Shown here: positions 1 through 23,274 of the stretch, piece by piece
Layout: each line of letters starts with the position of its first letter
How positions within the stretch are numbered: the stretch's first letter is position 1
Source of the DNA: a virus
Taxonomy: Duplodnaviria > Heunggongvirae > Uroviricota > Caudoviricetes
Length of the DNA: 23,274 nt
Direction: 5' to 3' (one strand)
IMG/VR virus record: IMGVR_UViG_2571042372_000002
Position numbers and translations under genes: made by a program
The notes under the pieces: model-generated
The model's input: the letters and a program-made list of their open reading frames with translations, nothing else
What the model was told of the DNA's origin: nothing
Database searches by the model: none

Positions 1-190
1 TTCCGATGAGATGGCGATATACTCGGGCAAAGTATGCTGGCAGTTTTCCAACTGGTCAAAAATACCTGCTCTCGTCTGTTGCAATGCCTGCAGCATGCGG
101 CGGCAATGCGCCTTGCTTTTACTAACCATCTTTCCTTCCTCTATCAGTCGCTGCGTGAACTCATCATGGAATACCAGGTAAATGCGGATG

Positions 191-442
191 TTATCGGTTT
201 TGGCTACGCAGCATAGTACAAAACGGACAGGTGCATCCCGGGACGGGGGAGGCGTCACATGTCCCTGTGATGGTTGTTCCGGGTAATGTACTGTGTGGGG
301 CATAAAAATGTCCGATAATTTTACTTTCTACCGCAGTTAGTTGATTCGTTGGTCCTGGTAGCACATTGGGCGAGGATTTAAATGCCAGGCAACTGAAGGA
401 TGATGTCGCAAGGGAGATAGCGAGAATATTTCTGATTTTCAT
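191..442 (-). CDS. hypothetical small secreted Cys-rich protein (83 aa from the internal ATG of the 191..511 ORF); possible moron upstream of cos
   Basis: ATG at 442-440 (- strand) preceded by AGAGG about 9 nt upstream. N-terminus MKIRNILAISLATSSFSCLAF looks like a Sec signal peptide (basic n-region, hydrophobic core). Mature part is Cys-rich (TGTCDASPVPGCTCPFC). No homolog recognised. Confidence 0.3.
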   Translation of the reverse strand: MKIRNILAISLATSSFSCLAFKSSPNVLPGPTNQLTAVESKIIGHFYAPHSTLPGTTITGTCDASPVPGCTCPFCTMLRSQNR

Positions 443-590
443 TTGATGATGCCTCTGTGTGAAATGACGGTAAACGACGCACTTGTGCCGGCACATAATA
501 GCAAGCACCATAATAGATCAGATTCGATTCTTGCTGTAAGTGATAATTATTCTCGTTTTCGGGTCCTTTCCGTCGATCCAACAGGTTACG

Positions 591-602
591 GGGCGGCGAC
601 CT
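591..602 (+). other. cosN: cosN 12-nt cohesive end sequence GGGCGGCGACCT
   Basis: Exact 12-mer identical to the lambda cohesive end as I recall it, flanked by lambda-like left- and right-end sequence. Confidence 0.8.
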
Positions 603-778
603 CGCGGTTTTTCACTATTTATGAAAATTTTTCAGGGAAAATCGTGTCGGTACTTCTCGAATATAACTTTTTGTTTTTTTTAATATTGCATCCGTAAAGG
701 TCCGACATGAAAGTGTCCGAAAATGCCTTTTTCTGGCGTTTTCATGTCGGGCCTTGTATTTGATAATGGGTTGTTTTC
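603..778 (+). promoter_or_regulatory. cosB: cosB-like terminase (Nu1) binding region with R-element-like repeats and an AT-rich tract
   Basis: 11-bp inverted repeat CCGACATGAAA (702-712) / TTTCATGTCGG (741-751); related GTGTCCGAAAATG (713-725) and GTGTCGG (643-649); AT-rich tract about 655-690 (possible IHF/bend site). Position between cosN and Nu1 mirrors lambda cosB. Confidence 0.6.
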
Positions 779-1327
779 ATGAAGGTTAATAAAAAGAGGC
801 TTGCCGAAATTTTCAACGTGGACCCGCGGACGATTGAACGCTGGCAGTCTCAGGGACTCCCTTGCGCCTCCAAAGGTAGTAAGGGCATTGAATCTGTATT
901 TGATACTGCCATGGCAATTCAGTGGTATGCGCAGAGGGAAACTGATATCGAAAACGAAAAGCTCCGCAAAGAACTGGACGATTTGCGTGCGGCAGCGGAG
1001 TCAGATTTACAACCCGGCACCATTGACTATGAACGCTACCGGCTCACAAAAGCGCAGGCAGATGCGCAGGAACTGAAAAATGCCCGTGAAGACGGAGTAG
1101 TGCTGGAAACTGAACTGTTTACCTTCATTCTGCAACGTGTGGCACAGGAGATTTCGGGGATACTTGTGCGTGTGCCGTTGACATTACAGCGTAAATATCC
1201 GGACATTTCACCATCACACCTTGATGTGGTGAAAACTGAAATCGCGAAAGCCTCCAATGTTGCAGCTAAGGCCGGTGAAAACGTGGGCGGGTGGATCGAT
1301 GATTTCAGACGCGCAGAAGGCAGCTAA
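779..1327 (+). CDS. nu1: terminase small subunit (lambda gpNu1 homolog)
   Basis: 182-aa [15 protein letters not shown]...RTIERWQ...IENEKLR...[27 protein letters not shown] aligns along its length with lambda Nu1 (MEVNKKQLADIF...) as recalled. First gene after cos. Confidence 0.93.
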
Positions 1328-3227
1328 TGCAGCCGGTGCGATAGCTACAGGGCTTTTATCTCTCATTATTCCTGTTCCACTGACGACAGTTCAGTGGGCC
1401 AATAAACATTATTACCTTCCTAAAGAGTCGTCTTATACCCCGGGGCGATGGGAAACACTGCCGTTTCAGGTTGGCATCATGAACTGTATGGGCAACGATC
1501 TGATTCGCACGGTTAACCTGATTAAATCTGCCCGTGTTGGTTATACAAAGATGTTGCTGGGAGTGGAGGCTTATTTTATTGAGCATAAATCACGCAACAG
1601 CCTTCTTTTTCAGCCCACGGACTCAGCTGCTGAAGATTTTATGAAATCTCATGTTGAGCCAACGATAAGGGATGTTCCTGCATTGCTGGAGCTGGCTCCA
1701 TGGTTCGGAAGAAAACACCGCGATAATACGCTCACCCTGAAGCGTTTTTCCTCCGGTGTGGGGTTCTGGTGTCTGGGTGGTGCGGCAGCAAAAAACTACC
1801 GTGAAAAATCCGTGGATGTGGTCTGTTATGACGAGCTTTCCTCGTTCGAACCGGATGTTGAAAAAGAGGGTTCGCCAACCCTGCTGGGGGATAAACGTAT
1901 TGAGGGCTCTGTATGGCCAAAATCCATTCGCGGCTCGACGCCTAAAATCAAAGGCTCCTGCCAGATCGAAAAAGCCGCTAACGAGTCGGCACATTTCATG
2001 CGTTTTTATGTGCCCTGTCCGCACTGTGGGGAGGAGCAGTATCTGAAATTTGGCGATGATGCCTCGCCTTTCGGTCTTAAGTGGGAGAAGAATAAGCCAG
2101 AAAGTGTTTTCTACCTTTGTGAGCATCATGGCTGTGTGATCCATCAGTCTGAGCTTGACCAGAGTAACGGGCGGTGGATCTGTGAAAACACGGGCATGTG
2201 GACTCGTGACGGTCTGACATTTTTCAGCGCCGCGGATAATGAAATTCCGCCGCCGCGCTCCATCACATTCCATATCTGGACGGCGTACAGTCCGTTCACC
2301 ACCTGGGTACAGATTGTCTATGACTGGCTGGATGCACTGAAAGATCCCAACGGCCTGAAAACCTTTGTGAACACCACGCTGGGCGAGACCTGGGAAGAGG
2401 CCGTGGGCGAAAAACTCGATCACCAGGTGCTGATGGATAAGGTTGTGCGTTACACGGCTGCGGTGCCTTCCCGGGTGGTTTATCTGACGGCGGGCATTGA
2501 CTCGCAGCGAAACCGTTTTGAGATGTATGTCTGGGGATGGGCTCCGGGAGAGGAAGCCTTTCTGGTGGATAAAATCATCATTATGGGGCGTCCCGATGAG
2601 GACGAGACGCTGTTACGTGTGGATGTGGCGATCAACAAAAAATACCGCCATGCAGACGGAACCGAAATGACCATTTCCCGTGTCTGCTGGGACACCGGGG
2701 GGATCGATGGCGAAATTGTCTATCAGAGGTCAAAAAAACACGGTGTTTTCCGGGTGCTGCCGGTAAAAGGTGCATCTGTTTATGGCAAGCCGGTGATCAC
2801 CATGCCAAAAACCCGCAATCAGCGGGGCGTGTATCTGTGCGAAGTGGGGACGGACACCGCAAAAGAAATTCTCTATGCCCGTATGAAAGCCGATCCCACG
2901 CCTGCGGATGAAGCCACGTCGTATGCCATCCGTTTTCCTGATGATCCGGAGATTTTTTCGCAGACAGAGGCGCAGCAACTGGTGGCGGAAGAGCTTGTGG
3001 AGAAGTGGGAAAAAGGAAAGATGCGTCTGCTGTGGGATAACAAAAAGCGGCGTAACGAAGCGCTGGACTGCCTGGTGTATGCCTACGCGGCATTACGTGT
3101 GTCCGTGCAACGCTGGCAGCTTGATCTGGCTGTACTGGCAAAATCCCGGGAAGAAGAGACGACCCGGCCAACCCTTAAAGAACTGGCAGCGAAGCTGTCC
3201 GGAGGAGTGAATGGTTACAGTCGCTGA
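1299..3227 (+). CDS. A: terminase large subunit (lambda gpA homolog)
   Basis: Translation ...[23 protein letters not shown]...[20 protein letters not shown]...[14 protein letters not shown]...[10 protein letters not shown]... is collinear with lambda gpA. Start placed at ATG 1299 (MISDAQK...), giving a 29-nt overlap with Nu1 as in lambda; the same ORF is open from ATG 1257, so the start is uncertain. Confidence 0.93.
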
Positions 3228-3417
3228 ACTGCAGGCGCTGCGTCAGGCGCGCCTTGATTTATTAACCGGTAAACGGGTGGTGTCTGTCCAGAAAGATGGT
3301 CGCAGAATTGAATATACGGCAGCTTCTCTGGATGAGCTTAACCGGGCGATCAATGATGCGGAGTCGGTACTGGGGACAACCCGCCGTCGCCGTCGTCCGC
3401 TGGGAGTGAGGTTATGA
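3211..3417 (+). CDS. W: head-tail joining protein (lambda gpW homolog)
   Basis: 68 aa; ...LTGKRVVSVQKDGRRIEYTAASL... matches lambda W (...[23 protein letters not shown]...). GGAGGA SD at 3201-3206; ATGA overlap with B start. Confidence 0.9.
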   Translation: MVTVAELQALRQARLDLLTGKRVVSVQKDGRRIEYTAASLDELNRAINDAESVLGTTRRRRRPLGVRL

Positions 3418-5006
3418 AACGAACGCCTGTCCTGATTGATGTGAACGGCGTTCCGCTTCGTGAGAGTCTCAGCTACAACGGGGGCGGTGCAGGATTTGGC
3501 GGGCAAATGGCTGAGTGGTTGCCACCGGCGCAGAGTGCCGATGCGGCCCTGCTGCCCGCGTTGCGTCTGGGGAATGCCCGGGCAGATGATCTGGTGCGCA
3601 ATAACGGAATAGCGGCTAATGCGGTGGCTCTGCATAAGGATCACATTGTCGGGCATATGTTTCTGATCAGCTACCGTCCGAACTGGCGCTGGCTGGGGAT
3701 GCGGGAGACCGCAGCAAAAAGCTTTGTCGATGAGGTGGAGGCGGCCTGGTCGGAATACGCCGAAGGGATGTTTGGCGAGATCGACGTGGAAGGAAAACGC
3801 ACGTTCACGGAATTTATCCGTGAAGGTGTGGGCGTTCATGCGTTTAACGGCGAAATCTTTGTGCAGCCGGTCTGGGATACGGAAACCACGCAGTTATTCC
3901 GTACGCGTTTTAAAGCCGTGAGTCCGAAACGGGTGGACACGCCTGGACACGGTATGGGGAACCGTTTTCTGCGGGCCGGTGTGGAGGTCGATCGATATGG
4001 CCGTGCCGTCGCGTACCATATCTGTGAGGATGATTTTCCGTTCTCTGGTAGTGGACGATGGGAACGGATCCCGCGTGAACTTCCCACCGGGCGTCCGGCC
4101 ATGCTGCATATTTTCGAGCCGGTGGAGGACGGGCAGACCCGTGGGGCTAATCAGTTTTACAGCGTCATGGAACGGCTGAAGATGCTCGATTCCCTGCAGG
4201 CAACACAGCTTCAGTCGGCCATAGTGAAGGCGATGTATGCAGCGACGATTGAAAGTGAACTTGATACCGAAAAGGCCTTTGAATATATCGCCGGCGCGCC
4301 ACAGGAGCAGAAGGATAATCCGCTTATTAATATTCTGGAGAAGTTTTCCAGCTGGTATGACACGAATAACGTGACACTGGGCGGTGTCAAAATTCCGCAC
4401 CTTTTCCCTGGTGATGATCTGAAACTACAGACTGCGCAGGATTCAGACAATGGATTTTCTGCGCTTGAACAGGCGCTGCTGCGGTATATCGCCGCCGGTC
4501 TTGGCGTTTCCTACGAACAGTTGTCCCGTGATTACTCGAAGGTCAGTTACTCAAGTGCCCGCGCCTCCGCCAATGAGTCGTGGCGCTATTTTATGGGGCG
4601 GCGAAAATTTATTGCGGCCCGGCTGGCCACGCAGATGTTTTCCTGCTGGCTGGAAGAGGCACTTCTTCGGGGGATTATTCGTCCGCCACGGGCACGTTTT
4701 GATTTTTATCAGGCGCGATCAGCCTGGTCACGGGCAGAGTGGATTGGTGCCGGAAGAATGGCCATTGACGGGCTCAAGGAAGTCCAGGAATCAGTGATGC
4801 GCATTGAGGCCGGACTGAGCACGTATGAGAAAGAGCTGGCGCTGATGGGCGAGGATTATCAGGACATTTTCCGCCAGCAGGTCAGGGAATCTGCTGAGCG
4901 GCAAAAAGCCGGACTCTCACGTCCGGTGTGGATAGAGCAGGCGTATCAGCAGCAGATAGCGGAGAGTCGCAGGCCGGAAGAGGAGACAACACCACGTGAG
5001 ACGTAA
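3414..5006 (+). CDS. B: portal protein (lambda gpB homolog)
   Basis: 530 aa, same size class as lambda B (533 aa) and same position. Motifs GGGAGFGGQ, ADDLVRNNG, FNGEIFVQ, GANQFYSVMERLKMLD, SALEQALLRYIAAGLGVSYEQLSR are conserved with lambda B as recalled. Confidence 0.93.
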   Translation: MKRTPVLIDVNGVPLRESLSYNGGGAGFGGQMAEWLPPAQSADAALLPALRLGNARADDLVRNNGIAANAVALHKDHIVGHMFLISYRPNWRWLGMRETAAKSFVDEVEAAWSEYAEGMFGEIDVEGKRTFTEFIREGVGVHAFNGEIFVQPVWDTETTQLFRTRFKAVSPKRVDTPGHGMGNRFLRAGVEVDRYGRAVAYHICEDDFPFSGSGRWERIPRELPTGRPAMLHIFEPVEDGQTRGANQFYSVMERLKMLDSLQATQLQSAIVKAMYAATIESELDTEKAFEYIAGAPQEQKDNPLINILEKFSSWYDTNNVTLGGVKIPHLFPGDDLKLQTAQDSDNGFSALEQALLRYIAAGLGVSYEQLSRDYSKVSYSSARASANESWRYFMGRRKFIAARLATQMFSCWLEEALLRGIIRPPRARFDFYQARSAWSRAEWIGAGRMAIDGLKEVQESVMRIEAGLSTYEKELALMGEDYQDIFRQQVRESAERQKAGLSRPVWIEQAYQQQIAESRRPEEETTPRET

Positions 5007-6501
5007 TCTTTCACACATTATTGCCGCAGCATTCAATGAACCGCTGCTTCTGGAGCCCGCCTATGCGCGGGTTTTCTTTTGCGCGCTCGGGCGCGAGATG
5101 GGGGCAGCAAGTCTTTCGGTACCACAACAGCAGGTACAGTTTGATGCTCCCGGAATGCTGGCTGAAACGGACGAGTACATGGCCGGAGGTAAACGACCGG
5201 CCCGTGTTTACCGGGTGGTGAACGGTATTGCTGTACTGCCGGTGACCGGCACGCTGGTGCACCGGCTGGGTGGTATGCGGCCATTTTCCGGAATGACAGG
5301 CTATGACGGCATTGTCGCCTGTCTTCAGCAGGCAATGGCGGATAGCCAGGTGCGGGGCGTACTGCTGGACATTGACAGTCCGGGCGGGCAGGCCGCCGGC
5401 GCGTTTGACTGCGCTGACATGATTTACCGCCTCCGTCAGCAGAAGCCGGTCTGGGCACTGTGCAATGACACGGCCTGTTCTGCAGCCATGCTGCTGGCGT
5501 CGGCCTGCTCCCGACGGCTGGTTACCCAGACATCCCGTATCGGCTCCATTGGCGTGATGATGAGCCATGTCAGCTATGCCGGTCATCTGGCGCAGGCCGG
5601 TGTGGATATCACGCTGATTTACTCAGGGGCGCACAAGGTGGATGGCAATCAGTTTGAAGCGTTGCCGGCAGAGGTTCGCCAGGACATGCAGCAGCGGATT
5701 GATGCGGCGCGCCGGATGTTTGCCGAAAAAGTGGCGATGTATACCGGTCTGTCTGTTGATGCCGTCACGGGAACAGAGGCTGCCGTTTTTGAAGGTCAGT
5801 CCGGCATTGAGGCCGGGCTGGCGGATGAATTAATCAATGCGTCGGATGCCATCAGTGTGATGGCCACGGCGCTGAACAGTAATGTCAGAGGAGGTACTAT
5901 GCCGCAATTAACTGCAACGGAAGCCGCCGCGCAGGAGAACCAGCGAGTGATGGGGATCCTGACATGCCAGGAAGCGAAAGGACGTGAACAGCTTGCCACG
6001 ATGCTGGCAGGACAACAGGGCATGAGCGTTGAACAGGCCCGGGCGATTCTGGCCGCGGCGGCACCGCAGCAGCCGGTGGCATCCACGCAGAGTGAAGCCG
6101 ATCGCATTATGGTGTGTGAAGAAGCGAACGGTCGTGAACAACTGGCGGCAACGCTGGCGGCGATGCCGGAGATGACGGTGGAAAAAGCCCGCCCGATCCT
6201 GGCTGCTTCACCGCAGGCGGATGCCGGACCATCACTCCGTGATCAGATCATGGCACTGGATGAGGCAAAAGGGGCTGAGGCGCAGGCTGAACAGCTGGCT
6301 GCCTGCCCGGGAATGACAGTGGAGAGCGCCCGGGCTGTGCTGGCTGCGGGATCAGGTAAGGCAGAACCGGTCTCTGCATCCACAACCGCCATGTTTGAAC
6401 ATTTCATGGCGAACCATTCACCGGCAGCGGTACAGGGTGGCGTGGCACAGACGTCAGCAGACGGTGATGCGGACGTGAAAATGCTCATGGCCATGCCATG
6501 A
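4996..6501 (+). CDS. C: head maturation protease / minor capsid protein C (S49 ClpP-like peptidase; lambda gpC homolog), extended C-terminus
   Basis: GTG start at 4996 overlapping the B stop. N-terminal half (FNEPLLLEPAYARVFFCAL, VVNGIAVLPVTGTLV, GAFDCADMIYR, RRLVTQTSRIGSIGVMM, ITLIYSGAHKVDGN) is collinear with lambda C. 501 aa versus 439 aa in lambda, owing to extra repeats in the C-terminal scaffold part. Confidence 0.9.
   Translation: MRRNLSHIIAAAFNEPLLLEPAYARVFFCALGREMGAASLSVPQQQVQFDAPGMLAETDEYMAGGKRPARVYRVVNGIAVLPVTGTLVHRLGGMRPFSGMTGYDGIVACLQQAMADSQVRGVLLDIDSPGGQAAGAFDCADMIYRLRQQKPVWALCNDTACSAAMLLASACSRRLVTQTSRIGSIGVMMSHVSYAGHLAQAGVDITLIYSGAHKVDGNQFEALPAEVRQDMQQRIDAARRMFAEKVAMYTGLSVDAVTGTEAAVFEGQSGIEAGLADELINASDAISVMATALNSNVRGGTMPQLTATEAAAQENQRVMGILTCQEAKGREQLATMLAGQQGMSVEQARAILAAAAPQQPVASTQSEADRIMVCEEANGREQLAATLAAMPEMTVEKARPILAASPQADAGPSLRDQIMALDEAKGAEAQAEQLAACPGMTVESARAVLAAGSGKAEPVSASTTAMFEHFMANHSPAAVQGGVAQTSADGDADVKMLMAMP
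5899..6501 (+). CDS. nu3: scaffolding protein Nu3 (in-frame internal start within C)
   Basis: Perfect AGGAGG (5889-5894) 4 nt upstream of ATG 5899, in frame with C, at the position equivalent to the lambda Nu3 start. Product MPQLTATEAAAQENQRVMGIL... contains the lambda Nu3-like motif (RIMGILNCEEAHGRE... in lambda). Confidence 0.7.
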   Translation: MPQLTATEAAAQENQRVMGILTCQEAKGREQLATMLAGQQGMSVEQARAILAAAAPQQPVASTQSEADRIMVCEEANGREQLAATLAAMPEMTVEKARPILAASPQADAGPSLRDQIMALDEAKGAEAQAEQLAACPGMTVESARAVLAAGSGKAEPVSASTTAMFEHFMANHSPAAVQGGVAQTSADGDADVKMLMAMP

Positions 6502-6537
6502 AGTCAGTGCTGACCATCAATAGGAGGTTTTTACAAT

Positions 6538-6885
6538 ATGGTGACGAAAACCATCACTGAACAGCGTGCGGAAGTACGTATTTTTGCCGGTAATGATCCG
6601 GCTCATACCGCCACAGGCAGCAGCGGGATTTCCTCGCCAACACCGGCACTGACGCCCCTGATGCTGGATGAAGCCACCGGGAAACTGGTGGTCTGGGACG
6701 GACAGAAAGCCGGTAGTGCGGTTGGCATACTGGTACTGCCGCTTGAAGGCACAGAGACGGCGCTGACGTATTACAAGTCGGGAACCTTTGCGACGGAGGC
6801 AATCCACTGGCCTGAAAGTGTGGATGAACACAAAAAGGCCAACGCCTTTGCTGGCAGTGCCCTGAGTCACGCGGCGCTGCCGTAA
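6538..6885 (+). CDS. D: head decoration protein (lambda gpD homolog)
   Basis: 115 aa; NDPAHTATG, TPLMLD, KLVVWDG, AVGIL, TYYKSGTF, KANAFAG match lambda gpD. AGGAGG SD at 6523-6528. Confidence 0.92.
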   Translation: MVTKTITEQRAEVRIFAGNDPAHTATGSSGISSPTPALTPLMLDEATGKLVVWDGQKAGSAVGILVLPLEGTETALTYYKSGTFATEAIHWPESVDEHKKANAFAGSALSHAALP

Positions 6886-6903
6886 CACGTTATCAGGCCA
6901 CCG

Positions 6904-6923
6904 CGGTGGCCTGACTGATTTCT
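6904..6923. repeat. perfect 20-bp palindrome CAGGCCACCGCGGTGGCCTG in the D-E intergenic region (RNA stem-loop candidate)
   Basis: Read directly: the 20-mer equals its own reverse complement. It lies between the D stop (6885) and E start (6943). No T-run follows, so it is not a canonical intrinsic terminator. Confidence 0.5.
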
Positions 6924-6942
6924 GAATGAAAGGAACTGATTT

Positions 6943-7971
6943 ATGGGATTGTTTACGACCCGCCAGTTACTCGGTTATACCGAACAAAAAGTTAAATTTC
7001 GTGCGCTGTTTCTGGAGCTGTTTTTCCGCCGTACGGTGAATTTCCATACCGAAGAGGTGATGCTGGACAAAATTACCGGAAAAACGCCGGTGGCGGCCTA
7101 TGTCTCCCCGGTTGTTGAAGGAAAAGTGCTGCGTCATCGTGGTGGTGAAACCCGCGTGTTGCGTCCGGGCTACGTCAAGCCGAAACACGAATTTAATTAC
7201 CAGCAGGCGGTTGAGCGCCTTCCTGGTGAAGATCCATCTCAACTGAATGATCCGGCTTACCGCCGTCTGCGTATCATTACCGATAACCTCAAACAGGAAG
7301 AGCACGCGATTGTCCAGGTGGAAGAAATGCAGGCGGTAAATGCTGTGTTGTATGGCAAATACACCATGGAAGGAGACCAGTTCGAGAAAATTGAGGTCGA
7401 TTTTGGCAGGTCGACGAAGAATAACATCACTCAGGGTAGTGGTAAGGAGTGGTCAAAACAGGATCGTGACACGTTCGATCCTACACATGATATTGACCTC
7501 TACTGCGACCTGGCCAGCGGTCTTGTGAATATTGCCATTATGGACGGTACCGTCTGGCGTCTTCTGAATGGTTTTAAGCTGTTCCGCGAAAAACTGGATA
7601 CCCGTCGCGGTTCAAATTCTCAACTCGAAACGGCAGTGAAAGATCTGGGCGCAGTGGTGTCCTTCAAGGGGTATTACGGCGATCTGGCCATTGTGGTGGC
7701 GAAAACGTCTTATATAGCAGAAGACGGTATCGAAAAACGTTATCTTCCAGATGGCATGCTGGTTCTGGGGAATACTGCTGCAGATGGGATCCGTTGTTAC
7801 GGTGCCATTCAGGATGCTCAGGCGTTGTCCGAAGGTGTGGTGGCCTCTTCCCGTTATCCGAAACACTGGCTGACGGTAGGGGATCCCGCCCGTGAATTTA
7901 CCATGACGCAGTCCGCGCCGCTGATGGTGTTGCCGGACCCGGATGAGTTTGTGGTGGTACAGGTGAAATAA
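6943..7971 (+). CDS. E: major capsid protein (lambda gpE homolog)
   Basis: 342 aa versus 341 aa in lambda, same position after D. N-terminal region (TTRQLLGYTEQKVKF..LFLELFFRRT) resembles lambda E (MSMYTTAQLLAANEQKFKFDPLFLRLFFRES). Confidence 0.93.
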   Translation: MGLFTTRQLLGYTEQKVKFRALFLELFFRRTVNFHTEEVMLDKITGKTPVAAYVSPVVEGKVLRHRGGETRVLRPGYVKPKHEFNYQQAVERLPGEDPSQLNDPAYRRLRIITDNLKQEEHAIVQVEEMQAVNAVLYGKYTMEGDQFEKIEVDFGRSTKNNITQGSGKEWSKQDRDTFDPTHDIDLYCDLASGLVNIAIMDGTVWRLLNGFKLFREKLDTRRGSNSQLETAVKDLGAVVSFKGYYGDLAIVVAKTSYIAEDGIEKRYLPDGMLVLGNTAADGIRCYGAIQDAQALSEGVVASSRYPKHWLTVGDPAREFTMTQSAPLMVLPDPDEFVVVQVK

Positions 7972-7978
7972 TCCGTGA

Positions 7979-8008
7979 GCGGGGGCGAAATGCCCCCGTG
8001 TCTTTTTT
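7979..8008 (+). terminator. intrinsic-terminator-like hairpin immediately after the major capsid gene
   Basis: CGGGGGC-GAAAT-GCCCCCG (7-bp GC stem) followed by TGTCTTTTTT, starting 8 nt after the E stop and ending before the FI ATG at 8023. Confidence 0.6.
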
Positions 8009-8022
8009 CACAGGGGGCTGAT

Positions 8023-8406
8023 ATGGCAACGAAAGAGCAAAATCTGAAACGTCTTCGTCAACTGGCTGACCTGCTGGGGCGCGAGGCGGATATATCCGGG
8101 AGTGCCGCAGAGATAGCGCAGCGGGTGGCAGAATGGGAAGAGGAGCTTGCTGTTTCCCCGGAGGGCATTATGCACTCTGATGAGAGCGGGGCTGATCAAA
8201 ATCACACAGACGATGGTGAGCAGTTGAACAACACGGATGCTCCGGATGATGTTAAAGCCGTCCGGGTACGGAAGTGCCTGCAAGTAATGGGGTATTGCCC
8301 GGAGACAGGTCGTCCCGTTGAGCTGGCGTTACGGGGTATGCGTGTTCTGGTGCCATCATCACTGGCAACGGCCATGATACAGCACGGAATGGCTGTTTAT
8401 GCGTGA
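8023..8406 (+). CDS. FI: DNA packaging / head assembly protein FI homolog
   Basis: Position between E and FII. Start placed at ATG 8023 with AGGGGG SD, giving 127 aa (about 132 aa in lambda), because the upstream GTG 7975 would put the terminator hairpin inside the coding region. Sequence is diverged from lambda FI; assignment is mainly by synteny and size. Confidence 0.7.
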   Translation: MATKEQNLKRLRQLADLLGREADISGSAAEIAQRVAEWEEELAVSPEGIMHSDESGADQNHTDDGEQLNNTDAPDDVKAVRVRKCLQVMGYCPETGRPVELALRGMRVLVPSSLATAMIQHGMAVYA

Positions 8407-8752
8407 TTTTCAGAATGCCTTTGATGCCGCCCTTGCCGGGGTGGACAGTACGATTGTTGAAGTGATGGGCATCAGTGCGCAGTTCACCTCCGGTGCACAG
8501 CGTGGCGGCGAGGTTCATGGCGTTTTTGACGATCCGGAGTCGCTGGGTTTTGCCAGTAGTGGGATCCGTATTGAAGGAAGTAACCCGTCATTATTTGTGC
8601 TTACGGATACGGTTTGTGCTGTACGGCGTGGTGACACGCTGACCATTAACGGCGAGATGTTCTGGGTGGACCGTGTTTCTCCGGATGACGGAGGGAGTTG
8701 TTATCTCTGGCTCAACCGGGGGCAACCACCTGCAGTTAACCGGCGACGATAA
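8399..8752 (+). CDS. FII: head-tail connector protein FII homolog
   Basis: 117 aa; C-terminal ...RGDTLTINGEMFWVDRVSPDDGGSCYLWLNRGQPPAVNRRR is near-identical to the lambda FII C-terminus as recalled. Overlaps the FI stop. Confidence 0.92.
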   Translation: MRDFQNAFDAALAGVDSTIVEVMGISAQFTSGAQRGGEVHGVFDDPESLGFASSGIRIEGSNPSLFVLTDTVCAVRRGDTLTINGEMFWVDRVSPDDGGSCYLWLNRGQPPAVNRRR

Positions 8753-8767
8753 ACGCAGGGTGAAATT

Positions 8768-9301
8768 ATGGCCATAAAAGGTCTTGAGCAGGCCGTTGAA
8801 AACCTCAGCCGGGTTCGTAAAAACGCCATTCCGGCGGCTTCAGCAATGGCCATTAACCGCGTGGCCACAACGGCGATTAATCAGTCTTCATCACTGGTTG
8901 CCTGTGAGACAAAGGTACGCCGGAAACTGGTAAAGGAAAGGGCCAGGCTGAAAAGGGCCACGGTCAAAAATCCGCAGGCCAGAATCAAAGTTAACCGGGG
9001 GGATTTGCCCGTAATCAGGCTGGGGATCAGGATGCTGGGGCGTCGCCCGAACAGCATACTTAAAGCCGGTCAGCATCGGTATCAGCGGGCGTTTATTCAG
9101 CAACTGAAAAATGGCCGGTGGCATGTCATGCAGCGTGTGGCCGGGAAAAACCGTTACCCCATTGATGTGGTGAAAATCCCGATGGCGGTGCCACTGAAAC
9201 AGGCATTTGATGAGAATGTTGACCGTATACGGCGTGAACGCCTGCCTAAAGAACTGGCATACGCGCTGCAGCATCAACTGAGAATGGTAATAAAGCGATG
9301 A
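8768..9301 (+). CDS. Z: tail completion protein Z homolog
   Basis: 177 aa (192 aa in lambda), at the Z position between FII and U; ATGA-type overlap with U. Confidence 0.85.
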   Translation: MAIKGLEQAVENLSRVRKNAIPAASAMAINRVATTAINQSSSLVACETKVRRKLVKERARLKRATVKNPQARIKVNRGDLPVIRLGIRMLGRRPNSILKAGQHRYQRAFIQQLKNGRWHVMQRVAGKNRYPIDVVKIPMAVPLKQAFDENVDRIRRERLPKELAYALQHQLRMVIKR

Positions 9302-9693
9302 AACATACTGAACTCCGTGCAGCCGTACTGGATGCACTCGAGCAGCATGAACACGGGGCGACGCTGTTTGATGGTCGCCCCGTTGTTTTTGACGAAGAGG
9401 ATTTTCCTGCGATCGCGGTTTATCTCACCGGCGCTGAGTATACCGGTGAAGAGCTGGATGCAGATACCTGGCGGGCCACGCTGCATATTGAAGTTTTCCT
9501 GCCTGCTCAGGTGCCGGATTCAGAGCTGGATTCGTGGATGGAGTCCCGGATTTATCCGGTGATGAGCGATATCCCGGCACTGGCAGGACTGATTACCACG
9601 ATGGTTACGCAGGGCTATGAGTACCGGCGCGACGACGATATGGCGTTATGGAGTTCAGCCGATCTGACTTATGTCATTACCTATGAAATGTGA
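9298..9693 (+). CDS. U: tail terminator protein U homolog
   Basis: 131 aa; [54 protein letters not shown]... is near-identical to lambda gpU. Confidence 0.95.
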
Positions 9694-9700
9694 GGACGAT

Positions 9701-10453
9701 ATGCCAACACCAAATCCCCTTGAGCCGGTAAAAGGTGCCGGGACCACACTGTGGGTTTATAACGGCAAGGGTGATGCTTATGCAAACCCGTTGTCAGACA
9801 ATGACTGGTCGCGTCTGGCAAAAATTAAAGACCTGACGCCCGGCGAACTGACCGCTGAGTCCTATGACGATAACTACCTGGATGATGAAGATGCGGACTG
9901 GACCGCGACCGGGCAGGGGCAGAAATCCGCCGGAGATACCAGCTTCACGCTGGCGTGGATGCCCGGAGAGCAGGGGCAGAAAGGGCTTATAGGCTGGTTT
10001 GAAAGCGGCGATGTCCGTGCCTATAAAATCCGCTTCCCGAACGGCACGGTCGATGTGTTCCGTGGCTGGGTCAGCAGTATCGGTAAGGCGGTGACGGCGA
10101 AGGAAGTGATCACCCGTACGGTGAAGGTCACCAATGTGGGTAAACCTTCTGTAGCGGAAGAACGCAGCAAAATTACGCCGGTCAGTGCGATTAAGGTGAC
10201 GCCGACATCCGGTACGGTGGTGAAAGGGCAGAGCACCACGCTGACCGTGGCCTTCCAGCCGGAGGGCGCAACTGACAAGAGCTTCCGTGCGGTGTCAGCG
10301 GATAAAACAAAAGCCACCATTAGTGTGAAAGATATGACAATCACCGTGAACGGCGTTGCTGCAGGCAAGGTCAACATTCCGGTTGTATCCGGTAATGGTG
10401 AACTTGCTGCGGTTGCAGAAATCACTGTCACCGAAGCGGGCGCTGCAGGGTAA
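9701..10453 (+). CDS. V: major tail protein V homolog (with C-terminal Ig-like domain)
   Basis: Start at ATG 9701 with [27 protein letters not shown]...[20 protein letters not shown]...[31 protein letters not shown] is near-identical to lambda gpV. The ORF track's upstream start at 9671 is less likely. Confidence 0.93.
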
Positions 10454-10466
10454 ACGGAGGTAATAC

Positions 10467-10898
10467 ATGTTCCTGAAAACCGAATCATTTGAACATAACG
10501 GCGTGACCGTCACGCTTTCTGAACTGTCAGCCCTGCAGCGTATTGAGCATCTCGCCCTGATGAAACAGCAGGCAGAACAGGCGGAATCCTGCGGCAACCG
10601 GCAGGTTACTGTGGAAGACGCCATCAGAACCGGTGCTTTTGTGGTGGCGATGTCCCTGTGGCATAACCATCCACAGAAAACGCAGTCACCGTCAATGAAT
10701 GAGGCCGTGATGAAGATAGAGCAGGAAGTGCTTACCACCTGGCCCGCGGATGCCATTGCCCGGGCGGAAAACGTGGTGTACCGGCTGTCCGGTATGATCG
10801 AAGCTGTTCGTCCGGATACTGATATTACTGAAGTGGCGAAAAATAACACGCTGACTGATGATGATTTTTCTGCGGGAAAGTGTTCGACGGTGAGCTGA
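10467..10898 (+). CDS. G: tail assembly chaperone G homolog
   Basis: 143 aa; MFLKTESFEHNGVTVTLSELSALQRIEHLALMK...SAGKCSTVS is near-identical to lambda gpG. GGAGG SD upstream. Confidence 0.95.
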   Translation: MFLKTESFEHNGVTVTLSELSALQRIEHLALMKQQAEQAESCGNRQVTVEDAIRTGAFVVAMSLWHNHPQKTQSPSMNEAVMKIEQEVLTTWPADAIARAENVVYRLSGMIEAVRPDTDITEVAKNNTLTDDDFSAGKCSTVS

Positions 10899-11326
10899 GT
10901 TTTGCCCTGAAACTGGCGCGAGAGATGGGGCGACCTGACTGGCGCGCCATGCTTGCCGGGATGTCATCCACGGAGTATGCCGACTGGCACCGCTTTTACA
11001 GTACCCATTATTTTCATGATGTTCTGCTGGATATGCACTTTTCCGGGCTGACGTACACTGTGCTCAGCCTGTTTTTCAGCGATCCGGATATGCATCCCTC
11101 TGATTTCAGTCTGCTTGTCCCCCGGCATGAGGAAGAGCAGGTGGAGAGGCCGGATGAGGACAAAATGCTGATGCAGAAAGCGGCAGGGCTTACCGGAGGC
11201 GTCCGCTTCGGTGGGGACGGAGGGCGCGATATTTTATCGTCTGCGGATGTGGCGGATGTCATGGTGGATGATGCCGCATTAATGATGGCTTCAGCAGGGA
11301 TCGCGGGAGGAGTCCGGTATGGCTGA
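10467..11326 (+). CDS. T: tail assembly protein G-T fusion (made by -1 frameshift at 10874-10880; T portion is 10880..11326 in the -1 frame)
   Basis: The -1 frame ORF 10880..11326 has no plausible independent start or SD, overlaps the G 3' end, and ends 8 nt into H, as for lambda gpGT. Confidence 0.8.
10874..10880 (+). promoter_or_regulatory. programmed -1 ribosomal frameshift slippery heptamer G GGA AAG (G to G-T fusion)
   Basis: GGGAAAG sits in the X_XXY_YYZ register relative to the G frame (codons GCG GGA AAG TGT give A G K C). The -1 frame is open from 10880 to 11326 and encodes a T-like protein. Same heptamer and position as the lambda G/GT frameshift. Confidence 0.85.
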
Positions 11327-13898
11327 ACCGGTAGGCGATCTGGTCGTTGATTTAAGTCTGGATGCTGTCCGTTTTGATGAGCAGATGAGCCGGGTAAGGC
11401 GTCATTTTTCAGGTCTGGATACCGACGCCAGAAAAACCGCCAGTGCTGTTGAACAGGGCCTGAGCCGCCAGGCGCTGGCTGCACAGAAAGCGGGGATTTC
11501 CGTCGGGCAGTATAAAGCCGCCATGCGTATGCTGCCTGCACAGTTCACCGACGTGGCCACGCAGCTTGCCGGTGGTCAGAATCCCTGGCTGATCCTGCTG
11601 CAACAGGGTGGTCAGGTTAAGGACTCCTTCGGCGGGATGATCCCCATGTTCCGGGGGCTTGCCGGTGCGATCACCCTGCCGATGGTCGGGGCCACCTCGC
11701 TGGCGGTGGCGACCGGTGCGCTGGCGTATGCCTGGTATCAGGGTAACTCAACCCTGTCCGATTTCAACAAAACGCTGGTCCTTTCCGGCAATCAGTCGGG
11801 TCTGACGGCAGATCGTATGCTGGTCCTGTCCAGAGCCGGGCAGGCGGCAGGGCTGACGTTTAACCAGACCAGCGAGTCACTCAGCGCACTGGTTAAGGCG
11901 GGAGTAAGCGGTGAGGCTCAGATTGCATCCATCAGCCAGAGTGTGGCGCGTTTCTCCTCTGCATCCGGCGTGGAGGTGGACAAGGTCGCTGAAGCCTTCG
12001 GGAAGCTGACCACTGACCCGACGTCGGGGCTGACGGCGATGGCGCGCCAGTTCCATAACGTAACGGCGGAGCAGATTGCGTATGTTGCTCAGTTGCAGCG
12101 TTCCGGCGATGAATCCGGGGCATTGCAGGCGGCGAACGAGGCCGCAACGAAAGGGTTTGATGACCAGACCCGACGCCTGAAAGAGAACATGGGCACGCTG
12201 GAAACCTGGGCAGACAGGACAGCACGGGCATTCAAATCCATGTGGGATGCGGTGCTGGATATTGGTCGTCCGGAATCCTCAGCGGATATGCTCGCCAGTG
12301 CGCAGAAGGCATTTGATGAGGCGGATAAAAAATGGCAGTGGTACCAGAGCCGGAGCCAGCGCCGGGGAAAGACCTCCTCTTTTCGTGCGAACCTTCAGGG
12401 GGCATGGGATGATCGTGAAAAGGCCCGTCTGGGTCTGGCAGCGGCCACGCTGCAGTCGGATATGGAAAAAGCCGGTGAACTGGCGGCAAGGGACAGGGCT
12501 GAGCGTGAGTCGTCACGGCTGAAATATACCGAAGAGGCGCAGAAGGCTTACGAACGGCTGCAGACGCCGCTGGAGAAATATACCGCCCGTCAGGAAGAAC
12601 TGAACAAGGCACTGAAAGACGGGAAAATCCTGCAGGCGGATTACAACACGCTGATGGCGGCGGCGAAAAAGGATTATGAAGCGACGCTGAAAAAGCCGAA
12701 ACAGTCCGGCGTGAAGGTGTCTGCGGGCGATCGTCAGGAAGACAGTGCTCATGCTGCTCTGCTGACGCTTCAGGCAGAACTCCGGACGCTGGAGAAGCAT
12801 GCCGGAGCAAATGAGAAAATCAGCCAGCAGCGCCGGGATTTGTGGAAGGCGGAGAGTCAGTTCGCGGTACTGGAGGAGGCCGCCACGAAACGGCAGTTAT
12901 CTGAGCAGGAGAAATCCCTGCTGGCGCATGAAGATGAGACGCTGGAGTACAAACGCCAGCTGGCTGAGCTGGGAGACAAGATTGAACACCAGAAGCGCCT
13001 GAACGAGCTGGCGCAGCAGGCGGATAAATTCGCACAGCAGCAACGGGCAAAACGGGCCGCAATCAGCGCAAAAGCCCGCGGCCTCACCGACCGTCAGGCG
13101 CAGCGGGAGTCGGAAGAGCAGCGCCTTCGTGAGGTGTACGGTGATAATCCGGCTGCGCTGGCGAAGGCCACATCGGCACTGAAAAAGACCTGGGCGGCTG
13201 AAGACCAGCTTCGCGGGAACTGGATGGCAGGCCTGAAGTCCGGCTGGAGTGAGTGGGAAGAGAGCGCCACGGACAGTATGTCGCAGGTAAAAAGTGCAGC
13301 CACGCAGACCTTTGATGGTATTGCGCAGAATATGGCGGCGATGCTGACCGGCAGTGAACAGAACTGGCGCAGCTTCACCCGTTCCGTGCTGTCCATGATG
13401 ACAGAAATTCTGCTTAAGCAGGCAATGGTGGGGATTGTCGGGAGTATCGGCAGCGCTATTGGCGGGGCTGTTGGTGGCGGCGCATCCGCGTCAGGCGGTA
13501 CAGCCATTCAGGCCGCTGCGGCGAAACTCCATTTTGCAACCGGAGGATTTACGGGAACCGGCGGCAAATATGAGCCAGCGGGGATTGTTCACCGTGGTGA
13601 ATTTGTCTTCACGAAGGAGGCAACCAGCCGGATTGGCGTGGGAAATCTCTACCGGCTGATGCGCGGCTATGCCACCGGCGGTTATGTCGGTGGCACCGGA
13701 AGTCCGGCGCAAATGCGGCGTTCAGAGGGTATCAGGTTTGAGCAGAACAACAACGTGGTGATTCAGAACGACGGTACGAATGGTCTGCCAGGTCCACAGA
13801 TGATGAAGGCGGTGTATGACATGGCCCGCAAGGGTGCCCGTGATGAAATCCAGGCACAGATGCGCGATGGTGGTCTGTTCTCCGGAGGTGGACGATGA
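11319..13898 (+). CDS. H: tail tape measure protein H homolog
   Basis: 859 aa (853 aa in lambda). N-terminus MAEPVGDLVVDLSLDAVRFDEQM... and C-terminus ...ARKGARDEIQAQMRDGGLFSGGGR are near-identical to lambda gpH as recalled. Confidence 0.95.
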   Translation: MAEPVGDLVVDLSLDAVRFDEQMSRVRRHFSGLDTDARKTASAVEQGLSRQALAAQKAGISVGQYKAAMRMLPAQFTDVATQLAGGQNPWLILLQQGGQVKDSFGGMIPMFRGLAGAITLPMVGATSLAVATGALAYAWYQGNSTLSDFNKTLVLSGNQSGLTADRMLVLSRAGQAAGLTFNQTSESLSALVKAGVSGEAQIASISQSVARFSSASGVEVDKVAEAFGKLTTDPTSGLTAMARQFHNVTAEQIAYVAQLQRSGDESGALQAANEAATKGFDDQTRRLKENMGTLETWADRTARAFKSMWDAVLDIGRPESSADMLASAQKAFDEADKKWQWYQSRSQRRGKTSSFRANLQGAWDDREKARLGLAAATLQSDMEKAGELAARDRAERESSRLKYTEEAQKAYERLQTPLEKYTARQEELNKALKDGKILQADYNTLMAAAKKDYEATLKKPKQSGVKVSAGDRQEDSAHAALLTLQAELRTLEKHAGANEKISQQRRDLWKAESQFAVLEEAATKRQLSEQEKSLLAHEDETLEYKRQLAELGDKIEHQKRLNELAQQADKFAQQQRAKRAAISAKARGLTDRQAQRESEEQRLREVYGDNPAALAKATSALKKTWAAEDQLRGNWMAGLKSGWSEWEESATDSMSQVKSAATQTFDGIAQNMAAMLTGSEQNWRSFTRSVLSMMTEILLKQAMVGIVGSIGSAIGGAVGGGASASGGTAIQAAAAKLHFATGGFTGTGGKYEPAGIVHRGEFVFTKEATSRIGVGNLYRLMRGYATGGYVGGTGSPAQMRRSEGIRFEQNNNVVIQNDGTNGLPGPQMMKAVYDMARKGARDEIQAQMRDGGLFSGGGR

Positions 13899-14224
13899 AA
13901 ACCTTCCGCTGGAAAGTGAAACCCGGGATGGATGTGACATCGGCTCCTTCCGTCAGGGAGGTGCGCTTTGGTGATGGCTATTCCCAGCGTGCGCCTGCCG
14001 GGCTGAACGCTGACCTGAAAACGTACAGCGTGACGCTGTCTGTCTCCCGTGAGGAGGCCACGGCGCTGGAGTCGTTTCTGGCTGAGCACGGGGGCTGGAA
14101 GGCCTTTCTGTGGACGCCGCCTTATGGTTACAGGCAGATAAAGGTGACCTGCGCAAAATGGTCGTCGCGGGTCAGTATGCTGCGTGTTGAGTTCAGCGCA
14201 GAGTTTGAACAGGTGGTGAACTGA
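13895..14224 (+). CDS. M: minor tail protein M homolog
   Basis: 109 aa, same size as lambda M, immediately after H with ATGA overlap; MKTFRWKVKPGMDV... is lambda-like. Confidence 0.9.
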   Translation: MKTFRWKVKPGMDVTSAPSVREVRFGDGYSQRAPAGLNADLKTYSVTLSVSREEATALESFLAEHGGWKAFLWTPPYGYRQIKVTCAKWSSRVSMLRVEFSAEFEQVVN

Positions 14225-14922
14225 TGCAGGATATCCGGCAGGAAACATTGAATGAATGCACCCGTGCGGAGCAGTCGGCCAGCGTGGTGCTCTGGGAAAT
14301 CGATCTGACAGAGGTCGGTGGAGAACGTTATTTTTTCTGTAATGAGCAGAACGAAAAAGGTGAGCCGGTCACCTGGCAGGGGCGACAGTATCAGCCGTAT
14401 CCCATTCAGGGGAGTAGTTTTGAACTGAATGGCAAAGGCACCAGTACGCGCCCCACGCTGACGGTTTCTAACCTGTACGGTATGGTCACCGGGATGGTGG
14501 AAGATCTGCAGAGTCTGGTCGGCGGAACGGTGGTCAGGCGTAAGGTTTACGCCCGTTTTCTGGATGCGGTGAACTTCGTCAACGGAAACAGCGACGCCGA
14601 TCCGGAGCAGGAGGTGATCAGCCGCTGGCGCATCGAGCAGTGCAGCGAACTGAGTGCGGTCAGTGCCTCCTTTGTACTGTCCACACCGACGGAAACGGAT
14701 GGTGCCGTTTTTCCGGGGCGCATCATGCTGGCTAATACCTGCACCTGGACCTATCGCGGTGATGAGTGCGGTTATCACGGTCCGGCGGTCGCGGATGAAT
14801 ATGATCAGCCGACTTCCGATATCACGAAGGATAAATGCAGCAAATGCCTGAGCGGCTGTAAGTTTCGCAATAACGTCGGCAACTTTGGCGGCTTCCTTTC
14901 CATTAACAAACTTTCGCAGTAA
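14224..14922 (+). CDS. L: minor tail protein L homolog
   Basis: 232 aa, same size and position as lambda L; Cys-rich C-terminal segment (CTWTYRGDECGYHG...CSKCLSGCKF) as in lambda L. Confidence 0.9.
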   Translation: MQDIRQETLNECTRAEQSASVVLWEIDLTEVGGERYFFCNEQNEKGEPVTWQGRQYQPYPIQGSSFELNGKGTSTRPTLTVSNLYGMVTGMVEDLQSLVGGTVVRRKVYARFLDAVNFVNGNSDADPEQEVISRWRIEQCSELSAVSASFVLSTPTETDGAVFPGRIMLANTCTWTYRGDECGYHGPAVADEYDQPTSDITKDKCSKCLSGCKFRNNVGNFGGFLSINKLSQ

Positions 14923-14927
14923 ATCCC

Positions 14928-15671
14928 ATGACAGAGACAGAATCAGCGATTCTGGCGCATGCCCGGCGATGTGCGCCAGCGGAGTCGTGCGGCTTCGTGG
15001 TGAGAGCGCCGGAGGGGGAAAGATATTTTCCCTGCGTGAATATCTCCGGTGAGCCGGAGGCGTATTTCCGGATGGCTCCGGAGGACTGGCTGCAGGCAGA
15101 GATGCAGGGTGAGATTGTGGCGCTGGTCCACAGTCATCCCGGTGGTCTGCCCTGGCTGAGTGAGGCCGACCGGCGGCTGCAGGTGCAGAGTGATTTGCCG
15201 TGGTGGCTGGTCTGCCGGGGGGCGATTCATAAGTTCCGCTGTGTGCCGCATCTCACCGGGCGGCGCTTTGAGCACGGGGTGACGGACTGTTACACGCTGT
15301 TCCGGGACGCTTACCATCTGGCGGGGATTGAGATGCCGGACTTTCATCGTGAGGATGACTGGTGGCGTAACGGCCAGAATCTCTATCTTGATAATCTGGA
15401 GGCCACAGGGCTGTATCAGGTGCCGTTGTCAGCGGCGCAGCCGGGCGATGTGCTGCTGTGCTGCTTTGGTTCATCGGTGCCGAATCATGCCGCTATTTAC
15501 TGTGGTGACGGCGAGCTGCTGCACCATATTCCTGAACAACTGAGTAAACGAGAGAGGTATACCGACAAATGGCAGCGACGCACACACTCCCTCTGGCGTC
15601 ACCGGGCATGGCGCGCATCTGCCTTTACGGGGATTTACAACGATTTGGCCGCCGCATCGACCTTCGTGTGA
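14928..15671 (+). CDS. K: tail tip assembly protein K homolog (JAMM/MPN plus NlpC/P60-like)
   Basis: The C-terminal 199 aa from M49 (nt 15072) match the lambda K protein as I recall its annotation. The full ORF adds 48 N-terminal residues. JAMM-type motif HSHPGGLPWLSEAD (HxHx7Sx2D) is at 15129-15170. Overlaps I by 103 nt as in lambda. Confidence 0.88.
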   Translation: MTETESAILAHARRCAPAESCGFVVRAPEGERYFPCVNISGEPEAYFRMAPEDWLQAEMQGEIVALVHSHPGGLPWLSEADRRLQVQSDLPWWLVCRGAIHKFRCVPHLTGRRFEHGVTDCYTLFRDAYHLAGIEMPDFHREDDWWRNGQNLYLDNLEATGLYQVPLSAAQPGDVLLCCFGSSVPNHAAIYCGDGELLHHIPEQLSKRERYTDKWQRRTHSLWRHRAWRASAFTGIYNDLAAASTFV

Positions 15672-16240
15672 AAACGGGGGCTGAAGCCATCCGCGCACTG
15701 GCCACACAGCTCCCGGTGTTTCGTCAGAAACTGAGCGACGGCTGGTATCAGGTACGGATTGCCGGGCGGGACGTCAGCACGTCCGGGTTAACGGCGCAGT
15801 TACATGAGACTCTGCCTGATGGCGCTGTGATTCATATTGTTCCCAGAGTCGCCGGGGCCAAGTCAGGTGGCGTATTCCAGATTGTCCTGGGGGCTGCCGC
15901 CATTGCCGGATCATTCTTTACCGCCGGAGCCACCCTTGCAGCATGGGGGGCAGCCATTGGGGCCGGTGGTATGACCGGCATCCTGTTTTCTCTCGGTGCC
16001 AGTATGGTGCTCGGTGGTGTGGCGCAGATGCTGGCACCGAAAGCCAGAACTCCCCGTACACAGACAACGGATAACGGCAAACAGAACACCTATTTCTCCT
16101 CACTGGATAACATGGTTGCCCAGGGCAATGTTCTGCCGGTTCTGTACGGTGAAATGCGCGTGGGGTCACGCGTGGTTTCTCAGGAGATCAGCACGGCAGA
16201 CGAAGGGGATGGTGGTCAGGTTGTGGTGATTGGTCGCTGA
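15569..16240 (+). CDS. I: tail tip assembly protein I homolog
   Basis: 223 aa; MAATHTLPLASPGMARICLYGDLQRFGRRIDLRVKTGAEAIRALATQLP... is near-identical to lambda gpI. Confidence 0.93.
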   Translation: MAATHTLPLASPGMARICLYGDLQRFGRRIDLRVKTGAEAIRALATQLPVFRQKLSDGWYQVRIAGRDVSTSGLTAQLHETLPDGAVIHIVPRVAGAKSGGVFQIVLGAAAIAGSFFTAGATLAAWGAAIGAGGMTGILFSLGASMVLGGVAQMLAPKARTPRTQTTDNGKQNTYFSSLDNMVAQGNVLPVLYGEMRVGSRVVSQEISTADEGDGGQVVVIGR

Positions 16241-16258
16241 TGCAAAATGTTTTATGTG

Positions 16259-16284
16259 AAACCGCCTCCGGGCGGTTTTATCGT
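16259..16284 (+). terminator. terminator-like hairpin between I and J
   Basis: AAACCGCC-TCCG-GGCGGTTT (8-bp stem) followed by TATCGTTTAT, in the 60-nt I-J intergenic region, 17 nt upstream of the J ATG. Confidence 0.45.
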
Positions 16285-16300
16285 TTATGGAGCATGAGGA

Positions 16301-23274: not shown

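Follow-up and report, generated by a model that had tools for sequence, protein, structure and literature searches.

The window, by which we mean the whole stretch of 23,274 nucleotides analysed here, contains a cos site (555–778) followed by the genes for the two terminase subunits and by head and tail genes. The subsites and genes are arranged as listed below, with subsite coordinates carried over from two independent annotations of phage 21, M81255 (offset +424) and OL657228 (left end, offset +590).

560–571: R4 box of an older annotation, spanning cosQ (M81255 R4, 136–147)
561–567, + strand: cosQ, GGGTCCT, the packaging-termination subsite (OL657228 cosQ, 42902–42908); the aligned lambda sequence is the same
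591–602, + strand: cosN, the 12-bp cohesive-end sequence, with predicted nicks at 590/591 (top strand) and 602/603 (bottom strand)
620–634, + strand: I2, an IHF-type site between cosN and cosB, conserved with lambda (M81255 196–210)
640–655, + strand: cosB R3, AATCGTGTCGGTACTT, a TerS binding box (M81255 216–231, OL657228 50–65)
662–676, − strand: cosB I1, the IHF bending site between R3 and R2 (M81255 238–252, OL657228 74–86)
697–712, − strand: cosB R2, AAGGTCCGACATGAAA (TTTCATGTCGGACCTT on the − strand; M81255 273–288, OL657228 107–122)
740–755, + strand: cosB R1, TTTCATGTCGGGCCTT (M81255 316–331, OL657228 150–166)
762–776, + strand: I0, IHF-like, overlapping the gene 1 ribosome binding site at 768–771 (M81255 338–352 and 344–347, respectively)
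779–1327, + strand: gene 1, terminase small subunit (TerS-21, Nu1 family), the R-box reader; 182 codons, the product identical to phage 21 gp1 at 182/182 residues
1299–3227, + strand: gene 2, terminase large subunit (predicted cosN nuclease and packaging ATPase); 642 aa, full length
3211–8752, + strand: head genes W, B (portal), C/Nu3, D (shp), E, FI and FII, all open
8768–21902, + strand: tail genes Z, U, V, G/T, H, M, L, K, I, J and side tail fibre, all open and with collinear full-length matches

The cosN sequence GGGCGGCGACCT has a single exact match in the window, at 591–602 on the + strand, with 0.02 matches expected by chance from dinucleotide-preserving shuffles; exact matching was used because a 12-mer search that allows two mismatches is uninformative, 2.8 chance matches being expected. 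This 12-mer is identical in lambda and phage 21, so that cosN is unaltered, and an earlier sequence-only reading was right to see an intact cos of the lambda family. When window 500–800 is compared with phage records by blastn, the phage 21 cos in M81255.1 is identical at 301/301 positions (E = 1e-152), and the same 301 bp are found at 100% identity in PhiR57_1 and PhiR63_2, two phages deposited as complete genomes with ECOR13 as the listed host. PhiR57_1 reaches 800/800 identity and ev017 matches window 600–800 at 100% identity; in the same search lambda matches only window 535–699 (query 36–200), at 78%.

The flanks of the site agree equally well with phage 21. Window 1–590 is identical at 590/590 positions to the right end of this phage (OL657228 42342–42931, the last 590 bases), window 591–8144 is 99.5% identical to its left end (the first 7554 bases), and base 1 of the virion-DNA records OL657228, X02501 and M23775 corresponds to window 591. 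Because the right end of phage 21 thus gives way to its left end between 590 and 591, the two ends are genuinely joined in the window, in the order of a prophage, circle or concatemer, as the sequence-only reading had proposed; the nick position that it gave, 590/591, is the one expected for the top strand, and the bottom-strand nick is predicted at 602/603.

Judged by its sequence, the segment 555–778 is cos-21 and belongs to an E. coli lambdoid prophage of the phage 21 type. The cos site of phage 21 was sequenced and characterised long ago (GenBank X02501, M81255; Feiss laboratory), and the copy described here, which reproduces the experimentally characterised site to the base, is already known biology and carries no novelty. 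The same 224 bp occur at ≥99% identity in 265 complete E. coli replicon records; together with the perfect agreement with the characterised site over 301 bp and with PhiR57_1 over 800 positions, and with the very low number of exact 12-mers expected by chance, this leaves practically no probability that the segment is a fortuitous or decayed, non-functional cos-like sequence, and on these identity data a chance or degenerate site can be excluded.

The organisation of the subsites is that of a complete cos. The conserved 7-bp cosQ lies ~30 bp upstream of cosN, and a complex cosB is present, consisting of three R boxes, of which R2 is inverted relative to R3 and R1, and of an IHF site between R3 and R2. 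All three boxes are 100% identical to the phage 21 R boxes in M81255 and OL657228. I1 includes AAACAAAAAGTTA on the − strand at 664–676, one mismatch away from the IHF consensus WATCAANNNNTTR, and I0 includes a one-mismatch version of the same consensus at 764–776, also on the − strand. R1 shares 15/16 positions with the reverse complement of R2 and 11/16 with R3, and a core, TCNTGTCGG, is common to R3, R2 (as its reverse complement) and R1. The 11-bp inverted repeat noticed earlier, CCGACATGAAA at 702–712 and TTTCATGTCGG at 740–750, is present exactly as stated and does lie just upstream of the Nu1-type gene, which starts at 779; in the light of the phage 21 annotations, it is the core of the R2/R1 pair of TerS binding boxes. 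The two repeats also belong to a longer palindrome and form the cores of its 27-nt arms (697–723 and 729–755), which are 81% complementary.

This R2–R1 palindrome runs through the spacer between the boxes and, as RNA, would form a hairpin of ~26 bp immediately before the ribosome binding site of gene 1; a comparable palindrome of different sequence exists in lambda. The hairpin's predicted folding energy of −35.5 kcal/mol (z = −8.05, with 0/200 shuffles folding as well), the flagging of 732–751 as terminator-like by a simple scan, and the 27-nt arms, which reach beyond the 16-bp R boxes, would all suit an element that acts mainly at the RNA level, that is a late-transcript hairpin or terminator-like control of gene 1 operating instead of, or besides, binding boxes. 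We nevertheless consider such a role very improbable: any binding motif present in two inverted copies automatically gives a hairpin; R3, which lies 42 bp upstream of R2, has the same core and no palindromic partner; late transcription is Q-antiterminated; and the hairpin has no credible Rfam match, a scan of 1–1400 (E ≤ 1) returning two irrelevant sub-threshold hits (to a Bacillus sRNA and a miRNA, ~21–23 bits against gathering thresholds of 55–60). Furthermore, the R3-I1-R2-R1 layout is also found in lambda, where the boxes have another sequence, and co-varies with the TerS recognition helix (PMC4669245, PMC9026076). We thus retain the interpretation of the palindrome as a pair of TerS binding boxes. 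In a promoter/terminator scan, cosN and the R1 arm appeared terminator-like and 739–767 promoter-like; these calls were not used, their counts being near shuffle expectation.

Comparison with the two reference phages defines the type of the site. Relative to phage 21 (M81255, X02501, OL657228), there is no difference inside cos: cosQ, cosN, I2, R3, I1, R2, R1, I0 and the start of gene 1 are identical, and TerS and the right-end/left-end flanks are the same. Relative to lambda, the architecture, the cosQ heptamer and the 12-nt cosN are the same and I2 is near-identical; R3 is also equally spaced from cosN (bp 50–65; PMC9026076). The R boxes, by contrast, differ at most positions (R3 is CGTTTCCGTTCTTCTT in lambda and AATCGTGTCGGTACTT here), and the lambda R-box sequences are not present at this cosB. 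The alignment to lambda cos is split in the same way, with 73/84 identities over the lambda-like cosQ–cosN–I2 portion (552–634) and 77/145 over the diverged cosB (635–778). The term lambda-type, under which the site had first been described, is therefore apt for its family and wrong for its specificity, the R boxes and the TerS recognition domain being those of phage 21.

This distinction bears on packaging. Despite a common cosQ and cosN, lambda and phage 21 each package their own DNA >1000-fold better than that of the other (Feiss et al. 2015, PMC4669245), and this discrimination resides in the R-box sequences and in the recognition helix of TerS (PMC4669245; PMC9026076). With both of these elements present here in their 21 versions, the site should be used by a 21-specific terminase and only poorly by that of lambda. 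How such a site works has been established for phage 21 and lambda, and its application here is drawn from sequence identity. IHF would bend the DNA at I1 and so allow R3 and the inverted R2 to be bound by a dimer of TerS-21 winged-helix domains, R1 serving as an accessory site; the docked TerS would anchor TerL, which would nick cosN 12 bp apart, at 590/591 on the top and 602/603 on the bottom strand. The terminase would then stay on the cosB end and dock on the portal, the DNA would be translocated rightward, through gene 1 towards the tail genes, and the terminating cut at the next cos would be directed by cosQ and cosN.

A near-identical cosQ and cosN are also found in enterobacterial PICIs (EcCI elements; PMC9026076), which depend on lambda-like TerS and TerL, including the TerS-21 of CFT073 prophage 4 (PMC9026076). 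The PICI cos is without the R3-I1-R2-R1 cosB and is followed by rpp, whereas the site described here has a full 21-type cosB, followed by terminase and structural genes.

A further arrangement is seen in five E. coli prophage loci (L011–L015; ~9236–9500, equivalent to window 535–800), in which a lambda-type right end is fused to a 21-type cosB and gene 1. The mosaic boundary in these prophages lies just left of cosQ, and the same TerL protein occurs in both prophage groups. As their homology to the window starts at 535, cosQ and cosN lie in sequence common to both right-end types, beside the mosaic boundary. In one of the five, L015, the portal gene is split into products of 442 aa and 82 aa.

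Downstream of cos, the terminase genes appear intact. The gene 1 product matches Pfam Phage_Nu1 with E = 1.9e-81, and TerL, with 98.6% identity to its phage 21 counterpart gp2, contains GpA_ATPase and GpA_nuclease domains; exactly this TerL protein is widespread in public assemblies, occurring in 196 index blocks of the assembly collection. The head genes give full-length tblastn matches at 98–100% identity to phage 21, FI (50%) excepted. In the tail region, the G/T slippery heptamer GGGAAAG is found at 10874 and the T frame is open (10880–11326). Altogether, 23/23 phage 21 left-arm proteins compared by tblastn, a set that spans gp1 to the side tail fibre plus two small downstream ORFs and leaves out the G–T fusion, have full-length, collinear counterparts without frame interruptions, which agrees with the apparently complete head and tail gene set of the sequence-only reading.

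The main departure from phage 21 within these genes is a block at 8144–12513, covering FI, Z, U, V, G, T and the N-terminal part of H, which has ~90% nucleotide identity and an allele set unlike that of phage 21. FI is 127 aa long here, with 50% protein identity to its phage 21 counterpart, and Z has 177 aa compared with 192 aa in phage 21. The lengths of FI, Z, U and G are those found in PhiR12_1, a phage with E. coli K-12 MG1655 as listed host; a lesion in the shorter Z was considered and rejected on the grounds that the PhiR12_1 Z gene is equally long, at 177 aa. Among the phages and complete E. coli genomes searched, no match to the block exceeds ~90% over its full length. Its open frames, and lengths matching those of PhiR12_1, lead us to read the block as a mosaic exchange and not as decay; the same open frames and matching lengths suggest that it would be compatible with the 21-type head genes. 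All facts on the PhiR (ECOR-derived) phages come from their GenBank records, which describe them as complete phage genomes and list a host, and a literature search for the source paper of these phages found nothing relevant. Overall, these data suggest a functional cos site together with functional packaging and virion genes.

The sequence beyond the window leads to a different assessment of the prophage as a whole. Scaffold L017 (GCA_000522365.1, KI929792.1), retrieved via the exact TerL protein, is 100% identical to window 1–13227 and is almost certainly the source scaffold of the window, position 1 of which lies exactly where a run of 2338 N in L017 (6365–8702) ends. Where L017 has these 2338 N, its relatives have 1105 bp (the rest of bor/iss and a TonB C-terminal-domain gene); the L017 gap may hold ~1.2 kb of extra sequence, possibly another copy of an IS. 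Upstream of the gap, L017 first shows genes for a cI-type repressor (cut at the locus end), cro and cII. Gene O is cut after codon 148; in phage 21 coordinates the break is at nt 36062, which leaves 9 bp after the fourth ori iteron (36034–36052). At L017 1365–2671, ~6–7 kb upstream of window position 1, lies a 1.3-kb IS3-family element (IS629/IS1203-like) with an orfA of 108 aa and an orfB of 295 aa, and it is directly followed by a quuD-type Q, an ompC-like porin gene, S21/R21/Rz-type lysis genes and bor. Holin, endolysin, Rz, Q, cro and cII are all present in L017.

The extent of the loss is apparent from the icd-integrated prophage of ATCC 11775, which matches the L017 prophage sequence upstream of the gap at 99.9%, has an identical 224-bp cos and retains O, P, ren and all genes from ninB through ylcG. 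Compared with this intact prophage, L017 lacks 3704 bp: O has lost its C-terminal half and ori its right side, P and ren are gone, and so is the nin region from ninB through rusA and ylcG, up to Q. The link between the window and the IS in L017 crosses the 2338-N scaffold gap, and L010 and the complete genome FDAARGOS_1301 (L020) have the same arrangement on contiguous sequence. Both of these carry the same O′::IS junction, and the O remnant of FDAARGOS_1301 is annotated by PGAP as 'replication protein, incomplete, missing C-terminus'. The genes int and xis and the pL operon are seen only in two relatives, L019 and L020, and neither the left prophage arm (int, xis, N) nor attR was seen for the source strain.

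A fully viable, inducible phage 21-like prophage, able to excise, replicate and package itself from this cos, would fit the identity of the site with the cos of deposited phage genomes, the uninterrupted full-length matches of all 23 compared left-arm proteins, and the existence of close relatives with a complete gene set including O and P, such as the ATCC 11775 icd prophage. It is nonetheless improbable, because in L017 the IS takes the place of the 3704-bp segment that runs from the middle of O through P, ren and the nin region, right ori flank included, so that neither a functional ori nor the O and P functions that replication requires are available, and because the loss of the ori flank would be a defect in cis, beyond rescue by O and P from another prophage. 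Judging from lambda biology, the loss of O, of P and of the right flank of the iterons would abolish phage replication both in cis and in trans, and the prophage is very probably replication-defective.

Replication and packaging are connected through the substrate of the terminase, as the upstream cos initiates and the downstream cos terminates packaging on the same molecule (PMC4669245; PMC9026076). A single prophage that does not replicate would form no concatemers and would thus be without the normal two-cos packaging substrate. When the replication of lambda is blocked, low-level packaging is still possible if recombination makes dimers; for this reason, 'defective' is to be taken here as strongly impaired and not necessarily as zero. 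The expectation that the prophage could be packaging-competent, and not a decayed remnant, consequently stands for what lies within the window, where cos, terminase and the 23 compared proteins look intact, and falls for the replication module, which is lost outside it.

We therefore have high confidence in a joint reading in which a cos-21 site, an apparently intact terminase and apparently intact compared head and tail genes belong to a prophage whose replication module was destroyed by an IS3-family insertion and a 3.7-kb deletion. Taken as a whole, the prophage has decayed in part and keeps its packaging and virion module intact; it is very probably unable to propagate alone, and so not a self-sufficient phage. 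From its sequence, the packaging and virion module is probably a working one that could be expressed if late transcription were triggered, and the cos site should still be recognised by a 21-specific terminase, whether made by the prophage itself, should its late genes be expressed, or supplied by a superinfecting 21-type phage. Outside the cos site, the prophage differs from phage 21 in the replaced FI-to-H allele block, in a different immunity and Q region, and in the IS-mediated deletion of replication and nin genes.

Cryptic lambdoid elements that keep a cos and a Nu1 homologue are found in E. coli K-12, for example DLP12 (nohD) and Qin (nohA). Remnants of this kind share with the present element a 21-like late region before cos and the inability to grow alone, the late-region likeness being based on a quuD-type Q, an ompC/nmpC-like porin, essD/rrrD/rzpD-type lysis genes and bor/iss. 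They differ in that most of their head and tail genes are lost, whereas the full packaging and virion module is present here and only the replication and nin segment is gone.

The site carries little weight as a discovery, and its practical value is for annotation: it fixes the predicted ends of the virion genome at 590/591 and 602/603 and assigns a packaging specificity of the 21 and not of the lambda type. The locus also illustrates that an intact cos and a complete set of structural genes do not amount to a viable prophage, since decay here lies outside the window, in the replication module. An intact TerS-21/TerL module could still matter for the mobilisation of satellites (PICIs) and for recombination with superinfecting lambdoid phages. 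It is less easily believed, and in our estimate unlikely, that cos-21, terminase and the virion module are conserved by selection in the host lineage, for example for roles as a PICI helper or in packaging in situ. In the former case, the resident prophage would act as a helper that packages PICI-type satellites, a possibility that arises from the reported binding of Rpp proteins to the TerS-21 of a CFT073 prophage (PMC9026076); in the latter, in-situ packaging from this cos would mobilise the adjacent sitABCD genes and the flanking chromosome.

Most of the 224-bp cos segment is found in 627/5426 complete E. coli genomes (~12%). For the whole window, no complete RefSeq E. coli genome matches better than ~98% identity. 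Prophages of the 21-like type that are integrated at icd and carry sitABCD are common in the complete genomes searched, including those of avian-pathogenic and urinary isolates, and one relative, NC-SV, has been described (PMC12803456).

The sequence on either side of the packaging and virion genes shows some additional features. The part of the window upstream of cos (1–590) has conflicting annotations, with a 60-aa ORF at 34–216 (+ strand) according to PGAP and the phage 21 record and − strand ORFs in RAST-type annotations; an unannotated 83-aa ORF at 191–442 on the − strand starts MKIRNILAISLATSSFSC, is cysteine-rich and has a putative signal peptide by eye. None of the three competing small ORFs upstream of cos has a Pfam match. 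At the other end of the window, the 3′ part of sitD occupies 22575–23274 on the − strand, the sitABCD iron/manganese ABC transporter being a moron downstream of the side tail fibre genes; its placement is the same in phage 21 (OL657228) and in icd prophages of other E. coli in the complete-genome collection. In the close relative FDAARGOS_1301 (L020), the two small ORFs that follow the side tail fibre gene are separated by a second copy of the IS found in O (4082–5295 of the locus), and the fibre gene itself is fragmented (5626–7686); the window counterparts of these two loci are intact, at 21899–22483 and 19842–21902, respectively.

Follow-up and report, generated by a model that had tools for sequence, protein, structure and literature searches.

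Gene 5 of the head operon analysed here carries three tandem copies of a unit of about 40 residues in the C-terminal region that it shares with the nested gene 6, and sequence comparison shows these to be the Tri1-Tri3 boxes of phage 21, three ancient paralogous modules of gp5 and gp6. As a whole, the feature is probably explained by ancient paralogues that act as interaction modules of the scaffold, with three sites per chain versus one in lambda. The window, that is, the entire stretch of 23,274 nucleotides that was analysed, comes from a phage closely related (97.6%) to phage 21 but distinct from the sequenced phage 21, and it runs about 590 bases upstream of cos in a prophage-like manner. 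No RNA family was found by an Rfam scan of the entire window.

The ORF at 4996-6501 is identified by its sequence as gene 5 of phage 21. It is 99.9% identical to gene 5 in the phage 21 record M81255.1 and in OL657228.1, with a single silent difference at position 5895, and the same three repeats lie at corresponding coordinates in M81255.1. The N-terminal two thirds of gp5 contain a Peptidase_S49 domain of the SppA/ClpP fold (PF01343; aa 146-293; E 3.7e-35; 121.6 bits versus a cutoff of 24.9), and the protein matches the head maturation protease family PHROG 53 (E 1.7e-228). BLASTP revealed full-length homology with lambda C (53% identity over 412 columns; E 1.5e-135). The gene follows the portal gene (3414-5006) and precedes the shp/D homologue (6538-6885) and the major capsid gene (6943-7971), an order that agrees with the head-operon annotations of both records. 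The same order of portal, C/Nu3, decoration protein, and major capsid protein is found in lambda, and the major capsid proteins of the phage 21 type and of lambda are collinear (342 versus 341 aa) and 62% identical. Several ORFs on the opposite strand over the region (5796-6107, 6243-6494, and others) are unsupported and typical of GC-rich coding DNA.

Gene 6, the Nu3 homologue, is annotated as "gp6" in M81255.1 and as "scaffolding protein" in OL657228.1 (Table 1). Its putative ATG start at 5899 is preceded by a strong Shine-Dalgarno sequence (GGAGG) at a distance of 6 nt, and lambda has a homologous AGGAGG-ATG at Met309 of C; in both phages, this candidate internal start falls at a homologous Gly-Gly-x-Met. 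Although gp6 (200 aa) and lambda Nu3 (201 aa) have nearly the same length, conservation of scaffold length was dropped as an argument because the gp6 start aligns with Met309 of lambda C and not with Met239, the RefSeq nu3 start. The head scaffolding protein family PHROG 8399 and the capsid assembly protein family PHROG 8940 each match gp6 in three stretches. The scaffold region has a second motif, the helix that follows the last unit, which is present in one copy in one-unit and three-unit proteins alike, with the counterparts LDRLMQGAP in lambda and F..AM....P.VG in distant relatives.

Table 1. Features of the gene 5/gene 6 region, in coordinates of the window
Feature	Position	Strand	Basis and remarks
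Gene 5, phage 21 type (lambda C homologue)	4996..6501	+	501 aa from a GTG start; S49 prohead protease joined to a scaffold region at its C terminus
GGAGG Shine-Dalgarno sequence, putative gene 6 RBS	5888..5892	+	Sequence agaGGAGGtactATG; RBS annotated as putative in M81255.1 and OL657228.1
Gene 6 (Nu3 homologue), putative 200-aa scaffolding protein	5899..6501	+	Nested in frame in gene 5; annotated CDS
Unit 1 (Tri1)	5935..6072	+	aa 314-359 of gp5; HMM domain 314-358
Unit 2 (Tri2)	6094..6216	+	aa 367-407; HMM domain E 1e-28
Unit 3 (Tri3)	6235..6357	+	aa 414-454; HMM domain E 3e-27; most diverged unit, GAE replaces GRE
Conserved helix after the last unit, TTAMFEHFMANHSP	6376..6417	+	AF2 helix at gp6 residues 160-173; F..FM..SP columns in the alignment
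Variable acidic C-terminal tail ending KMLMAMP	6418..6498	+	Alignment; highest dN of the gene (0.77); low pLDDT

The preliminary description, made from the letters of the window, had placed a triplicated motif toward the C terminus of the C homologue, in the part common to the nested Nu3 homologue, and both the profile search and the annotation of M81255.1 bear this out. The three peptides that it quoted occur without any change at aa 317-359, 370-407, and 417-454 (nt 5944-6072, 6103-6216, and 6244-6357). An HMM built from the three units recovers domains at aa 314-358, 367-407, and 414-454 (E 1e-27 to 1e-28). The significance of the repeat was assessed by comparing Smith-Waterman scores with those of composition-preserving shuffles; the pairwise BLOSUM62 local scores of the units are 101, 83, and 87, compared with shuffle means of 22 to 25 (z = 18.0, 11.5, and 14.7), and the observed score was reached in none of 2,000 shuffles. 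About 40 columns of the units align in register, 16 of them invariant, and the signature E-A-K-G-R-E ... G-M-T-V-E-x-A-x-x-x-L-A-A is kept in all three across Enterobacterales at 45-64% overall identity. The self-alignment proposed earlier succeeds at the protein level (z 11-18) and fails at the DNA level, where TRF found no tandem repeat and a repeat search returned only short, chance-like direct repeats; internal repeats were also not listed by a BLASTP comparison of the protein with itself. When the units are aligned by codons, their nucleotide identity is 53-66%, which, together with the absence of a DNA tandem repeat, indicates an old repeat that is visible mainly in the protein. Recent slippage or a recent expansion is rejected, since DNA-level repeat detection gave nothing meaningful.

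The triplication is already known. The record M81255.1 ("Bacteriophage 21 head gene operon") annotates a "Tri1 box," a "Tri box," and a "Tri3 box" as repeat_region features with "function unknown," which map to positions 5966-6069, 6106-6216, and 6247-6360 of the window and coincide with the domains found by the unit HMM. The paper associated with this record is presumably Smith & Feiss, Gene 1993. Nothing relevant was found in the literature library that was searched for the Tri boxes, the phage 21 head genes, the motif string, and a lambda procapsid structure with Nu3.

Lambda C carries exactly one unit (aa 357-400; unit HMM, E 1e-18), as stated in the preliminary description, whose lambda motif agrees with the real sequence. 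This single unit is 61% identical to units 1 and 2 of phage 21 and is likewise followed by an L/F..(L/F)M helix; in contrast to the three units of gp5, it stands after a Ser/Thr/Ala-rich linker with 43 aa more than the phage 21 linker. The lengths given earlier for the two C proteins, 501 aa for gp5 and 439 aa for lambda C, are right, and the triplication explains the difference approximately: the two extra units with their linkers contribute 97 aa, but other segments contribute too, namely, the shorter linker before unit 1 (-43 aa) and the tail (+8 aa), for a net gain of 62 aa.

Several lines of comparison date the duplication. The paralogous units differ from one another by a dS of about 1.5 to 1.8, which is near saturation. 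Across proteins, units resemble their positional counterparts more closely (0.64) than they resemble units from other positions (0.54 to 0.56). In a tree of the units, unit 1 clusters with the single units of lambda, phi80, and 783R5, and unit 1 is accordingly the orthologue of the lambda unit, with units 2 and 3 added behind it. The Gifsy-1 protease STM2605 and the proteases of other Salmonella and Providencia prophages also have three units, with position-by-position orthology and about 60% identity in the scaffold part; they differ in their diverged sequences and in a different, longer C-terminal tail. By these comparisons, the duplication is older than the split between those E. coli, Salmonella, and Providencia lineages in which the triplication occurs, and the three-unit form is a stable, widespread wild-type state and not a recent expansion. 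The preliminary description also suggested that the expansion could alter capsid assembly, an idea that finds no support here, given this stable state and the collinear major capsid proteins. Relative to Gifsy-1, the dN values of units 1 to 3 are 0.16, 0.24, and 0.33, compared with 0.25 for the protease, 0.57 for linker 1, and 0.77 for the tail; the corresponding dS is above 2 for unit 2 and 1.5 for unit 3. Purifying selection acts on all three units.

A comparison with related prophages, which had been suggested as a gauge of how common the expansion is, found the three-unit gene in 1,864 of 5,426 complete E. coli genomes, or about a third. The lambda-type one-unit form is present in 3,201 and a four-unit variant in 104 of the same 5,426 genomes. 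Among the 1,870 E. coli genomes with a match, a copy covering at least 80% of the gene is absent in only 6. The three-unit architecture is also found in Gifsy-1 of Salmonella, in Providencia, and in metagenomic relatives, at 45-64% identity. The three-unit gene is therefore an ordinary feature, one of two common states in E. coli prophages. Searched as a profile, the unit is recognized in 419 clusters (50% identity) at E <= 1e-3, nearly all with a single unit, which sits either near the C terminus of S49 proteins of 400-550 aa or in scaffold-sized proteins of 110-200 aa. The four-unit E. coli variant (P0026 / locus L008) resembles phage 21 in its S49 protease, its HDPD decoration protein, its 342-aa Phage_cap_E capsid protein, and an orthologous unit 1, but its units 2 to 4 share 82-89% identity, a sign that these last three units duplicated recently. 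Two-unit proteins (P0130 and P0217) were found as well, and the unit has been duplicated independently in these and in the four-unit E. coli lineage. Across intact genes, the number of units is 1 (lambda, phi80, and N15), 3 (phage 21 and Gifsy-1), or 4. In-register deletion variants with two units or truncated units occur in databases (P0018, P0016, P0022, P0008, P0009, and P0011), the apparent two-unit ones only as partial sequences; these variants, most of which are partial, possibly come from decaying prophages.

AF2 predicts each unit to be a small three-helix bundle. The helices of unit 1, the first of which retains an extra VMG/IMG turn, span gp6 residues 6-21, 30-37, and 44-53 (pLDDT about 80), and isolated unit 2 is modeled with three helices at a pLDDT of 82 and a pTM of 0.56. 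For the whole 200-aa gp6, the pTM is 0.28, which, compared with the value for the isolated unit, suggests that there is no fixed arrangement between the units. A PDB sequence search with gp6 gave a chance match only (E 1.7), and Foldseek of the gp6 model against the PDB gave nothing at E below 3, although the pTM of 0.28 makes such a whole-chain comparison meaningless. In predicted topology and size, the unit is like generic three-helix mini-domains such as RuvA domain III, the protein A Z-domain/affibody, and UBA, all of which are protein-protein interaction modules.

We infer that the unit most likely serves the scaffold as a protein-interaction module that folds independently, and it is taken as such because no other part of the scaffold region is as conserved across the S49 protease-scaffold class. 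Each unit would fold by itself into a small three-helix bundle, and short Pro/Ala/Gln-rich linkers would join the units like beads on a string. Through these units, the scaffold and the co-assembled protease may engage the growing shell by binding the major capsid protein at its inner face, other scaffold molecules, or both. One gp6 or gp5 chain would then have three sites, compared with one in lambda Nu3/C, and the long disordered linker of lambda would have been traded for valency; no change in capsid geometry would be expected. More tentatively, and with less confidence than in this explanation for phage 21, the unit may be what binds the capsid protein or crosslinks the scaffold throughout the lambda-type S49 protease-scaffold class, with its copy number acting as an evolvable dial of valency against linker length.

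The position of the units speaks against the interaction-module view, since the well-studied scaffolds bind coat protein at their extreme C terminus, whereas here the units lie ahead of a conserved helix and a tail and may therefore serve self-association or docking of the portal or protease instead. In favor of the interaction-module view, the coat-binding parts of the P22, SPP1, phi29, 80alpha, and herpesvirus scaffolds are helical C-terminal elements (PMC11565965). P22 gp8 offers a functional analogy only: in that T=7 tailed phage, too, a small helical element in the C-terminal part, the coat-binding helix-turn-helix, belongs to a scaffold that is mostly disordered (PMC11565965), but the unit here is three-helical, tandem, and not at the extreme C terminus, and it has no PDB sequence or fold match. 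It is rather unlikely, but the most credible of the other explanations, that the units are self-association modules, such that the single unit of lambda drives Nu3-Nu3 and C-Nu3 oligomerization while capsid binding resides in the FxxFM helix or the tail; in phage 21, the units would pack within one chain as a single-chain oligomer or cross-link the scaffold core more. Yeast two-hybrid analysis of lambda detected Nu3-Nu3 and C-Nu3 interactions, which speak for either view, and this C-terminal region is all that C and Nu3 have in common (PMC3224144). The tail also evolves fastest, which would fit a tail that tracks the capsid protein. The same screen reported a Nu3-E interaction, which weighs against the self-association explanation and in favor of the interaction-module view, and the low pTM of the three-unit chain does not point to a defined packing between units. 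The Nu3-B interaction, which is literature-curated from lambda genetics, was undetected in that screen (PMC3224144).

The remaining explanations are much less probable. The extra units might be neutral spacers of irrelevant sequence that replace the disordered linker of lambda and set the length of the chain, as the shorter linker before unit 1 (by 43 aa) and the existence of in-register deletion variants would allow. This is improbable and already disfavored by the selection data: the signature is kept in all three units across Enterobacterales, the dN of the units (0.16 to 0.33) is close to the protease value and much lower than the values of the tail and linker 1, with dS near saturation, genomes without a nearly complete copy are rare, and the deletion variants are mostly partial sequences that may stem from decaying prophages. 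Even less credible is the idea that the units are nucleic acid-binding motifs similar to the helix-hairpin-helix, for which PGMTVE.A..IL resembles h-x-x-h-P-G-I-G-x-x-x-A-x-x-I, a RuvA chain is among the top fold matches, and there is a weak Pfam match (PF00633; aa 427-450; E 0.097). Assignment to this family is rejected, as the match reaches 13.0 bits against a cutoff of 24 and concerns unit 3 only. That the repeat is a chance product of low-complexity, alanine-rich composition has almost no probability left: gp6 does contain 23% alanine (46 of 200 residues) and no repeat was detected in the DNA, but this explanation is refuted by the shuffles that preserve composition, the in-register alignment with its invariant positions, and the recognition of the unit in hundreds of unrelated clusters.

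The triplication carries little weight as a discovery, since it was annotated before and is common in E. coli prophages. What value remains lies in the unit, which, across hundreds of S49 protease-scaffold families, is the best conserved signature within the scaffold region. The natural one-, three-, and four-unit variants, together with the apparent two-unit partial sequences, provide a genetic handle on the partner of the unit and on valency in lambda-like assembly. If the class-wide interpretation of the unit is true, the natural one-, three-, and four-unit proteins, with capsid proteins about 60% identical, would form a ready series for relating scaffold valency to the fidelity of T=7 assembly.

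The tandem motif is the Tri-box triplication already annotated in gp5/gp6 of phage 21, and it is ancient, common, and under selection. In a megablast search of the phage collection, gene 5 of coliphage 21 (M81255.1, titled "Bacteriophage 21 head gene operon," and the complete genome OL657228.1) was 99.9% identical to the ORF studied here, with a silent T/C at position 5895 as the sole difference from M81255.1. M81255.1 carries three repeat_region features within gene 6, each noted as "function unknown; putative"; with an offset of 424 bases they map onto the three units, so the triplication has been on record since that entry was deposited, presumably with Smith and Feiss (Gene, 1993). Over its whole 23 kb, the window shares 97.6 to 97.8% identity with phage 21 and with the ECOR13 phages PhiR57_1 and PhiR63_2. 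As would be the case for a prophage, it begins about 590 bases before the left end of phage 21: position 1 of OL657228.1 (cos/left end) corresponds to position 591, and positions 1-590 continue without a break in PhiR57_1 and PhiR63_2, whose records are in prophage order. The source is therefore probably a phage-21-like genome that was either integrated or circularly joined. OL657228.1 also annotates "CII binding site matches ttgynnnnnnttgy" inside gene 5/6 on the minus strand (5904-5917 and 6138-6151); the window contains three matches on the minus strand and none on the plus strand, with 1.4 per strand expected by chance, and these annotations look like pattern matches rather than real sites.

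Features of the gene 5/6 region and predicted helices of gp6
Feature	Window position	Other coordinates	Remarks
Portal gene	3414-5006		Upstream of gene 5
Gene 5, S49 prohead protease/scaffold	4996-6501, +		GTG start, 501 aa
Shine-Dalgarno GGAGG of gene 6	5888-5892		Ahead of start 5899
Gene 6, Nu3 homologue/scaffolding protein	start 5899		In frame within gene 5; annotated in M81255.1 and OL657228.1
"Tri1 box"	5966-6069	M81255.1 5542-5645	repeat_region annotation
"Tri box"	6106-6216	M81255.1 5682-5792	repeat_region annotation
"Tri3 box"	6247-6360	M81255.1 5823-5936	repeat_region annotation
Unit 1 helices		gp6 residues 6-21/30-37/44-53	AlphaFold2
Unit 2 helices		gp6 residues 66-71/80-87/94-103	AlphaFold2
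Unit 3 helices		gp6 residues 113-118/127-134/141-151	AlphaFold2
Extra helix after units		gp6 residues 160-173	AlphaFold2
Decoration gene shp	6538-6885		Downstream of gene 5
Major capsid gene 7	6943-7971		Downstream of shp

The three peptides quoted in the preliminary description are present at gp5 residues 317-359, 370-407, and 417-454, and its nucleotide coordinates were exact. Pairwise local BLOSUM62 scores among them are 101, 83, and 87, versus 22 to 25 in shuffled sequences (z-scores of 18.0, 11.5, and 14.7; none of 2000 composition-preserving shuffles scored as high). In an HMM made from the units themselves, their limits fall at residues 314-358, 367-407, and 414-454 (domain E values of 1e-27 to 1e-28). 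The HMM detects one unit, and no more, in lambda C, at residues 357-400, where the lambda sequence given in the preliminary description was also correct. The internal repeat is therefore statistically solid, lambda has a single copy, and the description was essentially right. At the DNA level, Tandem Repeats Finder detected no tandem repeat and a DNA repeat search returned only short, chance-looking families; nucleotide identity between codon-aligned units is 53 to 66%, with synonymous divergence near saturation (about 1.5 to 1.8). The sequence divergence indicates that the triplication is old and not a recent expansion.

The length of 501 aa, compared with 439 aa for lambda C, had been attributed to the extra copies, which holds only approximately. 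By the HMM unit coordinates, gp5 is composed of 313 + 141 + 47 residues and lambda C of 356 + 44 + 39; the units add 97 residues and the tail adds 8, whereas the disordered linker before the unit is 43 residues shorter in phage 21 than in lambda. Elsewhere, gp5 aligns with lambda C at 53% identity (412 columns) and contains a Peptidase_S49 domain at residues 146-293 (Pfam; E = 3.7e-35). Nothing indicates the altered capsid assembly that had been suggested: the major capsid proteins gp7 and lambda E are collinear (342 versus 341 aa; 62% identical), and a third of E. coli genomes carry the three-unit gene as a stable wild-type form.

Among 117 phage records matching the 200-aa gp6 (E ≤ 1e-3), 20 are of the three-unit type (at least 80% coverage), including phage 21, ev017, 4A7, 1W, 3W, D2, and the PhiR12, PhiR57, and PhiR63 phages; in lambda-type records the match is confined to the first unit. 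Iterated-HMM counts gave one unit each in lambda, phi80, N15, and vB_EcoM-783R5 and three each in phage 21 and Gifsy-1. Of the 5426 complete E. coli genomes, 1864 carry a three-unit gene 6 (coverage of 80% or more, identity of 90% or more), 3201 a lambda-type one-unit region, and 104 a four-unit variant (protein P0026) whose S49 peptidase gene is intact and annotated. The four-unit gene (locus L008:1-1043, on a contig of E. coli GCA_032727965.1, and matches H158-H182) lies beside genes for a decoration protein and a capsid protein of 342 aa. The three-unit form is also found in Salmonella and Providencia alcalifaciens. The protein database further holds in-register two-unit deletion variants (P0018, P0016, and P0022) and truncated-unit variants (P0008, P0009, and P0011, the last representing 53 member sequences), with two units, Tri1/Tri2 fusions, and cut-down Tri2 or Tri3 among them; they may stem from functional or decaying prophages or be errors of assembly.

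In the unit tree, unit 1 of every multi-unit protein clusters with the single units of lambda, phi80, 783R5, and the database protein P0131, and in both groups helix 1 is longer by three residues (V/I-M-G), which are absent from units 2 and 3; the latter cluster largely by position. Same-position units are more alike across proteins (mean identity, 0.64) than different-position units (0.54 to 0.56), and the triplication is thus older than the split between these lineages. Units 2 to 4 of the four-unit lineage share 82 to 89% identity, pointing to a duplication that was both separate and recent, and two-unit proteins with no relation to the enteric group (P0130 and P0217) indicate further independent duplications. 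Between the phage 21 type and Gifsy-1, dN is 0.16, 0.24, and 0.33 for units 1, 2, and 3, compared with 0.25 in the protease domain, 0.57 in the first interunit linker (residues 359-366), and 0.77 in the C-terminal tail; dS is close to saturation throughout. Selection maintains all three units.

A search of 1.84 billion cluster representatives with the three-unit profile matched 419 proteins at E ≤ 1e-3, with 43 at the stricter limit of E ≤ 1e-10. Nearly all of the matches are single-unit proteins, with the unit located 40 to 100 residues from the C terminus of 400- to 550-aa proteins or inside scaffold-sized proteins of 110 to 200 aa, and the multi-unit matches are mostly phage-21-type fragments. 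The consensus is R-I-x-A-I-L-x-C-x-E-A-K-G-R-E-x-L-A-x-x-L-A-x-x-P-G-M-T-V-E-Q-A-x-x-I-L-A-A-A-P. A Pfam scan of gp5 found no family over the unit, and the PHROG families "head scaffolding protein" and "capsid assembly protein" gave three matches each on the units. In one match, the Gifsy-like three-unit homologue P0170 (258 aa), Val, Ile, Met, Leu, and Phe stand in place of nearly all Ala, Thr, Pro, and Ser, as a C-to-T converted template (e.g., bisulfite-treated or heavily deaminated DNA) would produce; it is a database artefact and not a real variant. P0143 (844 aa), P0119 (504 aa), and P0110 (199 aa) are lambda C sequences, of which P0143 has an unrelated N-terminal sequence of about 380 residues fused in frame (presumably tape-measure-like, by its appearance) and P0119 a different one of about 170 residues (presumably Nu1-like); they probably stem from rearranged lambda vectors or from misassemblies in public data.

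The annotated start of the scaffold gp6, Met302 of gp5 (GGAGG ahead; 5885-5901), aligns with lambda C Met309, which also has a strong AGGAGG-N5-ATG (lambda locus L003, NC_001416, positions 2633 and about 2843). The lambda nu3 coding sequence in RefSeq/GenBank begins 70 codons further upstream, at Met239, with a poor Shine-Dalgarno sequence, so this annotation (201 aa) may be too long, with 131 aa expected; N15 gene 6 is annotated from the Met309-equivalent position, which we take to be the start of lambda Nu3 in UniProt as well. An AlphaFold2 model of gp6 built with 15 aligned homologues (mean pLDDT, 68; pTM, 0.28) has a low-confidence tail and gives all units a common pattern of helix, short turn at E-A-K-G, helix, loop at P-G-M-T, and helix. 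A single-unit model from 37 aligned units (pLDDT, 82; pTM, 0.56) also has three helices. By these models, each unit would form a small three-helix module of its own. Comparison with solved domains, including the P22 scaffold helix-turn-helix, demonstrated no relationship. Behind the last unit lies a second conserved, predicted helical motif, F/L-x-x-F/A-M ... P (6376-6417; gp6 residues 160-173). It occurs once in lambda (LDRLMQGAP) and in phage 21 (FEHFMANHSP), and as F..AM....P.VG.D in distant alpha-/betaproteobacterial-looking relatives.

The units are located in the segment common to the protease and the nested scaffold, and the sequence comparisons show them to be independently duplicable, conserved under selection, and a hallmark of the scaffold region in lambda-C-type S49 protease-scaffold proteins. 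We infer that the unit is probably a protein-protein interaction module recruiting the scaffold into the assembling shell, with the capsid protein, another scaffold molecule, or the portal as candidate partners. In lambda, Nu3-Nu3, C-Nu3, and Nu3-E interactions were detected by yeast two-hybrid, and Nu3-B is a literature-curated interaction not detected in that screen (PMC3224144). The coat-binding parts of other scaffolds are helical C-terminal elements (PMC11565965). In phage 21, the extreme C terminus, which is the usual seat of coat binding, is taken by the further conserved helix, a candidate for the actual capsid-binding element, and the fast-evolving tail, and for this reason self-association of the units is the main rival explanation. 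The selection data speak against neutral spacers, which are disfavoured, and a reading as HhH or DNA-binding motifs has a sub-threshold Pfam match as its sole basis. The gain of units in phage 21 has its counterpart in the loss of 43 residues from the disordered linker that lambda has ahead of its unit. If the unit is a recruiting module, the protease, which shares the scaffold's C terminus, would be brought into the assembling shell by the same unit, and three tandem units would provide three interaction sites per chain.

What the first reader, a model, noticed from the sequence alone, without database searches (positions are those of the whole stretch)
6904..6923. Perfect 20-bp palindrome between decoration (D) and major capsid (E) genes
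CAGGCCACCGCGGTGGCCTG equals its own reverse complement and would form a stable 9-10 bp RNA stem directly after the D stop. It lacks a U-tract, so it is more likely an RNA processing or stability element (RNase III site, 3' protection) or a protein-binding palindrome than a terminator. It also contains a CCGCGG (SacII-type) core.
Basis: seen in the sequence. Interest (0 to 1): 0.35.

Follow-up and report, generated by a model that had tools for sequence, protein, structure and literature searches.

The report
Conserved hairpin between decoration and capsid genes
The palindrome is real, and it is the phage 21 version of a hairpin found between the head-decoration and major-capsid genes of almost all lambda-type phages; in lambda it looks like a standard terminator, so this is an ordinary though functionally untested element.

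Summary
The palindrome exists, but at 6893-6914 (22 bp perfect, TCAGGCCACCGCGGTGGCCTGA), 10 bases left of the stated coordinates. It lies 7 nt after the shp/D stop and 28 nt before the gene 7/E ATG of a phage 21-type prophage. As RNA it folds into a 9-bp stem with a 4-nt loop (-16.8 kcal/mol).

It is not a one-off. Of 57 distinct D-E junctions from lambda-type head modules (capsid protein identity 28-100%), 50 carry a strong hairpin at this position. In lambda it is a canonical intrinsic terminator (GC stem plus U7). The stems share a GGCCRC/GYGGCC core and covary.

In the phage 21 lineage, three compensatory pair swaps turned the stem-proximal U's into stem, leaving a broken tail (CUGAUUUCUG). 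Within that lineage the basal stem is about 8 times less variable than synonymous sites. The CCGCGG apex is the most variable part, so the SacII core and perfect central symmetry are incidental.

RNase III, dispersed-repeat, operator and RBS-insulator readings find no support. The most likely function is a terminator-derived intercistronic RNA hairpin, read through by Q-modified polymerase, acting as a 3' exonuclease barrier and at most a weak terminator. That function is inferred, not shown. Interest is low.

The parts
6538..6885 (+). shp / D-type head decoration protein gene (stop TAA 6883-6885), the upstream cistron
   Evidence: ORF; 100% identical to phage 21 shp; Pfam HDPD E=1.2e-24
6886..6892 (+). 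7-nt spacer (CACGTTA) between the stop codon and the stem; a ribosome terminating at the stop would reach the base of the stem (inference)
   Evidence: nearly invariant in 69 haplotypes
6893..6914 (+). The 22-bp perfect palindrome, an RNA hairpin: 5' arm 6893-6901, loop 6902-6905 (CGCG), 3' arm 6906-6914; -16.8 kcal/mol
   Evidence: conserved position and covariation; basal 8 bp pi 0.011 against apex 6901-6906 pi 0.168
6915..6942 (+). AU-rich, almost invariant spacer holding the degenerate U-tract (CTGATTTCTG, 6915-6924) and the gene 7 Shine-Dalgarno (AGGA, 6931-6934)
   Evidence: pi 0.008, about 10 times below synonymous sites; T-tail score 1.11
6943..7971 (+). gene 7 / E-type major capsid protein gene, the downstream cistron
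   Evidence: Pfam Phage_cap_E E=6e-64
7979..8009 (+). Sister element: hairpin gcgggggcGAAATgcccccgt (7979-7999, -16.8 kcal/mol) plus GTCTTTTTTC, 7 nt after the gene 7 stop and before FI (ATG 8023); also conserved with different stems across the family
   Evidence: FI start

Best explanation
The palindrome is the phage 21-lineage form of an ancestral intercistronic hairpin. That hairpin sits between the head-decoration gene (D/shp, Pfam HDPD) and the major-capsid gene (E/gene 7, Pfam Phage_cap_E) of lambda-type head operons.

In lambda and most enterobacterial relatives the element has the anatomy of an intrinsic terminator: a GC stem followed by U7-8. In the phage 21 lineage, three base pairs were replaced by compensatory changes (AAA...UUU became UCA...UGA at the base, and G-C became A-U near the top). 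The result is a strong hairpin (-16.8 kcal/mol) followed by a broken U-tract (CUGAUUUCUG).

Proposed mechanism. During lytic growth the late operon is transcribed by Q21-loaded RNA polymerase. The Q nozzle on its RNA-exit channel prevents terminator hairpins from forming, so the site is read through. The hairpin then folds in the polycistronic mRNA behind the polymerase. There it acts as a structural barrier to 3'-to-5' exonucleases, protecting the shp/D cistron and defining decay intermediates. A matching conserved hairpin after gene 7 would do the same for the capsid cistron. On polymerases that lack Q, it is at most a weak terminator or pause site.

Shown here: existence, position, deep conservation, covariation, purifying selection on the stem but not the loop, single-copy status, and the degenerate U-tract. 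Inferred, not shown: read-through (from the published Q mechanism), the exonuclease-barrier role (by analogy with intercistronic stabiliser hairpins), and weak termination.
For: Identity of the locus: 100% identical to phage 21 shp-gene 7; Pfam HDPD and Phage_cap_E.

Conservation of the hairpin. 50 of 57 distinct D-E junction sequences, drawn from 140 loci with capsid identity 28-100% and including alphaproteobacterial prophages whose upstream gene is also HDPD, carry a perfect-stem hairpin of -11 kcal/mol or better in the spacer. Six of the other seven are single-mismatch or indel derivatives. The background rate of such hairpins in the window is 0.073 per 100 nt.

Shared ancestry. The GGCCRC/GYGGCC core is common to phage 21, Gifsy-1 and lambda.

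Covariation. 90.6% of cells are paired against 35-62% when partners are slid. 18 cells have changes on both sides against 5.4+-2.6 in shuffles (0 of 500). The phage 21 clade differs on both sides at three pairs, columns 1/28, 6/27 and 12/21.

Within-lineage constraint (69 haplotypes). Basal stem pi is 0.011 against 0.081 at third codon positions; apex pi is 0.168.

U-tract. T-tail score is 1.11 in the phage 21 clade against 2.4-4.2 in the lambda clade.

Other support. The hairpin is stable in a 301-nt context. A second conserved hairpin follows the capsid gene stop across lineages, and every intergenic gap of 50 nt or more in the window's late operon holds one strong hairpin. The Q21 and Q-lambda nozzle precludes terminator-hairpin formation (bioRxiv 10.1101/651190; PMC9388147). 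Intra-operon terminators in lambdoid late operons are acknowledged as common and of unknown role (PMC8022706).
Against: There is no transcript-end, half-life or termination-efficiency data for this site in any source I could search, so the functional step is analogy only.

The whole intergenic region, not just the stem, is highly conserved within the phage 21 lineage. Low stem diversity alone is therefore not specific to pairing.

Single-mismatch variants that weaken the stem to between -5.8 and -9.6 kcal/mol exist in prophages. The Providencia relatives lack any hairpin here. The element is therefore dispensable at least in some contexts or in decaying prophages.

Hairpins in the window do not follow only abundant-protein genes: one follows I, and none follows the major tail gene V. 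This weakens a simple 'stabilise the most needed mRNAs' story.

In the lambda clade the U-tract is strictly conserved. That could mean termination itself is the selected activity in the family.
Confidence: 0.5

Rival explanations
1. It is a working, leaky intrinsic terminator or insulator. It stops RNA polymerases not modified by Q (read-through past tR', or spurious initiation inside the prophage), keeping the capsid gene silent in lysogens, and it is simply bypassed during lytic growth.
For: The orthologous element in lambda and about 20 other lineages has full terminator anatomy, with a strictly conserved U7-8 run. The phage 21 site passes a lenient terminator scan, with 5 T in 8 nt. Its UUU lies 5-7 nt after the stem, the usual release distance (sequence; inference). 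PMC8022706 proposes exactly this role, or partial termination, for intra-operon terminators in lambdoid late operons. A comparable insulating terminator is described for Tn916 (PMC11658703, listed).
Against: In the phage 21, Gifsy-1 and Trabulsiella L094 lineages the U-tract is interrupted (T-tail 0.5-1.1) while the stem is kept and even strengthened by compensatory changes. This is not what selection for termination predicts. Partial termination between D and E would also work against their roughly 1:1 stoichiometry in the capsid (established lambda biology, from my own knowledge).
Confidence: 0.25
2. It is a selectively neutral relic. It would be the leftover terminator of an ancient insertion of the decoration gene as a 'moron' (gene plus terminator) between the scaffold/protease and capsid genes, with no present function.
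For: The hairpin always travels with the 3' end of an HDPD-family gene. Mismatch variants and one hairpin-less lineage exist. The role of such elements is acknowledged to be unknown (PMC8022706).
Against: The stem has persisted, with its sequence turning over but pairing kept, across lineages whose capsid proteins are only 28% identical. Basal stem diversity is about 8 times below synonymous diversity, while the loop evolves freely. A neutral 22-bp palindrome would decay.
Confidence: 0.1
3. It is an RNase III (or other endonuclease) processing site that cuts the late mRNA between the D and E cistrons.
For: It is a stable intercistronic stem, and lambda uses RNase III elsewhere (sib, N leader; my own knowledge). 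Two RN|WUU-type RNase E-like motifs (GA|UUU) lie in the single-stranded spacer just downstream at 6917-6921 and 6938-6942 (sequence). About 0.4 would be expected by chance, so this is only weakly suggestive.
Against: The helix is 9 bp, whereas RNase III substrates are typically about two helical turns (established knowledge). No longer duplex involving this region appears in the 301-nt MFE or centroid. There is no Rfam family match.
Confidence: 0.06
4. It acts at the DNA level, as a palindromic binding site for a dimeric protein, a restriction (SacII/CCGCGG-type) target, or a copy of a dispersed extragenic palindrome.
For: It has perfect dyad symmetry including the centre. One common variant (CCATGG) keeps that perfect symmetry through a double substitution.
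Against: The centre is the most variable part, and two common variants (CCGCGT, CCGCGC) break the symmetry. Relatives have asymmetric loops. No further half-sites occur in the window beyond chance: 3 matches against 2.2 expected, two of them the palindrome itself. CCGCGG is not depleted or enriched, with 6 observed against 9.3 expected. The 43-nt element occurs in 1,865 of 5,426 E. coli genomes, and in all 40 sampled rows it lies at the end of a head decoration gene, so it is not dispersed.
Confidence: 0.03
5. It is a translational insulator. By locking up neighbouring sequence it would keep the gene 7 ribosome-binding region single-stranded for very high initiation rates.
For: The hairpin sits at a fairly constant 16-38 nt from the capsid ATG across lineages, followed by an AU- or U-rich spacer that is almost invariant within the lineage.
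Against: In partition-function folds of 6740-7040, the mean unpaired probability of 6928-6948 is 0.406 for the wild type. It is 0.408 with the hairpin deleted and 0.41-0.49 with either arm shuffled or complemented, so there is no predicted benefit.
Confidence: 0.06

Closest known systems
The lambda D-E intercistronic terminator-like hairpin (NC_001416 about 6097-6125: AAAGGCCGC CTGT GCGGC TTTTTTT)
   Same: Same position, between an HDPD-family decoration gene and a Phage_cap_E capsid gene. It shares the GGCCRC/GYGGCC stem core, a 9-bp stem and a 4-nt loop, and lies in the same late operon read by Q-modified polymerase.
   Different: Lambda has an uninterrupted U7 run directly after the stem and a weaker stem (-11.7 kcal/mol). 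Phage 21 has a stronger stem (-16.8 kcal/mol), three compensatory pair swaps, a self-complementary loop and a broken U-tract (CUGAUUUCUG). Neither element is annotated in the GenBank or RefSeq records I read.
Intra-operon predicted terminators of lambdoid (P22-like) late operons, as discussed for phage L (PMC8022706)
   Same: A GC hairpin inside a single-promoter, antiterminated late operon at the edge of the procapsid gene block. The authors state the role is unknown and suggest partial termination or blocking non-antiterminated transcription.
   Different: Those are in a different, non-homologous head module (P22-type) and were called as canonical rho-independent terminators. The phage 21 element fails the U-tract criterion.
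Intercistronic mRNA-stabilising stem-loops of polycistronic operons (e.g. the REP hairpins between malE and malF; my own knowledge)
   Same: A stable stem-loop just downstream of a cistron whose product is needed in large amounts, with no requirement for a U-tract. The proposed action is a block to 3' exonucleases.
   Different: It is single-copy and phage-specific, not a dispersed REP family. No experimental evidence for accumulation of upstream mRNA exists for this element.
Canonical intrinsic (rho-independent) terminators
   Same: A GC-rich 9-bp stem, a 4-nt loop, and a location a few nucleotides after a stop codon.
   Different: It lacks a contiguous U-tract abutting the stem, with T-tail score 1.11 against 2.4-4.7 for canonical examples in the same family and window.

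Membership tests
Lambda-family D|E intercistronic hairpin (orthologous element) | Lies in the spacer between an HDPD-family decoration gene and a Phage_cap_E major capsid gene | tested here: met
   Pfam hits for both flanking genes; same arrangement in 140 loci, including alphaproteobacterial ones
Lambda-family D|E intercistronic hairpin (orthologous element) | Simple GC-rich stem-loop with the shared GGCCRC/GYGGCC core, pairing kept through compensatory change | tested here: met
   Alignments A1 and A3; 90.6% paired, with double-sided changes exceeding all 500 shuffles
Intrinsic (rho-independent) terminator | GC-rich hairpin, stem about 5-14 bp, loop 3-8 nt | tested here: met
   9-bp stem (6 GC pairs), 4-nt loop, -16.8 kcal/mol
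Intrinsic (rho-independent) terminator | Contiguous U-tract immediately 3' of the stem | tested here: not met
   Tail is CUGAUUUCUG; T-tail score 1.11 against 2.4-4.2 in the lambda clade and 4.69 for the canonical terminator after J in this window. It passes only a lenient scan of 5 T in 8 nt
Intrinsic (rho-independent) terminator | Measured release of transcripts by RNA polymerase at the site | not testable with these tools
   No transcript-end data were accessible; literature searches found none
RNase III processing site | Double-stranded RNA of roughly two helical turns (about 20 bp), often with internal loops | tested here: not met
   Only 9 bp; no extended duplex in the 301-nt MFE or centroid
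Dispersed extragenic palindromes (REP/BIME-like) | Many copies scattered in intergenic regions of the genome | tested here: not met
   Single copy in the window; in E. coli genomes a median of 1 place per genome, and all 40 sampled places lie at the end of a head decoration gene
Palindromic protein-binding operator / restriction target | Conserved symmetric recognition sequence, usually repeated or functionally placed; conservation of the site core | tested here: not met
   The CCGCGG core is the most polymorphic segment (pi 0.168); no additional half-sites; CCGCGG frequency unremarkable
Intercistronic mRNA stabiliser hairpin | Stable stem-loop 3' of a cistron, independent of a U-tract | tested here: met
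Intercistronic mRNA stabiliser hairpin | Upstream mRNA segment accumulates with 3' ends at the hairpin and has a longer half-life, dependent on the stem | not testable with these tools
   Needs Term-seq or a rifampicin chase on an induced lysogen and stem mutants
Rfam RNA families | Covariance-model match | tested here: not met
   No hit at the site at E up to 10 in 6000-8500

The most novel reading that the evidence does not exclude
The two conserved hairpins bracketing the major capsid gene, one after D and one after E, would be a deliberate post-transcriptional device of lambda-type head operons. They would carve the 20+ kb late transcript into discrete, exonuclease-resistant decoration and capsid mRNA segments, setting the roughly 1:1, 400-copy output of these two proteins independently of transcription. 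In this reading the U-tract is an optional ancestral remnant, kept in lambda and lost in phage 21. A side possibility is that the hypervariable, symmetry-preserving apex reflects hairpin-templated mutation.
Probability: 0.2. Interest if true: 0.45.

Novelty: new member of a known kind. Interest (0 to 1): 0.2.

Why it matters
The practical value is modest. The work gives the correct coordinates and shows that a very common prophage element, present in about a third of complete E. coli genomes, is an unannotated, structurally conserved hairpin rather than a restriction or operator site.

More generally, the comparative data show that a hairpin between the decoration and capsid genes, and another after the capsid gene, are conserved from enterobacterial to alphaproteobacterial lambda-type head modules, while the U-tract comes and goes. 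This sharpens an old, unresolved question that the literature still describes as 'roles not known': why do antiterminated late operons carry internal terminator-like hairpins? Phage 21 (hairpin without a U-tract) and lambda (hairpin with one) form a natural experimental pair for separating termination from RNA-stability functions.

Tried and rejected
(1) Rfam scan of 6000-8500 at E up to 10 gave nothing at the site.

(2) RBS-insulator idea: partition-function folds of the wild type against deleted, shuffled and complemented arms showed no loss of accessibility of the gene 7 initiation region, so I rejected it as unsupported.

(3) Dispersed-repeat or operator idea: the half-site search in the window found no copies beyond chance, and all 40 sampled E. 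coli hits lie at the decoration-gene end. Rejected.

(4) SacII or restriction-avoidance idea: CCGCGG occurs 6 times against 9.3 expected, and the core is not conserved. Rejected.

(5) L047 first looked like a mosaic junction carrying a different hairpin, which would have been independent evidence. It proved to be an IS200-type transposase insertion with its own end hairpin, so I excluded it as evidence. It still sits, misaligned, in alignment A3, where it only lowers the pairing score.

(6) Literature: ten full-text searches and several direct look-ups found no paper describing this junction hairpin or mapping transcript ends there. Liu et al. 2013 on lambda ribosome profiling and the Casjens and Hendrix 2015 review are not held. 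Only the general statement in PMC8022706 and the Q-nozzle papers were usable.

(7) GenBank and RefSeq annotations of phage 21 (M81255, OL657228) and lambda (NC_001416, J02459) carry no feature at the site.

(8) Antisense function: on the minus strand the same hairpin is followed by TAACGTGTTACGG, which has no T-tract, so a bidirectional terminator is unlikely (sequence).

Full report
OBSERVATION. CAGGCCACCGCGGTGGCCTG occurs once, at 6894-6913, and the perfect palindrome extends to 22 bp (6893-6914, TCAGGCCACCGCGGTGGCCTGA). The stated 6904-6923 is 10 bases too far right. It is the only perfect palindrome above 12 bp in the window. None of 300 first-order Markov simulations reached 22 bp, and 7 reached 20 bp. 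As RNA it forms a 9-bp stem with a CGCG loop, -16.8 kcal/mol in isolation. The stem is present in the MFE and centroid structures of both a 91-nt and a 301-nt context.

CONTEXT. The window is the late (head and tail) operon of a phage 21-type lambdoid prophage. The shp-gene 7 region is 100% identical to phage 21 (M81255, OL657228), and the whole window is 97.8% identical to phage PhiR57_1. The hairpin starts 7 nt after the TAA of shp (D-type decoration protein, Pfam HDPD). It ends 28 nt before the ATG of gene 7 (E-type major capsid protein, Pfam Phage_cap_E). No feature is annotated there in either phage 21 record, or at the equivalent place in either lambda record. No Rfam family matches.

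COMPARATIVE ANATOMY. I used an alignment of three capsid proteins to pull 139 related loci from viral and genome collections. I then extracted the sequence upstream of the capsid ATG, which gave 57 distinct junctions with capsid identity from 28% to 100%. Fifty carry a perfect-stem hairpin of -11 kcal/mol or better in the spacer. Six of the remaining seven are single-mismatch or indel derivatives of the same hairpin. Only the Providencia relatives, with a 25-nt spacer, have none. Comparable hairpins occur at 0.073 per 100 nt in the window as a whole.

In lambda and about 20 other enterobacterial lineages the element is a textbook intrinsic terminator, for example lambda AAAGGCCGC-CUGU-GCGGC-UUUUUUU, with T-tail scores of 2.4-4.2. 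In the phage 21 lineage the stem is stronger but the tail is CUGAUUUCUG (score 1.11). Gifsy-1 and a Trabulsiella prophage also have interrupted tails. The architecture reaches alphaproteobacterial prophages whose upstream gene is also an HDPD protein.

The stems share a GGCCRC/GYGGCC core, so they are homologous rather than convergent. On a 24-sequence alignment, 90.6% of cells pair, against 35-62% when partners are slid by 1-3 columns. Eighteen cells have changes on both sides, against 5.4+-2.6 in shuffles (0 of 500). The phage 21 clade differs on both sides at three pairs. Two caveats apply: the hairpins were located with a hairpin finder, so the percentage paired is inflated by construction, and the three phage 21 rows represent one lineage. 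Those three swaps (AAA...UUU to UCA...UGA at the base, G-C to A-U near the top) are what turned the stem-proximal U's of the ancestral terminator into non-U stem residues. Pairing was preserved while the U-tract eroded.

WITHIN-LINEAGE VARIATION. Among 69 distinct 705-nt haplotypes of the phage 21-type module, nucleotide diversity is as follows:
- third codon positions of shp and gene 7: 0.081 and 0.080
- the basal 8 bp of the stem: 0.011
- the stem-to-ATG spacer: 0.008
- the six apical bases 6901-6906, which are exactly the CCGCGG 'core': 0.168

Common variants are CCGCGT (loop widened to 6 nt, -13.0 kcal/mol), CCATGG (still a perfect 22-bp palindrome, -15.8), CTGCGG and CCGCGC. Rare variants carry one stem mismatch. 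A conserved stem with a free loop is the signature of an element selected for its fold. It argues against the SacII site or the exact dyad centre having any meaning. CCGCGG is not unusual in frequency in the window, with 6 observed against 9.3 expected.

RIVALS TESTED.
- Dispersed repeat or operator: no extra half-sites in the window beyond chance. The 43-nt element is present in 1,865 of 5,426 complete E. coli genomes, and in all 40 sampled rows it lies at the end of a head decoration gene.
- RNase III: the helix is only 9 bp, and no longer duplex forms in context.
- RBS insulator: deleting, shuffling or complementing the arms does not reduce the predicted single-strandedness of the gene 7 initiation region, 0.406 for the wild type against 0.408-0.49 for mutants.
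- Bidirectional terminator: there is no T-tract on the other strand.

RELATED ELEMENTS. A second hairpin lies 7 nt after the gene 7 stop (7979-7999, -16.8 kcal/mol, followed by GUCUUUUUUC). It is likewise conserved across the family with different stems, for example lambda AUGGCCC-UUCG-GGGCCAU. In the window, every late-operon intergenic gap of 50 nt or more (D-E, E-FI, I-J, after J) contains one strong hairpin. They do not follow only abundant-protein genes: one follows I, and none follows the major tail gene.

MECHANISM. Late transcription in phage 21 depends on Q21, which forms a nozzle on the RNA-exit channel that precludes terminator-hairpin formation (bioRxiv 10.1101/651190; PMC9388147). 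During lytic growth the site should therefore be read through, and the hairpin should fold only in the released mRNA. The literature acknowledges intra-operon terminators in lambdoid late operons as common and of unknown role, suggesting partial termination or blocking of non-antiterminated transcription (PMC8022706).

In the phage 21 lineage the hairpin was kept and strengthened by compensatory change while the U-tract decayed. Termination between D and E would also work against their roughly equal, very high copy numbers in the capsid (my own knowledge of lambda). For these reasons I favour a U-tract-independent RNA-level role: a barrier to 3'-to-5' exonucleases that protects the decoration-gene segment, with at most weak termination of unmodified polymerase. 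This step is inference by analogy with intercistronic stabiliser hairpins and has no direct evidence. The terminator/insulator reading is the main rival (0.25). A neutral relic of an ancient 'gene plus terminator' insertion is less likely, given the stem constraint (0.1).

VERDICT. However, the element is the orthologue of lambda's terminator-like D-E hairpin, and the RNase III, protein-binding and SacII suggestions are not supported. It is a new, unannotated member of a known kind, the intra-operon terminator-type hairpins of lambdoid late operons. Interest is low (0.2). The only mildly novel angle is the family-wide conservation of hairpins bracketing the capsid gene while the U-tract is facultative.

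Noticed in passing
window 7979-8009: A second strong hairpin (gcgggggcGAAATgcccccgt, -16.8 kcal/mol) plus GTCTTTTTTC lies 7 nt after the gene 7/E stop. It is conserved with different stems across lambda-type modules (lambda: atggcccTTCGgggccat), so the capsid gene is bracketed by hairpins family-wide.
   Followed up: partly
window 16256-16281 and 19802-19821: Two further intergenic late-operon hairpins. One lies between the I-like and J-like tail genes (-16.9 kcal/mol). The other is a canonical terminator (gggcgccaGAAAtggcgcct + TTTTTATTT, T-tail 4.69) after the J-like gene. Every gap of 50 nt or more in the operon holds one hairpin.
   Followed up: no
window 6901-6906: The apex of the palindrome is about twice as diverse as synonymous sites. 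The adjacent double change GC to AT at 6903/6904 (10 haplotypes) keeps the 22-bp palindrome perfect (CCATGG). This could reflect hairpin-templated (quasipalindrome) mutation or recombination; recurrence was not tested.
   Followed up: partly
L047 1-440 (IMGVR_UViG_2654587509_000011): An IS200-type Y1 transposase ORF (39-308; Pfam Y1_Tnp) and its terminal hairpin (390-408) abut the D-E junction. Identity with the window resumes at ATTTCTGAATG, just 3' of where the palindrome would be. The contig starts inside the IS, so the left junction is unseen.
   Followed up: partly
window 7975-8406: The mechanical ORF starting at GTG 7975 over-extends the FI-like packaging gene across the post-E hairpin. 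The annotated and Pfam-supported start is ATG 8023.
   Followed up: yes
L097-L112, L130-L138 and others (genome-contig hits): Short contigs carry a capsid-gene match at lambda's level of identity in assemblies of unrelated organisms (Bradyrhizobium, Kitasatospora, Paenibacillus, Neobacillus, Shewanella, an Akkermansia MAG and others). 23 loci share lambda's exact 100-nt junction sequence. This is almost certainly lambda control-DNA contamination of those assemblies.
   Followed up: no
MT713136.1 (Aeromonas phage AP1) 250152-250310: A 159-nt stretch 99.4% identical to gene 7 of this window lies near the end of a 254-kb Aeromonas phage record with no annotated feature. It is probably an assembly contaminant or chimera.
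   Followed up: no
window 5795-5822 and about 5966-6360: The strongest hairpin in the window (-20.6 kcal/mol, 11-bp stem) lies inside the C/Nu3-type protease-scaffold gene. M81255 annotates three roughly 110-bp 'Tri box' repeats of unknown function in the same gene.
   Followed up: no
L092/L093 (Providencia alcalifaciens) 355-386: This is the only lineage found whose decoration-capsid spacer (25 nt) has no hairpin at all, although it keeps a hairpin after the capsid gene. It is a natural 'knock-out' for comparison.
   Followed up: partly

What the first reader, a model, noticed from the sequence alone, without database searches (positions are those of the whole stretch)
7979..8008. Intrinsic-terminator-like hairpin directly after the major capsid gene
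A GC-rich 7-bp stem with a T6 run lies between E and FI, inside a late operon normally read under Q antitermination. It may lower downstream transcript levels relative to E, or stabilise the E mRNA 3' end. It also argues for the FI start at ATG 8023 rather than the upstream GTG at 7975.
Basis: seen in the sequence. Interest (0 to 1): 0.4.

Follow-up and report, generated by a model that had tools for sequence, protein, structure and literature searches.

The report
Terminator-type hairpin after the capsid gene
A real, evolutionarily maintained terminator-like RNA hairpin sits right after the major capsid gene of this phage-21-type prophage; hairpins like it follow capsid genes in lambda and most relatives, so it is an ordinary though functionally untested expression-balancing element.

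Summary
A hairpin lies at 7977-8002 (core 7979-7999: seven G:C pairs plus one G.U, GAAAU loop) and abuts a U6 run at 8003-8008. It sits in the 51-nt gap between an E-family major capsid gene and an FI gene. It folds at -17.7 kcal/mol (z -3.8) and ranks first among terminator-like sites in the window. Under strict criteria only three such sites exist in 23 kb, all on the coding strand: after D, after E and after J.

The window is a phage-21-type lambdoid late operon. The same junction occurs in 1,560 of 5,426 complete E. coli genomes. Lambda, Gifsy-1, Chi and others carry unrelated hairpin sequences at the same position. Of 46 distinct capsid-downstream sequences, 91% have a strong hairpin (3% in controls) and 46% have a U-rich tail (3.8% background). 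One close variant shows a compensatory G:C to A:U change.

FI starts at ATG 8023. The GTG at 7975 is excluded by an in-frame stop and by frameshifting indels in relatives.

Function is inferred, not shown. Most likely Q21-loaded polymerase reads through the element. The hairpin then protects the upstream D-E message, and polymerase lacking Q terminates there. This kind of element is already recognised, so interest is low.

The parts
6943..7971 (+). Major capsid protein gene (lambda E / phage 21 gp7 homolog), the cistron the hairpin follows
   Evidence: ORF listed. Pfam Phage_cap_E, E = 6e-64. 100% protein identity to phage 21 gp7.
7977..8002 (+). RNA hairpin. Core stem 7979-7986 / 7992-7999 (7 G:C pairs plus G.U), loop GAAAU 7987-7991, two outer pairs (7977-7978 with 8001-8002) across a bulged G8000
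   Evidence: -17.7 kcal/mol, z -3.8. Among 8 homologous variants 63 of 63 pair cells are paired, with one compensatory G:C to A:U and one G:C to G.U change.
8003..8008 (+). U6 tract directly abutting the extended stem
   Evidence: Across the E family a tail with at least 5 T of 8 follows the hairpin in 46% of distinct loci, against 3.8% background.
8013..8017 (+). Shine-Dalgarno (GGGGG) of FI, 5 nt upstream of the ATG. It reads GGAGG in PhiR12-type relatives
   Evidence: RBS annotated at the equivalent place in M81255 and OL657228.
8023..8406 (+). FI (DNA-packaging protein) gene, true start at ATG 8023
   Evidence: Pfam Packaging_FI, profile positions 1-131 matched by residues 3-124. Annotations. 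In-frame stop and frameshift evidence against GTG 7975.
6893..6924 (+). Sibling terminator-type hairpin plus U-rich tail between D/shp and the capsid gene; together the two elements bracket the capsid cistron
   Evidence: (-17.4 kcal/mol, z -5.0). Analogous hairpins follow D in lambda and Gifsy-1. The mEp237 record annotates a rho-independent terminator there.
19802..19831 (+). Third strict terminator-type site of the window, between J and a tail-fibre gene (context, same class of element)
   Evidence: (-15.7 kcal/mol, z -4.3). Flanking genes identified.

Best explanation
The element is a genuine, selectively maintained intrinsic-terminator-type hairpin in the mRNA of a phage-21-type late operon, placed 5-7 nt after the stop codon of the major capsid gene. 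It is the local version of a class of elements that is conserved in position but not in sequence. This class follows about 90% of E-family capsid genes and, in lambdoid phages, also follows the decoration gene D. The most likely mechanism has three parts. (1) During lytic growth the Q21-loaded RNA polymerase transcribes through it, because the Q torus prevents hairpin formation at the RNA exit channel. (2) Once extruded, the hairpin forms in the transcript and acts as a barrier to 3'-to-5' exonucleases. After downstream endonucleolytic cleavage or occasional termination, the D-E segment therefore outlives the FI-and-beyond segment. This helps to supply the roughly 400 copies of capsid and decoration protein needed per head. 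(3) Any polymerase that lacks Q stops here. Shown: the structure, its statistical significance, its conservation, the compensatory change, the enrichment of the U-tail, and the FI start at ATG 8023. Inferred: read-through under Q, the stabilising effect, and termination of Q-less polymerase.
For: Structure and significance. An identical hairpin is present in phage 21, PhiR12, PhiR5_1 and 72 of 80 IMG/VR relatives; the variants keep pairing or are homopolymer indels. Pair counts: 100% paired, one compensatory change, slid controls 48-72%. Unrelated hairpins sit at the same place in lambda, Gifsy-1, mEp237, 705R4, two Vibrio phages, Chi, Proteus Saba, Xanthomonas FoX4 and Erythrobacter R22L. In a dereplicated sample of 46 distinct downstream sequences, the core hairpin is -9 kcal/mol or stronger in 91%, against 3% of capsid-coding windows and 3% of shuffles, Mann-Whitney p about 2e-23. 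A U-rich tail is present in 46% against 3.8% background, p about 4e-18. Virulent phages without Q, such as Chi, Saba and FoX4, also have the hairpin. This ties it to the capsid gene rather than to lysogeny. [quoted passage not shown] Terminators enhance upstream mRNA stability (abstract of PMC11696848). Terminators lie immediately after capsid genes in T3/T7 (Tphi, inefficient; PMC3276506) and LUZ100 (PMC10134795). Inefficient terminators are used to balance phage gene expression.
Against: No transcript data were available for this element or for lambda's equivalent. The EHEC Term-seq paper has no supplement held, and no paper found maps 3' ends here. A pure exonuclease barrier does not need a U-tract, yet U-tails are strongly enriched, which points to some selection on termination itself. 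From my own memory, not re-read because the paper is not held: Sampson et al. 1988 (title confirmed) attributed the large differences in lambda late protein yields mainly to translation initiation, which would limit the size of any mRNA-level effect. The hairpin is among the three most stable sense-strand hairpins of its 4-kb locus in only about half of the loci, so stability alone does not mark it out. The 46 sequences are not phylogenetically independent; about 20 of them are variants of the lambda-type GGCCC-UUCG-GGGCC stem.
Confidence: 0.5

Rival explanations
1. It is a fail-safe terminator only. Its selected role is to stop RNA polymerase that has not been modified by Q, such as spurious initiation inside the prophage or leak-through past tR'. 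It would then keep downstream head-completion and tail genes silent in lysogens, with no role on the Q-driven transcript.
For: It has the full intrinsic-terminator signature, including the U6 tract. U-tails are enriched family-wide, and an RNA stabiliser would not need them. Q21-loaded polymerase should ignore the element. The phage L genome paper proposes this role for intra-late-operon terminators (PMC8022706).
Against: It does not explain why the element sits specifically after the capsid and decoration genes across very distant phages. It also does not explain its presence in virulent phages with no lysogeny or Q, such as Chi, Saba and FoX4. Strict terminators are absent from the other roughly 20 gene junctions of the window, so silencing would be patchy.
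Confidence: 0.2
2. It is a true attenuator of the Q-driven transcript. A fixed fraction of Q-loaded polymerases terminates here and at the sibling site after D, stepping down transcription of all downstream genes relative to D and E.
For: The geometry is canonical for a terminator. It is analogous to leaky terminators after capsid genes in T7/T3 and LUZ100 and to read-through terminators in LUZ7. The hairpins are positioned after the two most abundant virion proteins.
Against: The Q21 structure predicts near-complete suppression of hairpin-dependent termination over tens of kilobases. Downstream genes include the major tail protein, which is also needed in high copy number. The hairpin starts 5-7 nt after the stop codon (family median 8.5 nt; 34 of 46 are within 12 nt). 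A terminating or trailing ribosome would therefore overlap the 5' arm and further reduce termination; this last step is my inference.
Confidence: 0.15
3. It is a translational insulator or switch. The hairpin uncouples the heavy ribosome traffic on the capsid cistron from FI. In the 21-type lineage its C-rich 3' arm can alternatively pair with the FI Shine-Dalgarno when a terminating ribosome holds the 5' arm open, damping FI translation.
For: The FI SD (GGGGGC) duplicates the 5' arm. With nt 7969-7983 constrained to be unpaired, the SD unpaired probability falls from 0.37 to 0.12 in the window, 0.41 to 0.27 in PhiR12 and 0.46 to 0.27 in L098. FI is needed only in low, non-structural amounts (established knowledge of lambda gpFI).
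Against: There is no such effect in lambda or Gifsy-1, so it cannot explain the family-wide conservation. C-rich arms complement any G-rich SD by chance. The ribosome-on-stop state is transient. PhiR12-type relatives weaken the pairing by changing the SD to GGAGG, a better SD.
Confidence: 0.08
4. It is a chance inverted repeat or a neutral leftover with no function.
For: Coding regions of these loci contain a few hairpins of similar stability. The 71-nt context gives only z = -1.65.
Against: The hairpin recurs at this position in 91% of distinct loci against 3% of controls, with a U-tail in 46% against 3.8%. Pairing is kept through a compensatory change. The site is on the sense strand only and intergenic only.
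Confidence: 0.03

Closest known systems
Lambda E-FI intergenic hairpin (AUGGCCC-UUCG-GGGCCAU followed by UGUUUCUC) and the lambda D-E hairpin (AAAGGCCGC-CUGU-GCGGCUUU followed by a U run)
   Same: Same position in the homologous operon: directly after E, before the FI SD, with a sibling after D. Both are GC-rich stems with a U-rich tail on the sense strand.
   Different: The sequence is unrelated (G5/C5 stem and GAAAU loop here, a C(UUCG)G tetraloop hairpin in lambda). The stem here is stronger (-16.8 against -12.3 kcal/mol for the core) and the U-tract is more canonical (U6 against UGUUUCUC). Neither element is annotated in the records examined.
Intra-late-operon terminator after the procapsid gene module of P22-like phage L
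   Same: It is a predicted rho-independent terminator inside a Q-type antiterminated late operon, just after the capsid-assembly genes. The authors state that such terminators are not unique and that their roles are unknown, and they suggest partial termination or blocking of spurious transcription (PMC8022706).
   Different: The capsid gene family is different (P22 gp5, not E family). There is no sequence relationship, and that element is also untested experimentally.
Tphi of T7/T3 and the terminator after the capsid gene of LUZ100
   Same: These are stem-loop terminators immediately downstream of the major capsid gene. They are leaky and are thought to balance capsid expression against downstream gene expression.
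   Different: They act on single-subunit phage RNA polymerases and have longer stems of 15-17 bp. Here the polymerase is host RNAP carrying Q, which is predicted to ignore hairpins.
Intercistronic mRNA-stabilising hairpins of polycistronic operons (for example the malE-malF REP, the Rhodobacter puf hairpins and the T4 C(UUCG)G hairpins; from my own knowledge) and terminator-mediated stabilisation of upstream mRNA (PMC11696848)
   Same: Each is a stable stem-loop at the 3' side of the most highly expressed cistron of an operon, proposed to block 3' exonucleases.
   Different: The effect on half-life has not been measured for this element. Unlike REP it is a single short hairpin with a U-tract and is not a dispersed repeat.

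Membership tests
Intrinsic (Rho-independent) terminator | GC-rich stem of about 5-14 bp with a 3-8 nt loop | tested here: met
   Core of 8 pairs (7 G:C) extended to 10 pairs with one bulge, 5-nt loop, -17.7 kcal/mol, z -3.8.
Intrinsic (Rho-independent) terminator | U-rich tract immediately 3' of the stem | tested here: met
   U6 at 8003-8008 abuts the extended stem; 7 T within 8 nt after the core stem.
Intrinsic (Rho-independent) terminator | On the transcribed strand, in non-coding sequence downstream of a stop codon | tested here: met
   On the + strand, 5-7 nt after the capsid stop codon, inside a 51-nt gap. There is no terminator-like tail on the - strand.
Intrinsic (Rho-independent) terminator | Base pairing maintained in evolution | tested here: met
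   63 of 63 cells are paired in 8 variants, with one compensatory G:C to A:U and one G:C to G.U change; slid controls give 48-72%. Statistical support within the lineage is weak (64 of 500 shuffles). The strong support is cross-family recurrence at the position.
Intrinsic (Rho-independent) terminator | Generates RNA 3' ends and releases polymerase in vitro or in vivo | not testable with these tools
   No 3'-end data were accessible.
Intercistronic mRNA-stabilising hairpin | Stable stem-loop at the 3' side of a highly expressed cistron within a polycistronic transcript | tested here: met
   It follows the major capsid gene, and a sibling follows the decoration gene.
Intercistronic mRNA-stabilising hairpin | The upstream segment has a longer half-life that depends on the hairpin and on 3' exonucleases | not testable with these tools
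   This needs rifampicin-chase or Northern experiments.
Leaky terminator directly after a phage major capsid gene (T7 Tphi type) | Located immediately 3' of the major capsid gene | tested here: met
   the same holds in 42 of 46 distinct E-family loci.
Leaky terminator directly after a phage major capsid gene (T7 Tphi type) | Recognised by the phage's own single-subunit RNA polymerase, with measured partial read-through | tested here: not met
   Lambdoid late operons are transcribed by host RNAP carrying Q, and the window encodes no phage RNAP. The resemblance is functional analogy, not membership.
Any curated Rfam RNA family | Score at or above the family gathering threshold | tested here: not met
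   There are no hits at gathering thresholds in the whole window. The permissive scan of 7800-8200 gives only noise; the best is ylbH leader at 16.6 bits against a threshold of 50, E = 0.3.

The most novel reading that the evidence does not exclude
In the phage-21 lineage the element may be a ribosome-gated three-way RNA switch. The hairpin starts 5-7 nt after the capsid stop codon, so a ribosome terminating on E holds the 5' arm open. This would both prevent termination on translated transcripts and free the C-rich 3' arm to sequester the FI Shine-Dalgarno, which is a copy of the 5' arm. One 50-nt element would then couple capsid translation to transcript integrity and to repression of FI. 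A related reading is that termination or processing here releases a stable, hairpin-plus-U-tail 3' fragment that acts as an Hfq-binding small RNA in the many E. coli lysogens that carry it.
Probability: 0.07. Interest if true: 0.5.

Novelty: new member of a known kind. Interest (0 to 1): 0.2.

Why it matters
Taken alone, the element is ordinary: a terminator-type hairpin after a phage capsid gene. Two things give it modest value. First, the survey shows that a hairpin directly after E-family capsid genes is close to universal (91% of distinct loci, about 20 unrelated stem sequences, in both temperate and virulent phages). Yet a 2020 lambdoid-phage genome paper still calls the roles of such intra-operon terminators 'not known'. 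Because Q21 is predicted to abolish hairpin-dependent termination, the phage-21 version is a clean system for separating the RNA-level role from the transcription-level role. Second, it settles an annotation point, since FI starts at ATG 8023. The junction is present in about 29% of complete E. coli genomes, so any effect would apply to a very large number of prophages.

Tried and rejected
- GTG 7975 as the FI start: rejected. Relatives have an in-frame TAA or frameshifting indels, there is no SD before the GTG, and the Pfam model begins at the ATG.
- A known RNA family: no Rfam hit at gathering or permissive thresholds.
- A bidirectional terminator: rejected, because the - strand hairpin has no U tail.
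- An RNase III site: rejected on stem length (8-10 bp); this rests on established knowledge and was not computed.
- A larger conserved structure: the outer helix UCCGUGA/UCAC.AGG seen is lost in L098, and the 71-nt fold is not significant.
- A promoter in the gap: none was found. Promoter-like sites in the window are at or below the shuffle expectation (9 against 11.5).
- A mosaic or recombination boundary at the hairpin: homology breakpoints lie inside FI (about 8145) or just before the E stop codon (Gifsy-1), not at the hairpin.
- 'The hairpin after E is the strongest in its locus': not generally true. It ranks in the top three in about half of the loci.
- Direct experimental evidence: searches for Term-seq, 3'-end or mRNA-stability data on lambda-type late operons found nothing usable. 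Sampson et al. 1988 is not held.
- The first related-loci scan returned only near-identical relatives. Diversity had to come from tblastn sampling and from the one-genome-per-species collection.

Full report
WHAT IS THERE

Window 7800-8200 shows the capsid ORF ending at TAA 7969-7971. It is followed by TCCGTGA, then GCGGGGGC-GAAAT-GCCCCCGT (7979-7999), then GTC TTTTTT (T6 = 8003-8008), then CACA GGGGG CTGAT ATG (8023). The ORF list places a 342-aa ORF at 6943-7971. A 143-aa ORF runs from GTG 7975, and its internal ATG at 8023 gives a 127-aa protein. Pfam identifies the three genes as D (HDPD), E (Phage_cap_E, E = 6e-64) and FI (Packaging_FI). The FI model is covered from profile position 1 by residue 3 of the ATG-started protein.

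IS THE HAIRPIN MORE THAN CHANCE?

- The consensus scan ranks it first of 42 terminator-like sites, against 18.1 +/- 4.5 in shuffles.
- My stricter scan required at least 7 pairs, at least 5 G:C pairs and at least 5 T of 8. It leaves three distinct sites in 23,274 bases, none on the minus strand: 7979-7999 after E, 6893-6914 after D, and 19802-19821 between J and a tail-fibre gene.
- Folded alone, 7976-8008 gives -17.7 kcal/mol with z = -3.8, and 0 of 200 shuffles fold as well. The predicted structure adds two outer pairs across a bulged G8000, so the U6 run directly abuts the stem, which is the canonical terminator geometry.
- The reverse complement also folds but has no U tail.
- A 71-nt context is not significant (z = -1.65), so there is no evidence for a larger structure.
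- Rfam finds nothing.

WHAT THE LOCUS IS

Megablast shows phage-21-type head genes. Phage 21 (M81255, OL657228) is 99.4% identical over most of 6400-8500, and the PhiR12 phages are 93% identical over all of it. The capsid protein is 100% identical to phage 21 gp7. None of the records annotates a terminator here. All of them start FI at the ATG 52 nt after the capsid stop codon and annotate an RBS just before it. The junction occurs in 1,560 of 5,426 complete E. coli genomes, at 2,311 places.

THE FI START

In L098/L099 (E. coli and Shigella flexneri prophages) the hairpin loop reads CTAAAT. This places a TAA in the GTG frame. PhiR5_1 has an extra base before the ATG, L057 has an extra G in the 5' arm, and phage 204576 lacks a C in the 3' arm. 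In all of these the GTG is out of frame or blocked, yet the protein still starts MATKE... at the ATG. The GTG has no SD in front of it. ATG 8023 is therefore the FI start.

CONSERVATION WITHIN THE LINEAGE

- Among 80 IMG/VR loci with 98-100% identical capsid protein, 72 carry the identical hairpin.
- Four of them have C to T in the 3' arm, which keeps a G.U pair.
- L098 has GGGAGC / GCTCCC in place of GGGGGC / GCCCCC, a compensatory G:C to A:U change.
- On the 8-variant alignment, 63 of 63 cells are paired, against 48-72% when the 3' partners are slid.
- With so few variants the shuffle control is weak (64 of 500), so this is supporting evidence only.

CONSERVATION ACROSS THE FAMILY

Lambda has ATGGCCC-TTCG-GGGCCAT followed by TGTTTCTC two bases after the E stop codon, and AAAGGCCGC-CTGT-GCGGCTTT followed by a T run after D. 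Gifsy-1 has two further unrelated hairpins at the same two places.

A spread sample of annotated phages, with capsid identity from 59% down to about 30%, shows a 34-82 nt gap after the capsid gene in every case. Each gap holds a stable hairpin. The sample comprised mEp237, 705R4, Vibrio ST2-1pr and K245, Chi, Proteus Saba, Xanthomonas FoX4 and Erythrobacter R22L.

I then scanned the one-genome-per-species collection with an E-family alignment and dereplicated the result. This gave 46 distinct 60-nt capsid-downstream sequences, which by eye comprise about 20 mutually unalignable stems.

| Measure | After capsid stop | Control |
|---|---|---|
| Best simple hairpin, median | -12.8 kcal/mol | -3.9 (capsid-coding windows); -3.3 (dinucleotide shuffles) |
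| Hairpin of -9 kcal/mol or stronger | 91% | 3% (coding windows); 3% (shuffles) |
| Tail with at least 5 T of 8 | 46% (52% for gamma-proteobacterial hosts) | 3.8% (random sense-strand positions) |

The hairpin difference gives Mann-Whitney p of about 2e-23, and the tail enrichment gives p of about 4e-18. Both halves of the terminator signature are therefore selected at this position. The hairpin begins a median of 8.5 nt after the stop codon, and 34 of 46 begin within 12 nt.

Two caveats apply. The 46 sequences are not phylogenetically independent. The hairpin after E is among the top three sense-strand hairpins of its 4-kb locus in only about half of the loci. What is special is the recurrence at this position, not extreme stability.

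HOW IT MOST LIKELY WORKS

Established knowledge: lambdoid late operons are transcribed from PR' by host polymerase carrying Q. [quoted passage not shown] Efficient attenuation of the Q-driven transcript is therefore unlikely here. The hairpin can still form once the RNA has left the nozzle. The hairpin is tied to the capsid gene and, in lambdoid phages, to D, the two proteins needed in the highest copy number. It is also present in virulent phages that have no lysogeny. My preferred reading is therefore an expression-balancing element that acts mainly at the RNA level as a 3'-exonuclease barrier for the D-E segment. The terminator property would serve against Q-less polymerase and occasionally create the protected 3' end.

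Terminator-mediated stabilisation of upstream mRNA is documented in general (PMC11696848). Leaky terminators directly after capsid genes are known in T3/T7 and LUZ100. The phage L genome paper describes the same puzzle in P22-like phages. [quoted passage not shown]

The enrichment of U-tails keeps the fail-safe and attenuator rivals alive. I recall that Sampson et al. 1988 attributed lambda late-protein ratios mainly to translation initiation; the paper is not held and only its title was confirmed. That recollection limits the effect size I would expect at the mRNA level. No transcript-level data could be obtained.

A SPECULATIVE EXTRA

In the 21-type lineage the FI SD (GGGGGC) copies the hairpin's 5' arm. 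I held the first 15 nt after and including the stop codon single-stranded, to mimic a terminating ribosome. The 3' arm then pairs with the SD, and the SD unpaired probability falls from 0.37 to 0.12. The fall is smaller in PhiR12 and L098, and there is no effect in lambda or Gifsy-1. This is lineage-specific and is easily explained by composition, so I keep it only as a low-probability novel reading.

VERDICT

- The FI-start inference is confirmed on independent grounds.
- The functional interpretation is reasonable but untested, and the published Q21 mechanism shifts weight from attenuation towards RNA stabilisation or Q-less termination.
- The element is an unannotated member of a well-known kind, so interest is low.

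Noticed in passing
L105-L120 and other loci (for example contigs of Kitasatospora papulosa, Neobacillus notoginsengisoli, Chromatium weissei, Leeuwenhoekiella nanhaiensis and an Akkermansia MAG): About twenty genome assemblies of unrelated bacteria contain lambda-type capsid loci. Their downstream sequence is identical or nearly identical to lambda's, often on low-coverage contigs of about 48.4-48.5 kb. This is almost certainly phage lambda DNA contaminating the assemblies, not prophages of those organisms.
   Followed up: partly
window 8023-8406 (FI), breakpoint near 8145: FI is mosaic. Phage 21 matches the 6400-8500 region in two pieces (89% coverage), and PhiR12-type phages match throughout at 93%. 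The homology of phages D2 and PhiR5_1 stops at about 8145, inside FI.
   Followed up: no
window 6893-6924 and 19802-19831: Two further strict terminator-type sites lie after the decoration gene and between J and a tail-fibre gene. With the E-FI site they are the only three in the 23 kb, and all are on the coding strand.
   Followed up: partly
window about 5790-5830, inside the protease/scaffold gene 4996-6501: A sense-strand hairpin of about -20.6 kcal/mol lies in the region corresponding to the three 'Tri box' repeats annotated as 'function unknown' in the phage 21 record M81255.
   Followed up: no
MT713136.1 (Aeromonas phage AP1, 254 kb) 250152-250396; matches window 6942-7186: A 245-bp stretch is 99.6% identical to the start of the capsid gene in the window. 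It has no annotated feature and lies near the end of a jumbo-phage record, so it is probably an assembly chimera or contamination (H21).
   Followed up: no
OR849869.1 'Staphylococcus phage SA 1298 Kay' (11.6 kb), H77: This record carries an E-family capsid gene that scores identically to Chi-like Salmonella phages. The host label looks wrong, or the record is contaminated.
   Followed up: no
L098/L099 (E. coli ECMA0423, Shigella flexneri SFBU1023), 2527-2583: This variant of the hairpin carries the compensatory change and also has a different tail (GTTTTTCATTC) and a canonical AGGAG SD. The whole 50-nt spacer has diverged much faster than the 94%-identical capsid gene next to it.
   Followed up: partly
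literature, PMC2147009: Osterhout et al. cite an earlier array study (Chen et al.) that reported gpE signal in uninduced lambda lysogens, which they themselves did not reproduce. If real, it could reflect a stable capsid-gene RNA segment bounded by the two hairpins.
   Followed up: no

Follow-up and report, generated by a model that had tools for sequence, protein, structure and literature searches.

A probable programmed -1 ribosomal frameshift of the lambda G/GT type in a phage tail module

The 23,274-nt stretch of phage DNA that we analysed over its full length (the window) carries tail genes in the order Z-U-V-G-T-H. V, G, T and H all lie on the + strand and match the Pfam families of their lambda counterparts. 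The overlapping G and T reading frames sit between the gene for the major tail protein and the gene for the tape measure. The features at this locus are the following.

9701-10453, + strand: gene V, major tail tube protein (PF16461, E 2.4e-69, plus Big_2)
10456-10460, + strand: Shine-Dalgarno (SD) sequence GGAGG of G (anti-SD pairing -10.8 kcal/mol)
10467-10898, + strand: gene G, tail assembly chaperone, zero-frame product of 143 aa (PF06894, TIGR01674)
10856-10864, + strand: three consecutive TGA codons in the -1 frame, from GAT GAT GAT (Asp) codons of G
10874-10880, + strand: slippery heptamer G_GGA_AAG (from sequence and register; same in lambda, phage 21 and PhiR12_1)
10880-11326, + strand: T segment in the -1 frame, 148 codons plus TGA (PF06223, TIGR01715, phrog_32165)
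join(10467..10880,10880..11326), + strand: predicted GT fusion of 286 aa (conceptual translation)
11306-11312, + strand: SD sequence GGAGGAG of H (anti-SD pairing -10.3 kcal/mol)
11319-13898, + strand: gene H, tape measure protein (PF06791, PF09718)

The V gene likely starts at ATG 9701, while the mechanical ORF begins at 9671. G matches PF06894, the family of the lambda tail assembly chaperone G, with an E value of 3.8e-53 (179 bits, cutoff 27) and the TIGR01674 equivalog over residues 1-138 (170 bits, cutoff 74). The -1 ORF, which a preliminary description of this DNA had called T-like, is a member of the minor tail protein T family PF06223 (E 2.7e-14, 53.8 bits, cutoff 25.9). The TIGR01715 equivalog matches residues 143-252 of the conceptual fusion (E 9e-61, 203 bits, cutoff 77). 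With the G model ending at residue 138 and the T model beginning at residue 143 of the 286-aa product, the two NCBIfam models abut at the slip site. G is 77% identical to lambda gpG and T is 79% identical to its lambda counterpart. The fusion also aligns end to end with phrog_32165 (residues 1-285 of 290, E 2.4e-167), and this family therefore consists of full-length GT products. A PDB sequence search with the GT fusion returned no matches. At its C-terminal end (11180-11323), T contains a duplicated motif, AAGLTGGVRFG ... SAGIAGGVRYG, with an acidic stretch between the copies. The T stop and the ATG of H (11319) overlap by 8 nt (11319-11326).

The GGGAAAG heptamer lies on the + strand at 10874-10880, near the 3' end of G, where the preliminary description had placed it. 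Its register is G_GGA_AAG, the correct X_XXY_YYZ arrangement, with 10875 as the first base of G codon 137. Around the site, the zero frame runs ...TTT TCT GC[G GGA AAG] TGT TCG ACG GTG AGC TGA, with five sense codons between the heptamer and the G stop. Upstream of and over the site, the -1 frame reads ...HAD, three stops and then FFCGKVFDGELS... It opens at 10865, 9 nt 5' of the heptamer and 31 nt before the G stop, so that G and the -1 frame overlap over 10865-10895 (31 nt) with the heptamer inside. With the T frame blocked upstream by the TGA codons at 10856-10864, a productive -1 shift is confined to this interval. Past the slip, 148 sense codons (10880-11323) are followed by TGA at 11324-11326; the 149 open codons reported earlier are obtained when either the stop or the re-read lysine codon is counted. 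The junction ...SAGK-VFDGELS... given in the same description is the one found in the conceptual GT fusion.

The bare heptamer occurs at chance frequency in the window (3 copies against 3.38 expected). To place the site among comparable sequences, we surveyed every in-register X_XXY_YYZ heptamer in the window's 21 + strand ORFs (n = 19). The open -1 frame after the heptamer extends for 148 codons at 10874-10880 and for 1-57 codons at the others, and this heptamer is the sole one among the 19 at the very end of an ORF. With the -1-frame stop frequency measured in the window's genes (0.067), the probability of 148 open -1 codons is approximately 3.7e-5. Unlike the bare heptamer, the context of this site is far from chance.

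Three further sequences came up in this connection. GGGAAAG at 12365-12371, inside H, is in register, with just 13 open -1 codons after it; it lies in a patch that diverges from PhiR57_1 and is probably a chance occurrence. GGGAAAG at 15016 in K is out of register and was treated as chance. An in-register A7 run in the terminase gene A (2732-2738), followed by 57 open -1 codons, is probably due to chance as well.

Could T be a gene of its own, read from GTG 10880 or from an internal ATG such as the one at 10925, with the heptamer merely incidental? The preliminary description held that T has neither a start codon nor an SD sequence. The first part of this claim did not stand, as an in-frame GTG (10880) comes right at the end of the heptamer, and several public records contain a stand-alone T CDS. 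The second part did: the best anti-SD pairing available to this GTG (-4.3 kcal/mol) is weak, involves GGGAA of the heptamer itself and has practically no spacer. The ATG codons at 10925, 10949 and 10961 reach just -3.0 to -1.9 kcal/mol, compared to -10.8 kcal/mol for G and -10.3 kcal/mol for H at proper spacing. Initiation at ATG 10925 would also drop 15 conserved residues, including the ELxF motif. Moreover, only the lambda subfamily has a start codon immediately after the site. The N15, mEp460/Gifsy-2 and Stx1 subfamilies have GCC, GTC or GCA at this position and yet keep the slippery heptamer. In reviews, the lambda T sequence appears only as the frameshift-derived part of gpGT, and free gpT is not mentioned (PMC5009743). 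Judged by its sequence, T seems to be devoid of translation initiation signals of its own, which makes an independent start highly improbable. We hold with great confidence that the T segment is translated solely as the C-terminal half of the GT fusion.

Public records annotate this one locus inconsistently, either as separate CDS with two different starts or as a joined frameshift CDS. T begins at the equivalent of GTG 10880 in the lambda RefSeq (NC_001416) and PhiR57_1 records, and at an internal start in the PhiR12_1 record and in PGAP annotation (ATG 10925). The same event is explicitly annotated in phage 21, where the GT product is recorded as a joined CDS, and in N15 and LLS, which carry slippery-sequence features; LLS also has a joined frameshift CDS.

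The immediate surroundings of the heptamer are strongly conserved. A stretch of 15 nt, TTTCTGCGGGAAAGT, is invariant in 46 distinct G-T sequences and is shared by lambda, phage 21 and PhiR12_1. The roughly 70 nt just upstream, which encode the C-terminal linker of G, are highly divergent and come in two unrelated types when lambda, phage 21 and PhiR12_1 are compared. With the exception of a few decayed copies, 98 fetched loci (46 distinct) have GGGAAAG in the same register and a -1 ORF of T length downstream of it. Relatives with as little as 26% identity in G keep a heptamer ending in A_AAG at the same place. This heptamer is G_GAA_AAG in N15, HK225, LLS, mEp460, Gifsy-2 and 80 further IMG/VR loci, and A_AAA_AAG in Stx1 phages and 1720a-02. 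In 195 loci, the conserved GACTGGCG of T, which encodes Asp-Trp-Arg, is preceded at a distance of exactly 56 nt by GGGAAAG, GGAAAAG or AAAAAAG; all three heptamer classes end in A_AAG. The fusion and its lambda counterpart align without interruption over the junction, and the N-terminal ~95 residues of T are nearly identical. Within the lambda subfamily, the three synonymous positions of the heptamer are invariant, but so are 45% of the third positions in G; taken alone, synonymous-site invariance is weak evidence for constraint on the heptamer.

Two of the decayed copies illustrate how the locus degenerates. In one IMG/VR contig (locus L094, 2399-2704), the T frame is broken after ~70 residues. 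In a Shigella flexneri chromosome (locus L023, 2001-2088 and 2393-2489), G is cut to 29 codons and indels follow past the heptamer.

The 31-nt overlap contains a second sequence on which a -1 shift may be imagined, besides or instead of the heptamer. A single tRNA could slip on the U5 run (GAT TTT TCT, 10863-10871), which would produce the junction ...DDDF-FCGKVFD... and the peptide DDDFFCGKVFDG. The -1 frame is open from 10865, so that movement of tRNA-Phe from UUU 10866-10868 to UUU 10865-10867 would be productive, and among the tetramer classes of E. coli U_UU.Y ranks second in shiftiness (PMC4066793). The run is present in G variants of the PhiR12/E. albertii type. However, lambda, phage 21, N15 and the other subfamilies lack it, whereas the A_AAG heptamer is universal. 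Slippage on a tetramer only is far weaker than slippage on a heptamer (PMC6924986), and the run is explained by the Asp-Phe-Ser coding of this G variant. Taken together, a shift at the U run appears very unlikely.

The same run has two further properties. It supplies T_TTT_T, on which a single tRNA could slip, inside the open part of the -1 frame. Situated directly 5' of the heptamer, it can also pair with the latter (AUUUUUC / GGGAAAGU, 10864-10881) to form a small hairpin; a 101-nt fold that includes this hairpin has a z-score of -2.24.

A G-T fusion would be expected from transcriptional slippage as well as from ribosomal slippage. RNA polymerase could stutter at GGGAAAG and produce mRNA with one base less or one base more, and the AAAAAAG variant of Stx1-type relatives does contain a run of 6-7 A. 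Transcriptional realignment requires runs of about seven or more (reviewed in PMC5009743), whereas the homopolymer runs at 10874-10880 are just three G and three A. In lambda, G-T frameshifting responds to anticodon modification of tRNA-Lys, which is a ribosomal signature (PMC3296357). We regard polymerase stutter as extremely improbable at this site.

Having weighed these alternatives to a ribosomal slip on the heptamer, we turn to the elements that may stimulate such a slip. An SD-like stimulator was not found upstream; anti-SD pairing close to the site is confined to that of the heptamer. The 60 and 100 nt 3' of the heptamer are no more stably folded than dinucleotide shuffles (z = +0.23 and -0.85), and an Rfam scan of the whole window gave no matches at gathering thresholds. 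RNAalifold applied to 10 diverse sequences predicted one structure downstream of the heptamer, separated from it by an 8-nt spacer:

10889-10895/10951-10957 (outer helix) and 10914-10929/10934-10949 (inner helix), + strand: candidate stem-loop (RNAalifold)

By analogy to dnaX and IS911, this stem-loop might stimulate the slip, and its spacer is in the usual range. In the 10 sequences, 91% of the cells are paired and five pairs show compensatory changes. The covariation score of 0.181 compares with 0.073 for shuffles and with at most 0.099 when the structure is slid along the alignment. A stimulator would also fit the published rates: bare G_GGA_AAG supports 0.28% frameshifting in a reporter, or 3.8% with the IS911 stimulator (PMC4066793 Table S3), as opposed to ~4% in lambda, although this is a comparison across studies. 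On the other hand, across 35 distinct sequences just 79.8% of the cells pair, and half of the sequences have lost the core pairs 43-74 and 44-73. RNAalifold on these 35 sequences did not recover the stem-loop but returned a different fold of -2.84 kcal/mol. The fold z-scores of the downstream 60 and 100 nt, given above, are not unusual. The segments that pair are the ones coding for the conserved LAR and WRA of T, and their complementarity can be a by-product of coding. In the gpG cluster of Sharma et al., a hairpin is found in 51% of the members with a ddG/nt of 0.020 +/- 0.095, below the threshold of 0.09 (PMC4066793 Table S8). A stimulatory role of the stem-loop is thus doubtful.

We rejected the stem-loop as a feature of the family, as it fails on the 35 distinct sequences and is thermodynamically ordinary, and retained it as a low-probability feature of a subfamily. 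It would have to be subfamily-specific because the mEp460/Gifsy-2 subfamily cannot form it. It seems unlikely, then, that the structure at 10889-10957 is a real weak stimulator that raises slippage from ~0.3% to ~4% in the lambda/N15/Stx1 subfamily only, or that the U5 run tunes the rate. No robust stimulatory RNA structure was found downstream of the heptamer, which sets this site apart from stimulated -1 frameshifts of the dnaX/IS3 type.

The anatomy of the locus, its homology, its conservation and the lack of an independent initiation signal lead us to conclude, with little doubt, that the site is a programmed -1 ribosomal frameshift of the lambda-type tail chaperone pair G/GT. The earlier proposal of a canonical lambdoid G/GT frameshift is supported by gene order, protein families, the heptamer, its conservation and public annotations, and we identified no sequence evidence against it. 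As far as sequence can be consulted, every element of the lambda G/GT frameshift is present. Because all of these elements are conserved, and because the 97 nt from the heptamer onward are identical to those of PhiR57_1, we infer that the mechanism is the same. Slippage itself, its rate and the roles of the proteins would follow what experiments on lambda have established.

According to this model, most ribosomes would read G_GGA_AAG in frame and stop five codons on, yielding the 143-aa G protein. A small fraction would slip back by 1 nt, with the P-site tRNA-Gly moving from GGA to GGG and the A-site tRNA-Lys (mnm5s2UUU) from AAG to AAA. Slipped ribosomes would translate 148 further codons to give the 286-aa GT protein with the junction ...FSAGK-VFDGELS... 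and the predicted junction peptide DDDFSAGKVFDGELSFALK. The shared G part is expected to bind the tape measure protein H, and the T part to recruit the major tail protein V. A fixed low slip rate would set the G:GT ratio for tail assembly, and presumably neither G nor GT ends up in the virion. These assignments are modelled on lambda, where G:GT is ~30:1, G binds H, T binds V and neither protein is found in the virion (PMC5009743).

GGGAAAG is the lambda G/GT slippery sequence in Table 1 of PMC3296357 and in PMC7618472. In lambda, ribosomes keep the zero frame on GGGAAAG in ~96% of the cases to make gpG, and the remainder produce gpGT; when tRNA-Lys (mnm5s2UUU) is hypomodified, slippage increases and less phage is produced (PMC3296357, PMC7618472). 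The body text of PMC3296357 (Maynard et al. 2012) prints GGGTTTG (GGT-TTG / GGG-TTT) in place of the GGGAAAG of its Table 1, a typographical slip that matters to anyone who relies on that passage. G_GGA_AAG directs frameshifting in vivo and in vitro (PMC6924986), and of all tetramers, A_AAG shifts most readily in E. coli (PMC4066793). The site described here probably works mainly via this intrinsic shiftiness of A_AAG in E. coli.

The frameshift is correctly identified, already known and a textbook case, and our understanding of the mechanism is unchanged. The main value of the result is for annotation: the locus should be recorded as G (10467..10898) and GT (join(10467..10880,10880..11326)), with no free-standing T gene. 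The concern that a single-frame annotation would miss T is justified for the fusion but not for T itself, which pipelines call as a separate ORF. As known for lambda (PMC5009743, PMC3296357), GT may be produced at a few percent of G and be required for tail assembly. Since the G:GT ratio is essential for lambda tail assembly, the presence of the site marks the tail module as probably functional.

The closest relatives of the window as a whole are PhiR57_1, phage 21 and ev017, which are ~98% identical to it over 23 kb, as are many E. coli prophages. In contrast, the G-T patch is just ~85% identical to these three phages, with local drops to 61-79% at 10412-10511, 10712-10911 and 11112-11311. 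The closest relatives of this patch (~91%) are PhiR12-type phages and E. coli prophages. In the genome collection, the best match by G protein identity (89%) is E. albertii, and the 3' end of G resembles the PhiR12 / E. albertii / Stx2a type. The G-T patch is a mosaic replacement of the ordinary lambdoid kind.

Patches with 32-80% identity to PhiR57_1 (8000-8456, 8957-9111, 10112-10211, 10412-11411, 12212-12586 and 13087-13186) sit within a 23-kb head-tail region that is otherwise 99-100% identical. They fall in FI, Z, the Ig-like domain of V, the linkers of G and T and the middle of H. A conserved island, made up of the slip site and the N-terminus of T (10912-11011, 100% identical), separates two divergent patches. 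Elsewhere in the window, an ABC-3 family permease is encoded on the - strand at 22575-23267 (PF00950, E 1.7e-56), just right of the side tail fibre gene and the small ORFs at 21899-22177 and 22190-22483. The PhiR57_1 record names this protein SitD (manganese/iron transporter), and it looks like metal-uptake cargo beside the tail genes. The collected loci also included lambda-identical G genes (L005-L017) on low-coverage contigs, several of them ~48.4 kb long, from assemblies labelled Neobacillus, Oceanobacillus, Pseudomonas, Kitasatospora, Shewanella, Chromatium, Leeuwenhoekiella and others. These are almost certainly lambda control DNA that contaminated the assemblies.

Among known frameshift systems, dnaX and IS911/IS3 rely, like the present site, on tandem slippage in which tRNA-Lys reads A_AAG in the A site (PMC4066793, PMC6924986). 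They differ in that the heptamer is accompanied by an SD-like element upstream and/or, downstream, by a strong hairpin or pseudoknot, and in reaching tens of percent. The lambda-type rate is a few percent, and stimulators like those of dnaX/IS3 are not supported in the window. N15 (gp14/gp15), HK225, LLS, mEp460, Gifsy-2, Stx1 and 1720a-02 have the same G/T families, the same position of the heptamer and the same A_AAG codon in the A site. Their P-site codon is not GGA but GAA (N15, HK225, LLS, mEp460 and Gifsy-2) or AAA (Stx1 and 1720a-02); G_GAA_AAG has been described as less slippery (PMC6924986). The T proteins of N15, LLS, mEp460 and Gifsy-2 end after the first GGVR(F/Y)G motif, whereas the lambda type carries a second copy.

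Lambda itself, whose G/G-T -1 frameshift was reportedly characterized by Levin, Hendrix & Casjens in 1993 and by Xu, Hendrix & Duda in 2004, 2013 and 2014, differs from the window as follows. The C-terminal linker of the window's G (~residues 111-134) is longer than that of lambda and different in sequence (IEAVRPDTDITEVAKNNTLTDDDF vs YEFVVNNAPEQTEDAGPAEPV). Unlike the lambda linker, it puts the U5 run and the three -1 TGA codons beside the site. T likewise diverges in its acidic middle and its C-terminal part, and the fusion comprises 279 aa in lambda and 286 aa in the window. Shared with lambda are the G_GGA_AAG heptamer, its register, its position five codons before the G stop and the 15 nt around it. 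The same is true of the order V-G-T-H and of the 8 nt by which the T stop and the H start overlap (T 10115..10549 and H 10542.. in lambda).

What the first reader, a model, noticed from the sequence alone, without database searches (positions are those of the whole stretch)
12270..12510. Possible mosaic patch inside the tape measure gene H
H appears nearly identical to lambda gpH over most of its length from memory, but residues about 318-395 (…ESSADMLASAQKAFDEADKKWQWYQSRSQRRGKTSSFRANLQGAWDDREKARLGLAAATLQSDMEKAGELAARDRAERE…) do not match what I recall of lambda. That would indicate a short recombinational replacement within a length-determining protein. This is a memory-based comparison and is low confidence.
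Basis: inference. Interest (0 to 1): 0.2.

Follow-up and report, generated by a model that had tools for sequence, protein, structure and literature searches.

The report
Swapped cassette inside phage tape-measure gene
A 240-base stretch in the tail tape-measure gene of this phage-21-like prophage really has been swapped for a different, common version by recombination; this is ordinary for lambda-like phages, but it sits where others have linked the protein to the route phage DNA takes through the cell's inner membrane.

Summary
Residues 319-397 of H (nt 12272-12512) are 27% identical to lambda or phage 21 gpH and 6 residues longer, while the rest of the protein is 92-95% identical. Its backbone is phage-21/E10-type. 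The patch is the largest of six or more tracts in H that match a second lambdoid allele (PhiR12_1; 3 mismatches in 241 nt), and the mosaic zone runs from about 7950 to 13180.

The patch is not rare. Three allele classes occupy this site in 5,426 complete E. coli genomes: lambda type 3806 copies, window type 1903, YDC107/PhiR68_2 type 1069. The exact combination seen here occurs in one draft assembly only, so an assembly chimera is not excluded.

Six extra residues equal about 0.2 of a tail-tube ring, so a tail-length effect is unlikely. The cassette lies 15 residues after A304, where A304V frees lambda from ManYZ. It also falls in the aa 300-400 region that Saxton et al. (Nature 2026) linked to ManYZ independence and weak SNIPE sensitivity in PhiR68.2. 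A role in DNA entry is inferred, not shown. Ordinary mosaicism with a testable functional lead.

The parts
11319..13898 (+). Gene H, tail tape measure protein, 859 aa (lambda gpH family)
   Evidence: ORF. Pfam TMP_2 at residues 54-256 and Tape_meas_lam_C at 633-707. Lies between T and M. 86-89% aa identical to lambda and phage 21 H.
12272..12512 (+). The flagged patch: allelic cassette of the 'KKWQWYQSRS' class (W1 subtype), aa 319-397, +6 codons relative to lambda/21
   Evidence: 15-50% nt identity to lambda/21 but 95-100% to PhiR12_1. 139 donor-type informative sites. 3 mismatches to PhiR12_1. 27% aa identity to lambda, 98.7% to PhiR12_1, 70% to PhiR68_2.
12405..12430 (+). 26-nt island of phage-21/lambda-type sequence inside the patch (encodes WDDREKARL; the K is unique among 85 W-class alleles examined)
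   Evidence: Sites 12413, 12416 and 12422 match phage 21, not PhiR12_1. All other W1 alleles read RENARL.
12264..12271 (+). Left exchange interval (within LDIGRP; 8 nt identical in both parental types)
   Evidence: Last phage-21-type site is 12263 and first donor-type site is 12272. E10 begins to differ from phage 21 at 12269. AF2 predicts a helix break at IGRPE.
12513..12516 (+). Right exchange interval (4 nt identical in both parental types)
   Evidence: Last donor-type site is 12512 and first phage-21-type site is 12517. The E10 cassette ends at 12509.
12228..12230 (+). Codon A304 (GCA), conserved here; lambda A304V gives ManYZ-independent infection
   Evidence: Alignment context TARA(304)FKSMW is identical to lambda. 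Literature: PMC13190303; Gupta et al., C->T at lambda nt 11,451. Lambda codon 304 is GCA starting at 11451.
11366..11468 (+). PhiR12_1-type tract in the 5' part of H (aa ~17-50)
   Evidence: 30 donor-type sites; 100% identical to PhiR12_1 and 67-75% to phage 21.
12881..12993 (+). Two short PhiR12_1-type tracts (12881-12905 and 12967-12993)
   Evidence: 14 and 11 donor-type sites.
13061..13180 (+). PhiR12_1-type tract (aa ~582-621)
   Evidence: 44 donor-type sites; 98-100% identical to PhiR12_1 and 62-67% to phage 21.
7950..13180 (+). Mosaic zone (FI, Z, U, V, G, T, H) in which phage-21-type and PhiR12_1-type tracts alternate. Outside it the window is 99-100% phage 21.
   Evidence: Three-way alignment. 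62 switches with a median interval of 5.5 nt. Only 0.1-0.3% of sites are unexplained by either parent, except 10050-10500 at 9.3%.
10874..10880 (+). G GGA AAG slippery heptamer at the end of G (G/GT chaperone frameshift site), context for H
   Evidence: Pattern match in the phase X XXY YYZ of the G ORF 10467-10898. Pfam Phage_TAC_2 and Phage_tail_T on the two ORFs.

Best explanation
The segment is a genuine allelic cassette of the lambda-family tape measure gene. It was placed in a phage-21-like prophage by homologous or homeologous recombination with a second lambdoid H allele of the PhiR12_1 type. It is one tract of a finely mosaic zone of about 5 kb that covers the tail-shaft genes.

Shown. 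The patch has sharp boundaries at short stretches identical in both parental types (LDIGRP on the left, SRLKY on the right). It is near-identical to a known donor type. At least three deeply diverged allele classes occupy this site in E. coli prophages. An independent clean swap of another class occurs at the same site in a complete genome (E10). Purifying selection acts within the class (dN/dS 0.12 with dS about 1.6).

Inferred, structure. The cassette encodes a helix, a short break, and the start of a long helix, directly after a Gly-Arg-Pro helix break.

Inferred, function. It is unlikely to change tail length, because +6 aa equals about 0.2 gpV ring. More probably it tunes the step at which ejected gpH* meets the inner membrane: dependence on the mannose permease ManYZ, and with it exposure to defences that act at that step (SNIPE, DicB).
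For: Patch identity profile. Two-parent site analysis: 575 of 577 informative sites in H match phage 21 or PhiR12_1, in long runs. Junction sequences. Mosaic zone 7950-13180 with under 0.35% unexplained sites. Allele counts in 5,426 complete E. coli genomes: L 3806, W1 1903, W2 1069 places. E10 H equals the window's backbone and differs from phage 21 essentially only at 12269-12509, where it carries the W2 cassette. More than 40 different block combinations occur among 98 H genes. NG86: W1 vs W2 patch dS 1.6, dN 0.19, against flank dS about 0.2. AF2 single-sequence models of both allele types give the same architecture: break at GRP, a 25-residue helix, a 4-6-residue break, then a helix of about 80 residues.

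Function, from the literature. PhiR68.2 is the only lambda-clade TMP phage in the Laub panel that does not need ManYZ and is only weakly hit by SNIPE, and its TMP differs in aa 300-400. Lambda A304V bypasses ManYZ. TurboID-ManZ labels gpH during injection (PMC13190303; Gupta et al.). The PhiR68_2 cassette is the sister subtype of the window's (70% aa identity, same length). gpH* forms the trans-envelope channel (PMC12617516). For the mechanism of exchange, Rad52-like phage recombinases make mosaics between diverged lambdoid sequences (PMC3945230).
Against: The exact arrangement (W1 cassette between lambda/21-type flanks) is absent from 5,426 complete E. coli genomes. The best full-length matches are 92.8% for 12100-12700 and 90.3% for 8000-11330. 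The exact protein is on a single draft-assembly contig. Exchange intervals are very short (median 5.5 nt), and 62 switches in about 5 kb is extreme for one event.

The functional link rests on one phage carrying a different subtype (W2). No W1-bearing phage was in the tested panel. A304 lies outside the cassette. The AF2 models are single-sequence with mean pLDDT 68-74.
Confidence: 0.75

Rival explanations
1. Assembly chimera. The source genome carries two lambdoid prophages, one phage-21-like and one PhiR12_1-like, and the draft assembly merged their similar tail-shaft genes into an artificial mosaic. The cassette would be real, but its position in this backbone would not.
For: The exact H protein is found on one contig of one draft assembly (GCA_000522365.1). 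No complete genome shares either the patch junctions or the FI-T mosaic. There are 62 switches with a median interval of 5.5 nt, and nearly every site is explained by one of two parents. E. coli genomes carry a median of 2 and up to 8 H copies.
Against: The parental types are only 50-90% identical across the zone and cannot be aligned in the patch, which is too divergent for repeat collapse. Switch intervals of 0-10 nt are too short for path switching in a k-mer graph. All reading frames from FI to H stay intact. In the head genes, where the two types are more similar (93-100%), the window follows one type without switching for about 250 informative sites. Clean cassette swaps at the same site exist in complete genomes (E10).
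Confidence: 0.12
2. Neutral ruler spacer. The middle of gpH only has to be a helix of the right length, so this segment drifts freely. The allele classes would be neutral hitch-hikers shuffled by recombination, with no effect on infection.
For: The segment lies between the two Pfam domains. Both allele types are predicted to be helical with the same layout and nearly the same length. The tape-measure role of H is established knowledge (Katsura 1987, cited in PMC10721106). Block combinations look freely reassorted.
Against: dN/dS within the W class is 0.12 despite saturated dS, so the residues are constrained. Motifs are shared across classes (ML..A..A[FY]..AD..W and WDDRExARL). The neighbouring A304V substitution and the PhiR68.2 phenotype point to a role in injection.
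Confidence: 0.35
3. Local divergence in place (hypermutation or accelerated evolution of this segment in this lineage) rather than import.
For: Divergence from lambda/21 is confined to a short segment.
Against: The segment has 3 mismatches in 241 nt to an allele already present in PhiR12_1 and is 92-98% identical to copies in 1223 E. coli genomes. The other tracts in H match the same donor type.
Confidence: 0.01
4. The patch hides another element: an overlapping gene (ORF 12247-12522 in the +1 frame, 91 aa) or a programmed -1 frameshift at the in-phase G GGA AAG at 12365-12371.
For: The +1 ORF coincides with the patch and is open in 83 of 85 W-class alleles. The heptamer is identical to, and in the same phase as, the G/GT slippery site.
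Against: The +1 peptide is 48% conserved between W1 and W2, against 72% for the H frame. dS in the H frame is saturated. Stop-free +1 runs of 54-113 codons are common throughout H. The heptamer is present in only 19 of about 85 W alleles, most of which read C GGT AAA. The window has 3 matches against 3.4 expected by chance.
Confidence: 0.02

Closest known systems
Lambda gpH (NP_040595.1, 853 aa) and phage 21 tape measure protein (UMO75431.1, 853 aa)
   Same: Same family, gene order and Pfam domains. 92-95% aa identity outside the patch. The phage 21 backbone is 100% identical at nt level in most 60-nt windows. A304 and its flanking helix are conserved.
   Different: Residues 319-397 are 27% identical and 6 residues longer. 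Further donor-type tracts at aa 17-50 and aa 521-621. The lambda C-terminal segment (aa ~790-830) also differs from the window, which is phage-21-like there.
PhiR12_1 tape-measure protein H (XSB41634.1, PV340549)
   Same: Cassette is 98.7% aa identical, with 3 nt mismatches in 241. It is also the source type of the other tracts in H and in FI to T.
   Different: Outside the tracts it is only 73-93% nt identical to the window, it is 857 aa long, and it starts MSQPVGD. It reads RENARL where the window reads REKARL.
PhiR68_2 (PhiR68.2) tape-measure protein H (XSB43506.1); also YDC107_1, E10, PhiR47_2, 2B8
   Same: Same cassette class (KKWQWYQSRS...RRGKT...), same +6 length, same boundaries, lambda-type flanks. 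PhiR68.2 is reported as ManYZ-independent and only weakly SNIPE-sensitive, with the aa 300-400 region singled out.
   Different: It is the sister subtype W2: 70% aa identity to the window's cassette, with dS about 1.6 between subtypes. The phenotype of W1 is untested.
HK97 tape measure protein / PtsG / FkpA paradigm (Cumby et al. 2015 Mol Microbiol, cited in PMC6832061)
   Same: The concept that a siphophage TMP determines which inner-membrane protein is needed for genome injection (cited from a reference list; details from my own knowledge).
   Different: A different TMP family and a different membrane protein. No sequence comparison was made here.
Lambdoid genome mosaicism through relaxed homologous recombination (De Paepe et al. 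2014, PMC3945230)
   Same: Exchange between diverged lambdoid sequences, with conserved sequence at the borders of the exchanged fragments.
   Different: Here the exchange is intragenic and unusually fine-grained, with tracts of 10-240 nt and exchange intervals of a few nucleotides.

Membership tests
Lambda-family tail tape measure protein (gpH) | Pfam TMP_2 N-terminal domain and Tape_meas_lam_C domain | tested here: met
   PF06791 at residues 54-256 (E 1e-69) and PF09718 at residues 633-707 (E 2e-21).
Lambda-family tail tape measure protein (gpH) | Position between the G/GT chaperone genes and M, with the G GGA AAG slippery site at the end of G | tested here: met
   Gene order V, G, T, H, M, L, K, I, J with matching Pfam families. 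Heptamer at 10874-10880 in the X XXY YYZ phase of G.
Lambda-family tail tape measure protein (gpH) | Full-length collinear similarity to lambda gpH, including the Gly-rich region and the C-terminal helix | tested here: met
   86.4% aa identity over 859 columns; the C-terminus ...MRDGGLFSGGGR is identical.
Lambda-family tail tape measure protein (gpH) | Sets tail length; cleaved to gpH*; ejected to form the trans-envelope channel | not testable with these tools
   Known for lambda (PMC12617516, PMC10721106). Needs virions.
Recombination-derived mosaic tract in a lambdoid phage | Abrupt identity discontinuity relative to the nearest backbone relative | tested here: met
   100% identity to phage 21/E10 falls to 15-50% and returns to 98-100% within about 20 nt at each edge.
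Recombination-derived mosaic tract in a lambdoid phage | A donor lineage carrying a near-identical tract | tested here: met
   PhiR12_1 and related prophages: 98.1% identity over 269 nt, 3 mismatches within the tract.
Recombination-derived mosaic tract in a lambdoid phage | Shared homology at the borders sufficient for homologous exchange | tested here: inconclusive
   Between the representative parents only 8, 8, 8 and 4 identical nt lie at the four switch points. Longer conserved flanks exist in other alleles, and the true parents are unknown.
Recombination-derived mosaic tract in a lambdoid phage | Junctions confirmed on independent molecules or genomes | tested here: not met
   No complete E. 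coli genome has the 12100-12700 arrangement above 92.8% identity. The exact protein is in one draft assembly only. An analogous swap with another allele is confirmed in E10.
ManYZ-independent / weakly SNIPE-sensitive TMP variant (PhiR68.2 type, Saxton et al. 2026) | Lambda-clade TMP with a divergent segment within aa 300-400 | tested here: met
   The divergent segment is aa 319-397. Paper text.
ManYZ-independent / weakly SNIPE-sensitive TMP variant (PhiR68.2 type, Saxton et al. 2026) | Same sequence type as the PhiR68.2 segment | tested here: inconclusive
   Same class, length and boundaries, but 69.6% aa identity (sister subtype W1 versus W2).
ManYZ-independent / weakly SNIPE-sensitive TMP variant (PhiR68.2 type, Saxton et al. 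2026) | Plaques on delta-manYZ hosts; reduced SNIPE sensitivity | not testable with these tools
   No W1-bearing phage was in the published panel (strain table).

The most novel reading that the evidence does not exclude
The aa 319-397 cassette of lambda-family tape measure proteins may be a swappable specificity module for the inner-membrane step of DNA injection. On this reading, three old allele classes (about 56%, 28% and 16% of typed copies in E. coli) are kept in the prophage pool because they set ManYZ dependence and exposure to entry-site defences (SNIPE, DicB). The W1 allele in this window would then make a phage-21-like virus ManYZ-independent, or route it through another membrane protein. 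The window, phage 21, PhiR63.2, PhiR57.1 and E10 would form a natural near-isogenic series for testing this.
Probability: 0.3. Interest if true: 0.55.

Novelty: new member of a known kind. Interest (0 to 1): 0.27.

Why it matters
As a sequence feature it is routine. Lambdoid phages are mosaics, and this allele is in about a fifth of complete E. coli genomes. Its value is as a lead. The swapped segment coincides with the only part of gpH so far tied to the choice of inner-membrane entry route: A304V next to it, and the PhiR68.2 aa 300-400 variant across it. Close relatives that differ mainly in this cassette already exist as isolated phages. If the cassette sets ManYZ dependence, typing it would predict which prophages evade defences that guard the ManYZ entry site. 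It would also explain why three old alleles persist side by side. The fine-grained mosaic around it (about 30 tracts in 5 kb) is also a useful case for studying homeologous recombination between co-resident prophages, provided it is not an assembly artefact.

Tried and rejected
(1) Overlapping gene. The +1-frame ORF 12247-12522 coincides with the patch but is rejected. Its peptide is less conserved than the H frame (48% vs 72%), dS in the H frame is saturated, and long open +1 runs are common in H.

(2) Programmed frameshift at the in-phase G GGA AAG (12365-12371). It is not conserved among W alleles and is not enriched.

(3) The search for homologous proteins with the 151-aa segment returned only short, often frameshifted fragments from Escherichia and Shigella, plus contaminants. 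It gave no view of wider diversity, and the resulting alignment was too poor to use for structure prediction.

(4) The genome-contig scan mostly recovered lambda DNA contamination in unrelated taxa. The only distant relatives were Rahnella (50%) and a Shigella prophage (39%), which do not align in the patch.

(5) I looked for more mapped ManYZ-bypass mutations in H. Burmeister 2021, Borin 2022 and Lucia-Sanz 2024 give no further positions, so only A304V (Gupta et al.) is available.

(6) The source paper for the PhiR phages (Brenes & Laub 2025) is not in the searchable library.

(7) A third independent lineage as the explanation for the FI-H zone is rejected. Private differences are only 0.1-0.3%, except in the V C-terminal segment.

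(8) AF2 was run without an alignment. The helix and break positions are indicative only (pLDDT 68-74).
Full report
WHAT THE WINDOW IS. The window holds the late-gene region (Nu1 to side tail fibre) of a phage-21-like lambdoid prophage. It is 97.6-97.8% identical over 95-98% of its length to phage 21 (OL657228), PhiR57_1, PhiR63_2 and ev017. Phage 21 coordinate 1 (cos) aligns at window coordinate 591. The exact H protein occurs on one 1.33-Mb scaffold of a draft bacterial assembly (GCA_000522365.1, KI929792.1), so this is an integrated prophage. Gene H is 11319-13898 (+) and encodes 859 aa. It carries Pfam TMP_2 (residues 54-256) and Tape_meas_lam_C (633-707). It lies between the G/T chaperone genes and M.

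THE OBSERVATION. Against lambda gpH and the phage 21 protein, residues 319-397 are 26.6% and 27.8% identical and contain 6 extra residues. The rest of the protein is 92.4% and 95.4% identical. In 60-nt windows, nucleotide identity drops from 95-100% to 15-50% between about 12279 and 12518 and returns to 98-100%.

The statement that H is otherwise nearly identical to lambda is not accurate. Overall nucleotide identity is 87.3%, and there are other divergent tracts.

WHERE THE PATCH COMES FROM. PhiR12_1 (PV340549) is a lambdoid phage whose H is only 73-93% identical to the window in most of the gene. It is 95-100% identical in exactly the tracts where phage 21 is not.
- Of 577 sites that distinguish the phage 21 and PhiR12_1 H genes, 575 carry one or the other base in the window, arranged in long runs.
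- The PhiR12_1-type tracts are 11366-11468, 11573-11585, 12272-12512 (139 sites), 12881-12905, 12967-12993 and 13061-13180.
- Inside the flagged patch the window has only three mismatches to PhiR12_1 (12413, 12416, 12422).
- All three are the phage-21/lambda base and lie in a 26-nt island encoding WDDREKARL, the one stretch of the patch where the two types can be aligned.
- The switch points fall in stretches of 8, 8, 8 and 4 nt that are identical in both types.

THE PATCH IS PART OF SOMETHING LARGER. A three-way alignment of the window, phage 21 and PhiR12_1 shows the wider pattern.
- The window is 99-100% phage-21-type from 600 to about 7950 and from about 13180 to 19830. One further PhiR12_1-type tract lies in the terminase gene at 2213-2984.
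- Between 7950 and 13180 (FI, Z, U, V, G, T, H) the two types alternate in about 30 tracts, with 62 switches and a median switch interval of 5.5 nt.
- This is not a third independent lineage. Only 0.1-0.3% of positions in the zone are unexplained by one of the two types.
- The exception is 10050-10500 (C-terminal part of V), where 9.3% of positions are unexplained and a third source is needed.

HOW COMMON THE ALLELE IS. Three allele classes occupy this site.
- L (lambda/21 type): ...DTAQEMLIKAEAAYKKADDIWNLRKDDYFVNDEARARYWDDREKARL...
- W1 (window, PhiR12_1).
- W2 (YDC107_1, PhiR68_2, PhiR47_2, 2B8, E10).

W1 and W2 share KKWQWYQSRS.RRGKT and the +6 length, and are about 70% identical to each other. 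In 5,426 complete E. coli genomes, megablast finds the L segment at 3806 places in 3009 genomes. It finds W1 at 1903 places in 1223 genomes and W2 at 1069 places in 972 genomes. The total is 8309 H-like places. W1 is also in 61 phage records, including a large set of Stx2a phages. The allele is therefore common.

The combination is not. Among 98 full-length H genes there are more than 40 block combinations. The window is the only one with a W1 cassette between lambda/21-type flanks. No complete E. coli genome matches 12100-12700 better than 92.8% or 8000-11330 better than 90.3% over full length.

An independent, clean example of cassette exchange at the same site exists. The H gene of E. coli E10 (a complete genome) has the window's backbone. 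It differs from phage 21 essentially only between 12269 and 12509, where it carries W2.

AGE AND CONSTRAINT. Between W1 and W2 the patch has dS about 1.6 and dN 0.19 (dN/dS 0.12). The flanks of the same gene pair have dS about 0.2. Between the W and L classes dS is saturated and dN is 0.65-0.78. The alleles are therefore much older than their current flanks and are under purifying selection. The classes keep a common frame and common motifs (ML..A..A[FY]..AD..W and WDDRExARL), so they are diverged homologues and not unrelated inserts.

STRUCTURE (soft evidence). Single-sequence AF2 models of the window segment (aa 230-470) and of an L-type fragment give the same layout.
- A helix ends at ...VLD.
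- A break follows at IGRP(E/D), which is the left edge of the cassette.
- Next comes a 25-residue helix (321-346).
- Then a 4-6-residue break (SQRRGK in W1, YFVN in L).
- Then a helix of about 80 residues.

pLDDT in the patch is 70-90, but no alignment was used. The authors of the Ur-lambda structure split gpH at residues 319/320 for their hexamer models of the trans-envelope channel (PMC12617516). That split coincides with the left edge.

WHAT IT PROBABLY DOES. A tail-length effect is unlikely. Lambda has 32 gpV rings for 853 residues of H (PMC10721106), about 27 residues per ring, so +6 residues is about 0.2 ring (inference).

A better-supported reading comes from the literature.
- Lambda needs the inner-membrane mannose permease ManYZ to inject DNA, and mutations in V or H bypass this (Scandella & Arber 1976, cited).
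- The mapped bypass mutation in H is A304V: C->T at lambda nt 11,451 in Gupta et al.. Lambda codon 304 is GCA starting at 11451.
- A304 is conserved in the window at 12228-12230, 15 residues before the cassette.
- Saxton et al. (Nature 2026, PMC13190303) found that TurboID-ManZ labels gpH during injection. Among phages with lambda-clade TMPs, the single one that neither needs ManYZ nor is strongly blocked by the membrane nuclease SNIPE is PhiR68.2. [quoted passage not shown]

I fetched PhiR68_2. Its region is the W2 cassette. The tested panel contained no W1 phage. It did contain PhiR63.2, a near-isogenic relative of this window that carries the L cassette. DicB, a prophage protein, also blocks the ManYZ route (PMC6832061).

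The inference is that the cassette tunes the inner-membrane step of injection and hence exposure to defences acting there. This would give a reason for three old alleles to persist. It rests on one phage of a sister subtype and is not shown for W1. I put it at roughly 0.3.

HOW THE MOSAIC AROSE. Homologous or homeologous recombination between lambdoid genomes is the expected mechanism, for example between an incoming phage and a resident prophage, or between co-resident prophages. E. coli genomes carry a median of 2 and up to 8 H copies. Phage Rad52-like recombinases are known to produce such mosaics between diverged sequences (PMC3945230).

The number of switches and their very short intervals are unusual. 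They would need repeated exchange or patchy heteroduplex repair. The arrangement is seen only in one draft assembly, so an assembly chimera remains possible (about 0.12). Several points argue against it.
- The two types are too divergent across the zone to be collapsed as a repeat.
- The switch intervals are far shorter than any assembly k-mer.
- All reading frames are intact.
- The more similar head genes show no switching.

REJECTED IDEAS. The +1-frame ORF 12247-12522, which coincides with the patch, is not conserved as a peptide (48% vs 72% for the H frame), and long open +1 runs are common in H. An in-phase G GGA AAG at 12365-12371, identical to the G/GT slippery site, is present in only 19 of about 85 W alleles and is not enriched. 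In-place hypermutation is excluded by the near-identical donor alleles.

VERDICT. The patch is real and is a recombinational replacement. It is a common allele in an uncommon setting, one tract of a wider mosaic, and irrelevant to tail length. Its position in the part of gpH linked to ManYZ dependence makes it a reasonable, cheap experimental lead. Novelty: a new arrangement of known parts. Interest is low to moderate.

Noticed in passing
window 7950-13180: The whole tail-shaft module (FI, Z, U, V, G, T, H) is a fine mosaic of phage-21-type and PhiR12_1-type sequence: about 30 donor tracts and 62 switches with a median switch interval of 5.5 nt. The flanking head and tail-tip genes are 99-100% phage 21. 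No complete E. coli genome matches 8000-11330 above 90.3% identity.
   Followed up: partly
window 10050-10500: The C-terminal part of the major tail gene V matches neither phage 21 nor PhiR12_1 (9.3% of positions unexplained, against 0.1-0.3% elsewhere in the zone). It comes from a third source.
   Followed up: no
window 2213-2984: A PhiR12_1-type tract (20 donor-type sites against 1) lies inside the terminase large-subunit gene, well away from the main mosaic zone.
   Followed up: no
window 12365-12371: G GGA AAG lies inside the patch in the same phase as the lambda G/GT -1 frameshift heptamer. A slip would end after 13 more codons. It is present in only 19 of about 85 W-class alleles, so it is probably chance.
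   Followed up: yes
window 12247-12522 (+1 frame relative to H): A 91-codon ATG ORF coincides almost exactly with the patch and is open in 83 of 85 W-class alleles, but its peptide is poorly conserved. It is judged non-coding.
   Followed up: yes
loci L010-L016, L018, L019, L021-L071 (genome-contig scan): Lambda-type H sequences sit on ~48.5-kb contigs or on tiny, low-coverage contigs in assemblies of unrelated taxa (Pseudomonas, Oceanobacillus, Chromatium, Shewanella, Bradyrhizobium, Streptomyces, Prevotella and others). This looks like lambda DNA contamination of public genome assemblies.
   Followed up: no
window ~22575-23274 (minus strand); L154 21257-22580: Genes for ABC-3 family permeases (sitC/sitD-like iron/manganese transporter) lie just beyond the tail-fibre genes, as annotated in phage 21. 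This is a moron cargo shared with phage 21.
   Followed up: no
L005 (E. coli E10, NZ_CP104533) 301-2880: The E10 H gene has the same backbone as the window, including several single-base variants absent from phage 21. It carries the W2 cassette at exactly the same site (12269-12509 in window coordinates). This is an independent cassette swap in a complete genome.
   Followed up: yes
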